From: Candidatus Moraniibacteriota bacterium
GTDB taxonomy: Bacteria; Patescibacteriota; Minisyncoccia; Moranbacterales; GCA-2747515
Direction: 5' to 3'
Assembly: GCA_018401135.1 (NCBI GenBank)
Contig: JAGYLL010000001.1
Span: 1 to 59,181, forward strand
Length of the DNA stretch: 59,181 bases
Shown in pieces: positions 1 through 59,181 of this stretch. The position numbers and the translations under genes are program-made. Positions within the stretch are counted from its first letter, which is position 1, and the number at the start of each line of letters is the position of its first letter. The notes below the pieces were generated by a model. The model saw nothing but the letters and a program-made list of their open reading frames with translations. It was not told the DNA's origin and did not search any database.

Positions 1-287
1 TCTTGCATTTTTCTCCACGATCCCGCCACGGCGGGAGGGATCCAGTCTTATAAGTATGAAATCAATCAAATTCCTCTCCCTCGAGGATTCGAGAACTCCT
101 TTTTGACAAAGAAGAGGGATGTATTTGGAAAAAAATAGGAAAAGAGGAAGAAAAATTCAGAATTCTTCGATTAAGATTTGAAATAGAATTCTAGGTACAA
201 ACATTGACAAATTCCTTTTGCTGTGCTTTAAATGAGTTAGTATCTTGACAACAAACGGGAAAAATCTTTCCAGGAGATCGTGAGACT

Positions 288-1304
288 ATGAACGCTCTAA
301 TATTCTTTTTTATTTTGGTTGGAGTGGGTTTCTCCGCACCTACCAAAGCTAGTGATGATGAAATCCATATTGTTCGCAAAGGCGATACGCTTTCTGAAAT
401 CGCTCAGATAAAGAGCATTTCTGTGAAAATACTTTGTGAGCATAATGAGCTTGAGGATTGTAACAGAATCTTTCCTGGACAGGAAATTCGCATCCCCTTC
501 TTTCTTGGAAAGGAAGAGTCACAACCAGTATCTTTACCACTAACAAGTTCATCTGAAAATGAGGAGGTAATAGTTTTAAAAGAGGAAGGAGAAATTGCTC
601 CTGCAAGCATCTCTTTTTCCGAAGAGGAAGTTCTTTTGGAAGAAGGGGTTTCTGGTTTTACTATAACGACTGATCTCATTTCTGAAGAAGTCTTTTCTGA
701 TAAAAACATCTCTGATGCAGAGGTGTTTAAGAGAAATCAGGAGCTACAGGGGTACAAAGAAGAGGTAACTGCTTTACAAAAACAAGTTTCCGAACAGATG
801 AATTATAAAGAGCGTACGAATTCTATTTTACAGCTTCAAAAAGAGAAGATTTCTTCGTACACCCTTTGGATTTTTCTGAGCGTTTTGGGAAACATCTTCT
901 TTTTTCTTTTTTTGATGAAAGATATCATTAAAAAGAAATTGTGGAGACAAAAGAGCTTTTTTTATTTACCTACCCCAAAAAAAGAGGAGGAAAATACAGA
1001 GGCGTATAACCTTCGATGTGAAATAAATGCATTGAAAAACAAGAACAAGTTTCTTGAAGAACAAATCAAGATTGTATTGCAAAAGAGAATGCTACTTTCT
1101 ATAAGTGGAAAGAGCTATGAAGTTTTGGTTTCTCATTTTGATCTAGATAGGCTTACAAAAAAAGTTATTCCTATAGTAACCTTTCTATCTGAAGGTAAGC
1201 GATTCACATTGAAGATATTCAATGTGAAGAGATTTGAAAAATGGTTGGCGGAGGATACTGGAAGAATATTCCAGATCCTTGATCCTGTTTTGGCTACTCG
1301 TTAG
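288..1304 (+). CDS. LysM-domain envelope protein with signal peptide and one internal TM helix
   Basis: 338-aa ORF; hydrophobic leader MNALIFFFILVGVGFSA; LysM signature HIVRKGDTLSEIAQ...NRIFPGQEIRIP; TM stretch YTLWIFLSVLGNIFFFLFLM. Confidence 0.75.
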   Translation: MNALIFFFILVGVGFSAPTKASDDEIHIVRKGDTLSEIAQIKSISVKILCEHNELEDCNRIFPGQEIRIPFFLGKEESQPVSLPLTSSSENEEVIVLKEEGEIAPASISFSEEEVLLEEGVSGFTITTDLISEEVFSDKNISDAEVFKRNQELQGYKEEVTALQKQVSEQMNYKERTNSILQLQKEKISSYTLWIFLSVLGNIFFFLFLMKDIIKKKLWRQKSFFYLPTPKKEEENTEAYNLRCEINALKNKNKFLEEQIKIVLQKRMLLSISGKSYEVLVSHFDLDRLTKKVIPIVTFLSEGKRFTLKIFNVKRFEKWLAEDTGRIFQILDPVLATR

Positions 1305-1314
1305 ACGTTTGTAA

Positions 1315-1366
1315 GGGTGAGTTTTCTCTTTGAAAAAAGAAGAAAACTCGCCCTTTTGTTTTTTAT
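1315..1366 (+). terminator. Rho-independent terminator after LysM gene
   Basis: 13-bp stem gggtgagttttct / agaaaactcgccc (one G-U) followed by ttttgtttttt. Confidence 0.7.
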
Positions 1367-1395
1367 TTGACAGATATTTGATTTTTGGGTACCAT
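1367..1395 (+). promoter_or_regulatory. sigma70-like promoter for greA
   Basis: TTGACA (1367-1372), 17-nt spacer, TACCAT (1390-1395). Confidence 0.45.
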
Positions 1396-1460
1396 AGTAC
1401 TGATTTATTAAAAAATTTTGGAAATATTTTTAAAGGAAATAAGGCAAATAAAAGAATTAT

Positions 1461-1922
1461 ATGGCAGAAAAGTATATAACACGAGAAGGTTTAGAAAAAA
1501 TTCGAAAAGAGTTTGAAGAGCGAAAAACGATCATTCGAAAAGAGATTGCTGGCGCTATAAAAGAGGCAAAAGAGCAGGGTGATTTGAGTGAAAATGCTGA
1601 GTATTCTTCGGCAAGACAACGTCAATCCGAAAATGAATCTCGAATTGCTGAGCTTGAAGGAATGCTAAAAACGATAAAAGTTACTGATCGAAAAGGGGAT
1701 AGTTCTTGTGTTGGTTTTGGTTCTGTTTTGAAAGTAAAAGCAAAAAATGGAATTTCTATGCAATTTCATATTGTGGGAACACATGAAGTAGATCCTGCTT
1801 TGGGGAGAATATCCAATGAATCTCCTTTGGGAAAATCGTTTATAGGAAAATGTGAAGGAGACTCCATACAGGTATCTACACCATCTGGTGTTATGGAATA
1901 CGAAATCGTTTCTGTTGAATAA
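1461..1922 (+). CDS. greA: transcription elongation factor GreA
   Basis: 153 aa; N-terminal coiled-coil region (REGLEKIRKEFEE...GDLSENAEYSSARQRQ) and C-terminal GreA/B domain. Confidence 0.93.
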   Translation: MAEKYITREGLEKIRKEFEERKTIIRKEIAGAIKEAKEQGDLSENAEYSSARQRQSENESRIAELEGMLKTIKVTDRKGDSSCVGFGSVLKVKAKNGISMQFHIVGTHEVDPALGRISNESPLGKSFIGKCEGDSIQVSTPSGVMEYEIVSVE

Positions 1923-1951
1923 AAAGTATTTCGTAAAGTAATTTTTACAAA

Positions 1952-1995
1952 GAAAAGCGAAGGATTTCGCTTTTCTTGTGTTTTTGTGTTTTTTT
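1952..1995 (+). terminator. Rho-independent terminator after greA
   Basis: 10-bp stem gaaaagcgaa / ttcgcttttc, loop ggat, T-rich tail. Confidence 0.7.
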
Positions 1996-2044
1996 CGTTA
2001 CAGTAAAGAGAAGAGATATTTTGATTTTTTTTGAACATAAACAT

Positions 2045-3496
2045 ATGAGAGAAGATATTATTGAAAAAAGGAAAGAAAAAATAGATATTCTTTCTCAGGC
2101 AAATATGAACCCGTATCCAGAAAAGACACAAAGAGGATATGCATTAGATTTTATCCATAATTCTTTTGATGCTTTGATGGAAAAAGATGAAGAATTTTTT
2201 TTGGTGGGAAGAATTCGTTCGATGAGGGTTATGGGGAAAATAGCATTTTGTCACATTCAAGATCAAAATGAAAAAATTCAAATTTTTCTTAATAAAAAAG
2301 AATTAGGGGAAGTTTTTGATCTCTTTGTAAAAACAGTGGATCTCGGTGATATTGTAGAAATTTCTGGAAAAGCATTTCTTACGAAAAAAGATGAACGAAC
2401 CATTCTTGTCTCGACTTGGAAAATGCTTTCTAAATCGCTGAGACCCATACCTTCGGAGCATTTTGGAATAAAAGATACCGAAGAGCTTCTTCGAAAGCGG
2501 TATCTTGATATGATGATATACAAAGAAACGAGAGATATTTTCGTGAAAAAAAACATATTTTGGCAAACCATACGAACATTTCTTGTAGAACGGGGGTTCT
2601 TGGAAGTACAAACTCCTGTATTGGAAAGCGTTCCAGGAGGAGCTGATGCAGAACCTTTTATTACCCATCATAACGCTATGAGTCGTGATTTTTATATGCG
2701 GATTTCTTTGGAACTTGCCCTGAAGCGTCTTTTGGTAGGTGGTTATGAAAAAGTATTTGAAATTGGTCGTGTGTTTCGAAATGAAGGAATAAGTCGAGAG
2801 CATTTGCAAGAGTTTGATCATATGGAATTTTATTGGGCATATGCAGATTTGGAAAAAGGGATGCTCTTTGCAGAGGAACTTTTCAGAAAAATAGCGCATA
2901 ATGTTTTGGGTGGATACCAACATTCTTTTGAAGGAGAAATAATTGATTGGAAAAAACCCTTTCCACGAATTGATTATTTCGAAGCATTTAAAGCAGAGAT
3001 AGGAATAGATCTCTCGGGTGATGTTTCTGAAAAAGAACTTAAAGACAGAGCTGATGAGCTGGGAATAGCTTATGAAAAATCCTATGGAAAGGGGAGAATG
3101 ATCGATACTTTGTATAAAAAAACAGTGAGAAGGAAACTTATACAACCATGTTTTCTCATTGGACATCCTCTCGAAGTTTCCCCCCTTGCAAAAACTGATC
3201 CAGAAAATCCGAAAAAAGTTCTAAGGATGCAAATAGTAGCAGGACGCTCAGAACTTTGTAATGCTTTTTCAGAACTTAATGATCCTCTTGAGCAGAGAAG
3301 ACGATTTGAGGAACAGATGAAACTTCGTGAACTTGGAGATAAAGAAGCTCAAATGATTGATGAAGATTTCTTGGAAGCCCTCGAGTATGGAATGCCTCCA
3401 GCCTTTGGTTTTGGTATGAGTGAACGAGTCTTTGCTTTTCTTATGAATCGGTCTATTCGAGAAACCGTACCCTTTCCTCTTGTAAGGGAACAATAG
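2045..3496 (+). CDS. lysS: lysyl-tRNA synthetase, class II
   Basis: ORF open from 1976, but the conserved sequence starts at MREDIIEKRKE (ATG 2045); class II core motifs (FRNEG..., GFGMSERV). Confidence 0.93.
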   Translation: MREDIIEKRKEKIDILSQANMNPYPEKTQRGYALDFIHNSFDALMEKDEEFFLVGRIRSMRVMGKIAFCHIQDQNEKIQIFLNKKELGEVFDLFVKTVDLGDIVEISGKAFLTKKDERTILVSTWKMLSKSLRPIPSEHFGIKDTEELLRKRYLDMMIYKETRDIFVKKNIFWQTIRTFLVERGFLEVQTPVLESVPGGADAEPFITHHNAMSRDFYMRISLELALKRLLVGGYEKVFEIGRVFRNEGISREHLQEFDHMEFYWAYADLEKGMLFAEELFRKIAHNVLGGYQHSFEGEIIDWKKPFPRIDYFEAFKAEIGIDLSGDVSEKELKDRADELGIAYEKSYGKGRMIDTLYKKTVRRKLIQPCFLIGHPLEVSPLAKTDPENPKKVLRMQIVAGRSELCNAFSELNDPLEQRRRFEEQMKLRELGDKEAQMIDEDFLEALEYGMPPAFGFGMSERVFAFLMNRSIRETVPFPLVREQ

Positions 3497-3506
3497 AAAA
3501 ATATAT

Positions 3507-4235
3507 ATGTTTTCTGTTATAGAAAAAGAAATATATGCACAGAAAGGTTCTTTGGAAAAAAGAAAAATTCTTTCTCGGTTTTTCAAAACAGGAAAAGGAG
3601 AATATGGAGAGGGAGATCAATTTCTTGGTATAGACGTTCCCCATCAAAGAAGTATCGCCAAAAGGTATTACAAACAATGTTCTCTCGAAGATATACAAAA
3701 ACTTCTTGAAAGTGTATGGCACGAATTTCGACTCACAGGACTTTTCCTTCTTGTTTATCGCTTTGACAGAGCTGATAGAGAAGAAAAGAAAAAAATATTT
3801 CATTTTTATATACAAAATATCTCTTCTATTAATAATTGGGACCTTGTTGATACTACAACCCCGCATATTGTAGGAGAGTATATGATTCTTTTTCCTCATG
3901 AGAAAAAGCGACTGTATCATTGGGCAAAATCAAAAAATGTATGGGAAAGAAGGATCTCTCTTCTTGCGACGTTTGCTTTTATCAAGAGAAATCAGTATGA
4001 AGAGATACTAAAACTTTCAGAATATTTTTTGGGAGATACGCATAATCTTATTCATAAAGCAAGTGGATGGATGCTTCGAGAGGTGGGAAAACGTGATAAA
4101 CAAGCATTGACACATTTTCTCGAAAATTTTTCTCATACAATGCCACGAACGATGCTTCGATATGCTTTGGAAAAATATTCTCCAGAAGAAAAGAAGCTCT
4201 ATATGACAAGGAAAAACATACAAAAGGAAAAATAA
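3507..4235 (+). CDS. DNA alkylation repair protein (AlkD-like HEAT-repeat family)
   Basis: 242 aa; family-typical stretches GDQFLGIDVPHQRSIAKRY, WERRISLLATFAFIKR, ASGWMLREVGKRD. Confidence 0.7.
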   Translation: MFSVIEKEIYAQKGSLEKRKILSRFFKTGKGEYGEGDQFLGIDVPHQRSIAKRYYKQCSLEDIQKLLESVWHEFRLTGLFLLVYRFDRADREEKKKIFHFYIQNISSINNWDLVDTTTPHIVGEYMILFPHEKKRLYHWAKSKNVWERRISLLATFAFIKRNQYEEILKLSEYFLGDTHNLIHKASGWMLREVGKRDKQALTHFLENFSHTMPRTMLRYALEKYSPEEKKLYMTRKNIQKEK

Positions 4236-4333
4236 AAACATAACCAAAGAAAGTTGCTACAAGGGTATTTTTCTAAAGAATGCTTATTTTAAGGTGTAAA
4301 TGAAAATGAAGAGAGGAATGTGTCGGACAGCAG

Positions 4334-4362
4334 TTGACAAAATTAGATAGATATGCTATGTT
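4334..4362 (+). promoter_or_regulatory. sigma70-like promoter
   Basis: TTGACA (4334-4339), 17-nt spacer, TATGTT (4357-4362), 30 nt upstream of ATG 4393. Confidence 0.45.
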
Positions 4363-4392
4363 TGTACGTTATCGAAATTAAATATATTCTTT

Positions 4393-5133
4393 ATGTATTA
4401 TTCTTTGTGGCTTTCACGTATTCGTCAAAATATCGTAAGTACTATTTTCGTAGCACTGTCTTTTGGTGCTATTGCTTTTTTGGGGCTTATATTTATCCCT
4501 GATGCGTATAAAGTGCGAACAGATTTCCTTATTATTCAGCAATCTGCTTCTTCGCAAGATTTCTACACCCTTTCCAAAAGCGCCGAATATTCAGGAAACG
4601 TTCTTAAAGAGGGAATCTTGAGCGATCTCTTTCTTCGAGAAGCCTCTCAAAAAGGATACTTTTCTTCACAGAATTTTTCGGGAAGTGAAAAAGATCGTCT
4701 TAAACAATGGAGGGAAACGGTTGAAGTTCGTCAAAGGACGTCAGCTGGAATCTTGGAAGTTGTTATTTCTGAAGATGATAGTAAACAAGCACTTGGTATA
4801 GCCAAAGCAATTTCTGAAGTTCTTATCGAAAAGAATACTCTTTTTCGATCAGGAAATCCTGATGATCTTTCTATACGACTTATTTCAGGACCGATTGTAG
4901 AACAAAATCCTAGTATTTCTCAATTACTCTTTGGAGTTCTCGGTGGTATGGTCTTGGGATTTTTTCTTTCTCTCTCTTGGATATGGTACAGAGAAGAATG
5001 GGATCATACGGATTATAGAGTTTTTTCTTCTGGAGGAGAAAAGAAAGAAAATTTTCAAGAAGCAAAACTCGTGTATGAAAATAGTTTGGGAGGAAACGCT
5101 CACTGGTTTGGAATGACCAATCGTTTGGAGTAG
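4393..5133 (+). CDS. Wzz-like polysaccharide chain-length determinant (two-TM, large external loop)
   Basis: 246 aa; TM helices at both ends (IVSTIFVALSFGAIAFLGLIFI ; LLFGVLGGMVLGFFLSLSWIW) around a soluble domain; other O-antigen/glycosyltransferase genes lie nearby. Confidence 0.5.
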   Translation: MYYSLWLSRIRQNIVSTIFVALSFGAIAFLGLIFIPDAYKVRTDFLIIQQSASSQDFYTLSKSAEYSGNVLKEGILSDLFLREASQKGYFSSQNFSGSEKDRLKQWRETVEVRQRTSAGILEVVISEDDSKQALGIAKAISEVLIEKNTLFRSGNPDDLSIRLISGPIVEQNPSISQLLFGVLGGMVLGFFLSLSWIWYREEWDHTDYRVFSSGGEKKENFQEAKLVYENSLGGNAHWFGMTNRLE

Positions 5134-5264
5134 TTTGTATTTTTATATACAAAAGTGTTTCCACATACGAGAGAGAATCTCTTCTCTCTCCTAGTGGGAT
5201 CGCTTAGAAAAAAAGAGATCCTCGTTATTTGAAAATTTTCAATCATCAAAAAAAGGAGAACAAG

Positions 5265-5665
5265 ATGTTTAGGTTCATCTTGGCGCTCGTGACACTCGCA
5301 AGTGTCGCGGGATGTGCTCCAATGACTCCTCGTGAGTCGTTGGGCAGGGTGGTGAGTCGATGGAACGACTCGCAAATGCCACCACGTTTATCGCACCTCC
5401 GCCGATTGATTCGGCCAGGGGATATGAAATAACTTTGCCACAGGAAGTGGCAAAAGAAGTTGTGTGTCGGGAATTTTCGACGCTTGACAAAGAGCGTGTG
5501 GAGGATTTGCCGAAAGGCATTTCGCGCACGTGTAGGAGGACAAGAGATTTCCCTCTCATCCGCAAGGAGAAAAAGGGGTATGTTTTTGTTGCTCATCCCA
5601 TTACAAGTGTCGAAATTTTTCTGCCAAAGGTGTCGCATTTACGATTCCAACAACAAAGGAGTTAA
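5265..5665 (+). pseudogene. lipoprotein gene, frame-broken (or carrying a sequencing indel)
   Basis: AAGGAG-type SD, then MFRFILALVTLASVAGC (lipobox VAGC). This frame stops at 5432, while a 100-codon ORF continues in another frame from ~5336 to 5665. Confidence 0.4.
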
Positions 5666-5969
5666 GTCCTGAATTGAGGGGACTGTACGCCACGCTTGGG
5701 GGAGAGTTCCTGTTCATATCTGGTGAAACTTCCCAGAGACGGGGAAAAGACTTTCTGGAGAAGAAACTCTCCAAAGCCGTTCAAATCCCTCACTCTGTCT
5801 CATGGCAGGAGCGGGGGAGCAGTTTCGGATTGTCGATTTCACGTCTGATATTCCGACCGGTGATGTTGGGACCTGTTGGTCTCTTGCCGAAGGCATATCA
5901 AGCGGTATGCACTTTAAGGCAAAAACCCTGAATTTTGGAGCAACTGATGGGATTCGTCCCAAGGAGGTA

Positions 5970-6197
5970 ATGATGCGCACTAACGCGCTGTTTGGCATCA
6001 TCATGGGGCTCGTCCTCGGTGATGGATATTTCCTCCCGCCACCTCGGCAGGGAATGGAATATGTCGTCCAATCGGGCGATACGCTTTCAAGATCGCCAAG
6101 AAGTACCAGGGTGTTTCGTGGAAGGAAATTTGTGACAACAACCGTTTGTCTAACTGTGATCGCATCAAGGTTGGACAAAGTTGTCATCGCACCCTGA
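5970..6197 (+). pseudogene. small TM + LysM protein with the LysM domain split between two frames
   Basis: aaggagg SD, then MMRTNALFGIIMGLVLG...YVVQSGDTL in one frame, FKIAKKYQGVSWKEICDNNRLSNCDRIKVGQ in the next frame, then ..VVIAP* back in the first frame. Confidence 0.55.
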
Positions 6198-6940
6198 TGT
6201 TCGGGGCAGAAGATTGTTCCTAAGCATCAGATTGCTGATCGGGGGTGACTTGTTCGCTTGTTAAAAACCTCTCCACTGTCACGTCTCCGAAAAGGTTCGT
6301 GCGTGGAAGCGCGGGTGCTGACCCTCTCTCTCGGTCTGCATGCGGGAAAGAGTGGCACCGTGCTGATGAGCTCTGGCTCACTGGCACAGTCTGGATCGTC
6401 TTGCTCGCTTCTGGGCTTTGAGTTCGAAATTGAGCAGGTTCGGCAAGACCTCGTTTCGGCAAACGTAACCTGTTGCGCGTCCTGTCGGCTATACCTGGGA
6501 AGGGCATGGCGATGGGTCGGGTAACGGGGTCAAAACCCAGAATGCCACTGGCGACTCTGTTGGTTTGGGCTTGCCCAAGTCATAACGGTAAGCAGGTCGA
6601 CATCGCGATGCGCGGAAACGTAGCGGGAACGAAGTGACCACTCCCACACCTCCTCCGCCCAAAAACCGAAGAAGCTATCGCGTGCGAGGCTGTCGGTTCA
6701 GCATGGACGCAGATGGGAGAGCGTGTGAGAGCGATCACCTGTTTTAGCTGTCTCTTTCCTATTGGAAAAGGTTGGAAAGTCGGCCCGTCGATTGGCGCCA
6801 AAGGTGCTCGCTTCTCCAACGGCAGCTGTGGAAGTGGGAAATTCTTTCTGGCGCTGGTATCGAAGGTCCGGTTCTCTGGAGACTGATGCAGTCGAATCGT
6901 TGTTCCGTAGGACAGGGTTCGACTCCGGTTATTCCAAGGG

Positions 6941-7648
6941 ATGGATGGTCCAGAAAATGAAGGCGACAGGACTAGATCTGAAAATCGCACTTCAGCTCTG
7001 AACGGTTTCAAATTCCGAAAAAACTGGTGTCACGGTGCGGTTTATGCCGTGGGTGGATGTCCGCTCACTGGCAACAATGCCGTTTTTGTGGCAGGGGAAA
7101 TCAGGTCTGGAGAGGAGCGTGGTCGTAAGTTGGTCGTGGGAGCAATCCTTCGACTGGAAGTAGATCGGGTTGACTGGAATGTCAAGCCTGAATTTACTCT
7201 TGGCATTTGGAATATCTCCGATGTCCAAGATCCGGTTGGGGGTAAAATCCTTGCAGGAATCGCGACTAAGGATGATGTCTGGAGAATTGGTGCGGGCGTG
7301 CAGTTCCCTGACCCCCATTTCATCGTTGAGGTGGAGTGGAATGCAGGGTTGGGTTGGCTCCGTGCTAACTCAAGCATTGCCAAAACTGCGCTCGTCAAAG
7401 ACTCGGGATCTTCGGAAACCTATCTGGGCGTGAAAGCGAAAGCTGTTGCTCCCAAGGCCAAGAAGGCTCCCGTAACGCAAACCATCGCACAGAAGGAGAG
7501 TAAGTCTGTTTCGTCCTCGTCCTCGCCATTTGGTTGGGCTGGGGATGCACAGAAAACTTCACTTCGCTCTTCTGGTGGTGAGAAATTGGCATCAGTTTCT
7601 TCTTCGGGAGGGGTTGATAAGGCTTTCGGATTGTTTGCCGGAGGCTAA
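6941..7648 (+). CDS. hypothetical GC-rich ORF (alternating beta-strand-like pattern, Ser/Lys-rich tail); 5' end uncertain
   Basis: 235-aa ORF ending at the GC drop (stop 7646-7648). Protein-like open frames upstream (6484-6960) suggest a longer, interrupted gene. Confidence 0.35.
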   Translation: MDGPENEGDRTRSENRTSALNGFKFRKNWCHGAVYAVGGCPLTGNNAVFVAGEIRSGEERGRKLVVGAILRLEVDRVDWNVKPEFTLGIWNISDVQDPVGGKILAGIATKDDVWRIGAGVQFPDPHFIVEVEWNAGLGWLRANSSIAKTALVKDSGSSETYLGVKAKAVAPKAKKAPVTQTIAQKESKSVSSSSSPFGWAGDAQKTSLRSSGGEKLASVSSSGGVDKAFGLFAGG

Positions 7649-7783
7649 TGGAAAAATCTTTTGATGATTGAAATTGTGTTCTTTGTAAGGATATAGAGAA
7701 AAAAGGGAAAGAAGGTATACCTTTCCGCTTTGAGAAATGAATCTCAAAGAAAATCCGAGAAAAGTCTCGGTAGTGCAATCTTA

Positions 7784-7812
7784 TTGACAGAAATGTCAAA
7801 AGGTGCTATAAT
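7784..7812 (+). promoter_or_regulatory. consensus sigma70 promoter inside the island spacer
   Basis: TTGACA (7784-7789), exactly 17 nt, TATAAT (7807-7812). Confidence 0.6.
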
Positions 7813-7816
7813 GTAT

Positions 7817-7878
7817 GTTTCGGGGTGGATGAGGGCTTTGCTCGAGCAAACCTTTACCTCCCGAAACATCATTTTTTT
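7817..7878 (+). terminator. long hairpin + T7 tract immediately downstream of the promoter (short sRNA or attenuator)
   Basis: gtttcggg (7817-7824) pairs with cccgaaac (7860-7867); inner stem tttgc/gcaaa; followed by ttttttt (7872-7878). Confidence 0.5.
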
Positions 7879-8032
7879 CTTCTTTCTTTGTAGTAATGAA
7901 GAGAGAAATTTGTTTGAGAGATTGTTGGATACATATAGGGATATGTGTTTCCATTGTCTTTCGAAAAGACATAAAAAGGTACAAGGAGTTTTTTGAAAAT
8001 TTTTTTGGGGAAAAACACCCCAGGAGTCGAAG

Positions 8033-8467
8033 ATGAAAACGATCGACCATGATTACAAAGACCTGGAAATCTTGGAGACGCCGACCCACGCAATTTTCAC
8101 GATGGTGATGATGATGCTCAGCACGATCATCATTCTTGTGTTGGCACTCGTCGCTACCCCGGCCTATGCCGGCAAGTACGACGGCACGTCCTGGTCGGCG
8201 TCGTCCCAAAATGTTCAGGTTATTCCTTGGGACCCCGCTCAGTGCGAGCTCTGTCGCGCGGAAAACGGCAGACCGGGAATGACCGAATGTGGTCCGCCGT
8301 CGGCGATGCAGTCTGGCGTCCCTTATGCCTGCTATTGCGGAATTGTAGGAAATAAGAATGTTTTCTGTGAGGCCGGATCCGCTCCCGGAACGACCATGGT
8401 TGGACCGGGTGGGTCTGTTGGGTCGTTCACCGCCCAGTCGGATGATTACTGGACCGTGAAGCAATAA
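8033..8467 (+). CDS. membrane-anchored/secreted Cys-rich protein, GC3-rich codon usage
   Basis: aggag SD; 144 aa; TM/signal segment IFTMVMMMLSTIIILVLALVATPAYA; 6 Cys in the C-terminal domain; codons gac/ctg/acg/ccg/acc/cac are unlike the rest of the window. Confidence 0.6.
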   Translation: MKTIDHDYKDLEILETPTHAIFTMVMMMLSTIIILVLALVATPAYAGKYDGTSWSASSQNVQVIPWDPAQCELCRAENGRPGMTECGPPSAMQSGVPYACYCGIVGNKNVFCEAGSAPGTTMVGPGGSVGSFTAQSDDYWTVKQ

Positions 8468-8496
8468 GTCTTCATTACCAGATCATCGTCCGCGAG

Positions 8497-8576
8497 CCGT
8501 CGGAGAATCGAGAAGAATTTTCTTTTGGTAACAACCAAACAGAGAAACTCTTCCTCGTATTCTCCGGCGGTTTTTT
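8497..8576 (+). terminator. structured 3' element ending in a T-tract
   Basis: ccgtcggagaat (8497-8508) pairs with attctccggcgg (8559-8570, one G-U), enclosing small hairpins (ttggt/accaa), then tttttt (8571-8576). Confidence 0.45.
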
Positions 8577-8596
8577 ATTTTGCAAAAAAATGATAG

Positions 8597-8636
8597 AAAA
8601 AATGCTCCCGAAACGTGTGGGAGCATTTTTATTTTT
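8597..8636. terminator. bidirectional terminator between the island and htpX
   Basis: aatgctccc / gggagcatt stem flanked by an A-run and a T-run. Confidence 0.65.
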
Positions 8637-8649
8637 ACGGAACATCTTT

Positions 8650-9543
8650 TTACTGCATTTCAAGAGCTTTGATACGATCTTTAAGAGGGGGATGACTGGA
8701 AAAGAGAGAAAGGAAGGGAGAAGGCTTGTCAGATATTTTCATCGTAGCAAACGCTTTTCCTCGAGTATCTGCGAGTTGATTTTGGAGGAGTTCCAATTTT
8801 TGCAAGGCTTGTATCATTTTTGCTTTTCCGAGGAGTTTAGCACTTCCTGTATCAGCACGAAATTCTCTTTTTCGAGAAAAAGCCATAACGACAGTACTTG
8901 CCAATATTCCAAAAAGAATTTCAAAGACTATTGAGGTGAGTGTGTAGGCTAGTGTACCGATACCATCTTCTCTATCTTTACTGAGAAAACTTTGTACAGC
9001 ATAGGCGGCTATCCGTGCAAAGAATATGACGAAGGTATTTACTACTCCTTGTATAAGGGTGAGTGTCACCATATCACCATTGGCGACGTGAGAAATTTCG
9101 TGTCCAAGCACTGCTTCGATTTCTTCTTTTTCCATTGCGTTGAGAAGTCCCGAAGATACAGCTACGAGAGCATTGTTTTTGTTCCACCCTGTAGCAAAGG
9201 CATTGGCTTCTGGAGAATCATATATACCCACTTCAGGCATACCGATAGAGGCTTGTTGTGCCAGAGATTGAACGGTTTGGAAAACAAACTGCTCATCGGC
9301 ACTGCGAGGTTGCTGTATGATTTGTATATTGAAGGCTTTTTTTGCCATCCACTTGGAGATGAAGAGGGATATAAATGATCCTGTAAAACCAAAGAGCGCT
9401 GAGAAAATCAAAAGACTTTGATAGTTGAGACCTGAGGCAGAAAGATACGGCGCTACATTGAATACACTCAAAACGATGGAGATAACCGCTATCACCGCTA
9501 TATTGGTAAGCAGAAAGAAAAAAACCCGTTTAAATAAAGACAT
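8650..9543 (-). CDS. htpX: zinc metalloprotease HtpX (M48 family)
   Basis: 297 aa; N-terminal TM helices; HEISHVANGD zinc motif. Confidence 0.9.
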   Translation of the reverse strand: MSLFKRVFFFLLTNIAVIAVISIVLSVFNVAPYLSASGLNYQSLLIFSALFGFTGSFISLFISKWMAKKAFNIQIIQQPRSADEQFVFQTVQSLAQQASIGMPEVGIYDSPEANAFATGWNKNNALVAVSSGLLNAMEKEEIEAVLGHEISHVANGDMVTLTLIQGVVNTFVIFFARIAAYAVQSFLSKDREDGIGTLAYTLTSIVFEILFGILASTVVMAFSRKREFRADTGSAKLLGKAKMIQALQKLELLQNQLADTRGKAFATMKISDKPSPFLSLFSSHPPLKDRIKALEMQ

Positions 9544-9631
9544 AAGAATAAAATTATTGTTTATTACGACTCTCTCTGAAACACGAAAACATTTTTCTGT
9601 GACCCATTAAGAGAGTACAATCAACTATATA

Positions 9632-11029
9632 CTATTCTTTCTTTTTGTGGAAGAGGGGATGAGTAGTGTACGTTCCCAAAGCACCTCCAATCATTGCCCA
9701 AAGAATCCATTGCGCCATAGTCGATCGCAAAACATGATCCGTAAAACTGAGGAGGAGGAGGGAGGTGATGAGTGCCCAGAGGAGAAGAAATATATCAGAT
9801 GCTTGTTGGGTATGTTCGTCGTGAGGATTGCGAGAAGAAAAAAATCGTTTTCTTTTCCAAAGAATCCAAAGAGGAATGAGTGAGAAAAAAAGAAAAACCC
9901 CAAGTCCAATATACCCACCCTCTACGAAAGATCGAACGAATTCGCTATGAGGATCATTGACGACAAAACGTAGTCCTCGGAGATCTTCGGCAACCTGTTC
10001 AAAGGTATTGAGTCCATAGCCAAAAACTTCTCGATTTTCTTGAAATGTTTTAGAAATAGTGTCATTCCAGAGATTGACACGCCATACGAAAGAGCTTGAG
10101 GGAGAGAAATTAAAGGCATCATAGACACGATCTTGTATAGTAGGAGAGGTGAAGAAAAGAACTAATGGCGTGATAATAAGAAAAGGAATGGCTTTGGGAT
10201 ATTTGAAAAGTGTGAAGAGTCCTACAAAAACAAAGAATGTTGCCCACGAGGCTCGTGCATAGGTAAAGAGTAGGGTAAGAAAAAGAATTCCCAGGGGGAA
10301 TAAAAGAAGGAGTCTTCGCTTTTTGTCAGGAAGAAGAATAAAGAGAGACAAAACTGCTCCCATAGCTATGATAAGATAGAGAGCGAAAATATTGGGATGA
10401 GCAAATGTCCCATACATACGCGGGACAGAAAAAGCAACATCAGTATAGCCGATACCAAAGAAGAATTGCATCCATCCTGTAAGTACAGGAACGAGCGTAG
10501 AAAGGGTGATAGCAAGGAGAAGTCGAATGAATTGTTTTTTACTTGTTATGAGATAGTAAGAAAAAGCAAATATGAAAAATATAGAGAAAAGGCGGAAGAG
10601 TTCATAGAGAGTTTTTGAAACATTTTCACTATACAAAAGAGTGAGCGATCCCCAAAGAAGGAGTGTGGTGAAAACGAGAGAAAGAGGCATTTTCCAAAAC
10701 GTTTTTCTTTTTTGTATAAAAAAAAGTATTCCAAGACAAACGACCATAGCACCAAATCCCTGAGCGATGCTCACGGAAAAATTTTCAGTAAAAGGAATGA
10801 TAAATGTTGTCGTTTCAGAAATGCGATCGAGACTTGGGCGTATGATAAGAAGTGCTTCGAGAAGGATAATGGGAGAGAGAAAGAAGAGTAGGGGAAAAAG
10901 AGGGCTTATTCCTACGATGAGTGCATTGATAAGAGGAAAGCCTGCTCCTAATGCTCCTATAAAAAGAAGAGAACATAGGGCAATACCGAGAGAAAGAGCA
11001 CCAAAAGCGTAAGAAGGACGAGAAGTCAT
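9632..11029 (-). CDS. O-antigen ligase/polymerase-like membrane protein (Wzy_C type)
   Basis: 465 aa, polytopic; family-like loop GYGLNTFEQV...DPHSEFVRSFVEGGYIGLG. Confidence 0.7.
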   Translation of the reverse strand: MTSRPSYAFGALSLGIALCSLLFIGALGAGFPLINALIVGISPLFPLLFFLSPIILLEALLIIRPSLDRISETTTFIIPFTENFSVSIAQGFGAMVVCLGILFFIQKRKTFWKMPLSLVFTTLLLWGSLTLLYSENVSKTLYELFRLFSIFFIFAFSYYLITSKKQFIRLLLAITLSTLVPVLTGWMQFFFGIGYTDVAFSVPRMYGTFAHPNIFALYLIIAMGAVLSLFILLPDKKRRLLLLFPLGILFLTLLFTYARASWATFFVFVGLFTLFKYPKAIPFLIITPLVLFFTSPTIQDRVYDAFNFSPSSSFVWRVNLWNDTISKTFQENREVFGYGLNTFEQVAEDLRGLRFVVNDPHSEFVRSFVEGGYIGLGVFLFFSLIPLWILWKRKRFFSSRNPHDEHTQQASDIFLLLWALITSLLLLSFTDHVLRSTMAQWILWAMIGGALGTYTTHPLFHKKKE

Positions 11030-11049
11030 AAATGTGGTATATTAAAAAT

Positions 11050-12267
11050 ATGAAAATACTTCTTATTAATAAATTTCACTATGTGCGAGGAGGTGCTGAA
11101 CGTGCTTATTTTGACACGGCACATATTTTGAAGCAAAACGGACACGAAGTTGCCTTTTTCTCGATGCACCATCCAGAAAACAAAGAAACTCCTTGGGAAA
11201 AATATTTTATAAAAAACATTGACTACCATAAACAGTATAGCATACAAAAACGTTTTGAGCTTGCCTGTTCTATGATATGGAATTGCCAAGCACAACATCG
11301 ACTCGAATCACTTCTCAAAGCATTTCGTCCAGATATAGCACACCTTCATAATATTTATCATCAACTTTCTCCTTCGATCATCGCTACACTCAAAAAACAG
11401 GGCATCCCTACGGTTATGACGCTTCATGACTACAAATGCATTTCTCCCAACTATTCTTTGTATGTGCGAGGAAAGATTTGGGAAGGGGGAGCTTTGCAAT
11501 GTATCAAAGACCGATGCGTTCGCGATGCTTTTCTTCCAAGTGCTATTTGCTCTTTCGAACATATATTCCATTCTCTTTTGGGAACATATGCTAAAGTAGA
11601 TATGTTCTTTGCTCCAAGCATTTTCCTCCAGAAAAAGTTTGAAGAGAGAGGATTTAAAGGAATTATACGACATATTGATCAACCGATCATTCTCCCAGAA
11701 ATTCGCGAAGAAGGTGTGCGCGAAAAGCACCTTCTCTATGCCGGACGACTTTCTCGAGAAAAAGGAGTGGAAACACTTCTTTCTGCTCTCGTATATCTTC
11801 CGGACTGCACATTAAGAATCGCAGGAGAGGGTCCAGAGAAAAATACTCTCTACGCACTAGCTCATGAACTTGGTATTATAGATCGAGTACGTTTCCTCGG
11901 TCATCTTTCTTCTGAGAAACTCAAAAGAGAAATTTCATCCGCTCGAGCGATTGTTGTTCCTTCTGTGTGGTATGAAAATATGCCCTATGCGCTTATAGAG
12001 GCGCTTGGCGCTGGTCAAGTTGTAATTGCTTCACGCATAGGGGGGATGACGGAAAAAATTACCCATGGAAAAAATGGTTTTCTTTTCGAGGCCGGCAAAG
12101 TGAATGATTTGGTCTCTGTGATTTCCAAACTCGATCAATATGATCTAGGGAGTATCCGAAAAAGTGCAAGAGAAAGTGTGTCTCACCTCACACCCAAACA
12201 ATATTACAAAAATCTCCTCGCTCTCTATCAAGAGGTTTTGAGAAAAAAGACTACTCCACGAAAATGA
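11050..12267 (+). CDS. glycosyltransferase family 4 (GT-B fold)
   Basis: ORF from 11032, likely start MKILLINKF (11050); C-terminal E-x7-E region ENMPYALIEALGAGQVVIASRIGGMTEKITHGKNGFLFE. Confidence 0.85.
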   Translation: MKILLINKFHYVRGGAERAYFDTAHILKQNGHEVAFFSMHHPENKETPWEKYFIKNIDYHKQYSIQKRFELACSMIWNCQAQHRLESLLKAFRPDIAHLHNIYHQLSPSIIATLKKQGIPTVMTLHDYKCISPNYSLYVRGKIWEGGALQCIKDRCVRDAFLPSAICSFEHIFHSLLGTYAKVDMFFAPSIFLQKKFEERGFKGIIRHIDQPIILPEIREEGVREKHLLYAGRLSREKGVETLLSALVYLPDCTLRIAGEGPEKNTLYALAHELGIIDRVRFLGHLSSEKLKREISSARAIVVPSVWYENMPYALIEALGAGQVVIASRIGGMTEKITHGKNGFLFEAGKVNDLVSVISKLDQYDLGSIRKSARESVSHLTPKQYYKNLLALYQEVLRKKTTPRK

Positions 12268-12283
12268 AAAAAAGAATATCTCT

Positions 12284-12321
12284 ATGAAAGAAGAATATAT
12301 TTTAGAACAACATATCGAAAA
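12284..12321 (+). repeat. orphan duplicate of the ligA 5' end
   Basis: 36/38 identical to 12953-12990 (ligA codons 1-13); opens a 30-codon dead-end ORF. Confidence 0.85.
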
Positions 12322-12373
12322 TTTCAAAGGGGTGCTATATAAAAAAGTTTCTGATAAAAGTATAACTAGAGAA

Positions 12374-12412
12374 TAAAAAAAACGAACCCCGAAACGCAGA
12401 GTGCGCTCGGGG
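12374..12412 (-). terminator. Rho-independent terminator of the GC-enriched minus-strand ORF
   Basis: minus strand: ccccga...tcgggg stem followed by tttttttt. Confidence 0.65.
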
Positions 12413-12443
12413 CAGGATGTCCGCATTATACGGACAAAAGCGA

Positions 12444-12797
12444 TCAGGCGGGTCCGTCGTAGTCACCGGCATCGACGCCGTGATCAGAGGATGAATTGTT
12501 TGTCGTCTTTTGTTCCACAGGCTCATCTTCCGTAGGCGGGGGATTGTCCAGCTCAGGAAAGATCGCTGATATGGTTTTGAATATAAGGAGACGACGAGTT
12601 TCGGTTTCGGGGTTTTGTGCTGGGATCAATTCGGAGGTTTCTTTAAAAACCTTTTTATTGACAGTCATTTCACCGCTCCCAAAGACCACGATGGGATGTC
12701 CCTCAATAGTGACATCTATGACGCGTCCCGTCGGCATAGCGCTGTGCATTCCAAGGAATGTCACGTAATCACCCTTTGCGAACGTAATTTTCGCCAT
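12444..12797 (-). CDS. hypothetical protein, GC-enriched cassette gene
   Basis: 117-aa ORF MAKITFAKGDYVTFLG...; 37/60 G+C at 12421-12480; has its own terminator and a TTGACA-17-TTTACT box (12916-12888, minus strand). Confidence 0.55.
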   Translation of the reverse strand: MAKITFAKGDYVTFLGMHSAMPTGRVIDVTIEGHPIVVFGSGEMTVNKKVFKETSELIPAQNPETETRRLLIFKTISAIFPELDNPPPTEDEPVEQKTTNNSSSDHGVDAGDYDGPA

Positions 12798-12892
12798 GTT
12801 TTTTATCCGCCGTTTCTTAGACTGGCACGGATCTCTGTTTTTTGAAAGGATTTTCGTTGGTCGCCTATACTTCTTGTGCGACGTTTCAGTAA

Positions 12893-15073
<2,181 letters not shown>

Positions 15074-15113
15074 GTATTGTTTGAAGTATTTGAGGTGAAA
15101 ATGTAGAGTATAG

Positions 15114-16256
15114 AAAGTACTTATTGCATAAGGTCAGAAACATATTGCACTCTATGGTTTCATAGAGCCTATGCCTTTTTATCATAAAATACATTGCAAA
15201 TATCGAGGAATTCGAGGAATAATGACTGTTTATCATCATTACCTCAAATATCGATATATTATGATCACTGAAGACGCCCTGAAAAAAGTAAGAATTCTCG
15301 TATTCTGGGAGAGACACGGACTCAAAGCAACTCTCGATGCTTTCTCGGTCAAAAAAAGAACCCTCTATGTATGGAAGAAAAAATTTGAAGAATCTGGAGG
15401 AAAAATTGAATCACTGAGCAATACGTCTCGTGCACCCCAAAGAAAGCGTGTGAGACACTGGAATGAAGGAGTGATTGAAGAAGTTAAAAGAATCCGTTGG
15501 GAACATCCCAATCTCGGAAAAGAAAAGATATACCCCATACTTTTTATCTTCTGCCAAGAAAGAAATCTGAAATGTCCTAAAGAAAAAACTATAGGAAGAA
15601 TTATAAAAGATTTAGGAGGACTAAGAATTGCTCCACAAAAGATAACACACTTTGGAAAAATCAAACCAATCAAGCGAAAAAAGAAGAAGAGAAAGCCAAA
15701 AGACTTCATTCCAAAGTACCCAGGACATCTTGTAGCACTCGATACTATTGAAAAGCATATAAATGGTACAAGAAGGTATATCATTAGTTTTGAAGATATC
15801 TATACGAGATTCGGATTTGCTTGGGCAACAAAGTCCCATGCTTCTCAAGCTGCCACGGAATTCTTCACACTGTGCCAACAAGTATTTCCCTTTCCTATTA
15901 CGTTTGTTCTTACAGACAATGGATCTGAATTTCAAAAACATTTTTCTGAAAGACTCAAAGAGCTCCATATGACTCATTTTCATACCTACCCGAGAACTCC
16001 AAAGATGAATGCTCATTGTGAGAGATTTAATAGAACTCTCCAAGATGAGTGTATCGATTACCATGTCAAAGAACTCAAAGAACCAGAAGTCTTCAATAAA
16101 AGACTCATGGAGTATCTTGTGTGGTACAATACCCAAAGAGTTCACTTTGCTTTTAAGAATAAACTCTCTCCTGTACAATTCATTATTTCATTAGAGCCTT
16201 ATAATTATTATTTACCTCAAAAGTGCAATTTAGGGTGGCCTTATACATTTACTTGA
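15114..16256 (+). mobile_element. IS481-family-like insertion sequence (ends approximate)
   Basis: single HTH + DDE(rve) transposase ORF; imperfect terminal inverted repeats tgcataaggtcagaaacatattgcact (15125-15151) and agtgcaatttagggtggccttataca (16222-16247). Confidence 0.7.
15261..16256 (+). CDS. IS481-like transposase (integrase core, DDE)
   Basis: ORF from 15171, plausible start MITEDALKK (15261); rve-type core ...VALDT...LTDNGSEF...HCERFNRTLQDE. Confidence 0.8.
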   Translation: MITEDALKKVRILVFWERHGLKATLDAFSVKKRTLYVWKKKFEESGGKIESLSNTSRAPQRKRVRHWNEGVIEEVKRIRWEHPNLGKEKIYPILFIFCQERNLKCPKEKTIGRIIKDLGGLRIAPQKITHFGKIKPIKRKKKKRKPKDFIPKYPGHLVALDTIEKHINGTRRYIISFEDIYTRFGFAWATKSHASQAATEFFTLCQQVFPFPITFVLTDNGSEFQKHFSERLKELHMTHFHTYPRTPKMNAHCERFNRTLQDECIDYHVKELKEPEVFNKRLMEYLVWYNTQRVHFAFKNKLSPVQFIISLEPYNYYLPQKCNLGWPYTFT

Positions 16257-16324
16257 AATAAAATACGTTTTGATATAGGATATTTGAGCTTGTAAAGTTC
16301 TTTTTTCACAAAGAGAGGTCTCTA

Positions 16325-17533
16325 TGGCTGGTGTTGCTTTCAGTTCGAATGTTCAAAGCTCGTGCTAGCGAAGACATTTCTTACTATACTCGGTATGAGC
16401 GTTGGTATAGGAGCTATTCTTTTCCTTGTTTCTATTGGATATGGTCTCCAGAATGCTCTTTTGGAACGCATCACTACAGCGGATTCTCTTCTTACACTGG
16501 ATGTCACAGAAACAAAACTTAGCCTTATACCTTTAAATAATGATTATGTTGAATCTATCAAAAAATTAGAAAGAGGAGTTAAGGAGGTGAGTTTTGCTGC
16601 AAGTCCTTCAGGGAATATTTGGTGATCTTTCTGTTGATATGGCTATTGTAGCAACACAGCCAGAATTTTTTCGTCTTGGTGGCATTCAGTAGATACAGGA
16701 GAGATCTTTTCTGAAGAAAATCCAAAGTATTGTTATTACAACAGCACTGGCTTCTGTTTACACAATAAACAGAGAGCTTCTTGGGAAAGAAATACTTCTC
16801 TTTCTTTTTTTTGAACCCAAGAAGAAACAAATAAAGAGGAAATTAAAGAAGAGGAAGTGTCGATGAGTTTTTTGGAAGCAGCTTTTGAGAATTGACTCCC
16901 CCAGATCCTTACAGGATAACATCTGTTATTGAAAGTGAAGAAAGTTGTATATATATTTATTTTGATTCTGTGTCACAACTTCCTATAGAAGATTTACATG
17001 GGTAAGGTTCGATCTGATTCTTCTTCGGCTATGGCAAGATACGAGATGAAATAATGGACAAAGGTTTCTTGGTTTCTGCTTTGTCTGACACAGTAGATCA
17101 AACCAATAAAATATTTCAAATTATTCAACTTGTTCTTCTCTCTTTTAGTGTGATTGCTCTTGTAGTTAGTTAGCTATTGGAATGTTTAACACTATGACCA
17201 TAGCCTTGCTTGAGCGAACAGAGAAGTGGTATTATGAAATCTATCAGGCTTTTAATTTCGATGTTTCTCTCCTTTTGTTTTGGAATCTACTATTATGGGT
17301 CTTCTGGGTGGTATAGGAGGTCGTGTTGGGACAATTAGGGGAGAAATTATGAATTTTCTTATAAATCTTATAGCTACTCGATTTGGGGACAAGCGGTTGA
17401 TCTTTTTTATAGTCCGGGATGGTTTATTGCCCTTATTATTAGCGTTGGTGCTGTGGTTGGATTTTTTACAGGATTTTTACCAGCTCGTCGTGCCTCAAGT
17501 ATCGATCCTTTGGAAGCGCTTCGTTATAAATAG
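16325..17533 (+). pseudogene. FtsX/MacB-type ABC permease, multiply frameshifted
   Basis: family segments lie in different frames with stops between them: AKTFLTILGMSVGIGAILFLVSIGYG..., ALSDTVDQTNKIFQIIQLVLLSFSVIALVV, PGWFIALIISVGAVVGFFTGFLPARRASSIDPLEALRYK*. Confidence 0.7.
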
Positions 17534-17858
17534 AAAAGCGCAGAGGAGAAGAGTGTTCTCATGCGCTTTCTCGAGAGGGGGTTTTTCTAATTCTTTTCCC
17601 CCCCCTGAATCTTTTTCTTTGCCCCACCAATTCCCGGCGGGGGCTTGTGAGACCATACATCCGGTTCACACTCAAAGGGGACCACCCGTTCCCTAAAATG
17701 GTGCCGAAGAGTTTCGGAACTTTTTTGGTTTTGTGGATTTTTTTTCATTTTTCATCTTCCTTTTTTTAAAAAATGAAATCCTTTTTCCTAAAATACAAGG
17801 AAAAAAGGAGGTCTCCCAGTCTTTGCTGGTAAGAATAAGTATACCTATTTATCTCTAT

Positions 17859-17887
17859 TTGTCAAGTTTATAAACACTTGGTACACT
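17859..17887 (+). promoter_or_regulatory. sigma70-like promoter
   Basis: TTGTCA (17859-17864), 17 nt, TACACT (17882-17887), just upstream of ATG 17894. Confidence 0.4.
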
Positions 17888-17893
17888 GGATAT

Positions 17894-18589
17894 ATGATAT
17901 ATACTAAGCTTTTTTTTACAAAAGAAACCCCAGAAGAGCTAGGACGAAAATTTGTTGTATTAATTAAAAATAAACAGATCTTTCGTATAGCGACTATAAA
18001 CACGGAGTATCTTTTGGAAGCAAGGGGGAATAATGTTTTTAGAGAATCTTTGCTAGGCGTTGATATCTCTGTGTGTGATGGGATAGGAGTAAGGTGGTGG
18101 TATTTTTTCCGATATGGAGAAATTTTGAGAAGAATGACAGGGGTAGATATAAGTGAAATGTTTTTGGAGGCGTGTGATAAACAATCATCTTTGGTGTATA
18201 TTATAGTGCGTAAAGGAGGATTGAGTTTATCAGAAGAAATACGAAAGGTTCTTACACAAAAATATAAAAATATTGATTTTCGTATAGAGGAAGTAGAAAA
18301 AGAAAATATTTTTGGATGGGAAAAGATACAAAAAGAGATCCAAAGTGTTTCTCCTGATGGTGTTTTGTGTGGACTGGGTATTCCCGAGCAAGAACTCTTT
18401 CTTAAAAAATTACAGACACGGGGAGCAAAGACAATAATGATGGGTGTTGGGGGAACTTTTGATTTCTGGACAGGAAAACAAAAACGCGCACCTCTATGGA
18501 TGAGGCGCGCAGGATTAGAGTGGTTATGGCGATTTTCTTCGGATCCGAAGAGGATCACCCGATTTTTTGGTCGTCTCACCTCTCGATGA
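17894..18589 (+). CDS. WecB/TagA/CpsF-family glycosyltransferase
   Basis: 231 aa; TINTEYLLEA..., GVGGTFDFWTGKQKRAPLWMRRAGLEWLWRF, typical of WecG/TagA. Confidence 0.8.
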   Translation: MIYTKLFFTKETPEELGRKFVVLIKNKQIFRIATINTEYLLEARGNNVFRESLLGVDISVCDGIGVRWWYFFRYGEILRRMTGVDISEMFLEACDKQSSLVYIIVRKGGLSLSEEIRKVLTQKYKNIDFRIEEVEKENIFGWEKIQKEIQSVSPDGVLCGLGIPEQELFLKKLQTRGAKTIMMGVGGTFDFWTGKQKRAPLWMRRAGLEWLWRFSSDPKRITRFFGRLTSR

Positions 18590-18810
18590 GAGGGAGAACG
18601 ATGAATTTTAGAACAGCATAGGTAATAGGGAAAAGGAAAAGACTTATCCCTAGAATGAGGAGAAGACCGAAAATGGGTGAATCTTTACATTTTTCAAGAG
18701 TCATTTTTTTTGCTACTCGATGTTTTTTCACCTTGCTTTTTCCTCTCTTTTCATCGATACTGAAAGAACAAGGGTAGCGTACTAAAAAATACAATAATGT
18801 CAAGATATCT

Positions 18811-20265
18811 ATGTTAAAAATGATTATTACTCGATTTGCACCTTCTCCGACGGGGTATCTCCATATAGGAGGGCTTCGAACAGCTCTTTATTCCTATCTT
18901 TTTGCTAAGCGTTATGAGGGAAAATTTTTGCTTCGTATTGAGGATACGGATAGAAGTCGTTTTGTTGCAGGCGCGGAAGAAAAACTTCAGCAATCTCTTC
19001 GTTGGGCAGGAATAGAATGGGATAATAAAGAAATAGTTCGGCAATCAGATCGTTTGGATATATATAGAGAATATGTTGAAAAATTACTTCAAGAAAAAAA
19101 GGCATATCATTGTTTTTGTTCTTCTGATCGACTCTCGGAAATGAGAAAATATCAAGAAAAAAACAAACAACTCGTAAAGTATGATAGAACTTGCCTTTCT
19201 TTGAGTGCTGAAGAAATTACTGAACGTATCGAAAAAGGAGAGAAATCGGTTGTTCGCTTTCGCATACCAGATGATCAAGAAAATGTTACCTTTAGCGACC
19301 AGATTCGTGGAAAGGTTTCTATACACACTTATGCCGTAGATGATCAAATCATCCTTAAATCTGATGGTTTTCCTACCTACCATTTGGCAAATGTAGTAGA
19401 CGATCACATATCAGATGTTACACACGTTATTCGTGGAGAAGAGTGGCTTTCGAGTACCCCAAAACATATTCTTCTTTACAAAGCCTTTGGTTGGGAGGTT
19501 CCTCTTTTTGCTCATCTCCCTCTTCTTCTGAACGCTGATCGCTCTAAACTTTCTAAAAGACAAGGAGATGTGAGTGTGGAGGATTATAGAGAAAGAGGGT
19601 ATCTTCCTGAAGCTCTTATAAATTACGTTGCTCTTCTTGGTTGGAATATGGGAAAGGGGAATACACAAGAATTTTTTACCCTAAAAGAACTAGAAAAAAT
19701 ATTTGATATACAACACGTTCATAAGGCGGGGGCTGTTTTTGATATAAAGCGTTTACAATGGATGAATGCTCACTATATAAAAAATCTTGATATCGATATT
19801 CTTTTTGAGAAAACACAGGAATTCTGGAAGCAATTTTTCGAAAAAAATCATATTGATCAAGAAAAATTTGATGAAGATTTTTTGAAAAAAGTTTTGTCCG
19901 TTGAACAAGAGAGACTCTTGGAACTCTCGGAGGTTGGAGAAAAAAATATTTTTTTCTTTCAAGAAATAGCTGTCTCCAAAGAAATGCTTCGTTGGAAACA
20001 AATGGAAGACAGGGATGTTATGAGCTCTTTGGAAAAAGCAAAGTCTCTTTTTGAGAGCATAGAAGAAAAGGAGTGGAATCAAGAAATTCTCTCTACCGAA
20101 CTTCTCTCTGTTTGTGATACAGAGAAAAAAGGTGAGTTTTTTTGGCCAGTGCGAATCGCTCTTACGGGTGCGCAACAATCGCCACCTCCTCATCAAGTAG
20201 CATGGGTTATTGGAAAAGAGAAATCAATACAAAGAATTGCTAATGCAATAGATTGTTTTAAATAG
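18811..20265 (+). CDS. gltX: glutamyl-tRNA synthetase
   Basis: 484 aa; HIGH motif PSPTGYLHIGG, KMSKS-like KLSKR. Confidence 0.93.
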   Translation: MLKMIITRFAPSPTGYLHIGGLRTALYSYLFAKRYEGKFLLRIEDTDRSRFVAGAEEKLQQSLRWAGIEWDNKEIVRQSDRLDIYREYVEKLLQEKKAYHCFCSSDRLSEMRKYQEKNKQLVKYDRTCLSLSAEEITERIEKGEKSVVRFRIPDDQENVTFSDQIRGKVSIHTYAVDDQIILKSDGFPTYHLANVVDDHISDVTHVIRGEEWLSSTPKHILLYKAFGWEVPLFAHLPLLLNADRSKLSKRQGDVSVEDYRERGYLPEALINYVALLGWNMGKGNTQEFFTLKELEKIFDIQHVHKAGAVFDIKRLQWMNAHYIKNLDIDILFEKTQEFWKQFFEKNHIDQEKFDEDFLKKVLSVEQERLLELSEVGEKNIFFFQEIAVSKEMLRWKQMEDRDVMSSLEKAKSLFESIEEKEWNQEILSTELLSVCDTEKKGEFFWPVRIALTGAQQSPPPHQVAWVIGKEKSIQRIANAIDCFK

Positions 20266-20276
20266 AAAAAATACCT

Positions 20277-20777
20277 ATGAAAAAAGATATGCGACTATCG
20301 ATGATTGCTGCTGTAGGAAAAAATCGTGAATTGGGGAAAAATAATGCTCTTCTCTGGAATATACCTGAGGATATGCACTATTTTCATATGATGACACGGG
20401 GACACGTTGTTATTATGGGACAGAAAACGTTTGAAGCGATTGGAATGCCCTTAAAAAAGAGAATTAACATTGTTCTTTCTTATGATAAACTATTTTCTCC
20501 TCAAGGAGTTTTCGTGGTGAAAAATAAACAAGAAGCTCTGCAATTGGCTTATGAACAAGAAAAAGCCGGGGAAATATTTATTATTGGGGGTGCTATGATA
20601 TATACTCTTTTTTTCAAAGAAGCTGAGAGACTTTACTTGACGTGTATCGAAGCATCTTTTCCTGAGGCGGATGTTTTTTTCCCTCCATATGAAGATATTT
20701 TTACAAAAAAGGTGAGTGAAAAAAAGGGAAATGATACTATGTTTTCTTATACATTTTTTATTATGGAAAAACTATGA
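20277..20777 (+). CDS. folA: dihydrofolate reductase
   Basis: 166 aa; LSMIAAVGKNRELGKNNALLWNIPEDMHYF..IMGQKTFEAIG; TGA stop overlaps the next ATG (ATGA). Confidence 0.88.
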   Translation: MKKDMRLSMIAAVGKNRELGKNNALLWNIPEDMHYFHMMTRGHVVIMGQKTFEAIGMPLKKRINIVLSYDKLFSPQGVFVVKNKQEALQLAYEQEKAGEIFIIGGAMIYTLFFKEAERLYLTCIEASFPEADVFFPPYEDIFTKKVSEKKGNDTMFSYTFFIMEKL

Positions 20778-21331
20778 AACCTATTGTTTTGGGTCTTGCT
20801 GGTGCTATGGGTTCTGGAAAAGGAACCGTCGCTCATTATCTTGTAGATAAATACGGATTTTCAAAATTTCGTATGTCGGATGTTTTTCGTGACATAGTAA
20901 CGCGTCTTCATAGAGAGGAGAGTAGAGAAAATATATCTCTTGTTTCGCGCGTGGTGCGTGAAGCATTTGGTCAGGATGTGCTTTCGAAGGTTATTGCAGA
21001 AGATGTTGAAAAAGTCTCTGGAGATGCGGTTATTGATGGTATTCGAAGGATGACTGATATAGAGCATTTGAAGAAAAATCCTTGTTTTTTATTGATTTAT
21101 ATTGATGTGGATATTCAGTGTCGATATAATCGATTGGTTTCGAGAGCTGAAAATACCGGTGATGCCACTAAAACATTCGAAGATTTTTTAAAAGATCAAA
21201 AATTAGAAGCAGAAAATCAAGTTGAATGTTTACGAGATGTATCTCATTATACTTTGGAAAATAATGGAGATATGCAACATCTTTATTCTCAAGTAGACAC
21301 CATAGTTAAAGCTATAAAAAGTATTTCCTAA
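20774..21331 (+). CDS. P-loop nucleotide/nucleoside kinase-like protein
   Basis: 185 aa; Walker A GLAGAMGSGKGT at the N-terminus; small-kinase size; specificity not assignable. Confidence 0.5.
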   Translation: MKPIVLGLAGAMGSGKGTVAHYLVDKYGFSKFRMSDVFRDIVTRLHREESRENISLVSRVVREAFGQDVLSKVIAEDVEKVSGDAVIDGIRRMTDIEHLKKNPCFLLIYIDVDIQCRYNRLVSRAENTGDATKTFEDFLKDQKLEAENQVECLRDVSHYTLENNGDMQHLYSQVDTIVKAIKSIS

Positions 21332-21363
21332 ATAAGAAATTTTTTAAAATAAAGCATACCTCA

Positions 21364-21702
21364 ATGAAATTTTTTCTTTATCTCGTGATAAAAATTATAG
21401 GAATAACACTTTTTGTTCTCGTTTGTCTTTTTGGTGGTTTTTTTCTTTTTTTTGTGGATGTTGTAGAAAAAGACGGAGTAAAAATATGTTCATCAGAGAA
21501 ATGGATATGCCTTGTCCGTGAAAAAAATGAGATACATGGCATTATTATTCGAGAAGATGTGAAGCCTTGGATAATGGAGATAAGCAAAAAAATAGTTGGA
21601 AAAATATATGAGGGTGCAAGTGTATATAATCCACAAGGAGATGTAGTTCCTGATAGTATTGATGATACCTTAAAGATCTATATAAAAGATAAGGTACAAT
21701 AA
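21364..21702 (+). CDS. hypothetical membrane-anchored protein
   Basis: 112-aa ORF with N-terminal TM LVIKIIGITLFVLVCLFGGFFLFFV. Confidence 0.4.
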   Translation: MKFFLYLVIKIIGITLFVLVCLFGGFFLFFVDVVEKDGVKICSSEKWICLVREKNEIHGIIIREDVKPWIMEISKKIVGKIYEGASVYNPQGDVVPDSIDDTLKIYIKDKVQ

Positions 21703-21797
21703 TGTTTTGATTGTGAAACTATGGTACACTAGAAAAGTAATTTTTGTAAGATAGAGAGAATGTTTTTGAAAAGAAAAGAATAATAAATATACGTTGT

Positions 21798-23278
21798 ATG
21801 GCAAAATATATTCCCGTTATTGGTATGGAAATTCATGCAGAACTTAAAACACAGTCGAAAATGTTTTGTTCTTGTTTGAATGAATCAGAATTTCAGAAAG
21901 AGCCAAATATACATATTTGTCCGGTGTGTACTGGTCAACCAGGTGCTTTACCTACGACGAATAAGCAAGCTATTTTGTTTGTTCAAAAAGTCGGAGTCGC
22001 TCTTCATTGTAGAATAAATGATTGGTCAAAATTTGATAGAAAAAATTATTTTTATCCTGATCTTCCCAAAGGGTATCAAATATCTCAGTATGATAAACCT
22101 CTTGTTGAAATGGGCTATTTGGATATAGATGATGCTCGGATAGGAATCACTCGTATTCATATGGAAGAAGACACAGCAAAATCACAACATATACAGGAAA
22201 CAGGGGAAACGCTTATAGATTTCAATCGCAGTGGACTTCCTTTGATGGAACTTGTCACAGAACCAGATATAACAAGTGGAGAACAGGCAAAGAAATTTTG
22301 TCAGAAACTTCAACGTATACTTCGATATTTGAATGTGAGTTATGCTGATATGGAAAAGGGTCAAATGCGATGTGAGGCAAATATTTCTCTCTATCAAGAA
22401 GGAGAGGCTCGTTTGAGCGGAACAAAAGTTGAAGTAAAAAACCTTAACTCTTTTCGGTCTGTAGAACGTGCAATTGTTTATGAAATAGAGCGTCAAACAC
22501 AAGCTCTTGAACATGGTGAAAAGATAGCACAAGAAACTCGAGGATGGAACGATGTTCAGCAAAAAACTATTTCTCAGAGAATAAAAGAATCAGCACACGA
22601 TTACCGTTATTTTCCTGAACCAGATATTCCTCCTATGGAATTTTCTCTCGAATACAAAGAGATACTTCAGAAATCTCTTCCCGAGCTTCCTGAAGAGAAG
22701 AAGCGTCGTTTTATAGAGCAGATGTCATTAACAGATGAACAAGCAGAGATACTTACGAATGACAAAGATCTCGCTTCCTACTTTGAAAATAGTATGAGTG
22801 AGCTTGATGAGAAAATACTTTCAAAAGAATTTTTGGGGGATTATCAGAAAGCAAAGAAGCGGTTGTAAATTATCTTATTGTAGAGATTCGTAAATTCATT
22901 GTAGAAGAAGAAATTTCTTTCTCTGATATAAAAATTACGCCTGAAAATTTTGCAGAATTTGCTGTCATTCTTTCTGAAGGAAAGATAAATTCAAGTGCGG
23001 CTCAAGTAGTTTTGCGTGAAATGTATGAAACAGGAGGTGATCCTTCTGCTATTATTAATGAAAAAAATCTTTCTCAAATAGATAATGAGGGAGAGCTTAT
23101 GAAAATTGTAGAAAAGGTTATAGAGAAAAATAATCAATCAGTACAGGATTATCAAGCAGGAAAAGAAAAAGCTATGGGTTTTCTCGTGGGTTGTGTTATG
23201 AAAGAAACAAAAGGAAAGGCGCATCCACAAAAAGCACAAGAATTATTAAGGAAAAAAATAGCCATAGAGAATATATAA
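21798..23278 (+). pseudogene. gatB: Asp/Glu-tRNA amidotransferase subunit B, interrupted by one frameshift near 22845-22868
   Basis: the N-terminal 356 aa (21798-22868) are typical GatB. The helical and YqeY-like tail (AVVNYLIVEIRKF...GFLVGCVMKETKGKAHPQK) continues in the -1 frame to 23278. Confidence 0.85.
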
Positions 23279-23338
23279 ATACATTACTTCTGAAAGTTTT
23301 TATGTACTATGGTATAATAAATTACAATAAAAATTCTT

Positions 23339-24658
23339 ATGCAAACACAAACAAAACAACATCTTGTAGAGGTAAAAGATCTCTCCGTTACTTATAATCA
23401 AGGAAAGCCAAATGAATTTCAATCACTTAAAAATATAAATGTTCGTATTTACCCTGAAGAATTCACTATTATTTTTGGTCCTTCGGGATGTGGAAAATCC
23501 ACATTACTTTATTCTATATCAGCTTTACAGAGACCTACAGAAGGAGAAGTTTTTTTAGAAGGAAGTTCTTTAACAGGAATGACAAAAAGAGAGCAATCAA
23601 TTGTTCGACAATTCGAAGTCGGTATGGTTTTCCAATCATTTTATCTTATCCCTTCTCTTAATGTTTTGGATAATGTCTGTCTTCCAAAAGTTTTTTGTGG
23701 AGAAAGTAAAAAGGAGAGAATGAAAGAAGGAATGAAACTTCTTGAGAGGTTTGGTATTGTAGAACAAGCAGATAAATACCCGAGTCAGCTTTCTGGTGGA
23801 CAAAAACAACGAGTTGCCATAGCACGATGTCTTATCAATGACCCAAAGATTATTCTTGCTGATGAACCTGTGGGAAATCTTGATAGTCAATCTGCTGAAA
23901 ATGTATTGGGTATACTACGAGATCTTAAAGATGTTGATAAAAAAGCAGTTGTACTTGTTACTCACGATCCTTCTCATCTCGAAAGAGCTGATAGAATTTT
24001 TTATATGAAAGACGGGTTTTTGGTAAAAGAAGAAGTAAAAGAGGGAAATACATTTACGCCAGTTATTAAGAAAGGAGCTGAAGCGGAAGAAAAAGCTATC
24101 CCTCGAGAGTTAGAGTTGTTGGTGAGATCTTTTCAGGGGATGCCGAGAGAGTATATATCTTCTTTACTCGTACCTTTCAAAGCACAAAAAGTACTTTTTC
24201 ATCTTTTGATGGATATGCCTGAAGAGCAAGTTACTTTAGCACAGGGTTTTGTCAAAGAGTATCTTTTTGATAAAGACGCGAAAGATGACCTTTTTTCTGC
24301 ATTGGATAGAGATATAGAAAGTGGTGGAGCAGGACTGGATAAAAGACGTGCACAGAATATTTCTTCTCGTTTATATGAAATGATGCATCTTGCAAAAGAT
24401 ATAGAAATAAAAAGCCCAGAAGAAGGAGCCTCTTTAATGAAAGAATATATAGAAAAAACATTTTCTTTCCAGTTAGAAGTTGATCAAAAGAGTGCAATGG
24501 AATCTTTTCTTCAAAAACGAATTGCTAATGAGGTAAGTCATGAAGAAGTAATTACTTTTCTCGACAACCCCGTGTCTTCTGGTGGTATGGGCTTCCATAA
24601 GTTTTTTGCAAGAAAAATGGCAAGAGAAATAGAAATGATTATGCTTTTACGATATTAA
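23339..24658 (+). CDS. ABC transporter ATP-binding protein (MacB/LolD-like) with ~200-aa C-terminal extension
   Basis: Walker [10 protein letters not shown], signature [13 protein letters not shown], Walker B ILADEP; residues ~235-439 match no domain I recognise. Confidence 0.85.
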
Positions 24659-24794
24659 TGGCATTTTCTAGGAGTTTTTATGATACGGAGTAATTTTTTC
24701 TAGTAATTTTTAGTCGAAATGTTTATATTCTACTCTAGACAAAATGTTAAAATATGTTTTATTCTAATAAGATTTTAAAAATGGTATATATTCT

Positions 24795-25839
24795 ATGAAA
24801 CTCTCTAATTTCAACACAACATATTTTCTTTCACTTCTTCTTATCGCCATTGTTTCAGTAATTGTACTTTTTATTCCTTTCCTCATACTATTGTAATTGC
24901 AGGAGTTTTTGCAACCCTTTATACTCTGGTATGGAATTTTGCCAAAAAGATAAGAAATGGGGGAAATAGGGGTTCTCTTTTACATGTCTTATAATAGTTT
25001 TTCTTGTTATTGTTCCTTGCGTAGCAACTATTGGTCTTGTTACCAAAGAGGTTCGGTCAACACTCACTTTTGTTTCAGATCACCCAGAATTTTTAGAGGA
25101 AAGCGTGCAATCTCTACGCGCTTTTATTTCACAAATACCTTTTGTTGACGAAAGTAGTATAAATTCTTTATTTCAAAAAAGTGGAGAGCTTTTTGTAAAC
25201 ATTGTACAAAAAACGTATTCAGGTATATCACAGTTCTTCTTTGCTCTTTTTATTATGTTCTTCTCTCTCTTTTATTTTTTTATAGATGGAAAGAAAATAG
25301 TAAAGGTCATTATGGACATCAGTCCCCTTCGGACACAGCAAGAAAAAATTCTTATAAAAGAATTTATTTCTATTAGTAAAGCAACACTTAAAGGAACAGT
25401 AGTTATTGGTGCTATACAAGGAGTTCTTGGAGGCTTACTCTTTGTATTTACGGGAGTCCCTTCTCCTATAACATGGGGAGTGGTTATGGTTGTACTTTCT
25501 ATTATTCCTGTTGTAGGAAGTTGGTTAGTTTGGATCCCTGTTGGTGTAGGTATGATTCTTTCAGGATCTTTTGTTCAAGGGGTTGTTATATTACTTTTTG
25601 GAGCTTTGATTATATCTTCTATTGATAATATTCTTCGTCCAAAACTTGTAGGAAGAGATAGTCAAATGCATCCTCTTTTTGTTCTCTTTGCAACTCTCGG
25701 GGGCATTATATCTTTTGGAGTTATTGGTTTTATTATAGGTCCTATTATAGTCGCTTTATTTTTGGCACTTCTTCGTATGTATGAGCAAGAATTTGCACAG
25801 CAATTGAAATCGTATAATAAAGATCAAGAGATGATCTAA
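24795..25839 (+). pseudogene. AI-2E family (PerM/UPF0118) transporter with N-terminal frameshifts
   Basis: the intact frame 25105-25839 is typical. The N-terminal TM helices are read in two other frames (MKLSNFNTTYFLSLLLIAIV...*, IAGVFATLYTLVWNFAKK...*). Confidence 0.7.
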
Positions 25840-25844
25840 TAGGT

Positions 25845-26717
25845 ATGGATTTTGGAATGGAAGAGATCCCTTTATTGATAAATCCCATTTTTTTTTCTTT
25901 AGGTTTTTTAGAGATACGATGGTATTCTTTGATGTACTTTGTGGGATTTGGACTTGTTTTATTTTTTGTTTTACGAGGATATAAAAAGCAAAGAGAGGAT
26001 AAAGTATTTCTCAAGGATAGAGAAAATATTTTGTTTTGGATGTTTTTGTTTGGTTTGGTGGGTGGGAGATTGGGATATGTATTTTTTTATGATCTTTCCT
26101 TTTTCACTCTCCATCCCCAGAGAATTTTTTCTCCTTTCGATTCTGAGGGTGCGTATGTGGGAATTTCAGGGATGAGTTTTTACGGAGGTGTGACTGGAGC
26201 ATCATTAGCGCTTCTTTTTCTTTGTTGGAAGAAAAATATTTCTGTATGGAAGATTTCTGATAGGATCGTTTTATATCTTCCTATTGCTCTATTTTTTGGG
26301 AGAATAGGAAATTTTCTCAATGGAGAATTATATGGAAGAAAAACAGATATTTTTTGGGGTATGGATTTTGGAGATGGAATACTAAGACACCCTTCTCAGC
26401 TTTACGAGGCATTCTTTGAAGGAATCCTTTTGTACTTCGTGTTATTTTTTGCAAAAAAGAGAATAGAAAGCAAAGGCGTGCTTACAGCAATATTTTTTAT
26501 TGGTTACGGAACTCTTCGTTTTTTTGTAGAGTTTTTTCGTCAACCTGATGTGCAAATAGGATATGTTTTTTATGGGTTGAGTCTTGGACAAATTTTGAGT
26601 ATTATTATGGGAGTGATTGGTTTTTTGTTTTTATTTTTTTTGAAGAAAAAAGAAAGAAATTTTTCTTTGAAAACGTTGATAAAAAAAGCTCTTGACAGGG
26701 TGCGTAAGAGTTGTTAG
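25845..26717 (+). CDS. lgt: prolipoprotein diacylglyceryl transferase
   Basis: 290 aa polytopic; GRIGNFLNGELYGR and HPSQLYEAFFEG motifs. Confidence 0.88.
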   Translation: MDFGMEEIPLLINPIFFSLGFLEIRWYSLMYFVGFGLVLFFVLRGYKKQREDKVFLKDRENILFWMFLFGLVGGRLGYVFFYDLSFFTLHPQRIFSPFDSEGAYVGISGMSFYGGVTGASLALLFLCWKKNISVWKISDRIVLYLPIALFFGRIGNFLNGELYGRKTDIFWGMDFGDGILRHPSQLYEAFFEGILLYFVLFFAKKRIESKGVLTAIFFIGYGTLRFFVEFFRQPDVQIGYVFYGLSLGQILSIIMGVIGFLFLFFLKKKERNFSLKTLIKKALDRVRKSC

Positions 26718-26720
26718 TAT
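26692..26720 (+). promoter_or_regulatory. sigma70-like promoter upstream of tuf
   Basis: TTGACA (26692-26697), 17 nt, TAGTAT (26715-26720). Confidence 0.45.
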
Positions 26721-26863
26721 TGATTTTGTTCGACCGACGTATTTTTGAGTATCTTAATCGTTGGTTTATTTTTTTAAAAAAAGATATAATTTATATAATG
26801 TTCGCATAAAATATATTCGACTATTGATGAAAACTTTTTGTCAATAGACTCGAAAAAAAATAT

Positions 26864-28054
26864 ATGGCAGAAAAATTTGATCGAACCAAACCCCATGTAA
26901 ACGTAGGAACTATAGGACACGTAGATCATGGAAAGACTACTCTTACAGCAGCTATTCTTCATGTATTGAGTCTTAAAGGACAAGCCAAAGCTCGAAAGGT
27001 AGAAGATATCGATAATGCTCCTGAAGAAAGAGAGCGCGGAATTACTATTGCAACAGCTCACTGCGAGTATGAATCTGAAAAGCGTCATTACGCTCATGTT
27101 GATTGCCCAGGACATGCTGACTATATCAAGAATATGATAACAGGTGCAGCTCAAATGGATGGAGCTATTTTAGTGGTGAGTGCTACTGATGGACCTATGC
27201 CTCAAACAAGAGAGCATATTCTCTTAGCTCGTCAAGTAGGTGTTCCTGAAATGGTTGTTTTTCTCAATAAAGTTGATATGGTTGATGATGCTGAATTGGT
27301 GGATCTTGTTGAAGCAGAGGTTCGTGAGCTTTTGAGTAAATATGAATTTGATGGTGACAATGCTATTATAGTGAGAGGAAGTGCTTTGAAGGCTTTAGGA
27401 TCAACAAAGGCTGAAGATGAAACAGCTAAGCCTATTTGGGATCTTATGAATGCACTCGATGCTAAAATTCCAGATCCTGTTCGTGATATGGAAAAACCAT
27501 TCCTTTTGCCTATTGAAGATATTTTTTCTATCGAAGGTCGTGGTACTGTTGTAACAGGAAGAATAGAACGAGGAGTTATTAATCTCAATGATGAAGTAGA
27601 AATTGTAGGTCTTCGTGATACACAAAAAACAGTAGTAACAGGAATTGAAATGTTTAATAAATCTCTTGATAGGGGAGAATGTGGAGATAACGCTGGTATT
27701 CTTATTCGAGGAATTAAAAAGGAAGATGTGGAGCGAGGACAGGTTCTTGCTAAGCCGAAGTCTATAACTCCTCATACAGAGTTTTCTACAGAAGTGTATA
27801 TTCTTAGCAAAGAAGAAGGTGGGCGACACACTCCTTTTTTCAAGGGATATAAGCCTCAATTTTATATTCGAACGACTGATGTAACAGGGGAAGTTATTTT
27901 ACCTGAAGGAACAGAAATGGTTATGCCTGGAGATACGGTTACCCTAGACGTTGCTCTTGGTGCTCCTGTTGCTATGGAAGAGGGTATGCGATTTGCTATT
28001 CGTGAAGGAGGAAGAACGGTTGGCGCTGGAGTGGTAACAAAAATTAAGAAATAA
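26864..28054 (+). CDS. tuf: elongation factor Tu
   Basis: 396 aa; [18 protein letters not shown] motifs. Confidence 0.98.
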
Positions 28055-28070
28055 GATTTGAGAGAAAAGA

Positions 28071-28105
28071 GTCAATACCATTTCTAAATATCAAATGGTA
28101 TTGAC
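28071..28105 (+). terminator. 13-bp hairpin after tuf, overlapping a TTGACA box
   Basis: gtcaataccattt / aaatggtattgac; no clear T-tract; TTGACA at 28101-28106 with TAGAGT about 18 nt downstream. Confidence 0.35.
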
Positions 28106-28136
28106 AACCTTCCTCTTAATAGAGTAGAGTATTCAA

Positions 28137-28469
28137 ATGACTAGCAAGAAGAAAGAAATTATGGAAGATCCAAAAATTCGCATCCGAATCAAAGCATATG
28201 ACAATAAAATCATAGATCAATCTACGAAAAAAATTGTTGAAACTGTGCAAAGAGCTGGATCTGTGGTTGTAGGACCTGTTCCTTTACCAACAGAGATTCA
28301 TAAAGTTACGGTGAATAGATCGACATTTGTGCATAAAAGTGCTCGAGATCAATACGAGATGCGTGTTCATAAGCGTCTTATTGATATTCTTTCTCCTAAC
28401 CCAAAAACAGTAGATGCTTTGACGAATATTAATTTACCTGCGGGTGTTGATATAGAGATAAAGATGTAA
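28137..28469 (+). CDS. rpsJ: 30S ribosomal protein S10
   Basis: [16 protein letters not shown]...; first gene of the conserved S10 cluster. Confidence 0.95.
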
Positions 28470-28648
28470 GTAAGGATGAAGAGAAGTTTTTTTGGATAAG
28501 GACGGTTTGAAATTATTATAAGAAGAGAACTAGTTTAAGTCTTTTTACATAAAAGATACTAAACTAGCCAGCGTTTCGTCACAAATGAGGTGGTGAGAGA
28601 CTGGTATGTGCCAGTTTTTTGTTTGTAAGTTTTATACTACAGGAGCAT

Positions 28649-29224
28649 ATGAAATTTTTATTAGGGAAAAAATTAGGAATGACGACTCTTTACGATAAAG
28701 AAAAAGGAGCTCTTAATGTAACGCTTATTTTTTGTCAGCCAAATACTATCTCTTTACTAAGAAATAAACAAAGAGATGGATATACTTCTATTCAAGTAGA
28801 ATGCAAAAAAACGAAAAAAGCTTCTCTGAGGAAAGAATTTCGTTTGCAAGAAGATGATGTACAAAAAGAAATGTACAAAGAAGGAGCTCTTTTTGATATA
28901 AATATATTTGAAGTTGGAGATGAAGTTTCTATTTCTGGTATTTCGAAAGCAAAGGGTTTTCAGGGAGTTGTTAAGAGACATGGTTTTTCTGGAGCACCTA
29001 AAACGCATGGACATAAACATGACCTTCGTGCACCAGGATCTATAGGTTCAGCTTTTCCACAACACGTTTTCAAAGGAGTTCGTATGGCTGGAAGAATGGG
29101 TGGCGTGAGGAGTACTGTTCAGGGTCTTTCTATTGTTCTGATTGATAAAGAAAGATCTCTTTTGGCGGTAAAAGGGGCTGTTCCAGGAAAGACTGGAGAT
29201 ATTGTTGAAATTGTTTCTCGTTAG
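28649..29224 (+). CDS. rplC: 50S ribosomal protein L3
   Basis: aggag SD + MKFLLGKKLGMTTLYD; ORF-track start 28619 is upstream of the conserved start. Confidence 0.95.
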   Translation: MKFLLGKKLGMTTLYDKEKGALNVTLIFCQPNTISLLRNKQRDGYTSIQVECKKTKKASLRKEFRLQEDDVQKEMYKEGALFDINIFEVGDEVSISGISKAKGFQGVVKRHGFSGAPKTHGHKHDLRAPGSIGSAFPQHVFKGVRMAGRMGGVRSTVQGLSIVLIDKERSLLAVKGAVPGKTGDIVEIVSR

Positions 29225-29238
29225 GAAAAAAAAGTATT

Positions 29239-29868
29239 ATGGCAACTATTAATGTTTACGATCAAAAAGGAAATAAGAAAGAGACTCTAGAAGTTTCCGA
29301 TTCTATTTTTGATGTTCCAATGAATGCATCTTTGGTAAAACAAGTCTATGAGACTATGGAGGCAAACTCTCGAAGTGGACTTGCTCATACAAAAGATAGA
29401 AGTGAACGTTCTGGATCAGGAAGGAAGCCTTGGAAACAAAAAGGTACTGGTCGTGCAAGAGCAGGATCTCTCCGTAGCCCTCTTTGGAGAAAGGGAGGTA
29501 TTGTTTTTGGTCCAACAAAAGATAGAAATTTTTCTGGACGAATTAATGTCTCTATGAAAAGAAAAGCTCTCTGTATAGCTTTGAGTGAGAAACTACGAGA
29601 TGAAAAATTGATTGTTGTAGATACTTTGGAATTAGAAGAAAAGAAAACTCGAAATGCAGATGCTCTTTTAAAGGCATTAAAGGTCTCAGGTAATATTTTA
29701 GTGGGATTATCTTTTGAAGAAATGGAAACTATCCGAGCTATTATAAATCTTCCTCAAGTAAGAGTAAAAAATAGTATCGACGTGAATGTTTTGGATGTTT
29801 TTCGATCAGCAACTTTGGTTATAAGTCAACAGTCTGTGAAAGAATTTGAAAAACGATTGGTAAAGTAA
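29239..29868 (+). CDS. rplD: 50S ribosomal protein L4
   Basis: GSGRKPWKQKGTGRARAGSLRSPLWRKGG. Confidence 0.95.
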   Translation: MATINVYDQKGNKKETLEVSDSIFDVPMNASLVKQVYETMEANSRSGLAHTKDRSERSGSGRKPWKQKGTGRARAGSLRSPLWRKGGIVFGPTKDRNFSGRINVSMKRKALCIALSEKLRDEKLIVVDTLELEEKKTRNADALLKALKVSGNILVGLSFEEMETIRAIINLPQVRVKNSIDVNVLDVFRSATLVISQQSVKEFEKRLVK

Positions 29869-29874
29869 AAATAT

Positions 29875-30288
29875 ATGACATCTCTTTTATCTAAAAAAAC
29901 GGTTGAGAAGGAAAAAAAGTCTGAAAAAAAACCTTCTTCTCAAAAAACAAAGAAGGCTTCTTCGAAAGCTAAAAAGACTGTTTTGGTTGGGCATTTGGGT
30001 CGAACATTAGCATCTATTGTTTTGAAACGTCCCTATGTAACTGAAAAATCACATTCTTTGGCACAAAAAGGAGTATATGTTTTTGAAGTAGATATTCATG
30101 CGACCAAAACGATGATTCGTCGATCTGTGGAACAGTTGTACGAGGTGAAGGTGATAAAGGTGAATATATCGAATAAAAAATCATTGAAAAAGAGATTTGG
30201 AAAATCTGTAGGAAAAACAGCTGGACAAAAGAAAGCAATGATTACTCTGAAAAAAGGACAGACTATAGAGATATTCGAAGGTGCCTAA
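29875..30288 (+). CDS. rplW: 50S ribosomal protein L23 with Lys/Ser-rich N-terminal extension
   Basis: core LKRPYVTEKSHSL...YVFEVDIHATK preceded by ~40 basic residues. Confidence 0.9.
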   Translation: MTSLLSKKTVEKEKKSEKKPSSQKTKKASSKAKKTVLVGHLGRTLASIVLKRPYVTEKSHSLAQKGVYVFEVDIHATKTMIRRSVEQLYEVKVIKVNISNKKSLKKRFGKSVGKTAGQKKAMITLKKGQTIEIFEGA

Positions 30289-30314
30289 TAAATTGTTTGA
30301 AGAATAGATAGCGT

Positions 30315-31151
30315 ATGGCGGTCATAACATATCACAGAAATACAGCAGGAAGAAGAAATATGTCGGTTGTAAAATCCGAGTCTGTTTCTCGTGATAAAAA
30401 ACCACTTAAAAATTTATTAGCCTCTCTTAATAAAAAATCTGGTCGTGCAGGAGGAATGATAGCCATGCGACATAGAGGAGGAGGACATAAGCGACGATAT
30501 AGAGAAATTGATTTTCGACAAACGAAATTAGATGTTGAAGGAAAGGTTATTTATCTCGAAAAAGATCCAAACAGAAGTGGCTTTATTGCTCTTGTTTCTT
30601 ATAAAGATGGAGACAAAAAATATATTTTGGCAACAGAAACTATGAAAGAGGGTTCCGTTGTTGTCTGTGGAGAAAAAGCTCCTGTAGCTGAAGGAAATAG
30701 ATTGCCTTTGAAAAACATACCTTCGGGATATACTGTTTGTAATGTCGAAATGTTTCCTGGAAAAGGTGGGCAAATGGCAAGAAGCGCTGGTTCTGGAGTT
30801 CAATTGATGGGATTTGATGTAAAATATGCACAATTGAAACTTCCTTCGGGAGAAACTCGACTTATCAATAAAGAATGTTATGCTACTATAGGAAAAATAA
30901 GTAATTTTGAACATGGATCGATTCGTGTAGGAAAGGCAGGAAAGAAGCGCCATTTAGGAAGACGTCCTAAGGTTCGTGGAACAGCTATGAATCCTGTAGA
31001 CCATCCACATGGAGGAGGAGAAGGTTGTCAGCCAATAGGGTTGAAGTATCCAAAAACTCCATGGGGTAAGCATGCTCTCGGAAAGAAAACTCGAAAGAAG
31101 CATAAAGCAAGTAGCAAGTTTATTCTTGCTCGAAGGAATAAAAAACGATAA
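30315..31151 (+). CDS. rplB: 50S ribosomal protein L2
   Basis: [11 protein letters not shown] and [13 protein letters not shown] motifs. Confidence 0.97.
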
Positions 31152-31162
31152 ATATCCCCTAT

Positions 31163-31492
31163 ATGAGTAGAAGTTTAAAAAAAGGTCCTTACATTGATTA
31201 TCGCTTAATGAAAAAAGTAAGCGAAAGAAAACCTGAAGACAAAGGAATAATTAAGACATGGTCTCGTTCAGCTACTATAGCTCCTGAAATGGTTGGTTTT
31301 ACTTTTGGTGTACATAATGGAAAGGATTTCATATCAGTTTTTGTTTCTGATGATATGGTAGGACATAAATTAGGAGAGTTTTCTCCAACAAGAAAATTTG
31401 TGAGGCATGGAGGTAAGATACAGAAAGAAATGGAAACCGCTGCCAAACAAAAGGAAATTGAGGCCGTTAAATCAGCGAAAGCAAGTAAATAG
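31163..31492 (+). CDS. rpsS: 30S ribosomal protein S19
   Basis: [12 protein letters not shown]...[13 protein letters not shown]. Confidence 0.96.
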
Positions 31493-31503
31493 ATTTTTTA
31501 CGT

Positions 31504-32037
31504 ATGAAAGTACAAGCTCAACTCAAAAATTATAGAAAATCTCCTCGAAAGGTCCGTAGTGTTGCTCAAACATTACAGGGACTTACTGCTGTGGAAGCTA
31601 TGAATCGATTGCGTTTTTGCACAAGAGGTTCTTCCGATGCTCTCATTGGACTCATTGCAAGTGCTATTGCTAATGCTGAGAATAATTTTAGTATGAAAAA
31701 AGACACTTTATTTATAAGTGAAATTACGGTAAATGAAGGAACAAAATTGAAGCGATGGATGCCTCGTGCACAAGGAAGAGCCACAAGAATATTGAAACGC
31801 ATATCTTGTATACGAGTTGTTTTGGAAGAAAAAGAAGTAAAAGCAAGAGAAATGTCACAAGACTCTCCTCGTAAGATTAAAGAAGAAAAGAAGAAAGAAG
31901 TAAAAAATTCTTCTAAAAAAGAGGAGAAAAAAACAGAGAAAACCATTCCTACCAAGAAGAAGAATGAAAAAGTGACGAAAGAACATTTGACTAAAGTCGA
32001 AAAAGAGAGTAAAAAGGCAAGTAAATCGGATAAATAA
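31504..32037 (+). CDS. rplV: 50S ribosomal protein L22 with Lys/Glu-rich C-terminal extension
   Basis: core KSPRKVRSVAQTLQG...RWMPRAQGRATRILKR, then a ~65-aa KE-rich tail. Confidence 0.92.
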   Translation: MKVQAQLKNYRKSPRKVRSVAQTLQGLTAVEAMNRLRFCTRGSSDALIGLIASAIANAENNFSMKKDTLFISEITVNEGTKLKRWMPRAQGRATRILKRISCIRVVLEEKEVKAREMSQDSPRKIKEEKKKEVKNSSKKEEKKTEKTIPTKKKNEKVTKEHLTKVEKESKKASKSDK

Positions 32038-32049
32038 TTCTAAGAAAGT

Positions 32050-32697
32050 ATGGGACAAAAGGCACATCCAAAAAGTCTTCGTATAGGTATACATTTCGGT
32101 TGGACATCACGTTGGTTTCGTGAGTCCGGTGAATATGTACTCTCTTTGCGTCAAGATATTCTCATGAGAGAATTTATTCGCAAAACATGGAAACAGGCGG
32201 GTGTTTCAGATATTGATATTGAAAGAAGTTCTGGATTTATTCGTATCGTCATAAAAACAGCTCGACCAGGAATGATTATTGGTCGTGGTGGAAGTGGTAT
32301 AGAAGATATGACACGAAAGTTAAAGCAAAAGTTTTTTCTTGGAACGCGGACTCAAATAAAGGTAGATATTCAAGAAGTCCGTCATTTTGAAGAAGACGCT
32401 TCTCTTTTATCTCAAAATGTCGCAGAGCAATTAGAAAAACGTATGCCTTTTCGAAGAATTTTGAAATCTTCTATTGATCAGGCGATAAAAAATAAGAATA
32501 TTTTTGGAGTGAAAATTGAGATTTCAGGAAGATTAGGTGGTGCAGAAATGTGTAGAACAGAACGTTTAACAAAAGGAACTATCCCTCTACACACCTTACG
32601 AGCCAATATTGATTATGGATATTCTATTGCCTATACAACATATGGAACAATAGGAGTAAAGGTTTGGTTATACAAAGGAGATTCATTGAAACGATAA
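32050..32697 (+). CDS. rpsC: 30S ribosomal protein S3
   Basis: [14 protein letters not shown]..., KH domain. Confidence 0.96.
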
Positions 32698-32722
32698 CAG
32701 TAGTAAAGAAAATATGTTTTTA

Positions 32723-33133
32723 ATGCCAAAAAAAGTCAAGCATCGAAAAATGTTTCGTGGAGGAGAAATCCGCGGACTTGCTCGACGTGGACAAAATATA
32801 AGCTTTGGATCATTTGGACTCAAATCTATGGAAAGTGGATTGATATCTTCTCGTCAAATTGAATCAGCAAGAAGAGCTATGACGAGATATGTTCAAAGAG
32901 GTGGAAAAATTTGGATACGTTTATTTCCCCACAAGCCTATGACGAAAAAAGGAGCAGAAGTTCCTATGGGAAAGGGGAAAGGTGCTGTAGATCATTATGT
33001 TGCAAGAATAAAGCCCGGTAGAGTTATGTTTGAAATGGATGGAGTGGATATAAAAATTGCTCGAGAAGCAATGCGACGAGCTGCTCAAAAATTAAGCGTA
33101 AAGGCAAAATTTGTAAGACGTGATGAAGAATAA
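32723..33133 (+). CDS. rplP: 50S ribosomal protein L16
   Basis: [13 protein letters not shown] (ORF opens at 32714). Confidence 0.96.
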
Positions 33134-33147
33134 ACGAAAGAAATTTT

Positions 33148-33372
33148 ATGAAATATAAGGATATTCAACAAGTAAGTGATGGAGAATTGAAAAAAATGAT
33201 AGAGGAGACTCGTGATATCATTCGATCTGTTCGATTTGCACTTTCTGTTGGTAAAATGAAAGAAAATAGTAAACACGAAGCCTCACGTAGAGATCTTGCT
33301 CGATTTCTGACAGAACAAGCATCTCGAAAGTCATCGCATCAACTTATTTCTCCTAAGGATTCGCATATATGA
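33148..33372 (+). CDS. rpmC: 50S ribosomal protein L29
   Basis: 74 aa, position between L16 and S17, ELKKMIEETRD pattern. Confidence 0.88.
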   Translation: MKYKDIQQVSDGELKKMIEETRDIIRSVRFALSVGKMKENSKHEASRRDLARFLTEQASRKSSHQLISPKDSHI

Positions 33373-33617
33373 AAAATGAAGTAAAGAAAAAAAAGCAAAT
33401 TTTTTCGGGAAAAGTTGTAAAAATTTCATCCGAAAAAACAATCGCTGTAGAAGTCGTTTCTTATAGAATGCATCCAAAGTATCAGAAAAAATTCAAAGAT
33501 ACGAAACGTTATCTCGTACATGATGAAAAAAAACGTTTTGGTGTTGGAGAAAATGTTACTTTTTCAGTGGGTAAACCGAGAAGTAAAAGAAAGTGTTTTG
33601 AAGTAATTGAACGTTAA
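33369..33617 (+). CDS. rpsQ: 30S ribosomal protein S17
   Basis: [16 protein letters not shown]...HPKYQK...YLVHDE. Confidence 0.93.
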
Positions 33618-33634
33618 GTTATTATTGTAATTGT

Positions 33635-34000
33635 ATGATTCAGGCAGAGACAAAATTACGAGTCGCAGATAATACAGGAGCTAAAATAGTAGAATGCTTC
33701 AAAGTTCCTGGTGGATCTCGAAGACGTTATGCTCAAATAGGAGATATTGTTATTGCTTCGGTAAAATCAGCCGAACCCAGAGGCTCTGTAAAAAAAGGAG
33801 ATAAAGTTAAGGTTGTTATTGTTCGTCAAATAAGTCCATTAAAAAGGAAAGACGGCTCATGTATTCGTTTTGATGATAATGCCGCAGTAATTCTTGATGG
33901 AAAAGAACCGAAGGGGACTCGAATATTTGGTCCTGTCGCAAGAGAATTGCGTGAAGCTGGATTTTTTAAGATTGTTTCATTGGCGCCTGAAGTGTTATAA
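33635..34000 (+). CDS. rplN: 50S ribosomal protein L14
   Basis: [17 protein letters not shown]. Confidence 0.97.
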
Positions 34001-34024
34001 ATAAGAACAAATGATGTGATGGGT

Positions 34025-34336
34025 ATGAAGATAAAGAAAGGAGATAAAATTCAAGTGATTTGTGGAAAAAGTCGTGGAAAAACAGGCGCTGTTCTTGCTG
34101 TAAAAAAAGAAGAAGAACGTATTGTTGTTGAAGGTGTTAATATGATTCGTCGACACACGAAACCTCGTAGAAAAGGTGAAAAGGGTCAAATTATTGAAAA
34201 AAATGCTCCCTTGGCTTTATCTAACGTTGTTCTCATTTGTCCTAAATGTACAAAGCCAACGAAAGTAATGTATTTTATAGATGAAGCCAAAAGAAAGTTT
34301 CGACAATGCAAAAAATGTAAAGCTATGATTTCTTAG
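34025..34336 (+). CDS. rplX: 50S ribosomal protein L24
   Basis: MKIKKGDKIQVICGKSRGKTG (KOW motif). Confidence 0.93.
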   Translation: MKIKKGDKIQVICGKSRGKTGAVLAVKKEEERIVVEGVNMIRRHTKPRRKGEKGQIIEKNAPLALSNVVLICPKCTKPTKVMYFIDEAKRKFRQCKKCKAMIS

Positions 34337-34340
34337 ATAT

Positions 34341-34910
34341 ATGTCTCAAAACAAGCACAATACCAGTATTACTATAAGAGAATTGTACCAAAAAGAATGC
34401 CTCCCAACGCTTCAAAAAGAGTTTGGATATTCCAATGTAAATGCCCTTCCTAAGATTCAGAAAGTGGTTGTTAATGTTGGTGTGGGAAAAATTCATAAAG
34501 AAGCACAGGCTATTGAGGCTATTGCTAAGGACATTGCTGTTATTACTGGACAAAAACCCGTTATCGTTATGTCTAAGAAAGCTATTGCAGGTTTTAAAAT
34601 TCGTAAAGGAGCACCCTCTGGCGTGAAAGTGACCCTAAGGGGTCCTCGAATGTGGGATTTTCTTGATCGTCTGATTCTCGTAGCCCTTCCAAGAACAAGA
34701 GATTTTCAAGGTCTTGAATCTACGGTTGTGGATAAAAATGGAAATGCGAATATTGGTATAAAAGAACATATGATTTTTCCAGAAATACGACCAGAAAAAG
34801 TCTTTAGACCATTTTCTTTACAGGTTACGGTAGTTACAACGACAAATACGTATGAAGTAGCATCTCGTCTTTTTAAAATAATTCGTTTTCCTTTCAAAAC
34901 GTCTAAATAA
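34341..34910 (+). CDS. rplE: 50S ribosomal protein L5
   Basis: [14 protein letters not shown]...; cluster position. Confidence 0.95.
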
Positions 34911-34918
34911 TTGATACT

Positions 34919-35104
34919 ATGGCAAAAACATCTGTCTACGCACGATCTCTGAAAAAACCGAAATTTTCTACTCGAATAGTTCGTCGATGTTGGAAATGTG
35001 GTCGAAAACACGGATTTCTCAGAAAATTTGGTTTATGTAGAATTTGTTTTCGAGAACTTGCTTCTCGAGGAGAAATTCCGGGAGTACGTCGTTCATCGTG
35101 GTAG
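34919..35104 (+). CDS. rpsN: 30S ribosomal protein S14, zinc-binding type Z
   Basis: 61 aa, CWKCGR...CRIC Cys4, ends RRSSW. Confidence 0.93.
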
Positions 35105-35132
35105 AAAGTGTCCATTTAATAGAAAGTAATAT

Positions 35133-35537
35133 ATGTTAGATCCAATAAGTGACATGCTCACAAGAATACGAAATGCTCAACGTGCTGGAAAGCACATAGT
35201 TGAGATGCCTTCTTCTAAGCTAAAACGATCTGTTATCAAGGTTATTTTTGATCGTGGATTTGTTGAAAGTTTTGAAGAAAAAACAATTGATGGAAAAGCC
35301 CAATTAGAAATAGTATTGAAATATCGAGGAGATAGTCAGGTTGTAAAAGAGCCTTTTATTCATGAAATACGAAGAGTGAGTAAAGAGGGTCAACGAATGT
35401 ATGTTCGCTCCGAGGATATTAAACGAATAAAGAATGGTTTGGGTACAGCTATTATTTCTACATCAAAAGGTGTTATTTCTGGAGAAGAAGCAAGAAAGCT
35501 TGGTGTTGGTGGTGAGTATATTTGTTCCATTTGGTAA
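35133..35537 (+). CDS. rpsH: 30S ribosomal protein S8
   Basis: MLDPISDMLTRIRNAQRAG. Confidence 0.96.
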   Translation: MLDPISDMLTRIRNAQRAGKHIVEMPSSKLKRSVIKVIFDRGFVESFEEKTIDGKAQLEIVLKYRGDSQVVKEPFIHEIRRVSKEGQRMYVRSEDIKRIKNGLGTAIISTSKGVISGEEARKLGVGGEYICSIW

Positions 35538-35550
35538 ATATGATAAATGT

Positions 35551-36096
35551 ATGAGTCGAATAGGTAAGAAAAGTATTATCGTTCCCAAAGAAGTAACCCT
35601 TACGATTGAGAAAAATCGGATTGTTAAGGTGGTTGGTTCTAAAGGAGAGCTTTCTATAAAACACCATCGAGATATAGCGGTGGATTTTAATGAACAAGAA
35701 AAGAGTGTCCAGACATCCTGTCAGAGAAAAACGAAAGAAACTTCTGCTTTGTGGGGGACGACGTCACGACTTATTGAAAATATGATACGAGGAGTTTCCC
35801 AAGGTTTTGAAAAAAAGTTAGAGCTTAATGGTGTTGGATTTAGAATGAATCTTCAGGGAGACAATCTCGTTTTTGCATTAGGATTTTCTCATCCTGTTGA
35901 GCGAAAAGTTCCCGAAGGTATTCGTGTTGAAATTAAGGATAATGTTCTTTCTGTTTTTGGTATAGATAAGCAAAAAGTGGGACAATTTTCTGCTGAAATA
36001 CGCTCTCTAAAGCCTGTTGAGCCTTATAAAGGGAAAGGATTTCGGTATGTCGGAGAAATTGTAAGAAGAAAAGAAGGTAAAAAATCAGCATCCTAA
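35551..36096 (+). CDS. rplF: 50S ribosomal protein L6
   Basis: MSRIGKKSIIVPKEV; the ORF-track start 35434 overlaps rpsH and is not conserved sequence. Confidence 0.95.
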   Translation: MSRIGKKSIIVPKEVTLTIEKNRIVKVVGSKGELSIKHHRDIAVDFNEQEKSVQTSCQRKTKETSALWGTTSRLIENMIRGVSQGFEKKLELNGVGFRMNLQGDNLVFALGFSHPVERKVPEGIRVEIKDNVLSVFGIDKQKVGQFSAEIRSLKPVEPYKGKGFRYVGEIVRRKEGKKSAS

Positions 36097-36141
36097 TGTA
36101 GAAAAAATCAGAAAAAAGATTTTTTGATAAAGAAGAAATAT

Positions 36142-36495
36142 ATGATATATAAGCAACTCCTCCATGAAAGAAGACGAAGACGAGTTAGATCTCGTATAAC
36201 GGGTACCCTTGAAAGGCCTCGTCTTTGTGTTCGAAAAACACTCGTTGGTCTGTATGGTCAACTTATCGACGATACTTCTGGAAAAACACTTGCCTGGGTT
36301 GATTGGCGTGAGTTAGATAAGAAAAAGTTTTCTTCTCATAATGTTTCACGAGCCCATGCACTCGGTCTTCTTTTGGCACAAAAAGCCAAGAAAGTTACCA
36401 TAGAGAAAGTAGTGTTTGATAGAGGGGGATATGCCTATCATGGAAAAGTGAAAGCATTTTCCGAAGGTGCTCGTGAGGGGGGATTACAGTTTTAA
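36142..36495 (+). CDS. rplR: 50S ribosomal protein L18
   Basis: RRRRRVRSRITGTLERPRLCVRKT... Confidence 0.93.
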   Translation: MIYKQLLHERRRRRVRSRITGTLERPRLCVRKTLVGLYGQLIDDTSGKTLAWVDWRELDKKKFSSHNVSRAHALGLLLAQKAKKVTIEKVVFDRGGYAYHGKVKAFSEGAREGGLQF

Positions 36496-36513
36496 GATAA
36501 TATTGTTTTTCAT

Positions 36514-37164
36514 ATGGCAAAACCACGAAAAAAATCACACCGAGAAAAACCAGAGTTTGAACAAAAACTTCTTGATTTACGTCGAGTAACACGTGTTGTT
36601 AAAGGAGGTCGTCGTTTTCGATTTCGAGCAACGGTTGTTATTGGTGATAGGAGAGGAAAAGTTGGGGTGGGTGTTTCTAAAGGAGTTGATGTAACCGATG
36701 CTATTGCTAAGGCATACGCAGGAGCAAAAAAGACTCTCATACACGTTCCTATTCTTAATGGAACTATTCCACATGATATTGAGGTAAAATTAGGAAGTGC
36801 CAAAGTTTTATTAAAACCAGCAAGTGAAGGTCGTGGACTTATTGCTGGGGGAGCTGTCCGCATTGTTGTAGATTTCGCTGGTATAAAAGATATTACAGCT
36901 AAATCATTGGGAACTTCTAACAAATTGAATGTTGCTCGAGCTACTATTCTTGCTCTTTCTCAATTACAAATGATAGAAAGAAAAAGAAAAGAAAAAAAGA
37001 ATGATGTGGTTGTTCCTGAACAAAAGACACAAGAGATTCCAAAGAAAAAAGTTCAAGCACAAGAGAAGGATATGAAAAAAGTAAAAGAAGGAGAAAAAGC
37101 TCCATCTGTAAAAAAATCTTCTGCAAAAGTTTTAAAAAAGAAAATAAATAAGAAAGCTAAGTAA
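36514..37164 (+). CDS. rpsE: 30S ribosomal protein S5 with Lys-rich C-terminal extension
   Basis: RRVTRVVKGGRRFRFRATVVIGD core, then a ~60-aa basic tail. Confidence 0.94.
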   Translation: MAKPRKKSHREKPEFEQKLLDLRRVTRVVKGGRRFRFRATVVIGDRRGKVGVGVSKGVDVTDAIAKAYAGAKKTLIHVPILNGTIPHDIEVKLGSAKVLLKPASEGRGLIAGGAVRIVVDFAGIKDITAKSLGTSNKLNVARATILALSQLQMIERKRKEKKNDVVVPEQKTQEIPKKKVQAQEKDMKKVKEGEKAPSVKKSSAKVLKKKINKKAK

Positions 37165-37203
37165 ATGAATTAAGAAGAATAAGAGAATTTCTAAAAATAG
37201 CGT

Positions 37204-37656
37204 ATGCAAATTCACGAGATTGTTACAGAGAGAAAGAAATCCAGAAAACGAGTAGGTCGCGGTGGAAAACGCGGTACGTATTCAGGAAGAGGCAATAAAG
37301 GACAAAAATCCCGATCAGGTGGTAATGTCGACCCTCTTTTTGAAGGAGGACGATCATCTCTTGTTGAGCGAATGAAGAAAAATCGTGGGAAAAAAGCTTT
37401 TAGTCCCAAAAAAATTACGGTAACATTTACGAAACTTGAAAAAGTTTTTGAGAATGGAGAAATTGTTTCTCTTGAGACACTCTTGGCAAAAAAGATTCTT
37501 TCGAAAAAAACATTTTCTTATGGTGCTAAAATTGTAGCAACGGGAACTCTGACAAAAAAACTTAGTGTTTCAGAAGATATTCTTCTCTCTTCTTTGGCGC
37601 AAGAAACTATTGAAAAACTTGGAGGCACGGTAGAAGAAATAGGGGAGAAAAAATAG
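37204..37656 (+). CDS. rplO: 50S ribosomal protein L15
   Basis: RVGRGGKRGTYSGRGNKGQKSRSGG; only 39 nt separate it from rpsE, so there is no room for rpmD. Confidence 0.94.
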   Translation: MQIHEIVTERKKSRKRVGRGGKRGTYSGRGNKGQKSRSGGNVDPLFEGGRSSLVERMKKNRGKKAFSPKKITVTFTKLEKVFENGEIVSLETLLAKKILSKKTFSYGAKIVATGTLTKKLSVSEDILLSSLAQETIEKLGGTVEEIGEKK

Positions 37657-37748
37657 AGATTTGCTAGAGAGTTTTTTATAAAAATAGCTTTTTTTAAAAA
37701 AATACTCTATACTTGTCTTGAAAGTTTTGATTTGAAAAAAATAATTAC

Positions 37749-39017
37749 ATGGAAAAGATTTTTCGTATCTTTCAAGTTTCTGATATTAGAAATAAGATTC
37801 TCTTCGTACTCGCTCTTTTGGTGGTGTACCGTTTAGCTGCCAACATTCCTCTTCCTGGTGTTGATATAGAACGAGTGCAATCTTTATTCGAAAATAATCA
37901 AATTTTAGGTTTGCTTAATATTTTTTCTGGAGGAGGTCTTTCGAATATTTCTATTGTTCTTTTGGGAATTGGCCCCTACATAACGGCTTCTATTATTATG
38001 CAGGTACTTACTATGGTAGTACCTCAGCTTGAGCAAATGTATAAAGAAGAAGGAGAAGCTGGCCGACAAAAGTTTACGATGATTACAAGAATTATCACCA
38101 TTCCTCTCGCTGTGATACAGACATTTGGAATGATTTCTCTTCTTAAAGCACAACAAATTCTCATAAATCTTAGTTCTTTCGATACCCTTATTTTGGTTAT
38201 TATAGCAACAGCAGGAACTATATTTCTTATGTGGCTTGGAGAGCTTATAACAGAGAAAAAAATAGGGAATGGTGTTTCTATTATGATATTTGCTGGAATT
38301 GTTGCCAGTATGCCCTCTATTCTTTCACGAGTATTTTCCACGTTTGATTCAGCAGAGCTTTTCACCTATCTCATTTTCTTAATAATAGGACTAGTGACTA
38401 TTGCCGGAGTCGTATTCGTCAATGAAGGACAAAGAAATATACCTATTTCGTATGCAAAAAAAATGCACGGAGGGCGTCAATCAGGAGGATCTTCAACACA
38501 TCTCCCTCTTCGAGTCAATCAAGCTGGTGTGATACCTATTATTTTTGCAGTATCTATTGTACTTTTCCCTTCTTTCGTTGGAAGTGTTTTGGCTCAATCG
38601 AGTAATACTACCCTTGCTTCAGCAGGATCCTTTCTTACCTCGGTGTTTCAAGATCAATTGATATATGGAATAGTATATTTCACGCTTGTTATACTCTTTA
38701 CCTATTTTTACACAGCGGTTGTTTTTGATCCTAAAAAAATAGCAGAAAATCTTCAAAAGCAAGGAGGATTTATTCCTGGTATACGACCAGGGAAGAATAC
38801 ACAAGAATATCTTGGTCGGATAACAAGACGTATAACGCTTTTCGGTTCAATTTTCCTTGGGAGCATAGCCGTTCTTCCCATTGTTGTTCAGGGATTTACC
38901 AATATCTCAACCCTTACGCTTGGGGGAACGAGTATCCTTATTGCTGTTTCTGTTGTTATCGAAATGGTAAAACAAATGGAAAGCCAACTTGTTATGCGTC
39001 GTTACGATATTTATTAA
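37749..39017 (+). CDS. secY: preprotein translocase subunit SecY
   Basis: 422 aa, 10-TM pattern, cluster position. Confidence 0.96.
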   Translation: MEKIFRIFQVSDIRNKILFVLALLVVYRLAANIPLPGVDIERVQSLFENNQILGLLNIFSGGGLSNISIVLLGIGPYITASIIMQVLTMVVPQLEQMYKEEGEAGRQKFTMITRIITIPLAVIQTFGMISLLKAQQILINLSSFDTLILVIIATAGTIFLMWLGELITEKKIGNGVSIMIFAGIVASMPSILSRVFSTFDSAELFTYLIFLIIGLVTIAGVVFVNEGQRNIPISYAKKMHGGRQSGGSSTHLPLRVNQAGVIPIIFAVSIVLFPSFVGSVLAQSSNTTLASAGSFLTSVFQDQLIYGIVYFTLVILFTYFYTAVVFDPKKIAENLQKQGGFIPGIRPGKNTQEYLGRITRRITLFGSIFLGSIAVLPIVVQGFTNISTLTLGGTSILIAVSVVIEMVKQMESQLVMRRYDIY

Positions 39018-39026
39018 TTTTTTCTA

Positions 39027-39728
39027 ATGAACGAAGAAAAATTTGGAATAGTTATCTTGGGACCCCCTGGATCTGGAAAGGGTACTCAAGCACGTTGTTT
39101 GTCAAGTTTATTCCGACTTAAACATATAGATGTTGGAAGAGAACTTCGTCGTGTAGCAGAAGAAAAGACTTCGCTTGGTTTGCATATTAATACATTAATT
39201 TATAAGGAAAAAGTACTTGTTCCTGACGACCTTGTTTTGAAAATTTTGCAAAACGCTTTTGAGCCGATATCTTTTTTTTCTGGAGTTATTCTTGATGGAG
39301 CACCTCGCCATAAAGATCAAATACAAAGTATAGAACATTTTTTGCAACAATTGGGAGTTCCTATACTGTGCGCTCTCTCTATACGAGTAGATGAAACATT
39401 GCTCGTAGAGCGTATAAAAAATCGTTATTTTTGTCCTCGTTGTATTAGTTTTTATATAAATGGAATAGATATTCAGGATGCTACAAAAGATCTTTGTCCT
39501 AAATGCAGATATCCTTTGGAACGAAGGAAAGATGATACCGCTGAGGGAGTAAAAAAGCGTCTCGAAATATTTTCCAAAGAAACACAATTGGTCATTGAAG
39601 AATATCGGAAGCAAAAAAGACTCATAGAAATTGATGGAGAGGATGAGCCTGATATAGTTTGCTCTTTGGCGCACAAAGAATTATTGAAAATGATTCAAGA
39701 AAAATATGCGAATAAAAACACAGCGTGA
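39027..39728 (+). CDS. adk: adenylate kinase (zinc-lid type)
   Basis: GPPGSGKGTQ; lid CPRC...CPKC. Confidence 0.93.
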   Translation: MNEEKFGIVILGPPGSGKGTQARCLSSLFRLKHIDVGRELRRVAEEKTSLGLHINTLIYKEKVLVPDDLVLKILQNAFEPISFFSGVILDGAPRHKDQIQSIEHFLQQLGVPILCALSIRVDETLLVERIKNRYFCPRCISFYINGIDIQDATKDLCPKCRYPLERRKDDTAEGVKKRLEIFSKETQLVIEEYRKQKRLIEIDGEDEPDIVCSLAHKELLKMIQEKYANKNTA

Positions 39729-40464
39729 AATTCAACTCCTTAAAGAAGGAGGAAAGCGACTTCGAGACATTCTTTCTTTTCTCATTCAAAAGGTTGAGGT
39801 TGGTATTCCTACCTATGATCTCGACATCCTTGCTCGAGAGAAAATCGCTCAACAGGGAGGAAAGCCATCTTTTCTGTACTATGGTAAAGAATTCGGAAAT
39901 CCTTTTCCTTCAGCTGTATGTGTCTCTCTTAATGAGGAGGTTGTCCATGGTATTCCAAAAAAAGAAAGAATTATTCAAGAAGGGGATATTGTTTCTCTCG
40001 ATATTGGTATGTGGTATGAAGGTTTAGCAACTGATACCGCAAGAACAACCATCGTAGGTAAGACATCCTCAGATATTTTGCGTTTAGTAGAAGGCACAAG
40101 AGAGTCTCTTGATGCTGGAATAACTACTATACGAGAAGGATCTTCTCTCCGTGATTTTGCACGAGCAGTAGAAAATATTGCCAAAAAACATTCTTTAGGA
40201 GTAGTGAGAGATCTTGTGGGACATGGTGTGGGGCATGAAGTACACGAACCTCCTCAGATTGCAAATTATGTTGCGGGAGCTTCTGGAGAAAAGTTTGAAG
40301 CGGGGATGGTGGTCGCTCTTGAACCTATGTTTACTCTGGGAACATGGAAAGTTAATGTTCTTGATGATGAATGGACATTTGTCACTCAGGATGGCTCTAT
40401 GAGTGCTCATTTTGAAGATACGGTAGTGGTGACAAAGAAGGGGGTTGAAATTATTACTCGATAG
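39706..40464 (+). CDS. map: methionine aminopeptidase type I
   Basis: 252 aa; VVHGIP, D..D metal ligands, HGVGHEVHEPP. Confidence 0.94.
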   Translation: MRIKTQREIQLLKEGGKRLRDILSFLIQKVEVGIPTYDLDILAREKIAQQGGKPSFLYYGKEFGNPFPSAVCVSLNEEVVHGIPKKERIIQEGDIVSLDIGMWYEGLATDTARTTIVGKTSSDILRLVEGTRESLDAGITTIREGSSLRDFARAVENIAKKHSLGVVRDLVGHGVGHEVHEPPQIANYVAGASGEKFEAGMVVALEPMFTLGTWKVNVLDDEWTFVTQDGSMSAHFEDTVVVTKKGVEIITR

Positions 40465-40544
40465 TCTCTATGCACAGTGTTTATAGAAAAAAAAAGAAAA
40501 AACATATGAAGTATCAAACGCATGAATTTGATAGGGCTGAATTT

Positions 40545-40934
40545 ATGGGTATTGATTGGGGAAAAAGTGATATTGGCATAGCACTTGCTGATGGAAAAAT
40601 GCGTATAGCTTTTGCGTATACTACTTTGGAAAATACTTATCACACAATTGATCTTTTAGGGAAACTTATTCGAGAGAAAGAAGTAAAAACGGTTGTCATT
40701 GGCATTCCTTCTCCTATTAATCGGGGGGAAGTTGTGTATGATGGAGAAAAGCTTGGAGAAATTTTAGAACATAATTATGGTGTAGTTGTGCACTATCAAA
40801 ATGAAATGTTTTCTACCAAGCTTGCACAAACACACCTTATACAAAAAGGAATACACGGAATAGAGCGTTACGATGATCAAGAGGCTGCGAGAATTATTCT
40901 GCAAGACTGGCTTGAGAGAAAAACTTTAGACTAG
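40545..40934 (+). CDS. ruvX: YqgF/RuvX putative Holliday junction resolvase / pre-16S processing nuclease
   Basis: MGIDWGKSDIGIALAD...VVIGIP...DDQEAARIILQDWLE; ORF opens at 40470. Confidence 0.85.
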   Translation: MGIDWGKSDIGIALADGKMRIAFAYTTLENTYHTIDLLGKLIREKEVKTVVIGIPSPINRGEVVYDGEKLGEILEHNYGVVVHYQNEMFSTKLAQTHLIQKGIHGIERYDDQEAARIILQDWLERKTLD

Positions 40935-41104
40935 GAGTTTTTTAGAAATACCAAAAAAATGTAAAAAGCATTTTTCTCAGGTCTGCAGATTTTTATAGAA
41001 AATATTTGTGAAGATTTATCTTTGATATTTTTCGTTTGCTATAAACTATGTTTGCGGTATGATAGATGAGGCTTCTTGTGTCTTATTGTATAATCTCAAA
41101 GTAT

Positions 41105-41704
41105 ATGGAATCAAATATCCGAAAGATACTGGAAAAAATGGAGCAACTTAATAATGCCCTCAAAAAAGAATATTTTCGACTTTCTCGTAGATATGGATTT
41201 TCAGTGAAAGAAAAACATATTATTTTTCTCAAAAAATTTCGAGAAAAAAATAAGCTATTTCGTATTCCTGCTTGGAAATATATTGTTCCCAAAAATATTC
41301 GTCATCTCCTTTCCCTTCCCTTTATTTACGCTATGATCTTCCCTGCACTTTTTTTGGATATTTCTGTTTCAGTATATCAATGGGTAGCTTTTTCTCTCTA
41401 CGGGATCCCTAAAGTAAAAAGAGGTGATTATATACAATATGATAGAAGATTCCTCGATTATCTCAATTGGATTGAAAAAATACATTGTTTATACTGTAGC
41501 TATGTAAACGGTCTTTTTGCCTATGCACTAGAAATATCAGCCAGAACAGAACGATATTGGTGTCCGATAAAATCAGCAACAAAACCAAAATTTTATCATT
41601 CATGGTACAAAGATTTTGCTGATTATGGAAATCCTCACGAGTGGAAAGAAAAGGTGCAAAAAAAAGAAGCTTTTATTTCTAAGGATCAAGATCTTTCGGT
41701 ATGA
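41105..41704 (+). CDS. hypothetical membrane protein with Cys-containing C-terminal region
   Basis: ORF 41066-41704; TM LLSLPFIYAMIFPALFLDISVSVYQWVAF; CLYCSY...WCP motif; no family recognised. Confidence 0.5.
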   Translation: MESNIRKILEKMEQLNNALKKEYFRLSRRYGFSVKEKHIIFLKKFREKNKLFRIPAWKYIVPKNIRHLLSLPFIYAMIFPALFLDISVSVYQWVAFSLYGIPKVKRGDYIQYDRRFLDYLNWIEKIHCLYCSYVNGLFAYALEISARTERYWCPIKSATKPKFYHSWYKDFADYGNPHEWKEKVQKKEAFISKDQDLSV

Positions 41705-43071
41705 ATCAACAGACAGCTCTTGAAATTCTCAAGAGTGGAAAAAATGTTTTTCTTACTGGATCAGCAGGTTCGGGAAAAACACATACGCTCAATACCTATA
41801 TTCATTTTTTGCGTTCACAAGGAGCTGATGTCGCTGTGACGGCCTCTACAGGCATTGCTTCTACACATTTAGGTGGGAGGACTATTCATTCGTGGTCAGG
41901 TATTGGTATAAGAGATCATATAACACCAGCACAAGCTCGAGAAATTATTTCTCATAAACGACTCAGAAAAAGATTAAGAAAAATCAACACATTGATCATA
42001 GATGAAATCTCTATGATTGATGCTCGGGTGCTTAATATGGTAGAGTGTATGCTCAAGGAGGGGAGGAAAAAACCACTCGAGCCTTTTGGTGGGGTACAGA
42101 TTGTGGTATGCGGAGATTTTTTCCAACTTCCTCCTGTTGTTTCTTCGCAAAAAAAGATGAACGTTTCTCTTTTTGGTCAAGAGAGTGAATCAGTTTTTGC
42201 CTATACAGCAAGATCATGGCAAGAAGCTTGTTTTTCTGTTTGTTATTTAGATGAGCAGTACCGTCATACCAAAGGAGATTTCTTCGATATTCTCAATGCT
42301 ATCAGATCAGGAAAAGGTGAAGAAAAAGCACAATCTCGATTGGAAGATCTTGTGGGGAGAGTATTGGAACGTTCAGATGACATCACTCATCTGTATACAC
42401 ATAATTTTGATGTTGATCGCATCAATGAAGCCAGACTTCGTATGATTTCAGCACCATCGAAACGATACAGGATGAAATCTTTGGGAAGAGTTCCCTTGGT
42501 GGCAAGTTTAAAACAATCATGTTTGGCGCAGGAGGAATGTATTGTAAAAGAAGGCGCTTCGGTTATGTTTGTAAAAAATGATGTTGAAGGAAAGTATGTC
42601 AATGGCACTTTGGGTATAGTAACGGGATTTGATGACGAGCACTTTCCTATTGTGACTACACGATCAGGAGTAGATATTATTGCTCGTCCTCAGGCATGGC
42701 AATTAGAAGAAGAAGAGGTTGTTCTGGCTGAAATACGACAAATTCCTCTTCGTCTTGCTTGGGCAATAACTATTCACAAAAGTCAGGGAATGACCTTGGA
42801 CGCTGCAAAAATGGATCTTTCAAAAGCATTTGTTCCTGGTATGGGCTATGTGGCTCTTTCGCGGGTTCGTTCTTTGGAGGGACTAGAACTTCTCGGAATA
42901 AATAAAGAAGCTCTGTGTGTACACCCTGATGTTTTGGAACAAGACAAGGAATTTTTCAAAGATTCTCAAGAAGAGGAATTGTCGTGGAAAGAACTTCCTT
43001 CAGAAATAAAAAAACAAAAACAACGATTTTTCAAACGTACATTTTCAGGAAAAAAGAAAGACATTTTTTAG
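41701..43071 (+). CDS. Pif1/RecD-family ATP-dependent DNA helicase
   Basis: GSAGSGKTH, LIIDEISMIDA, VCGDFFQLPPV, ITIHKSQGMTLD. Confidence 0.88.
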   Translation: MNQQTALEILKSGKNVFLTGSAGSGKTHTLNTYIHFLRSQGADVAVTASTGIASTHLGGRTIHSWSGIGIRDHITPAQAREIISHKRLRKRLRKINTLIIDEISMIDARVLNMVECMLKEGRKKPLEPFGGVQIVVCGDFFQLPPVVSSQKKMNVSLFGQESESVFAYTARSWQEACFSVCYLDEQYRHTKGDFFDILNAIRSGKGEEKAQSRLEDLVGRVLERSDDITHLYTHNFDVDRINEARLRMISAPSKRYRMKSLGRVPLVASLKQSCLAQEECIVKEGASVMFVKNDVEGKYVNGTLGIVTGFDDEHFPIVTTRSGVDIIARPQAWQLEEEEVVLAEIRQIPLRLAWAITIHKSQGMTLDAAKMDLSKAFVPGMGYVALSRVRSLEGLELLGINKEALCVHPDVLEQDKEFFKDSQEEELSWKELPSEIKKQKQRFFKRTFSGKKKDIF

Positions 43072-43120
43072 TAAGAAAGAAGCTTTTTATGAGAGGTTGT
43101 CTATATAGATGTATAAGGAT

Positions 43121-43149
43121 TTGACATTATCTGTTGTTGTCTTTATACT
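43121..43149 (+). promoter_or_regulatory. sigma70-like promoter of the atp operon
   Basis: TTGACA (43121-43126), 17 nt, TATACT (43144-43149). Confidence 0.55.
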
Positions 43150-43230
43150 TTTAACGTAAGAAGTAGTACTTCCTTTTTTATGTTTTTGCAAAAAACAAAT
43201 ACTATAAGGAGACCTTGGAGAATAGGAATA

Positions 43231-43461
43231 ATGCAAATGGTGTACATTTTTTTACCCATCGGTTTCTTTGGTGGTATTGGGTGGTTTATAGATACTCTTG
43301 GAGGTTCAAAACCTCTTTTTTTACTCATCGGGATTGGTTTAGCTTTTTTTATTACGAATATACTTTTTTATTTTCAATTTCGAGCGCTTTCTTCTGAAAT
43401 GGAAAAAATATCTTCAGAAAGTGTTAAGAAAAAAGAAAATATTTCTGATAAAAATGATTAA
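43231..43461 (+). CDS. AtpZ/AtpI-like small membrane protein
   Basis: two-TM ORF (MQMVYIFLPIGFFGGIGWFID...LFLLIGIGLAFFITNILFYF) directly upstream of atpB. Confidence 0.55.
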   Translation: MQMVYIFLPIGFFGGIGWFIDTLGGSKPLFLLIGIGLAFFITNILFYFQFRALSSEMEKISSESVKKKENISDKND

Positions 43462-44302
43462 AAATATGTTGAAGCGAAAATCAAGTCGATTAACCTTTAT
43501 TTTCATCCTTCTTCTTTTAGTAGCATCTTTTTTTCTAGAAAAGTCAGGAACATCTTCTTCTCAAGAGGGGCTACACGTTTCTCTTGCTCCGGAGATAATT
43601 TTTTCATTAGGAACATTTCCTATTACAAATACAGAACTGTGGCAATTTAGTCTTTCTCTCGTTTTGATTTTTGGAGCATTATATATTGCCAAAAACAAAA
43701 AAATGATTCCCGGAGGATTCCAGAATTTTGTAGAACTTCTTATCGAAAATGGATACGAAGTCGTTCTTTCTATGATGGCAAGAGATGAAAAGCGTGCCAA
43801 AAGAACGTTTCCTCTCGTTTTCACTATGTTCCTTTTCATTCTTCTGGCAAATCTTTTTACTTTTTTGCCTGGAGCGGGGGCGATTACAAGTGGGGATATT
43901 CCTCTATTTAGGGCGGTAACGAGTGATTACGGTTTGGTATTTGTACTTACCATTATAGCTCTTGTTGTCGTGCAGGTTGTGGCTATTGTTACTAATGGTC
44001 CCTTTGGATATCTCAAACAGTTTATTGATGTCTCTAGTCCTTTGAATTTTATTTTGGGTATTATGAATCTCATAGGAGAGATCGCCAAAATCCTTTCCCT
44101 CTCTTTTCGTCTTTTCGGTAATATGTTTGCAGCTGAAGTATTGGGAGCGGTAATGCTTTTTTTGATGCCCTTTTTTATACCTCTTCCTTTTATGTTTCTT
44201 GGTCTTATAACGGCTGTTATACAAGCGGTTGTTTTCGCTCTTCTTACGACTATATTTATCGCTATGGCATCTGAATTACCTGAAGAAAAAAGAGCTACCT
44301 AA
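43454..44302 (+). CDS. atpB: F0 ATP synthase subunit a
   Basis: polytopic; conserved LSLSFRLFGNMFAAEV region; alternative GTG start at 43421. Confidence 0.92.
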   Translation: MIKNMLKRKSSRLTFIFILLLLVASFFLEKSGTSSSQEGLHVSLAPEIIFSLGTFPITNTELWQFSLSLVLIFGALYIAKNKKMIPGGFQNFVELLIENGYEVVLSMMARDEKRAKRTFPLVFTMFLFILLANLFTFLPGAGAITSGDIPLFRAVTSDYGLVFVLTIIALVVVQVVAIVTNGPFGYLKQFIDVSSPLNFILGIMNLIGEIAKILSLSFRLFGNMFAAEVLGAVMLFLMPFFIPLPFMFLGLITAVIQAVVFALLTTIFIAMASELPEEKRAT

Positions 44303-44394
44303 CGTTATATCCGCAAAGAGTCTTTTGGGACTTTTGACGGAGATTGCGTTTTGTCGAAAGCGTGTATCCAGTAATTTGTAAATAATATAAACGT

Positions 44395-44622
44395 ATGGAA
44401 GTTGAAGCAGCCAAAGCATTGGCAGCAGGTCTTGCTATCGGTATTGGTGCCGTAGGATCTGCAGTTGGAGAAGGTATTATCGCTGGAAAGGCGATGGAAG
44501 CTATTGGTCGAAATCCTGAAGTAAGAGACAAAATAACGACATTGATGTTTGTAACTATGGCTATAGCGGAGTCGACTGCTATTTATGCTTTGGTTATATC
44601 ACTTATATTATTGTTTGGATAA
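44395..44622 (+). CDS. atpE: F0 ATP synthase subunit c
   Basis: 75-aa hairpin; GLAIGIGAVGSAVGEG...AIAESTAIYALVISL. Confidence 0.94.
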   Translation: MEVEAAKALAAGLAIGIGAVGSAVGEGIIAGKAMEAIGRNPEVRDKITTLMFVTMAIAESTAIYALVISLILLFG

Positions 44623-44634
44623 AGCGTTTCGACT

Positions 44635-45147
44635 ATGGAACTTTTCTATGCACTTGGTTTAGACGTTCGAATACTTTTGGCACAGTTTATTAACTTTGCT
44701 ATTTTGGTTTTTGTATTGTATCGATTTGCGTATAAACCAATTTTTAATGTTTTAGAAGAAAGAAAGAGAAAGATTCAAGAGGGGGTAGAAAAATCCGAAC
44801 GTGCAGAAAAAACTCTTGAAGAGGCGCATCAAAAATCAGCAGAAATTATCAAGCAGGCAAAAAAAGAAGCAAAAGAAATCGTTGAAAAAGCTTCTCGAAC
44901 AGCACAGTCTCAGAGAGAAGATCTCCTCTCGGTTACGAAGGGAGATATCGACGAAATGATGAAAAAGGCACAAAAAGAGATTTCTGATGAAAAAAAACAT
45001 CTTTTGGAAGATATTCGAAAAGATATCGTACGTTTGATCCTTCTCTCTGTCGAGAAAATTTTACAAAAAGATATGAGTGAGAGTGATCGAAGAGTATTTA
45101 CTGAGAAAGCACTCGAAGATTTTAATGAGTATTCCAAAAGAATATGA
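44635..45147 (+). CDS. atpF: F0 ATP synthase subunit b
   Basis: N-terminal TM + long charged helix; operon position. Confidence 0.88.
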   Translation: MELFYALGLDVRILLAQFINFAILVFVLYRFAYKPIFNVLEERKRKIQEGVEKSERAEKTLEEAHQKSAEIIKQAKKEAKEIVEKASRTAQSQREDLLSVTKGDIDEMMKKAQKEISDEKKHLLEDIRKDIVRLILLSVEKILQKDMSESDRRVFTEKALEDFNEYSKRI

Positions 45148-45551
45148 AAATAACTCCCTTACAATATGCGCGCGTTCTTTTCGAAGTAACAAACGGTAAA
45201 GAAATGAAAATGCAGAAAGAGAACATTATTTCTTTTGTTAAAATCTTGAGAAGATATCATCATATAAAGTATATACATAAAATTCTCTATTTTTATGAGG
45301 ATATTTGTAAGAGAGAGTTGGGATATCTGCAAGTAGATCTTTACTCCCATTCTTTTTTGGAAGGAAAGCAAAGAGATCAATTGCAATCAATAATCAAAGC
45401 TCAATACACAAAAGGTGGGAATGTTTCTTTGAAAGAACAAAAAGATGAAAAGATTCTCGGTGGTTTTATAGCAGAAATTGCCAATACTCGTTATGAGAGA
45501 AGTATCGCAGGAGCATTCGGACAATTTCGAGATTATATAGAGAAAAAATAA
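45144..45551 (+). CDS. atpH: F1 ATP synthase subunit delta (short, 135 aa)
   Basis: YARVLFEV... N-terminus and ILGGFIAEIANTRYERSI C-terminus, typical of the OSCP/delta family. Confidence 0.8.
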   Translation: MKITPLQYARVLFEVTNGKEMKMQKENIISFVKILRRYHHIKYIHKILYFYEDICKRELGYLQVDLYSHSFLEGKQRDQLQSIIKAQYTKGGNVSLKEQKDEKILGGFIAEIANTRYERSIAGAFGQFRDYIEKK

Positions 45552-45588
45552 GGAAAGAATTTTTGAATAATGAATAAAAATCATATGT

Positions 45589-47103
45589 ATGAAGAATAAT
45601 GATGAACGACAATTTATCATTCAAGAACTTAAACGTGAAATCGAGGGATTTTCTTCTCAGGTTACCCAAGAATCCGTAGGAAAAGTCCTTGAGTCAGGAG
45701 ATGGAATTGTAAGAGCTTCAGGTTTAGGAGGAGTTTCTTCTCTGGAGTCGGTTCTTTTCGAAAACGGAACCCCTGGTGTGGTATTGAATTTGGAAGAGGG
45801 TCAGGTAGGTATTATGGCACTTGGAGATATTTCTGATGTAAAAGAAGGAGATTCCGTAAAAGCAACAGGAAAAATTCTTTCTCTTATGGCAGGGGAAGCT
45901 CTTTTGGGAAGAGTGGTAGATTCTCTTGGAAATGAGAAAGATGGCAAGGGGGATATTATAGGAGGATTGCGTATGCCTTTGGAAAAAGTTGCTCCAGGTG
46001 TTATTACTCGTGAAGCAGTAAATGTACCTGTTCAAACAGGTATTAAAGCCATTGATACGATGATTCCTATTGGGCGTGGCCAACGGGAACTTATTATTGG
46101 AGATCGACAAACAGGAAAAACAGCGATTGCTCTGGATACCATTATGAATCAGAAGGGCTTAGATATGATTTGTGTCTATGTGGCTATAGGTCAAAAAGAA
46201 TCCAAAACAGCAACTATAGTTTCGGAACTTGAAAAATATGGAGCGATGGAATATACCGTTGTCGTTTCAGCAGGTGCTTCTGAACCAGCAAGTTTTTCTT
46301 ATCTCGCTCCTTATGCAGGATGTGCTATCGCTGAATATTTTATGGCGCAAGGGAAAGATGTCCTTATTGTGTACGATGATCTTTCTCGTCATGCATGGGC
46401 ATATCGTCAAATATCCCTTCTTCTTCGTCGTCCACCAGGAAGAGAGGCATACCCTGGAGACGTTTTCTATTTGCATTCTCGGCTTTTGGAGCGAAGTGCT
46501 CGTTTGAATAAAAATTTTGGTGGAGGTTCTATTACAGCTCTTCCTATTATTGAAACACAAGCAGGGGATGTGAGTGCCTATATTCCCACCAATGTTATCT
46601 CTATTACTGACGGACAGATTTATCTAGAGAGTAATTTATTTTATAAAGGTGTTCGTCCAGCTGTTAATGTGGGACTTTCTGTTTCTCGTGTAGGTTCTTC
46701 TGCGCAGATTAAAGCTATGAAGCAGGTTGCTGGACAGATTCGACTTGACCTTGCTCAGTATCGAGAATTGGAAGCCTTTGCTCAATTTGGATCTGATCTT
46801 GATGAAAAAACAAGAAAGCAACTTGATAGAGGAAAGAGAACGGTGGAAATCTTGAAGCAAAAAGCATTCTCTCCTTTACCGGTAGAACATCAAGTAGTTG
46901 TACTTTTTGCACTTGTTAATGGGTATCTGGATGATGTTTCGGAGAAAAAAATAGGTGTGTGGGAAGAGGAATTTCTTGGATATATGAAAGGACAAGGAAA
47001 GAATGTTCTCGATGCTATTGTTTCAGAAAAAATTATTTCCGACACGACCAAAGAACTTCTCGAAAAGCATATAAAGGATTTTAAGGAAATTTACCAAGAC
47101 TAA
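45589..47103 (+). CDS. atpA: F1 ATP synthase subunit alpha
   Basis: GDRQTGKT Walker A; 504 aa. Confidence 0.97.
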
Positions 47104-47108
47104 AATAT

Positions 47109-48062
47109 ATGAGTGGCGCAAGAGAAATTAAATCACGAGTAAATTCTATACAAAGCACGCGAAAGGTTACAAAAGCCATGCAAATGGTTTCAACGGCTAA
47201 AATGCGACGAGCAGTAAATGAAGTTATTCATATCCGTCCATATGCTCACGGAGCATGGAGTGTTTTGGCAAATCTTTCTCGAGCCGTAAAATCATCAAGG
47301 AATCCTCTTTTGCAAAAGCGAGAAGTAAAGAAAGTACTCATTATCCTTATTACTTCCAACAGAGGTTTATGTGGAGGATTTAATACAAAAATCTCCAAGA
47401 TGTTTTCTTCATATCTAGAAGATATACTTTCTTTGAAACGAGTAGGAAAGGTAAAGAATGAAGAAAAAAAGACGAAAGAGAAGATTGTGGTAGATGTTCT
47501 TTCCGTAGGAAAAAAGGGTGAAAAAATGGCTCTTTCTCATGGACTCCATCTCGTTGCTTCTTTCCCTGATCTTATGCATACACCTTCTTTTGAAGAAAGT
47601 CGTTTGGTTGCAAATATGGCAATAGAGGGATTTGAAAAGAAAGAATGTGATAAGGTTTGTGTTATCTATACGGATTATGTAAGTTCATTGGTTCAACAAA
47701 CAAAAATTCGTCAAATTCTTCCTCTTGATGTTGAAGAATTCGAAAAGCAACTTGCTGAGATGGATATACTTGCCAAAGAGTATGCTATGCCTGAAAAGCC
47801 TTTTGAATACACCATAGAACCTTCTCCTGAGAAAGTTCTTGAGGTGCTCATTCCTTCTCTGATTCGTACGATGGTATATCATATGACTTTGGAATCAAAT
47901 GCTTCCAAAGAGGCTTCTCGAATGATAGCTATGAAAAATGCAACGGATGCTGCTGGGGAAATTGCTGATGAACTAACACTTGTCTATAATAGAGTACGTC
48001 AATCAAAAATTACACAAGAAATTGCAGAGATTAGTGCTGGTCGAGCCGCACTCGAGGAATAA
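47109..48062 (+). CDS. atpG: F1 ATP synthase subunit gamma
   Basis: IKSRVNSIQSTRKVTKAMQMVSTAKMRRA...ITQEIAEISAG. Confidence 0.94.
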   Translation: MSGAREIKSRVNSIQSTRKVTKAMQMVSTAKMRRAVNEVIHIRPYAHGAWSVLANLSRAVKSSRNPLLQKREVKKVLIILITSNRGLCGGFNTKISKMFSSYLEDILSLKRVGKVKNEEKKTKEKIVVDVLSVGKKGEKMALSHGLHLVASFPDLMHTPSFEESRLVANMAIEGFEKKECDKVCVIYTDYVSSLVQQTKIRQILPLDVEEFEKQLAEMDILAKEYAMPEKPFEYTIEPSPEKVLEVLIPSLIRTMVYHMTLESNASKEASRMIAMKNATDAAGEIADELTLVYNRVRQSKITQEIAEISAGRAALEE

Positions 48063-48075
48063 ATGTAAAGAATAA

Positions 48076-49482
<1,407 letters not shown>

Positions 49483-49491
49483 AGAAAAAGT

Positions 49492-49902
49492 ATGAAGACA
49501 CTCACTTTTTATCTTGCAACACCTGAAAGGAAGGTCTATGAAAAAAAGGCTACACAGATAACCCTCCCTGTTTTGGAGGGAGAAATAACGGTTCTTCCTG
49601 ATCATATTCCCTATATAGGAGCTTTAAAGGCTGGGGAAATAATGGTACAATTTGAAGACGGATCTCAAGATTTTATAGCTATCTCAGGTGGCTTTATCGA
49701 ATTTAGTAAAAATCGTTTAGCAGTATTGGTAGACACCGCAGAAAGAGCGGAAGAAATAGATGAAGAGCGGGTCAAAAAAGCTATTGATCGTGCTAAAGAG
49801 GCCAAGGAAAAGAAACAACTTAATGAAACGGAATATGCTCTTTTGGCTTCTAAACTCGAAAAAGAATTTGCTCGTCTTCGGGTAGTGCGAAGAAAAAAAT
49901 AA
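49492..49902 (+). CDS. atpC: F1 ATP synthase subunit epsilon
   Basis: 136 aa; beta-sandwich + helical hairpin pattern; operon position. Confidence 0.9.
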   Translation: MKTLTFYLATPERKVYEKKATQITLPVLEGEITVLPDHIPYIGALKAGEIMVQFEDGSQDFIAISGGFIEFSKNRLAVLVDTAERAEEIDEERVKKAIDRAKEAKEKKQLNETEYALLASKLEKEFARLRVVRRKK

Positions 49903-49935
49903 TTTTTGTGAAGTAAAAAAATAAAAAGATTGTGT

Positions 49936-50430
49936 ATGGAGGGCATTATCGAAAATTTGAAAATCTCTTCAGAGATATTTTTGGGAGACCTTTCTCTTTT
50001 TGGCGCGATCCTCCTTCTCTTTCTTTTTCTTATTTTTGTCGTAGGGAGATATAGGATAGTACATTTTGTTCTCAATACCTATATCGCACTGGGATTCGTT
50101 CTTATTCTTCCAAAGGAAATACTCCTATCTTCATCTTTTGTTTCTCTTATTGTTTTTTTTGCTGTACTAAGTATACTCACACTTCTTGGAGAAAAAATAT
50201 TTGATATTCATACGAGAGTTTCCACGTATAATTGGTTTTCGATAAGTGTTCTCGGTGTATCTATTTCTGCTCTTATTTGTGGAATATTTTTTCGATGGCT
50301 TCCTCGAGATGTGTTTTTGTGGGAAATGTTTTCTTCGAGAAGTATAGGGTATTTTAGTGGAGAGTGGTCTTTGGTTTTTTGGTTTGTCGTGCCTCTTGTA
50401 TTTCTCTTTGTTCTTGGTCTAAGGAGGTGA
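49936..50430 (+). CDS. hypothetical polytopic membrane protein
   Basis: ~164-aa ORF with 4-5 hydrophobic segments; no family recognised. Confidence 0.45.
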   Translation: MEGIIENLKISSEIFLGDLSLFGAILLLFLFLIFVVGRYRIVHFVLNTYIALGFVLILPKEILLSSSFVSLIVFFAVLSILTLLGEKIFDIHTRVSTYNWFSISVLGVSISALICGIFFRWLPRDVFLWEMFSSRSIGYFSGEWSLVFWFVVPLVFLFVLGLRR

Positions 50431-50432
50431 TA

Positions 50433-50460
50433 TTGACTTTTTAGTACTTCCTGATACACT
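50433..50460 (+). promoter_or_regulatory. sigma70-like promoter of tRNA-Lys
   Basis: TTGACT (50433-50438), 16 nt, TACACT (50455-50460). Confidence 0.5.
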
Positions 50461-50502
50461 TTGAAACGAGTTAAGAGAAAAAATATAAAATTGTGGTTAT
50501 TC

Positions 50503-50575
50503 GGGCGCATAGCTCAGTCGGTAGAGCAGTTGCCTTTTAAGCAAACGGTCGGGGGTTCGAATCCCTCTGCGCCCA
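50503..50575 (+). tRNA. tRNA-Lys (anticodon UUU)
   Basis: hand-folded cloverleaf: acceptor gggcgca/tgcgccc, anticodon loop cuUUUaa, T-arm ggggg-ttcgaat-ccctc; CCA not encoded. Confidence 0.9.
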
Positions 50576-50621
50576 CACTATTTCCTGAAACTTCCTTGGG
50601 ATTCGAAGGGTAGTATAAAAA
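50559..50621 (+). repeat. direct repeat copy 1 (last 17 nt of tRNA-Lys + 46 nt downstream)
   Basis: 63/63 identical to 50710-50772. Confidence 0.9.
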
Positions 50622-50642
50622 AGCAAACTGCTTTGCTTTTTT
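50617..50642 (+). terminator. Rho-independent terminator after tRNA-Lys
   Basis: aagcaaa / tttgctt 7-bp stem, loop ctgc, then T-run. Confidence 0.6.
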
Positions 50643-50709
50643 AGACACCCAGGCTTTGGAGGAGGAAACGAGGCTTGTGCCGTAGGCACGACGAGTGACG
50701 GGGGAAAAG

Positions 50710-50772
50710 GAATCCCTCTGCGCCCACACTATTTCCTGAAACTTCCTTGGGATTCGAAGGGTAGTATAAAAA
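50710..50772 (+). repeat. direct repeat copy 2 (tRNA-Lys 3' fragment + downstream)
   Basis: identical to 50559-50621; similarity to the tRNA T-stem (cggggg) extends a few nt further upstream. Confidence 0.9.
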
Positions 50773-50775
50773 TAC

Positions 50776-50809
50776 AAAAAAAGGGATTTCATTATGAAAT
50801 CCCTTTTTT
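50776..50809. terminator. bidirectional terminator
   Basis: aagggatttca / tgaaatccctt 11-bp stem flanked by an A-run and a T-run; serves the tRNA region and the minus-strand gene ending at 50820. Confidence 0.7.
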
Positions 50810-50819
50810 AAAAATACAA

Positions 50820-51212
50820 CTAGTTCATTTGATGTCCTTTCCCTTGACCATTTCCATAACCTTGTCCATCTCGAGATCCTTGTTTTTTTCCTTGTCCTAA
50901 ACCAAGTTCTTCTCGAAGAGCATTAGCTTCATCAACTTTTCCTTCTTCCATAAGAGTGTGCATCTCAGAAAACTTTCCAAAATTATCTTCATTGATAACT
51001 TCGATAACACGACCCTTTCCCACCATAAGACCTTTCCATGTTTCGTAGTCATTGCTTTTGAAAGCTTTCTGCATTTGCTCGTGCCTTTCTGGAGTATAGG
51101 AGGGACCTGTTGTAGTAGGATCTCCTTGATAGGCTAATGTTTGTGCTGAATATGCAGTTATTCCTGCGATACTTAGACCCAAAATTCCTAAGAGAACATT
51201 TCTTTTTTTCAT
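50820..51212 (-). CDS. hypothetical secreted protein with Gly/Gln-rich tail
   Basis: 130 aa; signal peptide MKKRNVLLGILGLSIAGITAYSA; no family recognised. Confidence 0.6.
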   Translation of the reverse strand: MKKRNVLLGILGLSIAGITAYSAQTLAYQGDPTTTGPSYTPERHEQMQKAFKSNDYETWKGLMVGKGRVIEVINEDNFGKFSEMHTLMEEGKVDEANALREELGLGQGKKQGSRDGQGYGNGQGKGHQMN

Positions 51213-51335
51213 ATACCTTTTTTTAAATTATAAAACGTAAATACTGCCGGCACTTTCTAGTACGCATACTTTTTGGAAAAAATTCACTTTGTTAGTAAAT
51301 CCTTGCCTATGACTTTATGAAAAAATTTTCTCTCC

Positions 51336-51364
51336 TTGCGTATTTTTATAAAATATGGTATAAA
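51336..51364 (+). promoter_or_regulatory. sigma70-like promoter of small ORF / rlmN
   Basis: TTGCGT (51336-51341), 17 nt, TATAAA (51359-51364). Confidence 0.45.
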
Positions 51365-51398
51365 GAAAGTGCTCGGAAACCGTAAAAGGAGAAGTAGC

Positions 51399-51524
51399 AT
51401 GTTATGGTTCTGCAATCCTTTCGTTTGTGGCTCCATTATGTGGTATGGAACCGCCGCATGGATGGTGAATTGCACCTTCCAATCAAGTCTTATTCTTAAT
51501 AATAAAAAGGAGAAAACGATTTGA
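51399..51524 (+). CDS. 41-aa hydrophobic Trp/Cys-rich peptide (candidate leader peptide or small membrane peptide)
   Basis: aaaggag SD 8 nt upstream of the ATG; MLWFCNPFVCGSIMWYGTAAWMVNCTFQSSLILNNKKEKTI; followed by a strong terminator. Confidence 0.45.
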   Translation: MLWFCNPFVCGSIMWYGTAAWMVNCTFQSSLILNNKKEKTI

Positions 51525-51543
51525 AGGCATTCTTTTTGTGGTC

Positions 51544-51583
51544 GCGGGTCTTTCTGAATAAGAAAGACCCGCATATTTTTTTT
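51544..51583 (+). terminator. strong Rho-independent terminator 13 nt upstream of the rlmN start
   Basis: gcgggtctttc / gaaagacccgc 11-bp perfect stem, 7-nt loop, T8 tract (51576-51583). Confidence 0.75.
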
Positions 51584-51595
51584 GGAAGGAACTTT

Positions 51596-52627
51596 ATGAA
51601 ACATCGTGTTGATCAATTTGAATTACTTTGGAAAAATGCTCCATCTTTTAGAAAAAAGCAATTTCTCGAGGCATTGTTTTCTGAAACATTTTTGGATTTT
51701 CAGTCAGTTTCTGTTTTTCCAAAAGAGAAAAGAGAGTCTCTAGCAGAAAATATACCTTGGATGATGTGGAAGAAAAAATATATATTTTCAGCTAAAGCGA
51801 AAGATACATACAAAGCACTTCTCGTTTCTCCTGATGACGGTGTCTCTATAGAGACTGTTTTGATGAAAAATGCTCGGGGTCATTGGACGGTATGTGTTTC
51901 TTCTCAAGTTGGATGTGCTATGAAATGTTCATTTTGTGCTACAGGAACGATGGGTTTTTCGAGAAATCTTTTTTGTGATGAAATTGTAGACCAGTATCGA
52001 TTTTGGAAACTTTTTTTGCGAGAAAAGAGTATCGAAGGAGAAATTACAAATATTGTGTATATGGGTATGGGAGAACCTCTCGCAAACTATGAAGAGGTGC
52101 GATCTTCCCTTCAGATGTTTCTTGAATATGCTGAGATAGGACTTACAAGAATAACAGTTTCTACGGTAGGAATGCTTCCTGCGCTCAACAGGCTTCTCGA
52201 AGATCCTCTTTGGCCATCTGTTCGTCTGGCAGTATCACTCCATAGCGCTGATGAGAAGACAAGAAAAAATCTTATGCCGACTTCGTATGATGGTTTTTTG
52301 GAAGATCTTTTTATGTGGGCAAAAAAATATTTTCTTTTGTATCCTGAACGTCGAAGACATCTTACTTTTGAGTATGTTGTGTTGGGAGGAGTCAATGACA
52401 CCAAAGAACATGCAGAAAAACTTGCTTTGTTTGCACAAAGACTCGGAAAGGTTCGTATCAATCTCATACCGTGGAATGCTACTGGAGGACATTTTCACTC
52501 AAGTGTAAATGTAGAAGCTTTTCAATCATATATAAAGAAACAAGGTATAGTCGTTACGATCCGTCGTGCTATGGGAGCTGATATCTCTGGTGCGTGTGGA
52601 CAGCTGGTGGTGGACAAAAAGAGCTAA
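51596..52627 (+). CDS. rlmN: radical SAM 23S rRNA/tRNA adenine-C2 methyltransferase (RlmN/Cfr family)
   Basis: CAMKCSFCATG radical-SAM cluster motif, C-terminal GACGQL; start MKHRVDQFELL with ggaagga SD (ORF opens at 51521). Confidence 0.88.
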   Translation: MKHRVDQFELLWKNAPSFRKKQFLEALFSETFLDFQSVSVFPKEKRESLAENIPWMMWKKKYIFSAKAKDTYKALLVSPDDGVSIETVLMKNARGHWTVCVSSQVGCAMKCSFCATGTMGFSRNLFCDEIVDQYRFWKLFLREKSIEGEITNIVYMGMGEPLANYEEVRSSLQMFLEYAEIGLTRITVSTVGMLPALNRLLEDPLWPSVRLAVSLHSADEKTRKNLMPTSYDGFLEDLFMWAKKYFLLYPERRRHLTFEYVVLGGVNDTKEHAEKLALFAQRLGKVRINLIPWNATGGHFHSSVNVEAFQSYIKKQGIVVTIRRAMGADISGACGQLVVDKKS

Positions 52628-52726
52628 AAAGATTGTCCAAAATGAGGAAAAATACAAAGGTATTTCACACCCACAGAAAACTTGATAAAAAATAAAAAAG
52701 AGTATACTATGTGGGAGAGAGAATCT

Positions 52727-52799
52727 GGGCCCGTAGCTTAGTTGGTAGAGCGCCTCGCTTGCACCGAGGAGGTCAGCGGTTCGAGTCCGCTCGGGTCCA
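52727..52799 (+). tRNA. tRNA-Ala (anticodon UGC)
   Basis: hand-folded cloverleaf; G3:U70 pair present; anticodon loop cuUGCac; CCA not encoded. Confidence 0.9.
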
Positions 52800-52850
52800 C
52801 ATAATGAGTTTGAAACTATGAAAAATATTTTCAAACTTCTCTTTTTATTT

Positions 52851-52924
52851 TGGGGAATAGCCAAGTGGTAAGGCAACGGGTTCTGGTCCCGTGATCGGGG
52901 GTCCGAATCCCTCTTCCCCAGCCA
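52851..52924 (+). tRNA. tRNA-Gln (anticodon CUG)
   Basis: acceptor tggggaa/ttcccca, anticodon loop uuCUGgu, T-arm ggggg-tccgaat-ccctc, encoded CCA. Confidence 0.88.
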
Positions 52925-53028
52925 CGTCGTTCGCGAACGACGTGGCCAGCAAAAAACTGGTCACGTCCTTAGGTTTCCCTATACACGTCGTTTGCCAGCG
53001 ACGTGGTAAACAAAAAACTGGTCACGTC
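52922..53028 (+). repeat. two ~60-nt tandem GC-rich units built from cacgtcg / cgacgtg palindromes
   Basis: perfect 24-nt palindrome ccacgtcgttcgcgaacgacgtgg (52922-52945) overlaps the tRNA CCA; caaaaaactggtcacgtc occurs at 52950-52967 and 53011-53028. Confidence 0.8.
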
Positions 53029-53978
53029 TCTCTATTTTCTATCATATACTCGATAATATCTCGTATAACATTTCTTGTTTGTCCGTGATGAGGATTGTAG
53101 TGAATATAGAGATCAGGCTTTCCATTTATCTCTAGAATAGAGAATGTTTCTTGATCAGGACTCTGGGAGATATCATCGCAAATAACATCTATACCTACAA
53201 GGCTTTTTCCTACCGCTTTTGATGCCAGAGCGCATATTTTTTCAATTTCTTTGTGTACTTTGGAAGTAACATTTCTTGTTTCTCCTCCTTCTGCAAGGCT
53301 GGAGCTTCTTTTTATATGAACAATGATGTCTTTGGGGATGATACTTTCCAAAGTATAGTCTTGATCAGTGATTATTTTCGTAAAAACTGTATCAAAAAGT
53401 GTTTTTTTCTCGGTTGTTTTTTGTTTTTCTTTGATAAGCTCTTGTAGGGTAGAGGCACCATTTCCCATAACATAAGGAGGTATCATTTCCAGTGCTCCGA
53501 TAACTTTTGTATCCAAGAAAAGAAGGCGATATTCTTTTCCATAGATCATTTCTTGCGCTATCATACTTCGGTAGCGAGGAAGCTCTTTTTCGATAAGAAG
53601 GAATGCTTCATCTGGATTTTTGACAAAAGGAAAAATTCCTTTGCTGTGAGATCCTTGAGCGTCTTTTATTATGATAGGGTACGATAGGGTATTGAGCTTT
53701 TGTTGAGCAATTTCTCGTTTATAGGTTTTTTTGTAGAAACATTCTGTGTGTGGAGTGGGTAAATTATGTGTCTGAAGAAGTTTGTAGGTAATATCTTTGC
53801 AACGAGTAAGTTGTCTACTCACGGAAGATTGACGTGAGAGAGAAATTTTATTTTCAATAAGAATGCGTTTTTTTCCAGGAAAATTAATATAAAAACAGCC
53901 TCTTTCGGGAATAAATTCTTCGATAGAGCCACCCATTTCGAGTACCGTTTTTTTTATAAGAGAAAGATTTTTTTGCAT
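53022..53978 (-). CDS. stand-alone ATP-grasp enzyme (RimK / cyanophycin-synthetase N-terminal-like)
   Basis: 318 aa; layout typical of ATP-grasp ligases (IIIKDAQGSHSKGI..., EMIYGKEYRLLFLD..., GIDVICDD...ILEINGKP); substrate unknown. Confidence 0.6.
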   Translation of the reverse strand: MQKNLSLIKKTVLEMGGSIEEFIPERGCFYINFPGKKRILIENKISLSRQSSVSRQLTRCKDITYKLLQTHNLPTPHTECFYKKTYKREIAQQKLNTLSYPIIIKDAQGSHSKGIFPFVKNPDEAFLLIEKELPRYRSMIAQEMIYGKEYRLLFLDTKVIGALEMIPPYVMGNGASTLQELIKEKQKTTEKKTLFDTVFTKIITDQDYTLESIIPKDIIVHIKRSSSLAEGGETRNVTSKVHKEIEKICALASKAVGKSLVGIDVICDDISQSPDQETFSILEINGKPDLYIHYNPHHGQTRNVIRDIIEYMIENRET

Positions 53979-54186
53979 ATATAAAAATGATTAAGAAATG
54001 AGATGAACTCTTTGTGACAAGTGATAGAAAATAAAAAACGGACTGTAGTAAGGAGGTTTGTCCGTAAAAGGTTTCTTTATAAGATAAAGAAAGAGGAATA
54101 CGAGGCGTTTCTTAGTAAGAATATATTACCTTTCCACTATACAACAAAAAATATCCTTTGTAAATACCTTATTCTTACATAAAACA

Positions 54187-54215
54187 TTGACTTTTTTATG
54201 AAAATGTGCTATAGT
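54187..54215 (+). promoter_or_regulatory. sigma70-like promoter
   Basis: TTGACT (54187-54192), 17 nt, TATAGT (54210-54215). Confidence 0.55.
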
Positions 54216-54297
54216 TTTTTGTTCCGTTTATTTTTGCGGAAGAGTTCGGTGAGGAAAGAAAATCTCACCGTATGTTTTACTAAAATAGAGAATTAAG

Positions 54298-54636
54298 ATG
54301 AGTAGAACAGTTCTTTGTTTGTTTTTCGCACTTTTTGCCTCGTTGGTTTTCTCCGCGGAAAACCCCACCCCAGAAGAAATGGAATTTCTTTGGAAAGAGT
54401 ATTTTCTGGAAAAAATAGCAGATACTGAGCCTTTCGAGGATAGTTACGAGATGTTTCAGTGTATGCAAGTTGATATGTCGGCTTGCGACGAACTGGGTAT
54501 CGAAACTTTTAAAGGATATATTTTCGGGACGTGTCTCGGAATATACACGAGGGATTGGAGTAAAGACCGAAAAGAAAAAGAAGTTGCCTATCGGTGTATG
54601 AAAACGATATATATACTGAAGGAGGCGGAAGAATAA
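54298..54636 (+). CDS. small secreted acidic/Cys-containing protein
   Basis: 112 aa; signal peptide MSRTVLCLFFALFASLVFSA; no family recognised. Confidence 0.55.
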   Translation: MSRTVLCLFFALFASLVFSAENPTPEEMEFLWKEYFLEKIADTEPFEDSYEMFQCMQVDMSACDELGIETFKGYIFGTCLGIYTRDWSKDRKEKEVAYRCMKTIYILKEAEE

Positions 54637-54698
54637 AGAAGAAAATACAAAAAAATGAATTTTGGATTTCCCCGAACGTTTAAGGCGTTCGGGTTTTT

Positions 54699-57600
54699 TT
54701 ATGCACCTTTTTCTTCTTCACGAAACCACATAGTATATACGACAGGAATAAAGAAAAGCATTATGGTTCCCGAAAAAACAAGTCCAGAGATGATAGCTCC
54801 GCCAAGTCCTTGCCAAAGAGGATCACTAAGCGTTATAGGAGTAAGTCCTATAATGGTGGTAAGAGAGCTGAGGAAAATAGGTTCAAGTCGACTGGCACTT
54901 GCATCGGCTATGGCCTCTGATTGTTTCATATTCATAGCAAGGTTTTGGTTTATTTTGTCCACAACGATAATAGAGTTGTTGACCACGATACCAAAAAGAG
55001 CCAAGATTCCTATAAGCGCTGGAAAGGATAGGGGTGTTCCTGTGAGGGCAAAAATGATAAACACGCCAGAAAGTGCAAGAGGAATAACGAGAAGAACGAT
55101 AAGTGCTTTTCGATACGATCCGAGGTGAATAACGAGGGTAGCAAGAATAAGAATGAAAGCCAGAAGCATAGCCTGAAGAATTGATTGAATAGACTTGGCG
55201 TTTTCTTCATTCACTCCACCTGTTTTCCATTCATAGCCAGAAGGGAAAGCAAGGCTTTTTGCAAATGATTCGAGTCGAGCTCCTATTTCTGGAGTAGCAT
55301 AGCCATCAAGAACAGATGCTGTTATCGTAAGTGATCGCTTGGCGTCTTCTCGGAGTATTTCTGAGGGATTAGATTGAAGTTCTAGTCGAGCAAATGAATA
55401 GAGAGATGCTCGGTCGTTATCTTGTGGAAGAGAGAGAATTCCCATATCCTTCGCATCGGTTATTTCAGAGGACATACGAAGGACGATATCTCGTTTTTCC
55501 TCAAGATCGTCTAGAGAAACATCTTTGGCAATTTCAAATCCGCGAGAAAAGGTTTCCAAAACGATACCTATGTCTTCAGGAGAATAGCCATTTTGCATCA
55601 AAATATCTTGATCGGGGACGAGGACAATTTTTGGCGGAGCTCCTTTGAGAGATTGCTCAATATTAGTCACACCTCCTGTTTGTTCCAAAAAGTCTGAAAG
55701 AGAATTGGCAAGTTCTTCGAGTACCTCTGTTTTCTCGCCAAGGAGCGTTATTTGAATGTCAGCACCAGCAGGAGGTCCTCCAGACACTTCCATTACAGAA
55801 ATACGTCCATTGGGATACTCGGAATAATCTTGGCGTATAGATTGAGCTATTTCCATAGAAGAAAGTTCTCTCTCGTCTTGCTCTTTTAGTATAAGCGTGA
55901 GGAGAGATGACTCTGATGAAGAAGATCCAAATGATCCATCAGCCGACATCCCTGTTGCTGTTTGTATATGAATTTCTTGTATATCTGTATTGTGTATGAG
56001 ATCTTGAGCTATTTCAATCGATTTTTCTTGTGTTTTTTGTGCGAGAATTCCTTTGGAAAGTTCTATCTGGACATAGAGAAAGTCTTGATTTTCTTTGGGG
56101 AAGAATTCATTTTTGATAAGCCCCAGAGGAAGAAGAGAGAGAGAAAAAACGAAAAGAATGATCACGAGAAAAAGTGTTTTTTTTCTTTGAGACGATTGGG
56201 TGATAATAGTAAATATAATTTTTTTGTAACGATGTGCCAGAGTATCCATACGGAAGAAACCATCAGAAAGGAGGGAAATACCCTTATTCTTCAAAAAAAT
56301 GGCAGAAGATTTTTGTCGGAACGATTGTTTGAGAGAAAGAAGTATTTTTTGAGCAATAATAAATGAAGGAAATCCAAGGAGAAGAAGTGTGAAGAAAAGA
56401 GCAATGGAAAATGGTTGTGACTGAGTAAATACCCACAAAAGACTAAGTGTTCCTAGTGATAAGAGAATAATGAGAAATACTCGAACACGTTTAGGTATGG
56501 TGGGTTTGAGGAAAAGCATCATAAAAGGAAGTATGATGAGGAGTCCTACAAAAAGAGAGCTGAGAAGCGTTGCAGAAACAACGATGGGAATTGGTTTTAT
56601 GAATTCGCCAATAATTCCTGTAGCAAGGAGAAGCGGGAAGAATGCCCATACTGTGGTAAGTGTGGTAACGACAAGGGTTGAACCGTAATCCCTCCACGTA
56701 AGAAGACCGGCTTCTTTGGGTGTAAAGCGACCTGATCGATAATAACTTGTAATAGCAGAAATGATAACGATAGTAACATCAACAAGAAGTCCAAGAGAGA
56801 GAAGAAGGGAAAAAAGAGAAAGAAAGTTAAGGGTTATAGAAAAGAGATCCATAACAAAAAGGGTTCCCAAAAAAGTAAGGGGAACGGTGAAGGAGGCTAT
56901 AACCGCCTGACGAACACCGAAGAAAAGAAGGAGGACAATGAAAACCAAAATCATAGTTACGGAGAAGTTTCTGAAAAGGGAAGAAAATTGCTCATCGATA
57001 TTGTCGGCAAGAGATGTTATAGAGTGAAGAGAAAACGTATTTTCATAGAGAGCTATTTCTTGTTCTACAAGAGACTGAACCTGTTCGTATGAAGTATCTA
57101 TACGTTCTGACTTTGATTTGTATATATCGAAGGTGACTGATCTTTGTGCTTTTTGATTTTCTTGGGATAGGTAAAAAGCCTGAACGTTTTGTGGAGTATT
57201 TCGCTCGCTTATTTCGGCTATTTCTGAGAGTTGATACGATGTACCAGAAAAAGAAACTCTTGTCTGGCGAAGTTCAGAAAGTGAAGTTGCCAAAGGATCA
57301 ATGGAAAGAGAAAAGGTGCTATTTTCCCCAGATATATTTCCTGCTGGTTTTGAGGAAAGTGCCGAGCTGAGTGTTCTTGCTAAAAGTGCTGGCTGTATCT
57401 GTAGAGTATTAAATATTTGAGGATCTATGGTTATTTGAATTTCTTGTTCTTCTTGTCCACGAAGAACGACACGATCTATAGGAGAGAGATTTTCTATTTT
57501 TTCTTTGAGGGTGTGAGAAAAACGAGCAAGAGAGGCGTCATCAGATTCAGAAACAATTGCGAATGTCCAAATGGGCTGATTTTCGAAATCAAGTTTTGAG

Positions 57601-58058
57601 ACAAAAGGTGTGGAGGCGTTTTCAGGGAGATTGGTTACGGTATCAATAGCATTTTGCACATCTTGCTTTGCTCTATCGGCATCTACCGTAGAGAGAAATT
57701 GTATCGTTATAGTAGAGCTACTCGTACTCGAAGTGGATGCAAGAATATCTATTCCTGAGAGACCTTTTACAGCATTTTCAAGCGGGATGGTGAGAAGGGA
57801 TTCTATATCATCTGGACCCGCACCAAAAAGAGTAGAAGATATAAAAATTATAGGAATTTCTACTTGAGGATTGAGAGTTCGTGGAATGTTAAAAAAAGAA
57901 AAAATACCTCCAGCAAAAAGAAGAAGGGTTACCAGAATAACGATACGAATATTGGTGAGATATTTTTTCGTAAAAGAAGAAATATCATTTTCTTTAAACG
58001 TAACCTTTTCTATGTAAGCAGAATCGGAGGAAGTTGATGCAGTATCTTTTTTTGACAT
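54699..58058 (-). CDS. RND-family efflux transporter permease (AcrB-like)
   Basis: 1119 aa; two large extracytoplasmic loops and 12 TM segments in the RND arrangement. Confidence 0.9.
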   Translation of the reverse strand: MSKKDTASTSSDSAYIEKVTFKENDISSFTKKYLTNIRIVILVTLLLFAGGIFSFFNIPRTLNPQVEIPIIFISSTLFGAGPDDIESLLTIPLENAVKGLSGIDILASTSSTSSSTITIQFLSTVDADRAKQDVQNAIDTVTNLPENASTPFVSKLDFENQPIWTFAIVSESDDASLARFSHTLKEKIENLSPIDRVVLRGQEEQEIQITIDPQIFNTLQIQPALLARTLSSALSSKPAGNISGENSTFSLSIDPLATSLSELRQTRVSFSGTSYQLSEIAEISERNTPQNVQAFYLSQENQKAQRSVTFDIYKSKSERIDTSYEQVQSLVEQEIALYENTFSLHSITSLADNIDEQFSSLFRNFSVTMILVFIVLLLFFGVRQAVIASFTVPLTFLGTLFVMDLFSITLNFLSLFSLLLSLGLLVDVTIVIISAITSYYRSGRFTPKEAGLLTWRDYGSTLVVTTLTTVWAFFPLLLATGIIGEFIKPIPIVVSATLLSSLFVGLLIILPFMMLFLKPTIPKRVRVFLIILLSLGTLSLLWVFTQSQPFSIALFFTLLLLGFPSFIIAQKILLSLKQSFRQKSSAIFLKNKGISLLSDGFFRMDTLAHRYKKIIFTIITQSSQRKKTLFLVIILFVFSLSLLPLGLIKNEFFPKENQDFLYVQIELSKGILAQKTQEKSIEIAQDLIHNTDIQEIHIQTATGMSADGSFGSSSSESSLLTLILKEQDERELSSMEIAQSIRQDYSEYPNGRISVMEVSGGPPAGADIQITLLGEKTEVLEELANSLSDFLEQTGGVTNIEQSLKGAPPKIVLVPDQDILMQNGYSPEDIGIVLETFSRGFEIAKDVSLDDLEEKRDIVLRMSSEITDAKDMGILSLPQDNDRASLYSFARLELQSNPSEILREDAKRSLTITASVLDGYATPEIGARLESFAKSLAFPSGYEWKTGGVNEENAKSIQSILQAMLLAFILILATLVIHLGSYRKALIVLLVIPLALSGVFIIFALTGTPLSFPALIGILALFGIVVNNSIIVVDKINQNLAMNMKQSEAIADASASRLEPIFLSSLTTIIGLTPITLSDPLWQGLGGAIISGLVFSGTIMLFFIPVVYTMWFREEEKGA

Positions 58059-58069
58059 AAAAGTAAAAG

Positions 58070-59181
58070 CTATTCTTGAGAAGACTTTTCTCTGAGAGGG
58101 TCACCATCGATAACATTTCTCTCGAGTATAATTTTCATATTTTCATCTATTCCTTCTTGTACTACGACATAATTTCCAAGAACTTCTCCTGTTTGTATGA
58201 TGCGTGCTCGAGCTATGCCTTGGTCATCGATAAAAATAAATGCCTCATCTTGTGTTATATGAACAGCGTCAATGGGTATGAGGGGGAGAAACGTATCACC
58301 CGATATATTTTCCAGAGGGAGAATGATAGTAATGAATTCTTTGTTGGTGACGGTATCTCTCAAAGAATCAGGTAATTCGAAAAGAAGAGAAATATTGGCA
58401 TTGTTGGTAGAAACGTGTGAAAGAGAGCGAAGGGTTATAGGAACTATACCATTTTCGGTTTGTGCAAAAAATGTTTCTTCTACATTTATGCGAGAAGCAA
58501 TTCTCTTTGGAAGAAGTGCTGTGGCAGTAAGTTTTCCTGTTCCACTTACCGTTACCAGAGGTGTTCCCATAGTGACGGTATCACCAGCACGAACGTGAAA
58601 TTTCTCTACCGTTCCAGCAAGGGGAGAGAGAGGAAAAAATCGCAATTCGTTTATTTTGGCTTGTTCTGTTTGAAGACGAGAAAGATCTCTTTCAAGGAGA
58701 ATGGCTTCTTCTTGAATTTTGTATTGAGCTCGAGTTATTTTGTCTTCATCGCGAGATGTTTGAGGAGTAAATTCTTCTCTTTGTGTTTGGGGAATACTTG
58801 TTTGACGATCGAAATTTTCTTCTTGGAATTGTTGCGATCTCTCGGTAATTTCTTTGGTAAGAGTTGCAGAGTTTGAACCAAGAGCATTTTCAGAAAGGGT
58901 AAGGAGTGGAGAGCCTTTGGAAACAGAAGCTCCTTCAGAAGTTCGTAGGGTATACACAATACCAGATGTTTGTGATACTATAGTGATAACTCCTTCGTCA
59001 TGAATCATTCCTGAAATTTTGAAAGAAGGTGTTTCGGTAAAAGAGAAAAAAGAAACTTCTTTTGCTGGAGGTGTTGTGACATTTTCTTCTCCTTGTGAGA
59101 GACCTTTTCTATTCCCTATGAGGATGAGAACAAAAAGAATTGCGAGAAAAAAGAAAAAAAGAAAAAAGGGACGTTTCTTGA
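58070..59181 (-). CDS. RND efflux periplasmic adaptor (HlyD/MFP family), 5' end beyond window
   Basis: the reading frame stays open upstream of Met-59008 to the window edge (..KKRPFFLFFFFLAILFVLILIGN.. TM anchor); coiled-coil + beta-barrel pattern; 11 nt upstream of the RND gene. Confidence 0.8.
   Translation of the reverse strand, partial: KKRPFFLFFFFLAILFVLILIGNRKGLSQGEENVTTPPAKEVSFFSFTETPSFKISGMIHDEGVITIVSQTSGIVYTLRTSEGASVSKGSPLLTLSENALGSNSATLTKEITERSQQFQEENFDRQTSIPQTQREEFTPQTSRDEDKITRAQYKIQEEAILLERDLSRLQTEQAKINELRFFPLSPLAGTVEKFHVRAGDTVTMGTPLVTVSGTGKLTATALLPKRIASRINVEETFFAQTENGIVPITLRSLSHVSTNNANISLLFELPDSLRDTVTNKEFITIILPLENISGDTFLPLIPIDAVHITQDEAFIFIDDQGIARARIIQTGEVLGNYVVVQEGIDENMKIILERNVIDGDPLREKSSQE

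Follow-up and report, generated by a model that had tools for sequence, protein, structure and literature searches.

The GC-rich island at positions 5265-8576 of the window, the 59,181-nt stretch of DNA analysed here, is in our judgement probably a vertically inherited, lineage-specific three-gene envelope module of Candidatus Moranbacteria (CPR/Patescibacteria), an uncultivated CPR lineage, and its broken reading frames are most likely an assembly error. The module encodes a lipoprotein (gene A), a LysM/beta-barrel protein and a small Cys-rich protein (gene C), and lies between genes of native composition (Table 1).

Table 1. Features of the island and its flanks in the window.
Feature	Positions	Strand	Remarks
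Wzz-like (polysaccharide co-polymerase-like) gene	4393-5133	+	Native-composition left neighbour of the module
Gene A, lipoprotein	5265-5931	+	Frame-broken from 5341 on in this contig
Indel-dense segment	5341-7059		Holds all 47 window-private frame-breaking indels
LysM/beta-barrel gene	5970-7648	+	Frame-broken up to 7059; ORF 6941-7648 is the intact 3' end
AT-rich spacer	7649-8032	+	Sigma-70 promoter 7784-7812; hairpin and U7 7815-7876; then gene C leader
Gene C, small N-terminally anchored Cys-rich protein (TM + 6-Cys)	8033-8467	+	Intact in the window
Gene C terminator, near-perfect 80-nt hairpin and U6	8494-8579	+	Conserved in five relatives
Bidirectional htpX terminator	8598-8630		Terminator scan; directly after the gene C terminator
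htpX (M48 protease)	8650-9543	-	Pfam Peptidase_M48; native-composition right neighbour in most relatives
Wzy_C gene (O-antigen ligase/polymerase-like) and GT4 glycosyltransferase gene	9632-12267	- (Wzy_C), + (GT4)	Pfam Wzy_C 1.4e-12, Glycos_transf_1 7.7e-33

The GC content is 0.524 (52%) in block 1 (5281-7648) and 0.554 (55%) in block 2 (gene C), compared with 0.354 in the spacer between them and 0.368 in the remainder of the window. In 500-nt windows the GC content outside the island reached at most 0.48 (mean 0.368, sd 0.033) and inside block 1 never fell below 0.488; since no outside window exceeds 0.48, the island is unique in the window, far beyond chance. The counts reported in the original prediction were reproduced exactly (17/60 at 5221-5280, 36/60 at 5281-5340, 23/60 at 7621-7680 and 37/60 at 8161-8220), ORFs of 40-230 codons are indeed stacked on both strands in the island only, and no continuous frame runs through block 1. 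The protein signals described there are real, namely the lipobox at 5265, a split LysM at ~6060-6190 and the TM/6-Cys ORF of gene C, and the AT-rich leaders do carry regulatory signals, a 12/12 sigma-70 promoter and strong hairpin/U-run terminator-like sites. Composition and codon usage of the island genes are atypical, GC3 being 0.47-0.66 while native genes average 0.264 (sd 0.059). Codon periodicity is weak in block 1, where the GC content is ~50-55% at each of the three codon positions, a composition short of what 'high-GC' means for actinobacteria.

The complete module (A, LysM and C) was found at the same site in eight related loci, adjoining wzz-like or Wzy/glycosyltransferase genes. These loci comprise a near-identical strain (L083), three close relatives (L084, L085 and L089) and four distant ones (L086 (CP065011.1), L087, L090 and L091), and the orthologues could be traced down to ~29% amino-acid identity. 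All three genes are intact in seven of the eight, so that relatives do carry the same GC-rich genes in single frames, which speaks against the decaying island of the original prediction. Among five closely related loci gene A has a dN/dS of 0.10-0.22, LysM one of 0.10-0.17 and C one of 0.08-0.18, and judged by these ratios the module genes are under purifying selection in close relatives. The GC content of the module against its background is ~0.53 vs 0.37 in the window, ~0.50 vs 0.35 in L086, ~0.62 vs 0.45 in L087, ~0.58 vs 0.38 in L090 and ~0.49 vs 0.52 in L091; between the deep lineages dS has reached saturation, yet the module has remained GC-rich. From the third-position W>S and S>W rates we obtained an equilibrium GC3 of ~0.49 for the module, close to the observed 0.53, and of 0.34 for the flanking genes. 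The ~50-60% GC of the module, elevated at each codon position, is an ancient and maintained property; it does not depend on the GC content of the host genome and does not point to recent import.

Recent horizontal acquisition of an un-ameliorated island from a GC-richer donor, now decaying, had been suggested for this region, and GC and GC3 far above the genome values, the sharp island edges and the foreignness of the window alleles relative to L083 are all in its favour. We nevertheless regard it as very improbable, since 8/8 related loci across that whole range of identity have the module at this site next to these neighbours, its genes show purifying selection, its GC3 lies near its own equilibrium with no drift toward host composition, the AT-rich spacers within it are native and conserved, and a profile search recovered only ~20 full-length representatives of the family, with no large family outside it. 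Inspection of the flanks for att-like repeats and mobility genes revealed no repeat pair bracketing 5265-8576, no integrase (the neighbours being wzz-like and htpX) and no tRNA within 40 kb, and no plasmid or viral matches were obtained.

What has changed recently is the allele at this locus. Between the window and L083, dS is 0.012 for wzz and 0.12 for htpX but 0.40-0.50 for A and LysM and 1.4 for C, and a 100-nt mismatch profile shows the same pattern of a divergent island between near-identical flanks. L083 is nearly identical elsewhere, yet its island alleles lie far from those of the window, so this locus is subject to allelic replacement, and the recent exchange is that of an allele of a resident locus, not of a new island. 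In this respect it resembles recombining surface-antigen loci (O-antigen/capsule and porin genes), in that near-identical flanks enclose divergent alleles, here at dS 0.4-1.4 and still under purifying selection, and in that the module adjoins Wzy/Wzz/GT genes; unlike those loci, its variable genes encode proteins instead of sugar-pathway enzymes, and in each lineage they stand apart from the genome around them in composition. Of the signs of a diversity-generating retroelement, neither a repeat of at least 30 nt involving the island nor adenine-specific substitutions were found.

A compositional jump with broken ORFs in a metagenome bin, together with a short-read contig that ends at 8550, might also be expected if DNA of another organism had been joined into the contig. 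Such a chimera or contamination, the other assembly fault considered in the original prediction, has very little probability, because the two flanks and the conserved spacers are all part of one lineage-specific synteny block. Flanks, internal spacer and gene order match the loci of the relatives exactly, and the GC-rich genes are orthologous to those in seven independent assemblies of the lineage.

The frame breaks were characterized in a five-way alignment, in which the window carries 47 private indels of 1-4 nt (36 deletions and 11 insertions), some of them divisible by three yet disruptive and others not divisible by three. The limits of the 1.7-kb segment that holds them coincide with neither gene nor GC boundaries, and no private frameshifts occur at 7060-8467 or in the flanking genes. 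Elsewhere in the 59-kb contig coding density is high and the genes are intact, and a second variable region at 12.3-12.7 kb is the sole other indel cluster relative to L083. In the ancestral frame dN/dS is 0.16-0.27 for the broken part and 0.14-0.24 for the intact 3' part. Two Logan short-read contigs (run SRR14300308) are 100% identical to the flanks of the island, the one ending at 8550 doing so at the island edge, and from this match the window apparently derives from the Lake Shunet hybrid assembly. The Lake Shunet project built hybrid MAGs from Nanopore and Illumina reads with metaFlye and Pilon, MEGAHIT, quickmerge and Unicycler, using long-read contigs as bridges, and its authors noted in-del errors in long-read assemblies (PMC8382752). 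Taken together, the confinement of the private indels, the dN/dS of ~0.2 and the match to the Lake Shunet hybrid run suggest that the frameshifts most likely stem from a long-read patch left unpolished within a strain-variable locus. Both parts of the other initial suggestion, a strain-variable region assembled with indel errors, are thus supported, by the allele divergence from L083 (dS 0.4-1.4, flanks 0.012-0.12) and by the 47 deletion-biased, confined indels. The pattern is that of residual indels in long-read or hybrid assemblies, dense, deletion-biased, ORF-breaking and sharply bounded in an otherwise clean contig, with the difference that the patch falls on a locus that is hypervariable by nature, where true divergence and error are superimposed. 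Two observations count against an artefact: the segment 7060-8467 is equally divergent from L083 yet free of private frameshifts, and the private substitutions at 5340-7060 are strand-asymmetric, with 69 pyrimidine vs 19 purine transitions.

True pseudogenisation, with A and the LysM/barrel gene inactivated by many small indels and decaying while C survives, is in our view unlikely, although somewhat less so than recent acquisition or a chimera. The frames are broken at 47 sites relative to intact orthologues, and in the L083 assembly the same gene likewise shows three frameshifts of 1 nt; in addition, gene A of the window is trimmed by a single premature stop five codons before its expected end, and the window pN is slightly above that among the relatives, which could reflect sequencing errors or some relaxation of constraint. 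However, the dN/dS in the ancestral frame equals that of the intact 3' part and does not approach 1, and the indels cease abruptly mid-gene at 7059. By our estimate 47 neutral indels would need to be accompanied by several hundred neutral substitutions, whereas merely 133 private substitutions are present (an indel/private-substitution ratio of ~0.35). Larger deletions are absent, promoter, Shine-Dalgarno and terminators are untouched, and the deletion-biased short-indel profile and the apparent long-read hybrid origin fit sequencing error. L083 is also frameshifted in its GT and Wzy genes, indicating that this contig is error-prone throughout. Under the preferred explanation of an assembly error, the breaks would be uncorrected Nanopore consensus from a long-read contig or bridge filling a short-read gap, one that probably could not be assembled or polished from short reads because it is precisely here that the strains of the sample differ, and the genes would be intact in the organism itself.

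Gene A begins with the lipobox signal MFRFILALVTLASVAGC (lipobox LASVAGC), preceded by the Shine-Dalgarno AAGGAG. Its product has 229-250 aa in the relatives, where it is intact in L083-L087, L089, L090 and L091, and tblastn with the L085 orthologue covered gene A of the window across three frames; a Pfam scan gave no family. The gene upstream has a weak Pfam Wzz match (E 0.026), one member of its cluster is annotated 'capsular polysaccharide biosynthesis protein' and its GC3 is 0.26. This left neighbour was seen wherever the left flank is covered, the short contig L090 being without it.

The LysM/barrel protein has 558-631 aa in the relatives and is laid out as signal-anchor, LysM, linker, alpha/beta domain, predicted barrel of ~12-14 strands, helix and Ser/Gly-rich tail. 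The L085 protein matched across the window frames by tblastn (E 4.5e-175); its own LysM is recognised by Pfam at 1.5e-15 (residues 39-82), and in the window the domain is split over two frames with E values of 2e-4 for its middle piece (33 aa) and 0.08 for its first 11 residues. The stretch 6200-6940 codes for the middle domain of this protein and for the first strands of its predicted barrel. A large structured non-coding RNA had been considered for it, given a high GC content in an AT-rich genome and the lack of a long ORF; we reject this role and give it practically no credence, as intact protein genes align with it codon by codon, the lineage-private substitutions are concentrated at third positions and Rfam, searched with E up to 10, returned nothing other than noise.

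An AF2 (AlphaFold2) model (mc5c73a2bf47d) was built with 19 sequences. Its hydrophobic N-terminus, a putative signal sequence, forms a helix at residues 12-26 and is followed by LysM. The C-terminal half is modelled as a beta-barrel (residues 255-477, pLDDT ~90-96, 13-14 DSSP strand segments), preceded by an extra alpha/beta domain (residues ~120-236) and followed only by a helix at 479-496 and a tail of ~80 residues with pLDDT <50. Foldseek against the PDB retrieved the barrels of Hbp, EspP, NalP, BrkA, intimin and invasin (E 1e-6 to 1e-4, probability 1.00), the matches, intimin and invasin included, being 12-stranded barrels, and hydrophobic and polar residues alternate along the barrel strands, as read from the sequences. 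We thus predict a C-terminal transmembrane-type beta-barrel in the LysM protein. At the sequence level, a Pfam scan found LysM families only and a PDB profile search LysM chains only, neither linking the barrel to any outer-membrane protein family. CPR have been assigned to a monoderm clade (bioRxiv 10.1101/2021.05.31.446380). The predicted barrel is unexpected since the lineage is regarded as single-membrane.

Comparison with known systems places the predicted protein near inverse autotransporters (type Ve: intimin, invasin and YeeJ), whose signal peptide, peptidoglycan-binding LysM, barrel of ~12 strands and C-terminal extension follow one another in the order predicted for it. The intimin and invasin barrels (4e1s, 4e1t) match the model with Foldseek probability 1.00 and TM ~0.46. 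Unlike them, the module protein has no sequence membership in the intimin/invasin barrel family, carries the extra alpha/beta domain before the barrel, ends in a disordered Ser/Gly-rich 'passenger' of 80-100 aa instead of Ig-like or lectin domains, and occurs in a lineage considered monoderm, for which we know of no BAM machinery. The best structural matches are the classical autotransporter translocators Hbp, EspP, NalP and BrkA (E 1.3e-6 to 1e-4; target-normalised TM 0.45-0.56 over ~250-275 aligned columns), but the identity is 8-13%, there is no autotransporter-type passenger, and the helix follows the barrel in the module protein whereas it precedes it in autotransporters. OmpA/Pal-type wall-tethered outer-membrane proteins resemble the predicted protein in how they would work, with a membrane barrel covalently joined to a peptidoglycan-binding domain and an adjacent lipoprotein gene; the module differs in having LysM instead of OmpA_C, another domain order and no homology.

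The window allele of gene C is far diverged from the others; it contains a 12-nt in-frame insertion and encodes two additional Cys. It is 70% identical to the L085 orthologue over 176 aa, its dS is 1.1-1.6 against every relative with dN/dS of 0.10-0.18, its GC3 is 0.66, and no family was assigned by a Pfam scan. The spacer before it is for a large part nearly invariant among five relatives in the alignment; a promoter scan identified a perfect 12/12 sigma-70 promoter with TG, and the following 55-nt hairpin with U7 has a folding energy of -29.5 kcal/mol (z -5.7). The RNAalifold consensus of this hairpin is without covariation because the spacer sequence hardly varies. For the gene C terminator hairpin the values are -43.3 kcal/mol and z -8.1. 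Further right, the 90% cluster of HtpX includes NCU41418.1 'protease HtpX [Candidatus Moranbacteria bacterium]', and the Wzy_C and GT neighbours recur in L083-L087, L089 and L090; by gene content they are a conserved surface-polysaccharide context of the module.

On the basis of the model and of this neighbourhood, we propose that the LysM domain would tie the barrel to the cell wall and that barrel, lipoprotein A and protein C could form an envelope-spanning or surface pore or anchor, linked to Wzy-type surface-glycan assembly, as the conserved Wzy/Wzz neighbours may indicate, or to host-cell contact. Exposed at the surface, the module would face diversifying pressure, and the turnover of alleles would follow from it. 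More widely, and as a tentative reading that we hold to be possible rather than probable, Moranbacteria and the related CPR with this family would possess an unannotated wall-tethered, outer-membrane-type LysM-then-barrel protein encoded beside genes for a lipoprotein and a Cys-rich membrane protein, and the three genes would be kept at ~50-60% GC, synonymous sites included, at any genome GC (35-52%). If so, supposedly single-membrane bacteria would make an outer layer containing barrels or place a pore in a partner cell, and a gene-specific force would have acted on silent sites over deep evolutionary time, the candidates being selection on mRNA or codon choice and GC-biased gene conversion at a recombination hotspot.

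The GC-rich island of the window has sharp edges, as the original prediction had it: the 60-nt GC counts were exact on recount (17/60 at 5221-5280 and 36/60 at 5281-5340), and GC is 0.524 in block 1 (5281-7648) and 0.554 in block 2 (8033-8467), with 0.354 in the spacer between them (7649-8032) and 0.368 in the remaining window. When calculated over 500 nt, GC never exceeds 0.48 outside the island and never falls below 0.488 within block 1. Short ORFs stacked on both strands are found in the island alone within the window, ORF analysis recovered no continuous reading frame through block 1, and the three protein signals that had been read from the sequence, a lipobox signal at 5265, a LysM domain and a TM-plus-6-Cys ORF (gene C), were all confirmed, the LysM domain being spread across two frames near 6060-6190 (Pfam). 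GC3 periodicity gave too weak a signal to define frames in block 1, and these were defined by tblastn with orthologues. The ORF-poor stretch 6200-6940, for which a structured RNA had been suggested, is the middle of the LysM gene; a search of the window against Rfam, at the gathering threshold and at E values up to 10, returned three tRNAs elsewhere plus noise and nothing in the island.

Context look-ups provided four close relatives (L083, from JGI; L084, GCA_010014565.1; L085 and L089, from Logan) and four distant ones (L086, in the 1.19-Mb genome CP065011.1, L087, L090 and L091). Gene A, the LysM gene and gene C, together termed the module, occur in identical order and orientation in all eight related loci. 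The Wzz-like gene precedes the module wherever the left flank is present (the short contig L090 alone ends before there), and at every locus except L091 the module adjoins htpX and/or genes for Wzy_C and a GT4 glycosyltransferase. Over 4300-9600, alignment identity of the window is 89% to L083, 84% to L085 and 81% to L084. In seven of the eight related assemblies, every module gene is intact. The exception, the otherwise near-identical strain L083 (JGI Ga0645780_11448), carries single-base frameshifts at window-equivalent positions 7285, 7438, 7633, 9980 and 11653, which leave the LysM-barrel gene truncated (494 aa vs ~570), a glycosyltransferase gene split and the Wzy gene shortened, and which are probably errors of that assembly itself. 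The additional ORF found in L086 between the homologue of gene C and htpX has the native composition and may be a diverged paralogue of gene C.

Coordinates of the module genes, the predicted parts of the LysM protein and neighbouring or additional elements (window positions unless stated)
Feature	Position	Strand	Description
Wzz-like gene	4393-5133	+	left neighbour of the module
Gene A	5265-5931	+	lipoprotein, 229-258 aa in relatives
LysM gene	5970-7648	+	protein of 558-631 aa in relatives
Alpha/beta domain of LysM protein	residues 120-236		pLDDT ~80-88 (AlphaFold2)
All-beta meander of LysM protein	residues 255-477		long antiparallel strands, pLDDT ~90-96 (AlphaFold2)
Helix of LysM protein	residues 479-496		follows the beta meander (AlphaFold2)
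Tail of LysM protein	C-terminal to helix 479-496		disordered, Ser/Gly-rich (AlphaFold2)
Promoter and hairpin in spacer	7784-7882	+	perfect 12/12 sigma-70 promoter, TTGACA-17-TATAAT, with TG; directly followed by 55-nt hairpin and U7 (-29.5 kcal/mol, z -5.7)
Gene C	8033-8467	+	small, N-terminally anchored, Cys-rich protein
Hairpin after gene C	8494-8579	+	~80 nt, near-perfect, followed by U6 (-43.3 kcal/mol, z -8.1)
htpX	8650-9543	-	right neighbour of the module
Wzy_C/GT4 genes	9632-12267		right of the module
Repeat-bracketed site	12283-12990		39-nt direct repeat, 95% identical
ORF within the repeat	12444-12797	-	117 aa, GC 0.49, GC3 0.51
Putative EF-Tu gene	26864-28054		assigned by size and position only
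Repeat at tRNA-Lys	50559-50627 / 50710-50778		69 nt, 97% identical, starting in 3' end of tRNA-Lys (50503-50576)
Second tandem pair	52914-53028		starting in 3' end of tRNA-Gln
Additional ORF of L086	12686-13096 of L086		136 aa, signal-anchored, Cys-containing, GC 0.42

A profile search of 1.84 billion representatives yielded only ~20 full-length members of the family, the remaining matches being made through LysM alone. Public assemblies contained no exact match to the island ORFs, and a metagenome scan gave no confirmed locus with the first module-family alignment and one, L091, with the second. When ORF 6941-7648 (protein P0001) was used as a word-indexed query it matched itself only, and the family was found with the L085 orthologue; the self-only result is a false negative, as orthologues are present in the same database and match the C-terminal two-thirds of this ORF closely by tblastn. 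"Orphan" outcomes of word-indexed protein searches can hence be false negatives.

A five-way alignment revealed 47 indels private to the window in the island coding sequence, all between 5341 and 7059, that is from 76 nt into gene A to ~1.09 kb into the LysM gene. Deletions account for 36 of these (19 of 1 nt, 10 of 2, 6 of 3 and 1 of 4) and insertions for 11, and several lie in short homopolymers, e.g. GGGG>GGG at 5341 and AAAA>AAAAA at 5570. Indels between the relatives are multiples of three only. No private frameshifts were found in the alignments of 7060-8467 and the flanking genes, and elsewhere the contig (56 kb) consists of intact, densely packed genes. When the ancestral frame is restored, the broken part has a dN/dS of 0.16-0.27 vs every relative, indistinguishable from that of the intact 3' part (0.14-0.24). 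There are ~0.35 indels per private substitution (47 to 133), which by our estimate is far above the expectation for neutral decay. Loss of frame is also what true pseudogenisation of these genes would produce, but with the dN/dS still retained we regard it as improbable. The private substitutions in the broken segment show an excess of pyrimidine over purine transitions (69 vs 19). DGR-type mutagenesis was considered and rejected, as the island has neither a template repeat nor an adenine bias.

Exact copies of window proteins are encoded on two Logan short-read contigs of run SRR14300308, one of which is 100% identical to window 8550-10540, ending at 8550, just beyond the island and at the end of the divergent tract. 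The run comes from the Lake Shunet project, whose MAGs, 11 of them Patescibacteria, were built from Nanopore metaFlye contigs that were polished with Pilon and joined in quickmerge to short-read contigs from MEGAHIT, followed by reassembly in Unicycler with the long-read contigs as bridges, and whose authors report numerous in-del errors in long-read assemblies (PMC8382752). Because of the two identical Logan contigs, the window appears to be a Lake Shunet MAG. The pattern of the indels, the retained dN/dS, the clean remainder of the contig and the hybrid-assembly origin together suggest, as the most economical explanation, that the frame breaks stem from a stretch of long-read consensus not correctable with short reads. 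Alleles co-existing in the sample would fragment the short-read graph at the module locus and long reads would bridge the gap, and the contig break at 8550 fits both steps. The dS contrast described below, the confined indels and the hybrid-assembly origin support the proposal that this is a strain-variable region with assembly indel errors. The deposited MAG is likely to mis-annotate two conserved genes as fragments, and the lesson for curation is that an apparent "decaying foreign island" may be a naturally variable locus that carries a local patch of long-read error.

The dN/dS values among the close relatives (0.10-0.22 in gene A, 0.10-0.17 in the LysM gene and 0.08-0.18 in gene C) resemble that of the neighbouring Wzz-like gene, and third codon positions hold most of the lineage-private substitutions of the relatives. 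The module genes are real and under selection. Private substitutions by codon position had pointed to a lack of constraint in the intact parts of the window, a reading overturned by the dN/dS values, which show purifying selection on a deeply divergent allele. Compared with L083, the window has a dS of 0.012 for the Wzz-like gene and 0.12 for htpX, vs 0.40-0.50 for gene A and the LysM gene and 1.4 for gene C, and the island alleles of the window are approximately equidistant from all four close relatives; the module locus is strain-variable, its resident alleles being exchanged in the manner of surface-antigen loci. Gene C of the window, which is distinguished by two additional cysteines and an in-frame insertion of 12 nt, is intact with a dN/dS of 0.10-0.18, and so is a functional but deeply divergent allele. 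The AT-rich leaders and spacer of the module are better conserved than its coding parts. Much of the spacer (7680-8030) is nearly invariant in five relatives, whereas the flanking genes differ by 10-30%; the promoter and hairpin within it could represent a ~65-nt small RNA or an attenuator before gene C, and no covariation is available for the hairpin because its sequence hardly varies. The hairpin after gene C is kept in all five close relatives and exceeds the length of an ordinary intrinsic terminator.

The GC of the module against its background is ~0.53 vs 0.37 in the window, 0.50-0.57 vs ~0.37 in L083-85, 0.48-0.54 vs ~0.35 in L086, 0.60-0.67 vs ~0.45 in L087 and 0.56-0.68 vs ~0.38 in L090, whereas in L091 the module (0.48-0.49) is lower than its background (~0.52). 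GC3 is 0.41-0.75 in the module, vs 0.19-0.38 in the flanks of AT-rich hosts. Between module lineages dS is saturated (above 1.5 or not computable), and silent sites have therefore had ample time to equilibrate. Among the four close relatives, polarised third-position changes per site in the module are 0.118 for W>S and 0.124 for S>W, compared with 0.078 and 0.151 in the flanking genes; the module rates give an equilibrium GC3 of ~0.49 vs 0.53 observed, which places the module near its own compositional equilibrium. No repeats, tRNA or mobility genes flank the module in the window, blastn of the island against plasmids gave no match, and neither did a scan of viral contigs, so that there is no sign of phage origin. 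A recent, now decaying GC-rich acquisition, the other origin first put forward, is contradicted by the GC anomaly in every relative, the near-equilibrium GC3 and the lack of mobility signs. As for the cause of the anomaly, a conserved antisense or overlapping gene was rejected, since antisense open stretches vary in place and length among orthologues, and high expression is unlikely because GC3 of the putative EF-Tu gene is 0.21. Amino-acid composition accounts for GC1 and GC2 but not GC3, for which selection on mRNA or codon choice and biased gene conversion at a recombination hotspot are candidates. The silent sites of just these three genes hold ~50-60% GC across hosts of 35-52% GC, despite saturated synonymous divergence, and the module offers a natural test case of which factors other than mutation bias govern the composition of silent sites in bacteria.

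The product of gene A carries a lipobox and matches no known domain (Pfam), and that of gene C a membrane anchor and a Cys-rich ectodomain, likewise with no known domain. The LysM protein combines a signal-anchor with a LysM domain (Pfam, E 1.5e-15), and sequence-level searches (Pfam, PDB profile) recognised LysM alone. An AlphaFold2 model from a 19-sequence alignment reached a mean pLDDT of 71.6, an earlier model from 8 sequences being weaker. Foldseek matches of the model in the PDB are exclusively transmembrane beta-barrels, namely the translocators of the autotransporters Hbp, EspP, NalP and BrkA (E between 1e-6 and 1e-4, TM to target 0.45-0.56) and the intimin and invasin barrels (TM 0.46), followed by FadL, OpcA, KdgM and others. 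Hydrophobic and polar residues alternate along the predicted barrel strands, e.g. LVVGAILRLEMD and FIVEVEWN. The order of signal, LysM, barrel and C-terminal extension is that of inverse autotransporters, but the LysM protein lacks the sequence signature of that family and a folded passenger, and for this reason we do not assign it there. A wall-tethered barrel of this kind is unexpected, since CPR have been assigned to a clade of monoderms (bioRxiv 10.1101/2021.05.31.446380). We infer from the conserved neighbourhood (Wzz-like, Wzy_C, GT4) that the module may form an envelope or surface complex tied to glycan assembly or host contact. Computationally, the error patch would overlie a conserved CPR envelope module that has escaped annotation, for which a barrel of the outer-membrane type is predicted and whose GC anomaly persists. 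How CPR build their envelope and contact hosts is, to our knowledge, largely unknown, and a conserved, surface-variable module with a LysM-anchored beta-barrel beside Wzy-type glycan genes is a testable candidate for either role.

HtpX of the window falls in a 90%-identity cluster that includes NCU41418.1, "protease HtpX [Candidatus Moranbacteria bacterium]". Outside the lineage, a scan of species-representative genomes with HtpX gave only distant proteobacterial homologues, too remote to help with synteny; the nearest come from the gammaproteobacteria Legionella (64% identity, the maximum) and Marinomonas (60%), a hint that htpX was acquired laterally long ago in the CPR lineage of the window. 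The repeat-bracketed site at 12283-12990 is the sole other many-indel site between the window and L083; there, the first 38 nt of a large ORF at 12953, annotated as DNA ligase in relatives, are duplicated 669 bp upstream, and the site is a second variable, compositionally odd insert. Elsewhere in the window, the 69-nt repeat at tRNA-Lys resembles a small att-type duplication, and the second tandem pair starts in tRNA-Gln.

Follow-up and report, generated by a model that had tools for sequence, protein, structure and literature searches.

The region leading into rlmN in this Candidatus Moraniibacteriota contig raises a simple question: do its 263 bp form a leader that controls the methyltransferase gene, or a small gene in its own right? 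The initial annotation of the window (the whole analysed stretch of DNA, 59,181 nt) had offered both answers, namely ribosome-sensing attenuation of an RlmN/Cfr-family gene or an independent small membrane peptide, either type I toxin-like or bacteriocin-like. With moderate confidence, we favour a stand-alone small gene, with rlmN expressed by fixed, non-sensing read-through. No sign of a regulated ribosome- or drug-sensing switch was found. The features of the region are as follows.

51336..51364, plus strand: predicted sigma-70-type promoter, from sequence reading and conservation of its hexamers
51336-51341, plus strand: -35 element TTGCGT, followed by a 17-nt spacer
51359-51364, plus strand: -10 element TATAAA, preceded by TG at 51356-51357 to give an extended -10, TGgTATAAA (51356-51364)
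51379..51389, plus strand: 5' strand of a predicted long-range helix, including AAAGG of the Shine-Dalgarno (SD) sequence (RNAalifold, pair counts)
51385-51391, plus strand: SD sequence AAAGGAG, 7 nt upstream of ATG 51399
51399..51524, plus strand: small protein gene of 41 codons plus TGA, from frame-specific purifying selection in five lineages
51459..51481, plus strand: predicted ORF-internal hairpin UGGA-U-GGUG / CACC-U-UCCA, from fold and covariation
51532..51542, plus strand: 3' strand of the predicted long-range helix, within the otherwise poorly conserved spacer between stop codon and terminator
51544..51583, plus strand: predicted intrinsic terminator with a 12-bp stem, GAATA loop, AUA and U8
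51584..52627, plus strand: rlmN, 343 aa, with SD sequence GGAAGGA at 51584-51590 and ATG 51596

Direct reading recovers every element that the initial annotation had listed, comprising the promoter box, SD, ORF, hairpin, T-run, and the SD and ATG of rlmN, with three refinements. The promoter reads TTGCGT-17-TATAAA as described and additionally carries the extended -10. The hairpin is a perfect stem followed by T8 as claimed, with 12 pairs counted in place of 11. The ORF is locally GC-richer as stated, though the rise is modest (0.39-0.43 versus about 0.30-0.35). This sigma-70-type promoter would start transcription at approximately 51369-51372 and yield a transcript of about 210 nt. A consensus scan of the region missed the small-gene promoter because its -35 element agrees at only three of six positions; the terminator was detected, with five terminator-like sites observed against 3.4 expected. 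Consensus scanning alone is little proof; it is conservation that sets the unit apart from chance.

Conservation was assessed in the window and four sister lineages (L042, L044, L086, and L088) whose RlmN proteins are 82-96% identical, the sister contigs originating from metagenomes (SRR9030900, SRR8327731, GCA_010014565.1, and GCA_036681025.1). In the alignment, all five lineages share an invariant TATGGTATAAA block and -35 element (the latter TTGCGT or TTGCAT), and the SD of the small gene is kept in each of them as AAAGGAG or AAGGGAG. The promoter spacer and the spacer between stop codon and hairpin vary, while the -35, TATGGTATAAA, SD, reading frame, and hairpin are retained.

The terminator hairpin, GCGGGTCTTTCT-GAATA-AGAAAGACCCGC (51544-51572), contains 12 perfect pairs, seven of them G-C, and is followed by T8 at 51576-51583. 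Its folding energy is -21.2 kcal/mol, with a pairing probability of 0.998 in the full transcript. A GC-rich stem-loop followed by a U-tract corresponds to a Rho-independent terminator, and the site is one-directional, the minus strand lacking a T-run. All five lineages retain the stem, and a compensatory change from G-C to A-U is seen once, at its base. Most transcripts would end at this 12-bp element, around 51580-51583. The relatives have a broken U-tract (AAAUUCUUUU), suggesting incomplete termination.

Two further helices accompany the terminator. Comparison of the window with the other four lineages shows two pairs of the ORF-internal hairpin changed on both sides in a compensatory way, one from U-A to C-G and one from G-C to A-U. 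The long-range helix joining the 5'UTR and SD to the 3'UTR has 94% of its cells paired, with the column pair 48-207 being C-G in two lineages and U-A in two, and it appears in the single-sequence minimum free energy (MFE) fold of L042, L044, L086, and L088 (4/5) and not in that of the window. The overall consensus fold has 97.9% of cells paired and four pairs changed on both sides, the covariation being drawn from the same five related sequences that gave the structure prediction. From these compensatory changes in the terminator, the ORF-internal hairpin, and the long-range helix, the mRNA fold appears conserved. Such a compact mRNA, including the helix from 5'UTR/SD to 3'UTR, may stabilise the message and dampen its translation.

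The ORF extends from ATG 51399 to TGA 51522-51524, encodes 41 residues (MLWFCNPFVCGSIMWYGTAAWMVNCTFQSSLILNNKKEKTI), and is nested within a 62-aa ORF starting with TTG. Its reading frame is preserved in the five lineages, with all indels measuring 3 nt. The dN/dS ratio is 0.10-0.34 in the ORF frame versus 0.4-2.9 in the two other frames (NG86, dS 0.25-1.1), and variable columns are distributed over the codon positions as 10/7/17, a third-position excess. At the level of aligned sequences, these comparisons demonstrate purifying selection on the protein encoded by the small ORF; because the frame is kept, the indels are 3 nt long, and the low dN/dS is frame-specific, the ORF is considered to be translated and its amino-acid sequence selected. 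The initial annotation had made conservation of the small ORF and hairpin in relatives decisive for its proposal, and both are kept in the five lineages. Gene callers missed the small gene in the sister contigs with displayed gene calls except L088, where it is over-extended to an 80-aa ORF. An antisense ORF of 110 aa (51284-51616, minus strand) was rejected as spurious; it covers the promoter and the small gene as well as the start of rlmN.

Beyond the sister lineages, a 40-aa homologue occurs in the other species of the genus (G001), with an SD, a GTG start, and its own terminator. It was found at E=0.002 per genome, before joining the profile, and resembles the window peptide at the protein level, with no likeness at the DNA level. 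A third lineage (L046) carries a probable 36-aa relative directly upstream of rlmN, with the start W-x-x-[NSH]-P-x-[VI] in common. Two variants of the L046 lineage, L100 and L101, are highly similar.

All other searches returned no relatives. No peptide homologue was found in 300 genomes of the order. A profile search of 1.84 billion protein representatives gave a single match, a spurious one to a repeat protein, and a word-based peptide search of a 5.8-billion-protein collection gave none. Pfam and NCBIfam contain no match to the peptide. A DNA search of 60 relatives yielded only promoter-like low-complexity matches, among them a near-identical look-alike promoter in front of an unrelated gene in genome G020. 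No related locus emerged from an RlmN-based search of metagenome and genome collections or from a terminator-pattern scan of genome contigs, and an exact 18-mer scan of metagenome contigs produced seven unrelated chance matches. These results show a gene family confined to one genus-level clade of uncultured Moranbacteria and missing from protein databases; a family of small proteins that annotation had missed is thereby added to a genome of the Candidate Phyla Radiation (CPR).

The conserved fold raises the alternative that the transcript acts as a non-coding small RNA carrying an incidental ORF. In favour of this, folding is stable (z = -2.6 with the terminator left out), the helices carry compensatory changes, and the unit has its own predicted promoter and terminator; moreover, Rfam finds neither SRP nor 6S RNA genome-wide, so some RNA genes are unplaced. 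These points are outweighed by a dN/dS that is low only in the ORF frame, by indels of 3 nt, by the conserved SD and start codon, and by the G001 homologue, which is alike as protein and unlike as DNA. A search of 51214-51600 against Rfam 15 gave no match at gathering thresholds, nor at E <= 1. A purely RNA-based function is accordingly rated very improbable; a dual role of the small gene as protein and RNA is conceivable. Identity of the unit with SRP RNA or 6S RNA was rejected, the genome-wide searches being empty and the SRP helix-8 motif absent from the sequence.

In the preferred reading, the strong SD and ATG 51399 would direct synthesis of a hydrophobic single-helix peptide of 41 residues with a basic tail. 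The peptide is aromatic-rich and hydrophobic, ends in the basic tail KKEKTI, and contains three Trp and three Cys in the window. AlphaFold2 predicts one helix spanning residues 7-40 (pLDDT 74.6). The best 19-mer scores -7 to -11 kcal/mol in Wimley-White octanol free energy, and Kyte-Doolittle hydropathy peaks, again over 19-mers, at only about 1.0. Membrane location is likely and not certain, because the latter value falls under the classical transmembrane threshold; judging from these predictions, a small protein associated with the membrane is the most likely identity of the product. Examples of bacterial membrane proteins in the 30-50 aa range are AcrZ, KdpF, CydX, and MgtS (review PMC10730256). 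The present peptide resembles them in size, single predicted helix, basic cytoplasmic tail, omission from annotation, and narrow distribution, but shares no sequence similarity with them and has no partner complex encoded nearby. The independent small membrane peptide of the initial annotation is thus supported so far by selection, the predicted helix, its own conserved promoter and terminator, and its separation from rlmN in G001; the attached labels 'type I toxin-like' and 'bacteriocin-like' are best taken as analogies.

The bacteriocin-like label points to a RiPP or bacteriocin precursor, in which a Trp/Cys-rich peptide would be modified by the adjoining radical-SAM enzyme or exported as an antimicrobial. 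A peptide gene and a radical-SAM gene separated by a leaky terminator form a layout common in RiPP clusters. The window matches this layout, with a small peptide gene directly upstream of a radical-SAM gene and a leaky terminator between them, and its peptide has the three Cys and three Trp. However, the peptides of G001 and L046 lack any Cys, the peptide contains neither a leader nor a cleavage motif, the surroundings contain no gene for a transporter, a protease, or immunity, and the enzyme is the only RlmN/Cfr-family gene of the genome and an RlmN ortholog throughout the order. This explanation is extremely improbable.

The toxin-like label implies a membrane-damaging peptide whose SD is hidden by the 5'-3' helix and whose synthesis is checked by an antisense or trans-acting RNA antitoxin. 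At 40-41 aa the peptide lies below the 60-aa size limit for such toxins and is hydrophobic, predicted helical, and equipped with a charged tail. Its mRNA is compact and structured with a strong terminator at its end, and the predicted helix between 5'UTR/SD and 3'UTR shows covariation. Codons 7-8 additionally contain a local anti-SD, UCCUUU. Comparable anti-SD and 5'-3' arrangements are described for the hok and aapA mRNAs (PMC6733600); as in those mRNAs, the SD here could pair with a nearby anti-SD or with one at the 3' end, immediately ahead of the terminator. The likeness to hok/sok and to aapA/IsoA of Helicobacter (PMC6733600, PMC5416894) covers the short hydrophobic helical peptide and the compact mRNA of about 200 nt; in contrast to those systems, the locus yielded neither an antitoxin RNA nor an antisense promoter, and the gene is single-copy, syntenic, and vertically inherited in a CPR genome. 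The five lineages have no antisense promoter in common, and the minus strand has no terminator, the existing one being one-directional; a weak minus-strand TTGATC-16-TATTTT occurs in three lineages and not in the window. The gene also lies off mobile elements, its dN/dS is at housekeeping-gene level, and the long-range helix is missing from the MFE fold of the window. A type I toxin is therefore unlikely, with a trans-encoded antitoxin RNA remaining conceivable. In the T1TAdb paper, the terms 'Patescibacteria' and 'phyla' were not found.

The downstream gene carries the CxxxCxxC and C-terminal GACGQL motifs and is the sole RlmN/Cfr-family gene of the genome, orthologous to RlmN across the order. 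It scores 254 bits against the RlmN model TIGR00048 (cut-off 290) versus 218-224 bits against the Cfr models (cut-offs 468-550), so that by profile comparison it appears a better match to RlmN than to Cfr, with both models below cut-off. Scores of this kind are common for divergent CPR proteins. Its placement as RlmN or Cfr, a point raised in the initial annotation, thus leans to the RlmN side. The start of the protein, MKHRV, is conserved in relatives. The NCBI start at TTG 51521 (P0121, 368 aa) was rejected, as the extension meets stops after 6-12 codons in 4/4 sister lineages; the same stops eliminate a conserved second upstream ORF from that TTG, which is preserved neither in length nor in sequence. 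The over-extended public RlmN start is corrected in consequence.

The rlmN SD begins right behind the U-tract. The initial annotation had seen no separate rlmN promoter and predicted read-through, and this holds: no promoter match was obtained between 51400 and 51596, and none is recognisable between the terminator and the ATG, where only a weak -10-like hexamer occurs in the terminator tail (TATTTT, in relatives TAAATT). A feeble separate promoter at this hexamer is conceivable. Lacking a recognisable promoter, rlmN is probably transcribed by read-through; on sequence grounds, the likely source of its mRNA is the fraction of polymerases that would pass the terminator. The terminator would then serve as a fixed operon-internal attenuator, giving much small-gene mRNA and little rlmN mRNA.

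Operon-internal intrinsic terminators acting as constitutive attenuators set expression ratios in bacteria, as in E. coli rplL/rpoB and rpsU-dnaG-rpoD. The arrangement described here shares with them a strong proximal gene, a hairpin and U-tract, and a distal gene that has an SD, lacks a promoter, and depends on read-through; it differs in that the proximal gene is a 41-codon orphan, that rlmN starts 12 nt after the U-tract, and that read-through is predicted. On present evidence, the region holds nothing more unusual than an orphan small gene and an operon-internal terminator. The arrangement suggests that in these promoter-poor genomes a housekeeping rRNA/tRNA methylase may owe its expression solely to transcription that leaks past the terminator belonging to a tiny upstream gene. 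Should that leakage be regulated, rlmN would have its first described control element.

Regulation would be at the centre of the alternative in which translation or stalling on the small ORF decides whether the terminator forms, which would tie RlmN production to ribosome state. Known leader-peptide attenuators, found before resistance genes and genes connected with the ribosome, include the ermC/ermK and cat/cmlA leaders, and the trp and pyrBI attenuators belong to the same class. The present unit likewise presents an upstream ORF with an SD, a terminator, and then a gene acting on the ribosome. The absence of an rlmN promoter, the rlmN SD immediately after the U-tract, and the conservation of ORF, terminator, and adjacency to rlmN in five lineages agree with this explanation. 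L046 has a second, 11-codon ORF, preceded by an SD, whose end falls precisely at the base of the terminator upstream of rlmN. Furthermore, pairing is possible in nascent RNA between the transcript's 5' end and the 5' arm of the terminator, a balance that an SD-bound ribosome could in principle tip.

The geometry and energetics of the unit nonetheless argue against regulation. Between the stop codon and the stem, which begins at 51544, there are 19 nt (17 in L044, 17-19 nt across the relatives), placing a terminating ribosome out of reach of the stem. Alternative-fold modelling, which the initial annotation had proposed, disclosed only a weak competitor: the sole competing pairing of the terminator 5' arm amounts to 3.3-7.1 versus 15.6-17.3 kcal/mol for the terminator, its register differs between lineages, and the terminator keeps a pairing probability of at least 0.99. 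No mutually exclusive antiterminator of comparable strength was found in the modelled folds, unlike in the erm, cat, trp, and pyrBI systems, and the stop codon here is too far from the stem. The peptide further departs from these systems in being long and conserved over its full length, selection covering the whole 40-aa sequence of a predicted helical membrane peptide and not a short stalling motif, and in its linkage to rlmN being broken in G001, where a different gene follows the unit. Also against a switch, the second ORF that might start at TTG 51521 is conserved neither in length nor in sequence, and a literature search found no paper on an rlmN leader attenuator. With the 19-nt gap, the weak competitor, and no rlmN linkage beyond the genus-level clade, the ribosome-sensing switch of the initial annotation is not upheld and is rated distinctly unlikely. 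Quite improbable as well is a dual-purpose leader, a structured and translated mRNA resembling those of type I toxins, in which the 5'UTR would pair with either the 3' spacer or the terminator 5' arm and so report ribosome loading, letting rlmN read-through follow translational capacity. If true, ultra-small CPR bacteria would possess a ribosome-sensing attenuator of a construction unlike that of erm, trp, and pyrBI.

The genomic neighbourhood bears on the independence of the small gene in both directions. A search for the leader ORF upstream of rlmN homologues, as suggested in the initial annotation, gave a divided outcome: the unit adjoins rlmN directly in the window clade and L046, is split from it in G001 by an OMPdecase-family gene (PF00215, OMP-decarboxylase-like) and a second terminator, and is absent upstream of rlmN in 22 other lineages of the order (20 relatives plus L091 and L092). 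The two lineages in which a small ORF and terminator abut rlmN were counted against independence, and this direct abutment could reflect a functional tie to rlmN. In the RlmN tree, the bearers of the small gene form two well-supported groups. The window and G001 have the small gene and rlmN as their sole neighbours in common. In L042, the small gene and rlmN remain together between two IS copies, with an IS element stopping 5 nt upstream of the -35 and leaving the promoter intact.

The unit proposed in the initial annotation at 51336-51598 was recovered on reading the sequence, with promoter, Shine-Dalgarno (SD) sequence, ORF and hairpin all present and the hairpin measuring 12 bp, not 11. The features, all on the forward strand, are as follows; the first five come from reading the sequence and the last two from the fold analysis.

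From 51336, +: promoter, -35 TTGCGT, 17-nt spacer, -10 TATAAA
7 nt 5' of ATG 51399, +: SD AAAGGAG
51399 (ATG) to 51522-51524 (TGA), +: small ORF, 41 codons
51544-51572, +: terminator, perfect 12-bp hairpin with loop GAATA, then AUA and U8 to 51583
51584-51590, +: rlmN SD, followed by the rlmN ATG at 51596
51459-51481, +: hairpin within the ORF, with covariation
51379-51389 (including AAAGG of the SD) with 51532-51542 (just 5' of the terminator), +: long-range helix, with C-G and U-A variants

The promoter has an extended -10 (TG one base 5' of TATAAA). A pattern scan detected the terminator and missed the promoter, whose -35 fits the consensus at 3/6 positions, and Rfam gave zero matches at the unit, even at E <= 1. 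The host genome (~0.82 Mb, 64 contigs) is 97% complete, and RlmN relatives of the window protein carry the labels Candidatus Moranbacteria or Moraniibacteriota. Genome-wide, the Rfam small SRP RNA (RF00169) and 6S RNA (RF00013) models were unmatched at E <= 10; these RNAs are either very divergent or located in unassembled parts. A perfect palindrome, TGCCGGCA, lies at 51245-51252 inside a ~25-nt block (about 51240-51270, ..TGCCGGCAyTTTyTAGTACGCA) kept in L044, L086 and L088, three of the sister-lineage contigs introduced below; the block, a possible operator, sits between divergent genes, toward the one for a 130-aa secreted protein.

Among GTDB relatives with 35-62% RlmN identity, DNA similarity to the unit was limited to promoter-like sequence, and no comparable unit preceded rlmN. 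Sister lineages were reached through contigs of closer RlmN sequences in the protein collection, which yielded four: L042 (RlmN 96% identical to that of the window), L044 (82%), and L086 and L088, which fall in the 90% cluster of L044. In all four, the -35, SD, ORF and hairpin are kept together with an invariant TATGGTATAAA block and the 12-14 nt leading up to the rlmN ATG; the promoter spacer and the stretch from stop codon to hairpin vary freely. In L042, the promoter is closely preceded by an IS element coding for an rve transposase, with 5 nt between the element's end and the -35; a second copy lies downstream of rlmN, so promoter, small gene and rlmN have remained one block. This contig holds three copies of the element (1609-2738, 4087-5216 and 6615-7032), and two direct copies bracket the block in a composite-transposon-like arrangement. 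A near-identical promoter, cTTGCGTATTTgTATAAAttATtGTATAAAGAAA, occurs in a different genus of the same family (contig L002, ~1495-1555, minus strand), in front of an unrelated gene for a 255-aa membrane protein, a likeness that suggests a shared type of strong promoter.

The peptides of the five lineages, the window included, are 40-41 aa long and differ in length by 3-nt indels only. Nei-Gojobori dN/dS of the small gene is 0.10-0.34 in all ten pairs (dS 0.25-1.1) and 0.4-2.9 in the other two frames, and variable columns number 10/7/17 at codon positions 1/2/3, the signature of a translated gene under selection on its amino-acid sequence. A profile built from three peptides matched a 40-aa ORF, MDTYYWYWNPTIITSLMFYTTMSFVANMVVHTPSLINKTY, in G001, the other species of the genus (E = 0.002 per genome); it has an SD, a GTG start and a terminator of its own that is similar in sequence, and lies 1.15 kb 5' of rlmN on the same strand. 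The group of contig L046 (RlmN 65%) contains a 36-aa hydrophobic ORF sharing the W-x-x-[NSH]-P-x-[VI] start, a probable homologue, with a TTGACT-17-TATAAT promoter in front and an 11-codon ORF and rlmN-abutting terminator behind. The RlmN tree places L046 beside G001 as its sister (93/98), with the window clade as a starred group. Searches of 300 genomes from the order, 1.84 billion protein representatives, Pfam and NCBIfam gave no credible homologue of the small peptide. The sister contigs carry no gene call for the ORF; the one exception, in L088, is over-extended to 80 aa. The small gene is a new small-protein family restricted to one clade, of a general kind already known. The low dN/dS in its own frame only, the 3-nt indels and the G001 homologue apart from rlmN support the independent small peptide considered initially.

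AlphaFold2, given a six-sequence alignment, returned a single helix over residues 7-40 (mean pLDDT 74.6, 83-86 mid-helix). The best 19-mer has a Wimley-White octanol free energy of -7 to -11 kcal/mol and a Kyte-Doolittle hydropathy of only ~1.0, and the C-terminus is basic. Cysteine is missing from the G001 and L046 versions and is therefore not essential. The predicted product is most likely a small membrane-associated helix.

RNAalifold and pair counting over the five lineages gave a consensus fold with 97.9% of cells paired and four pairs changed on both sides. Slid controls gave 0-1 such pairs, except the +3 slide, which also gave four, and 1/500 shuffles attained the pairing or covariation score of the real alignment; the statistics are weak because only five related sequences entered, the same ones that yielded the structure. 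Covariation is clearest at the base pair of the terminator foot (G-C, A-U, G-U), in the hairpin within the ORF, where six bases have changed in the window lineage, all stem-compatible (GGUG/CACC vs GGCA/UGCU), and in the long-range helix. Folded singly, four lineages have the long-range helix in their MFE structure; the window does not, its SD pairing with UCCUUU of codons 7-8. In type I toxin mRNAs the SD is hidden by a 5'-3' long-distance interaction (PMC6733600). The small-gene mRNA recalls this arrangement, with a predicted long-range helix that takes in part of the SD; however, the gene is single-copy, vertically inherited and without an antisense promoter conserved across the five lineages.

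Ribosome-sensing attenuation, the other initial proposal, was not supported. The small-ORF stop codon lies 19 nt 5' of the terminator stem, too far for a ribosome terminating there to touch the stem. Alternative folding of the leader yielded only a weak competitor: when the nascent RNA extends as far as the loop, its 5' end can pair with the terminator 5' arm, in two different registers among lineages, for 3.3-7.1 kcal/mol versus a gain of 15.6-17.3 kcal/mol on terminator formation (pairing probability at least 0.99 in the full transcript). In the window, a possible second ORF from TTG 51521 (SD AAGGAG) continues in frame into rlmN; in each of the four sister lineages it is cut off after 6-12 codons of unrelated sequence. 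In G001, small gene and rlmN are separated by a gene of the OMP-decarboxylase family (275 aa; PF00215, 35.5 bits; L022 2651-3478, minus strand) with its own terminator, the second in this interval; the window's genome lacks a counterpart, and the gene was probably inserted in G001, by parsimony with L046. The literature search yielded no paper describing an rlmN leader. Together, these points leave a regulated switch unsupported. In L046, an 11-codon ORF (MISQIKVLVLF, 2925-2960) has an SD GGAGG and a TAA directly adjoining a 13-bp terminator stem that ends 10 nt before rlmN; this arrangement resembles classical attenuators more closely than the unit of the window does, and the sequences of that lineage are too alike for judging conservation of the ORF.

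The initial view that rlmN lacks a separate promoter held, with no promoter-like site between the small-gene start and rlmN. The sole trace is a feeble TATTTT/TAAATT hexamer in the terminator tail; bona fide promoters of relatives fit the consensus well (TTGACA-17-TAGAAT in L092, TTGACC-17-TATGCT in L024). AUA or AAA precedes the U-tract, and a C interrupts it in four lineages, a make-up consistent with incomplete termination. The neighbourhoods of the window and G001 have just the small gene and rlmN in common. Given the missing promoter, the interrupted U-tract and the shared neighbours, read-through from the small-gene promoter is the most likely source of rlmN transcripts, and the terminator would act as a fixed attenuator.

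The NCBI annotation (P0121, 51521-52627) places a 368-aa RlmN at TTG 51521, reading across the terminator hairpin. This start was rejected, as the extension meets stop codons in L042, L044, L086 and L088; from the sequence comparison, the true start is ATG 51596, with a 343-aa product. The enzyme, the sole RlmN/Cfr-family member in its genome, scores 254 bits against the RlmN model TIGR00048 and 224 bits against Cfr, both under their own cut-offs, which places it nearer RlmN.

When the window is compared with L042, dS is 0.24 and dN 0.02 for rlmN, as against dS 1.1 and dN 0.17 for the small gene (L042 2807-2929 vs window 51399-51524); against L044 the order is reversed. This discordance suggests recombination with a putative breakpoint near the terminator as the simplest explanation. 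Further upstream, an exact repeat (50559-50621 and 50710-50772) comprises the last 17 nt of tRNA-Lys(UUU) and ~46 nt downstream, with ~88 GC-rich nt between the copies, and resembles the att-type scar that an integration event would leave at the 3' end of the tRNA.
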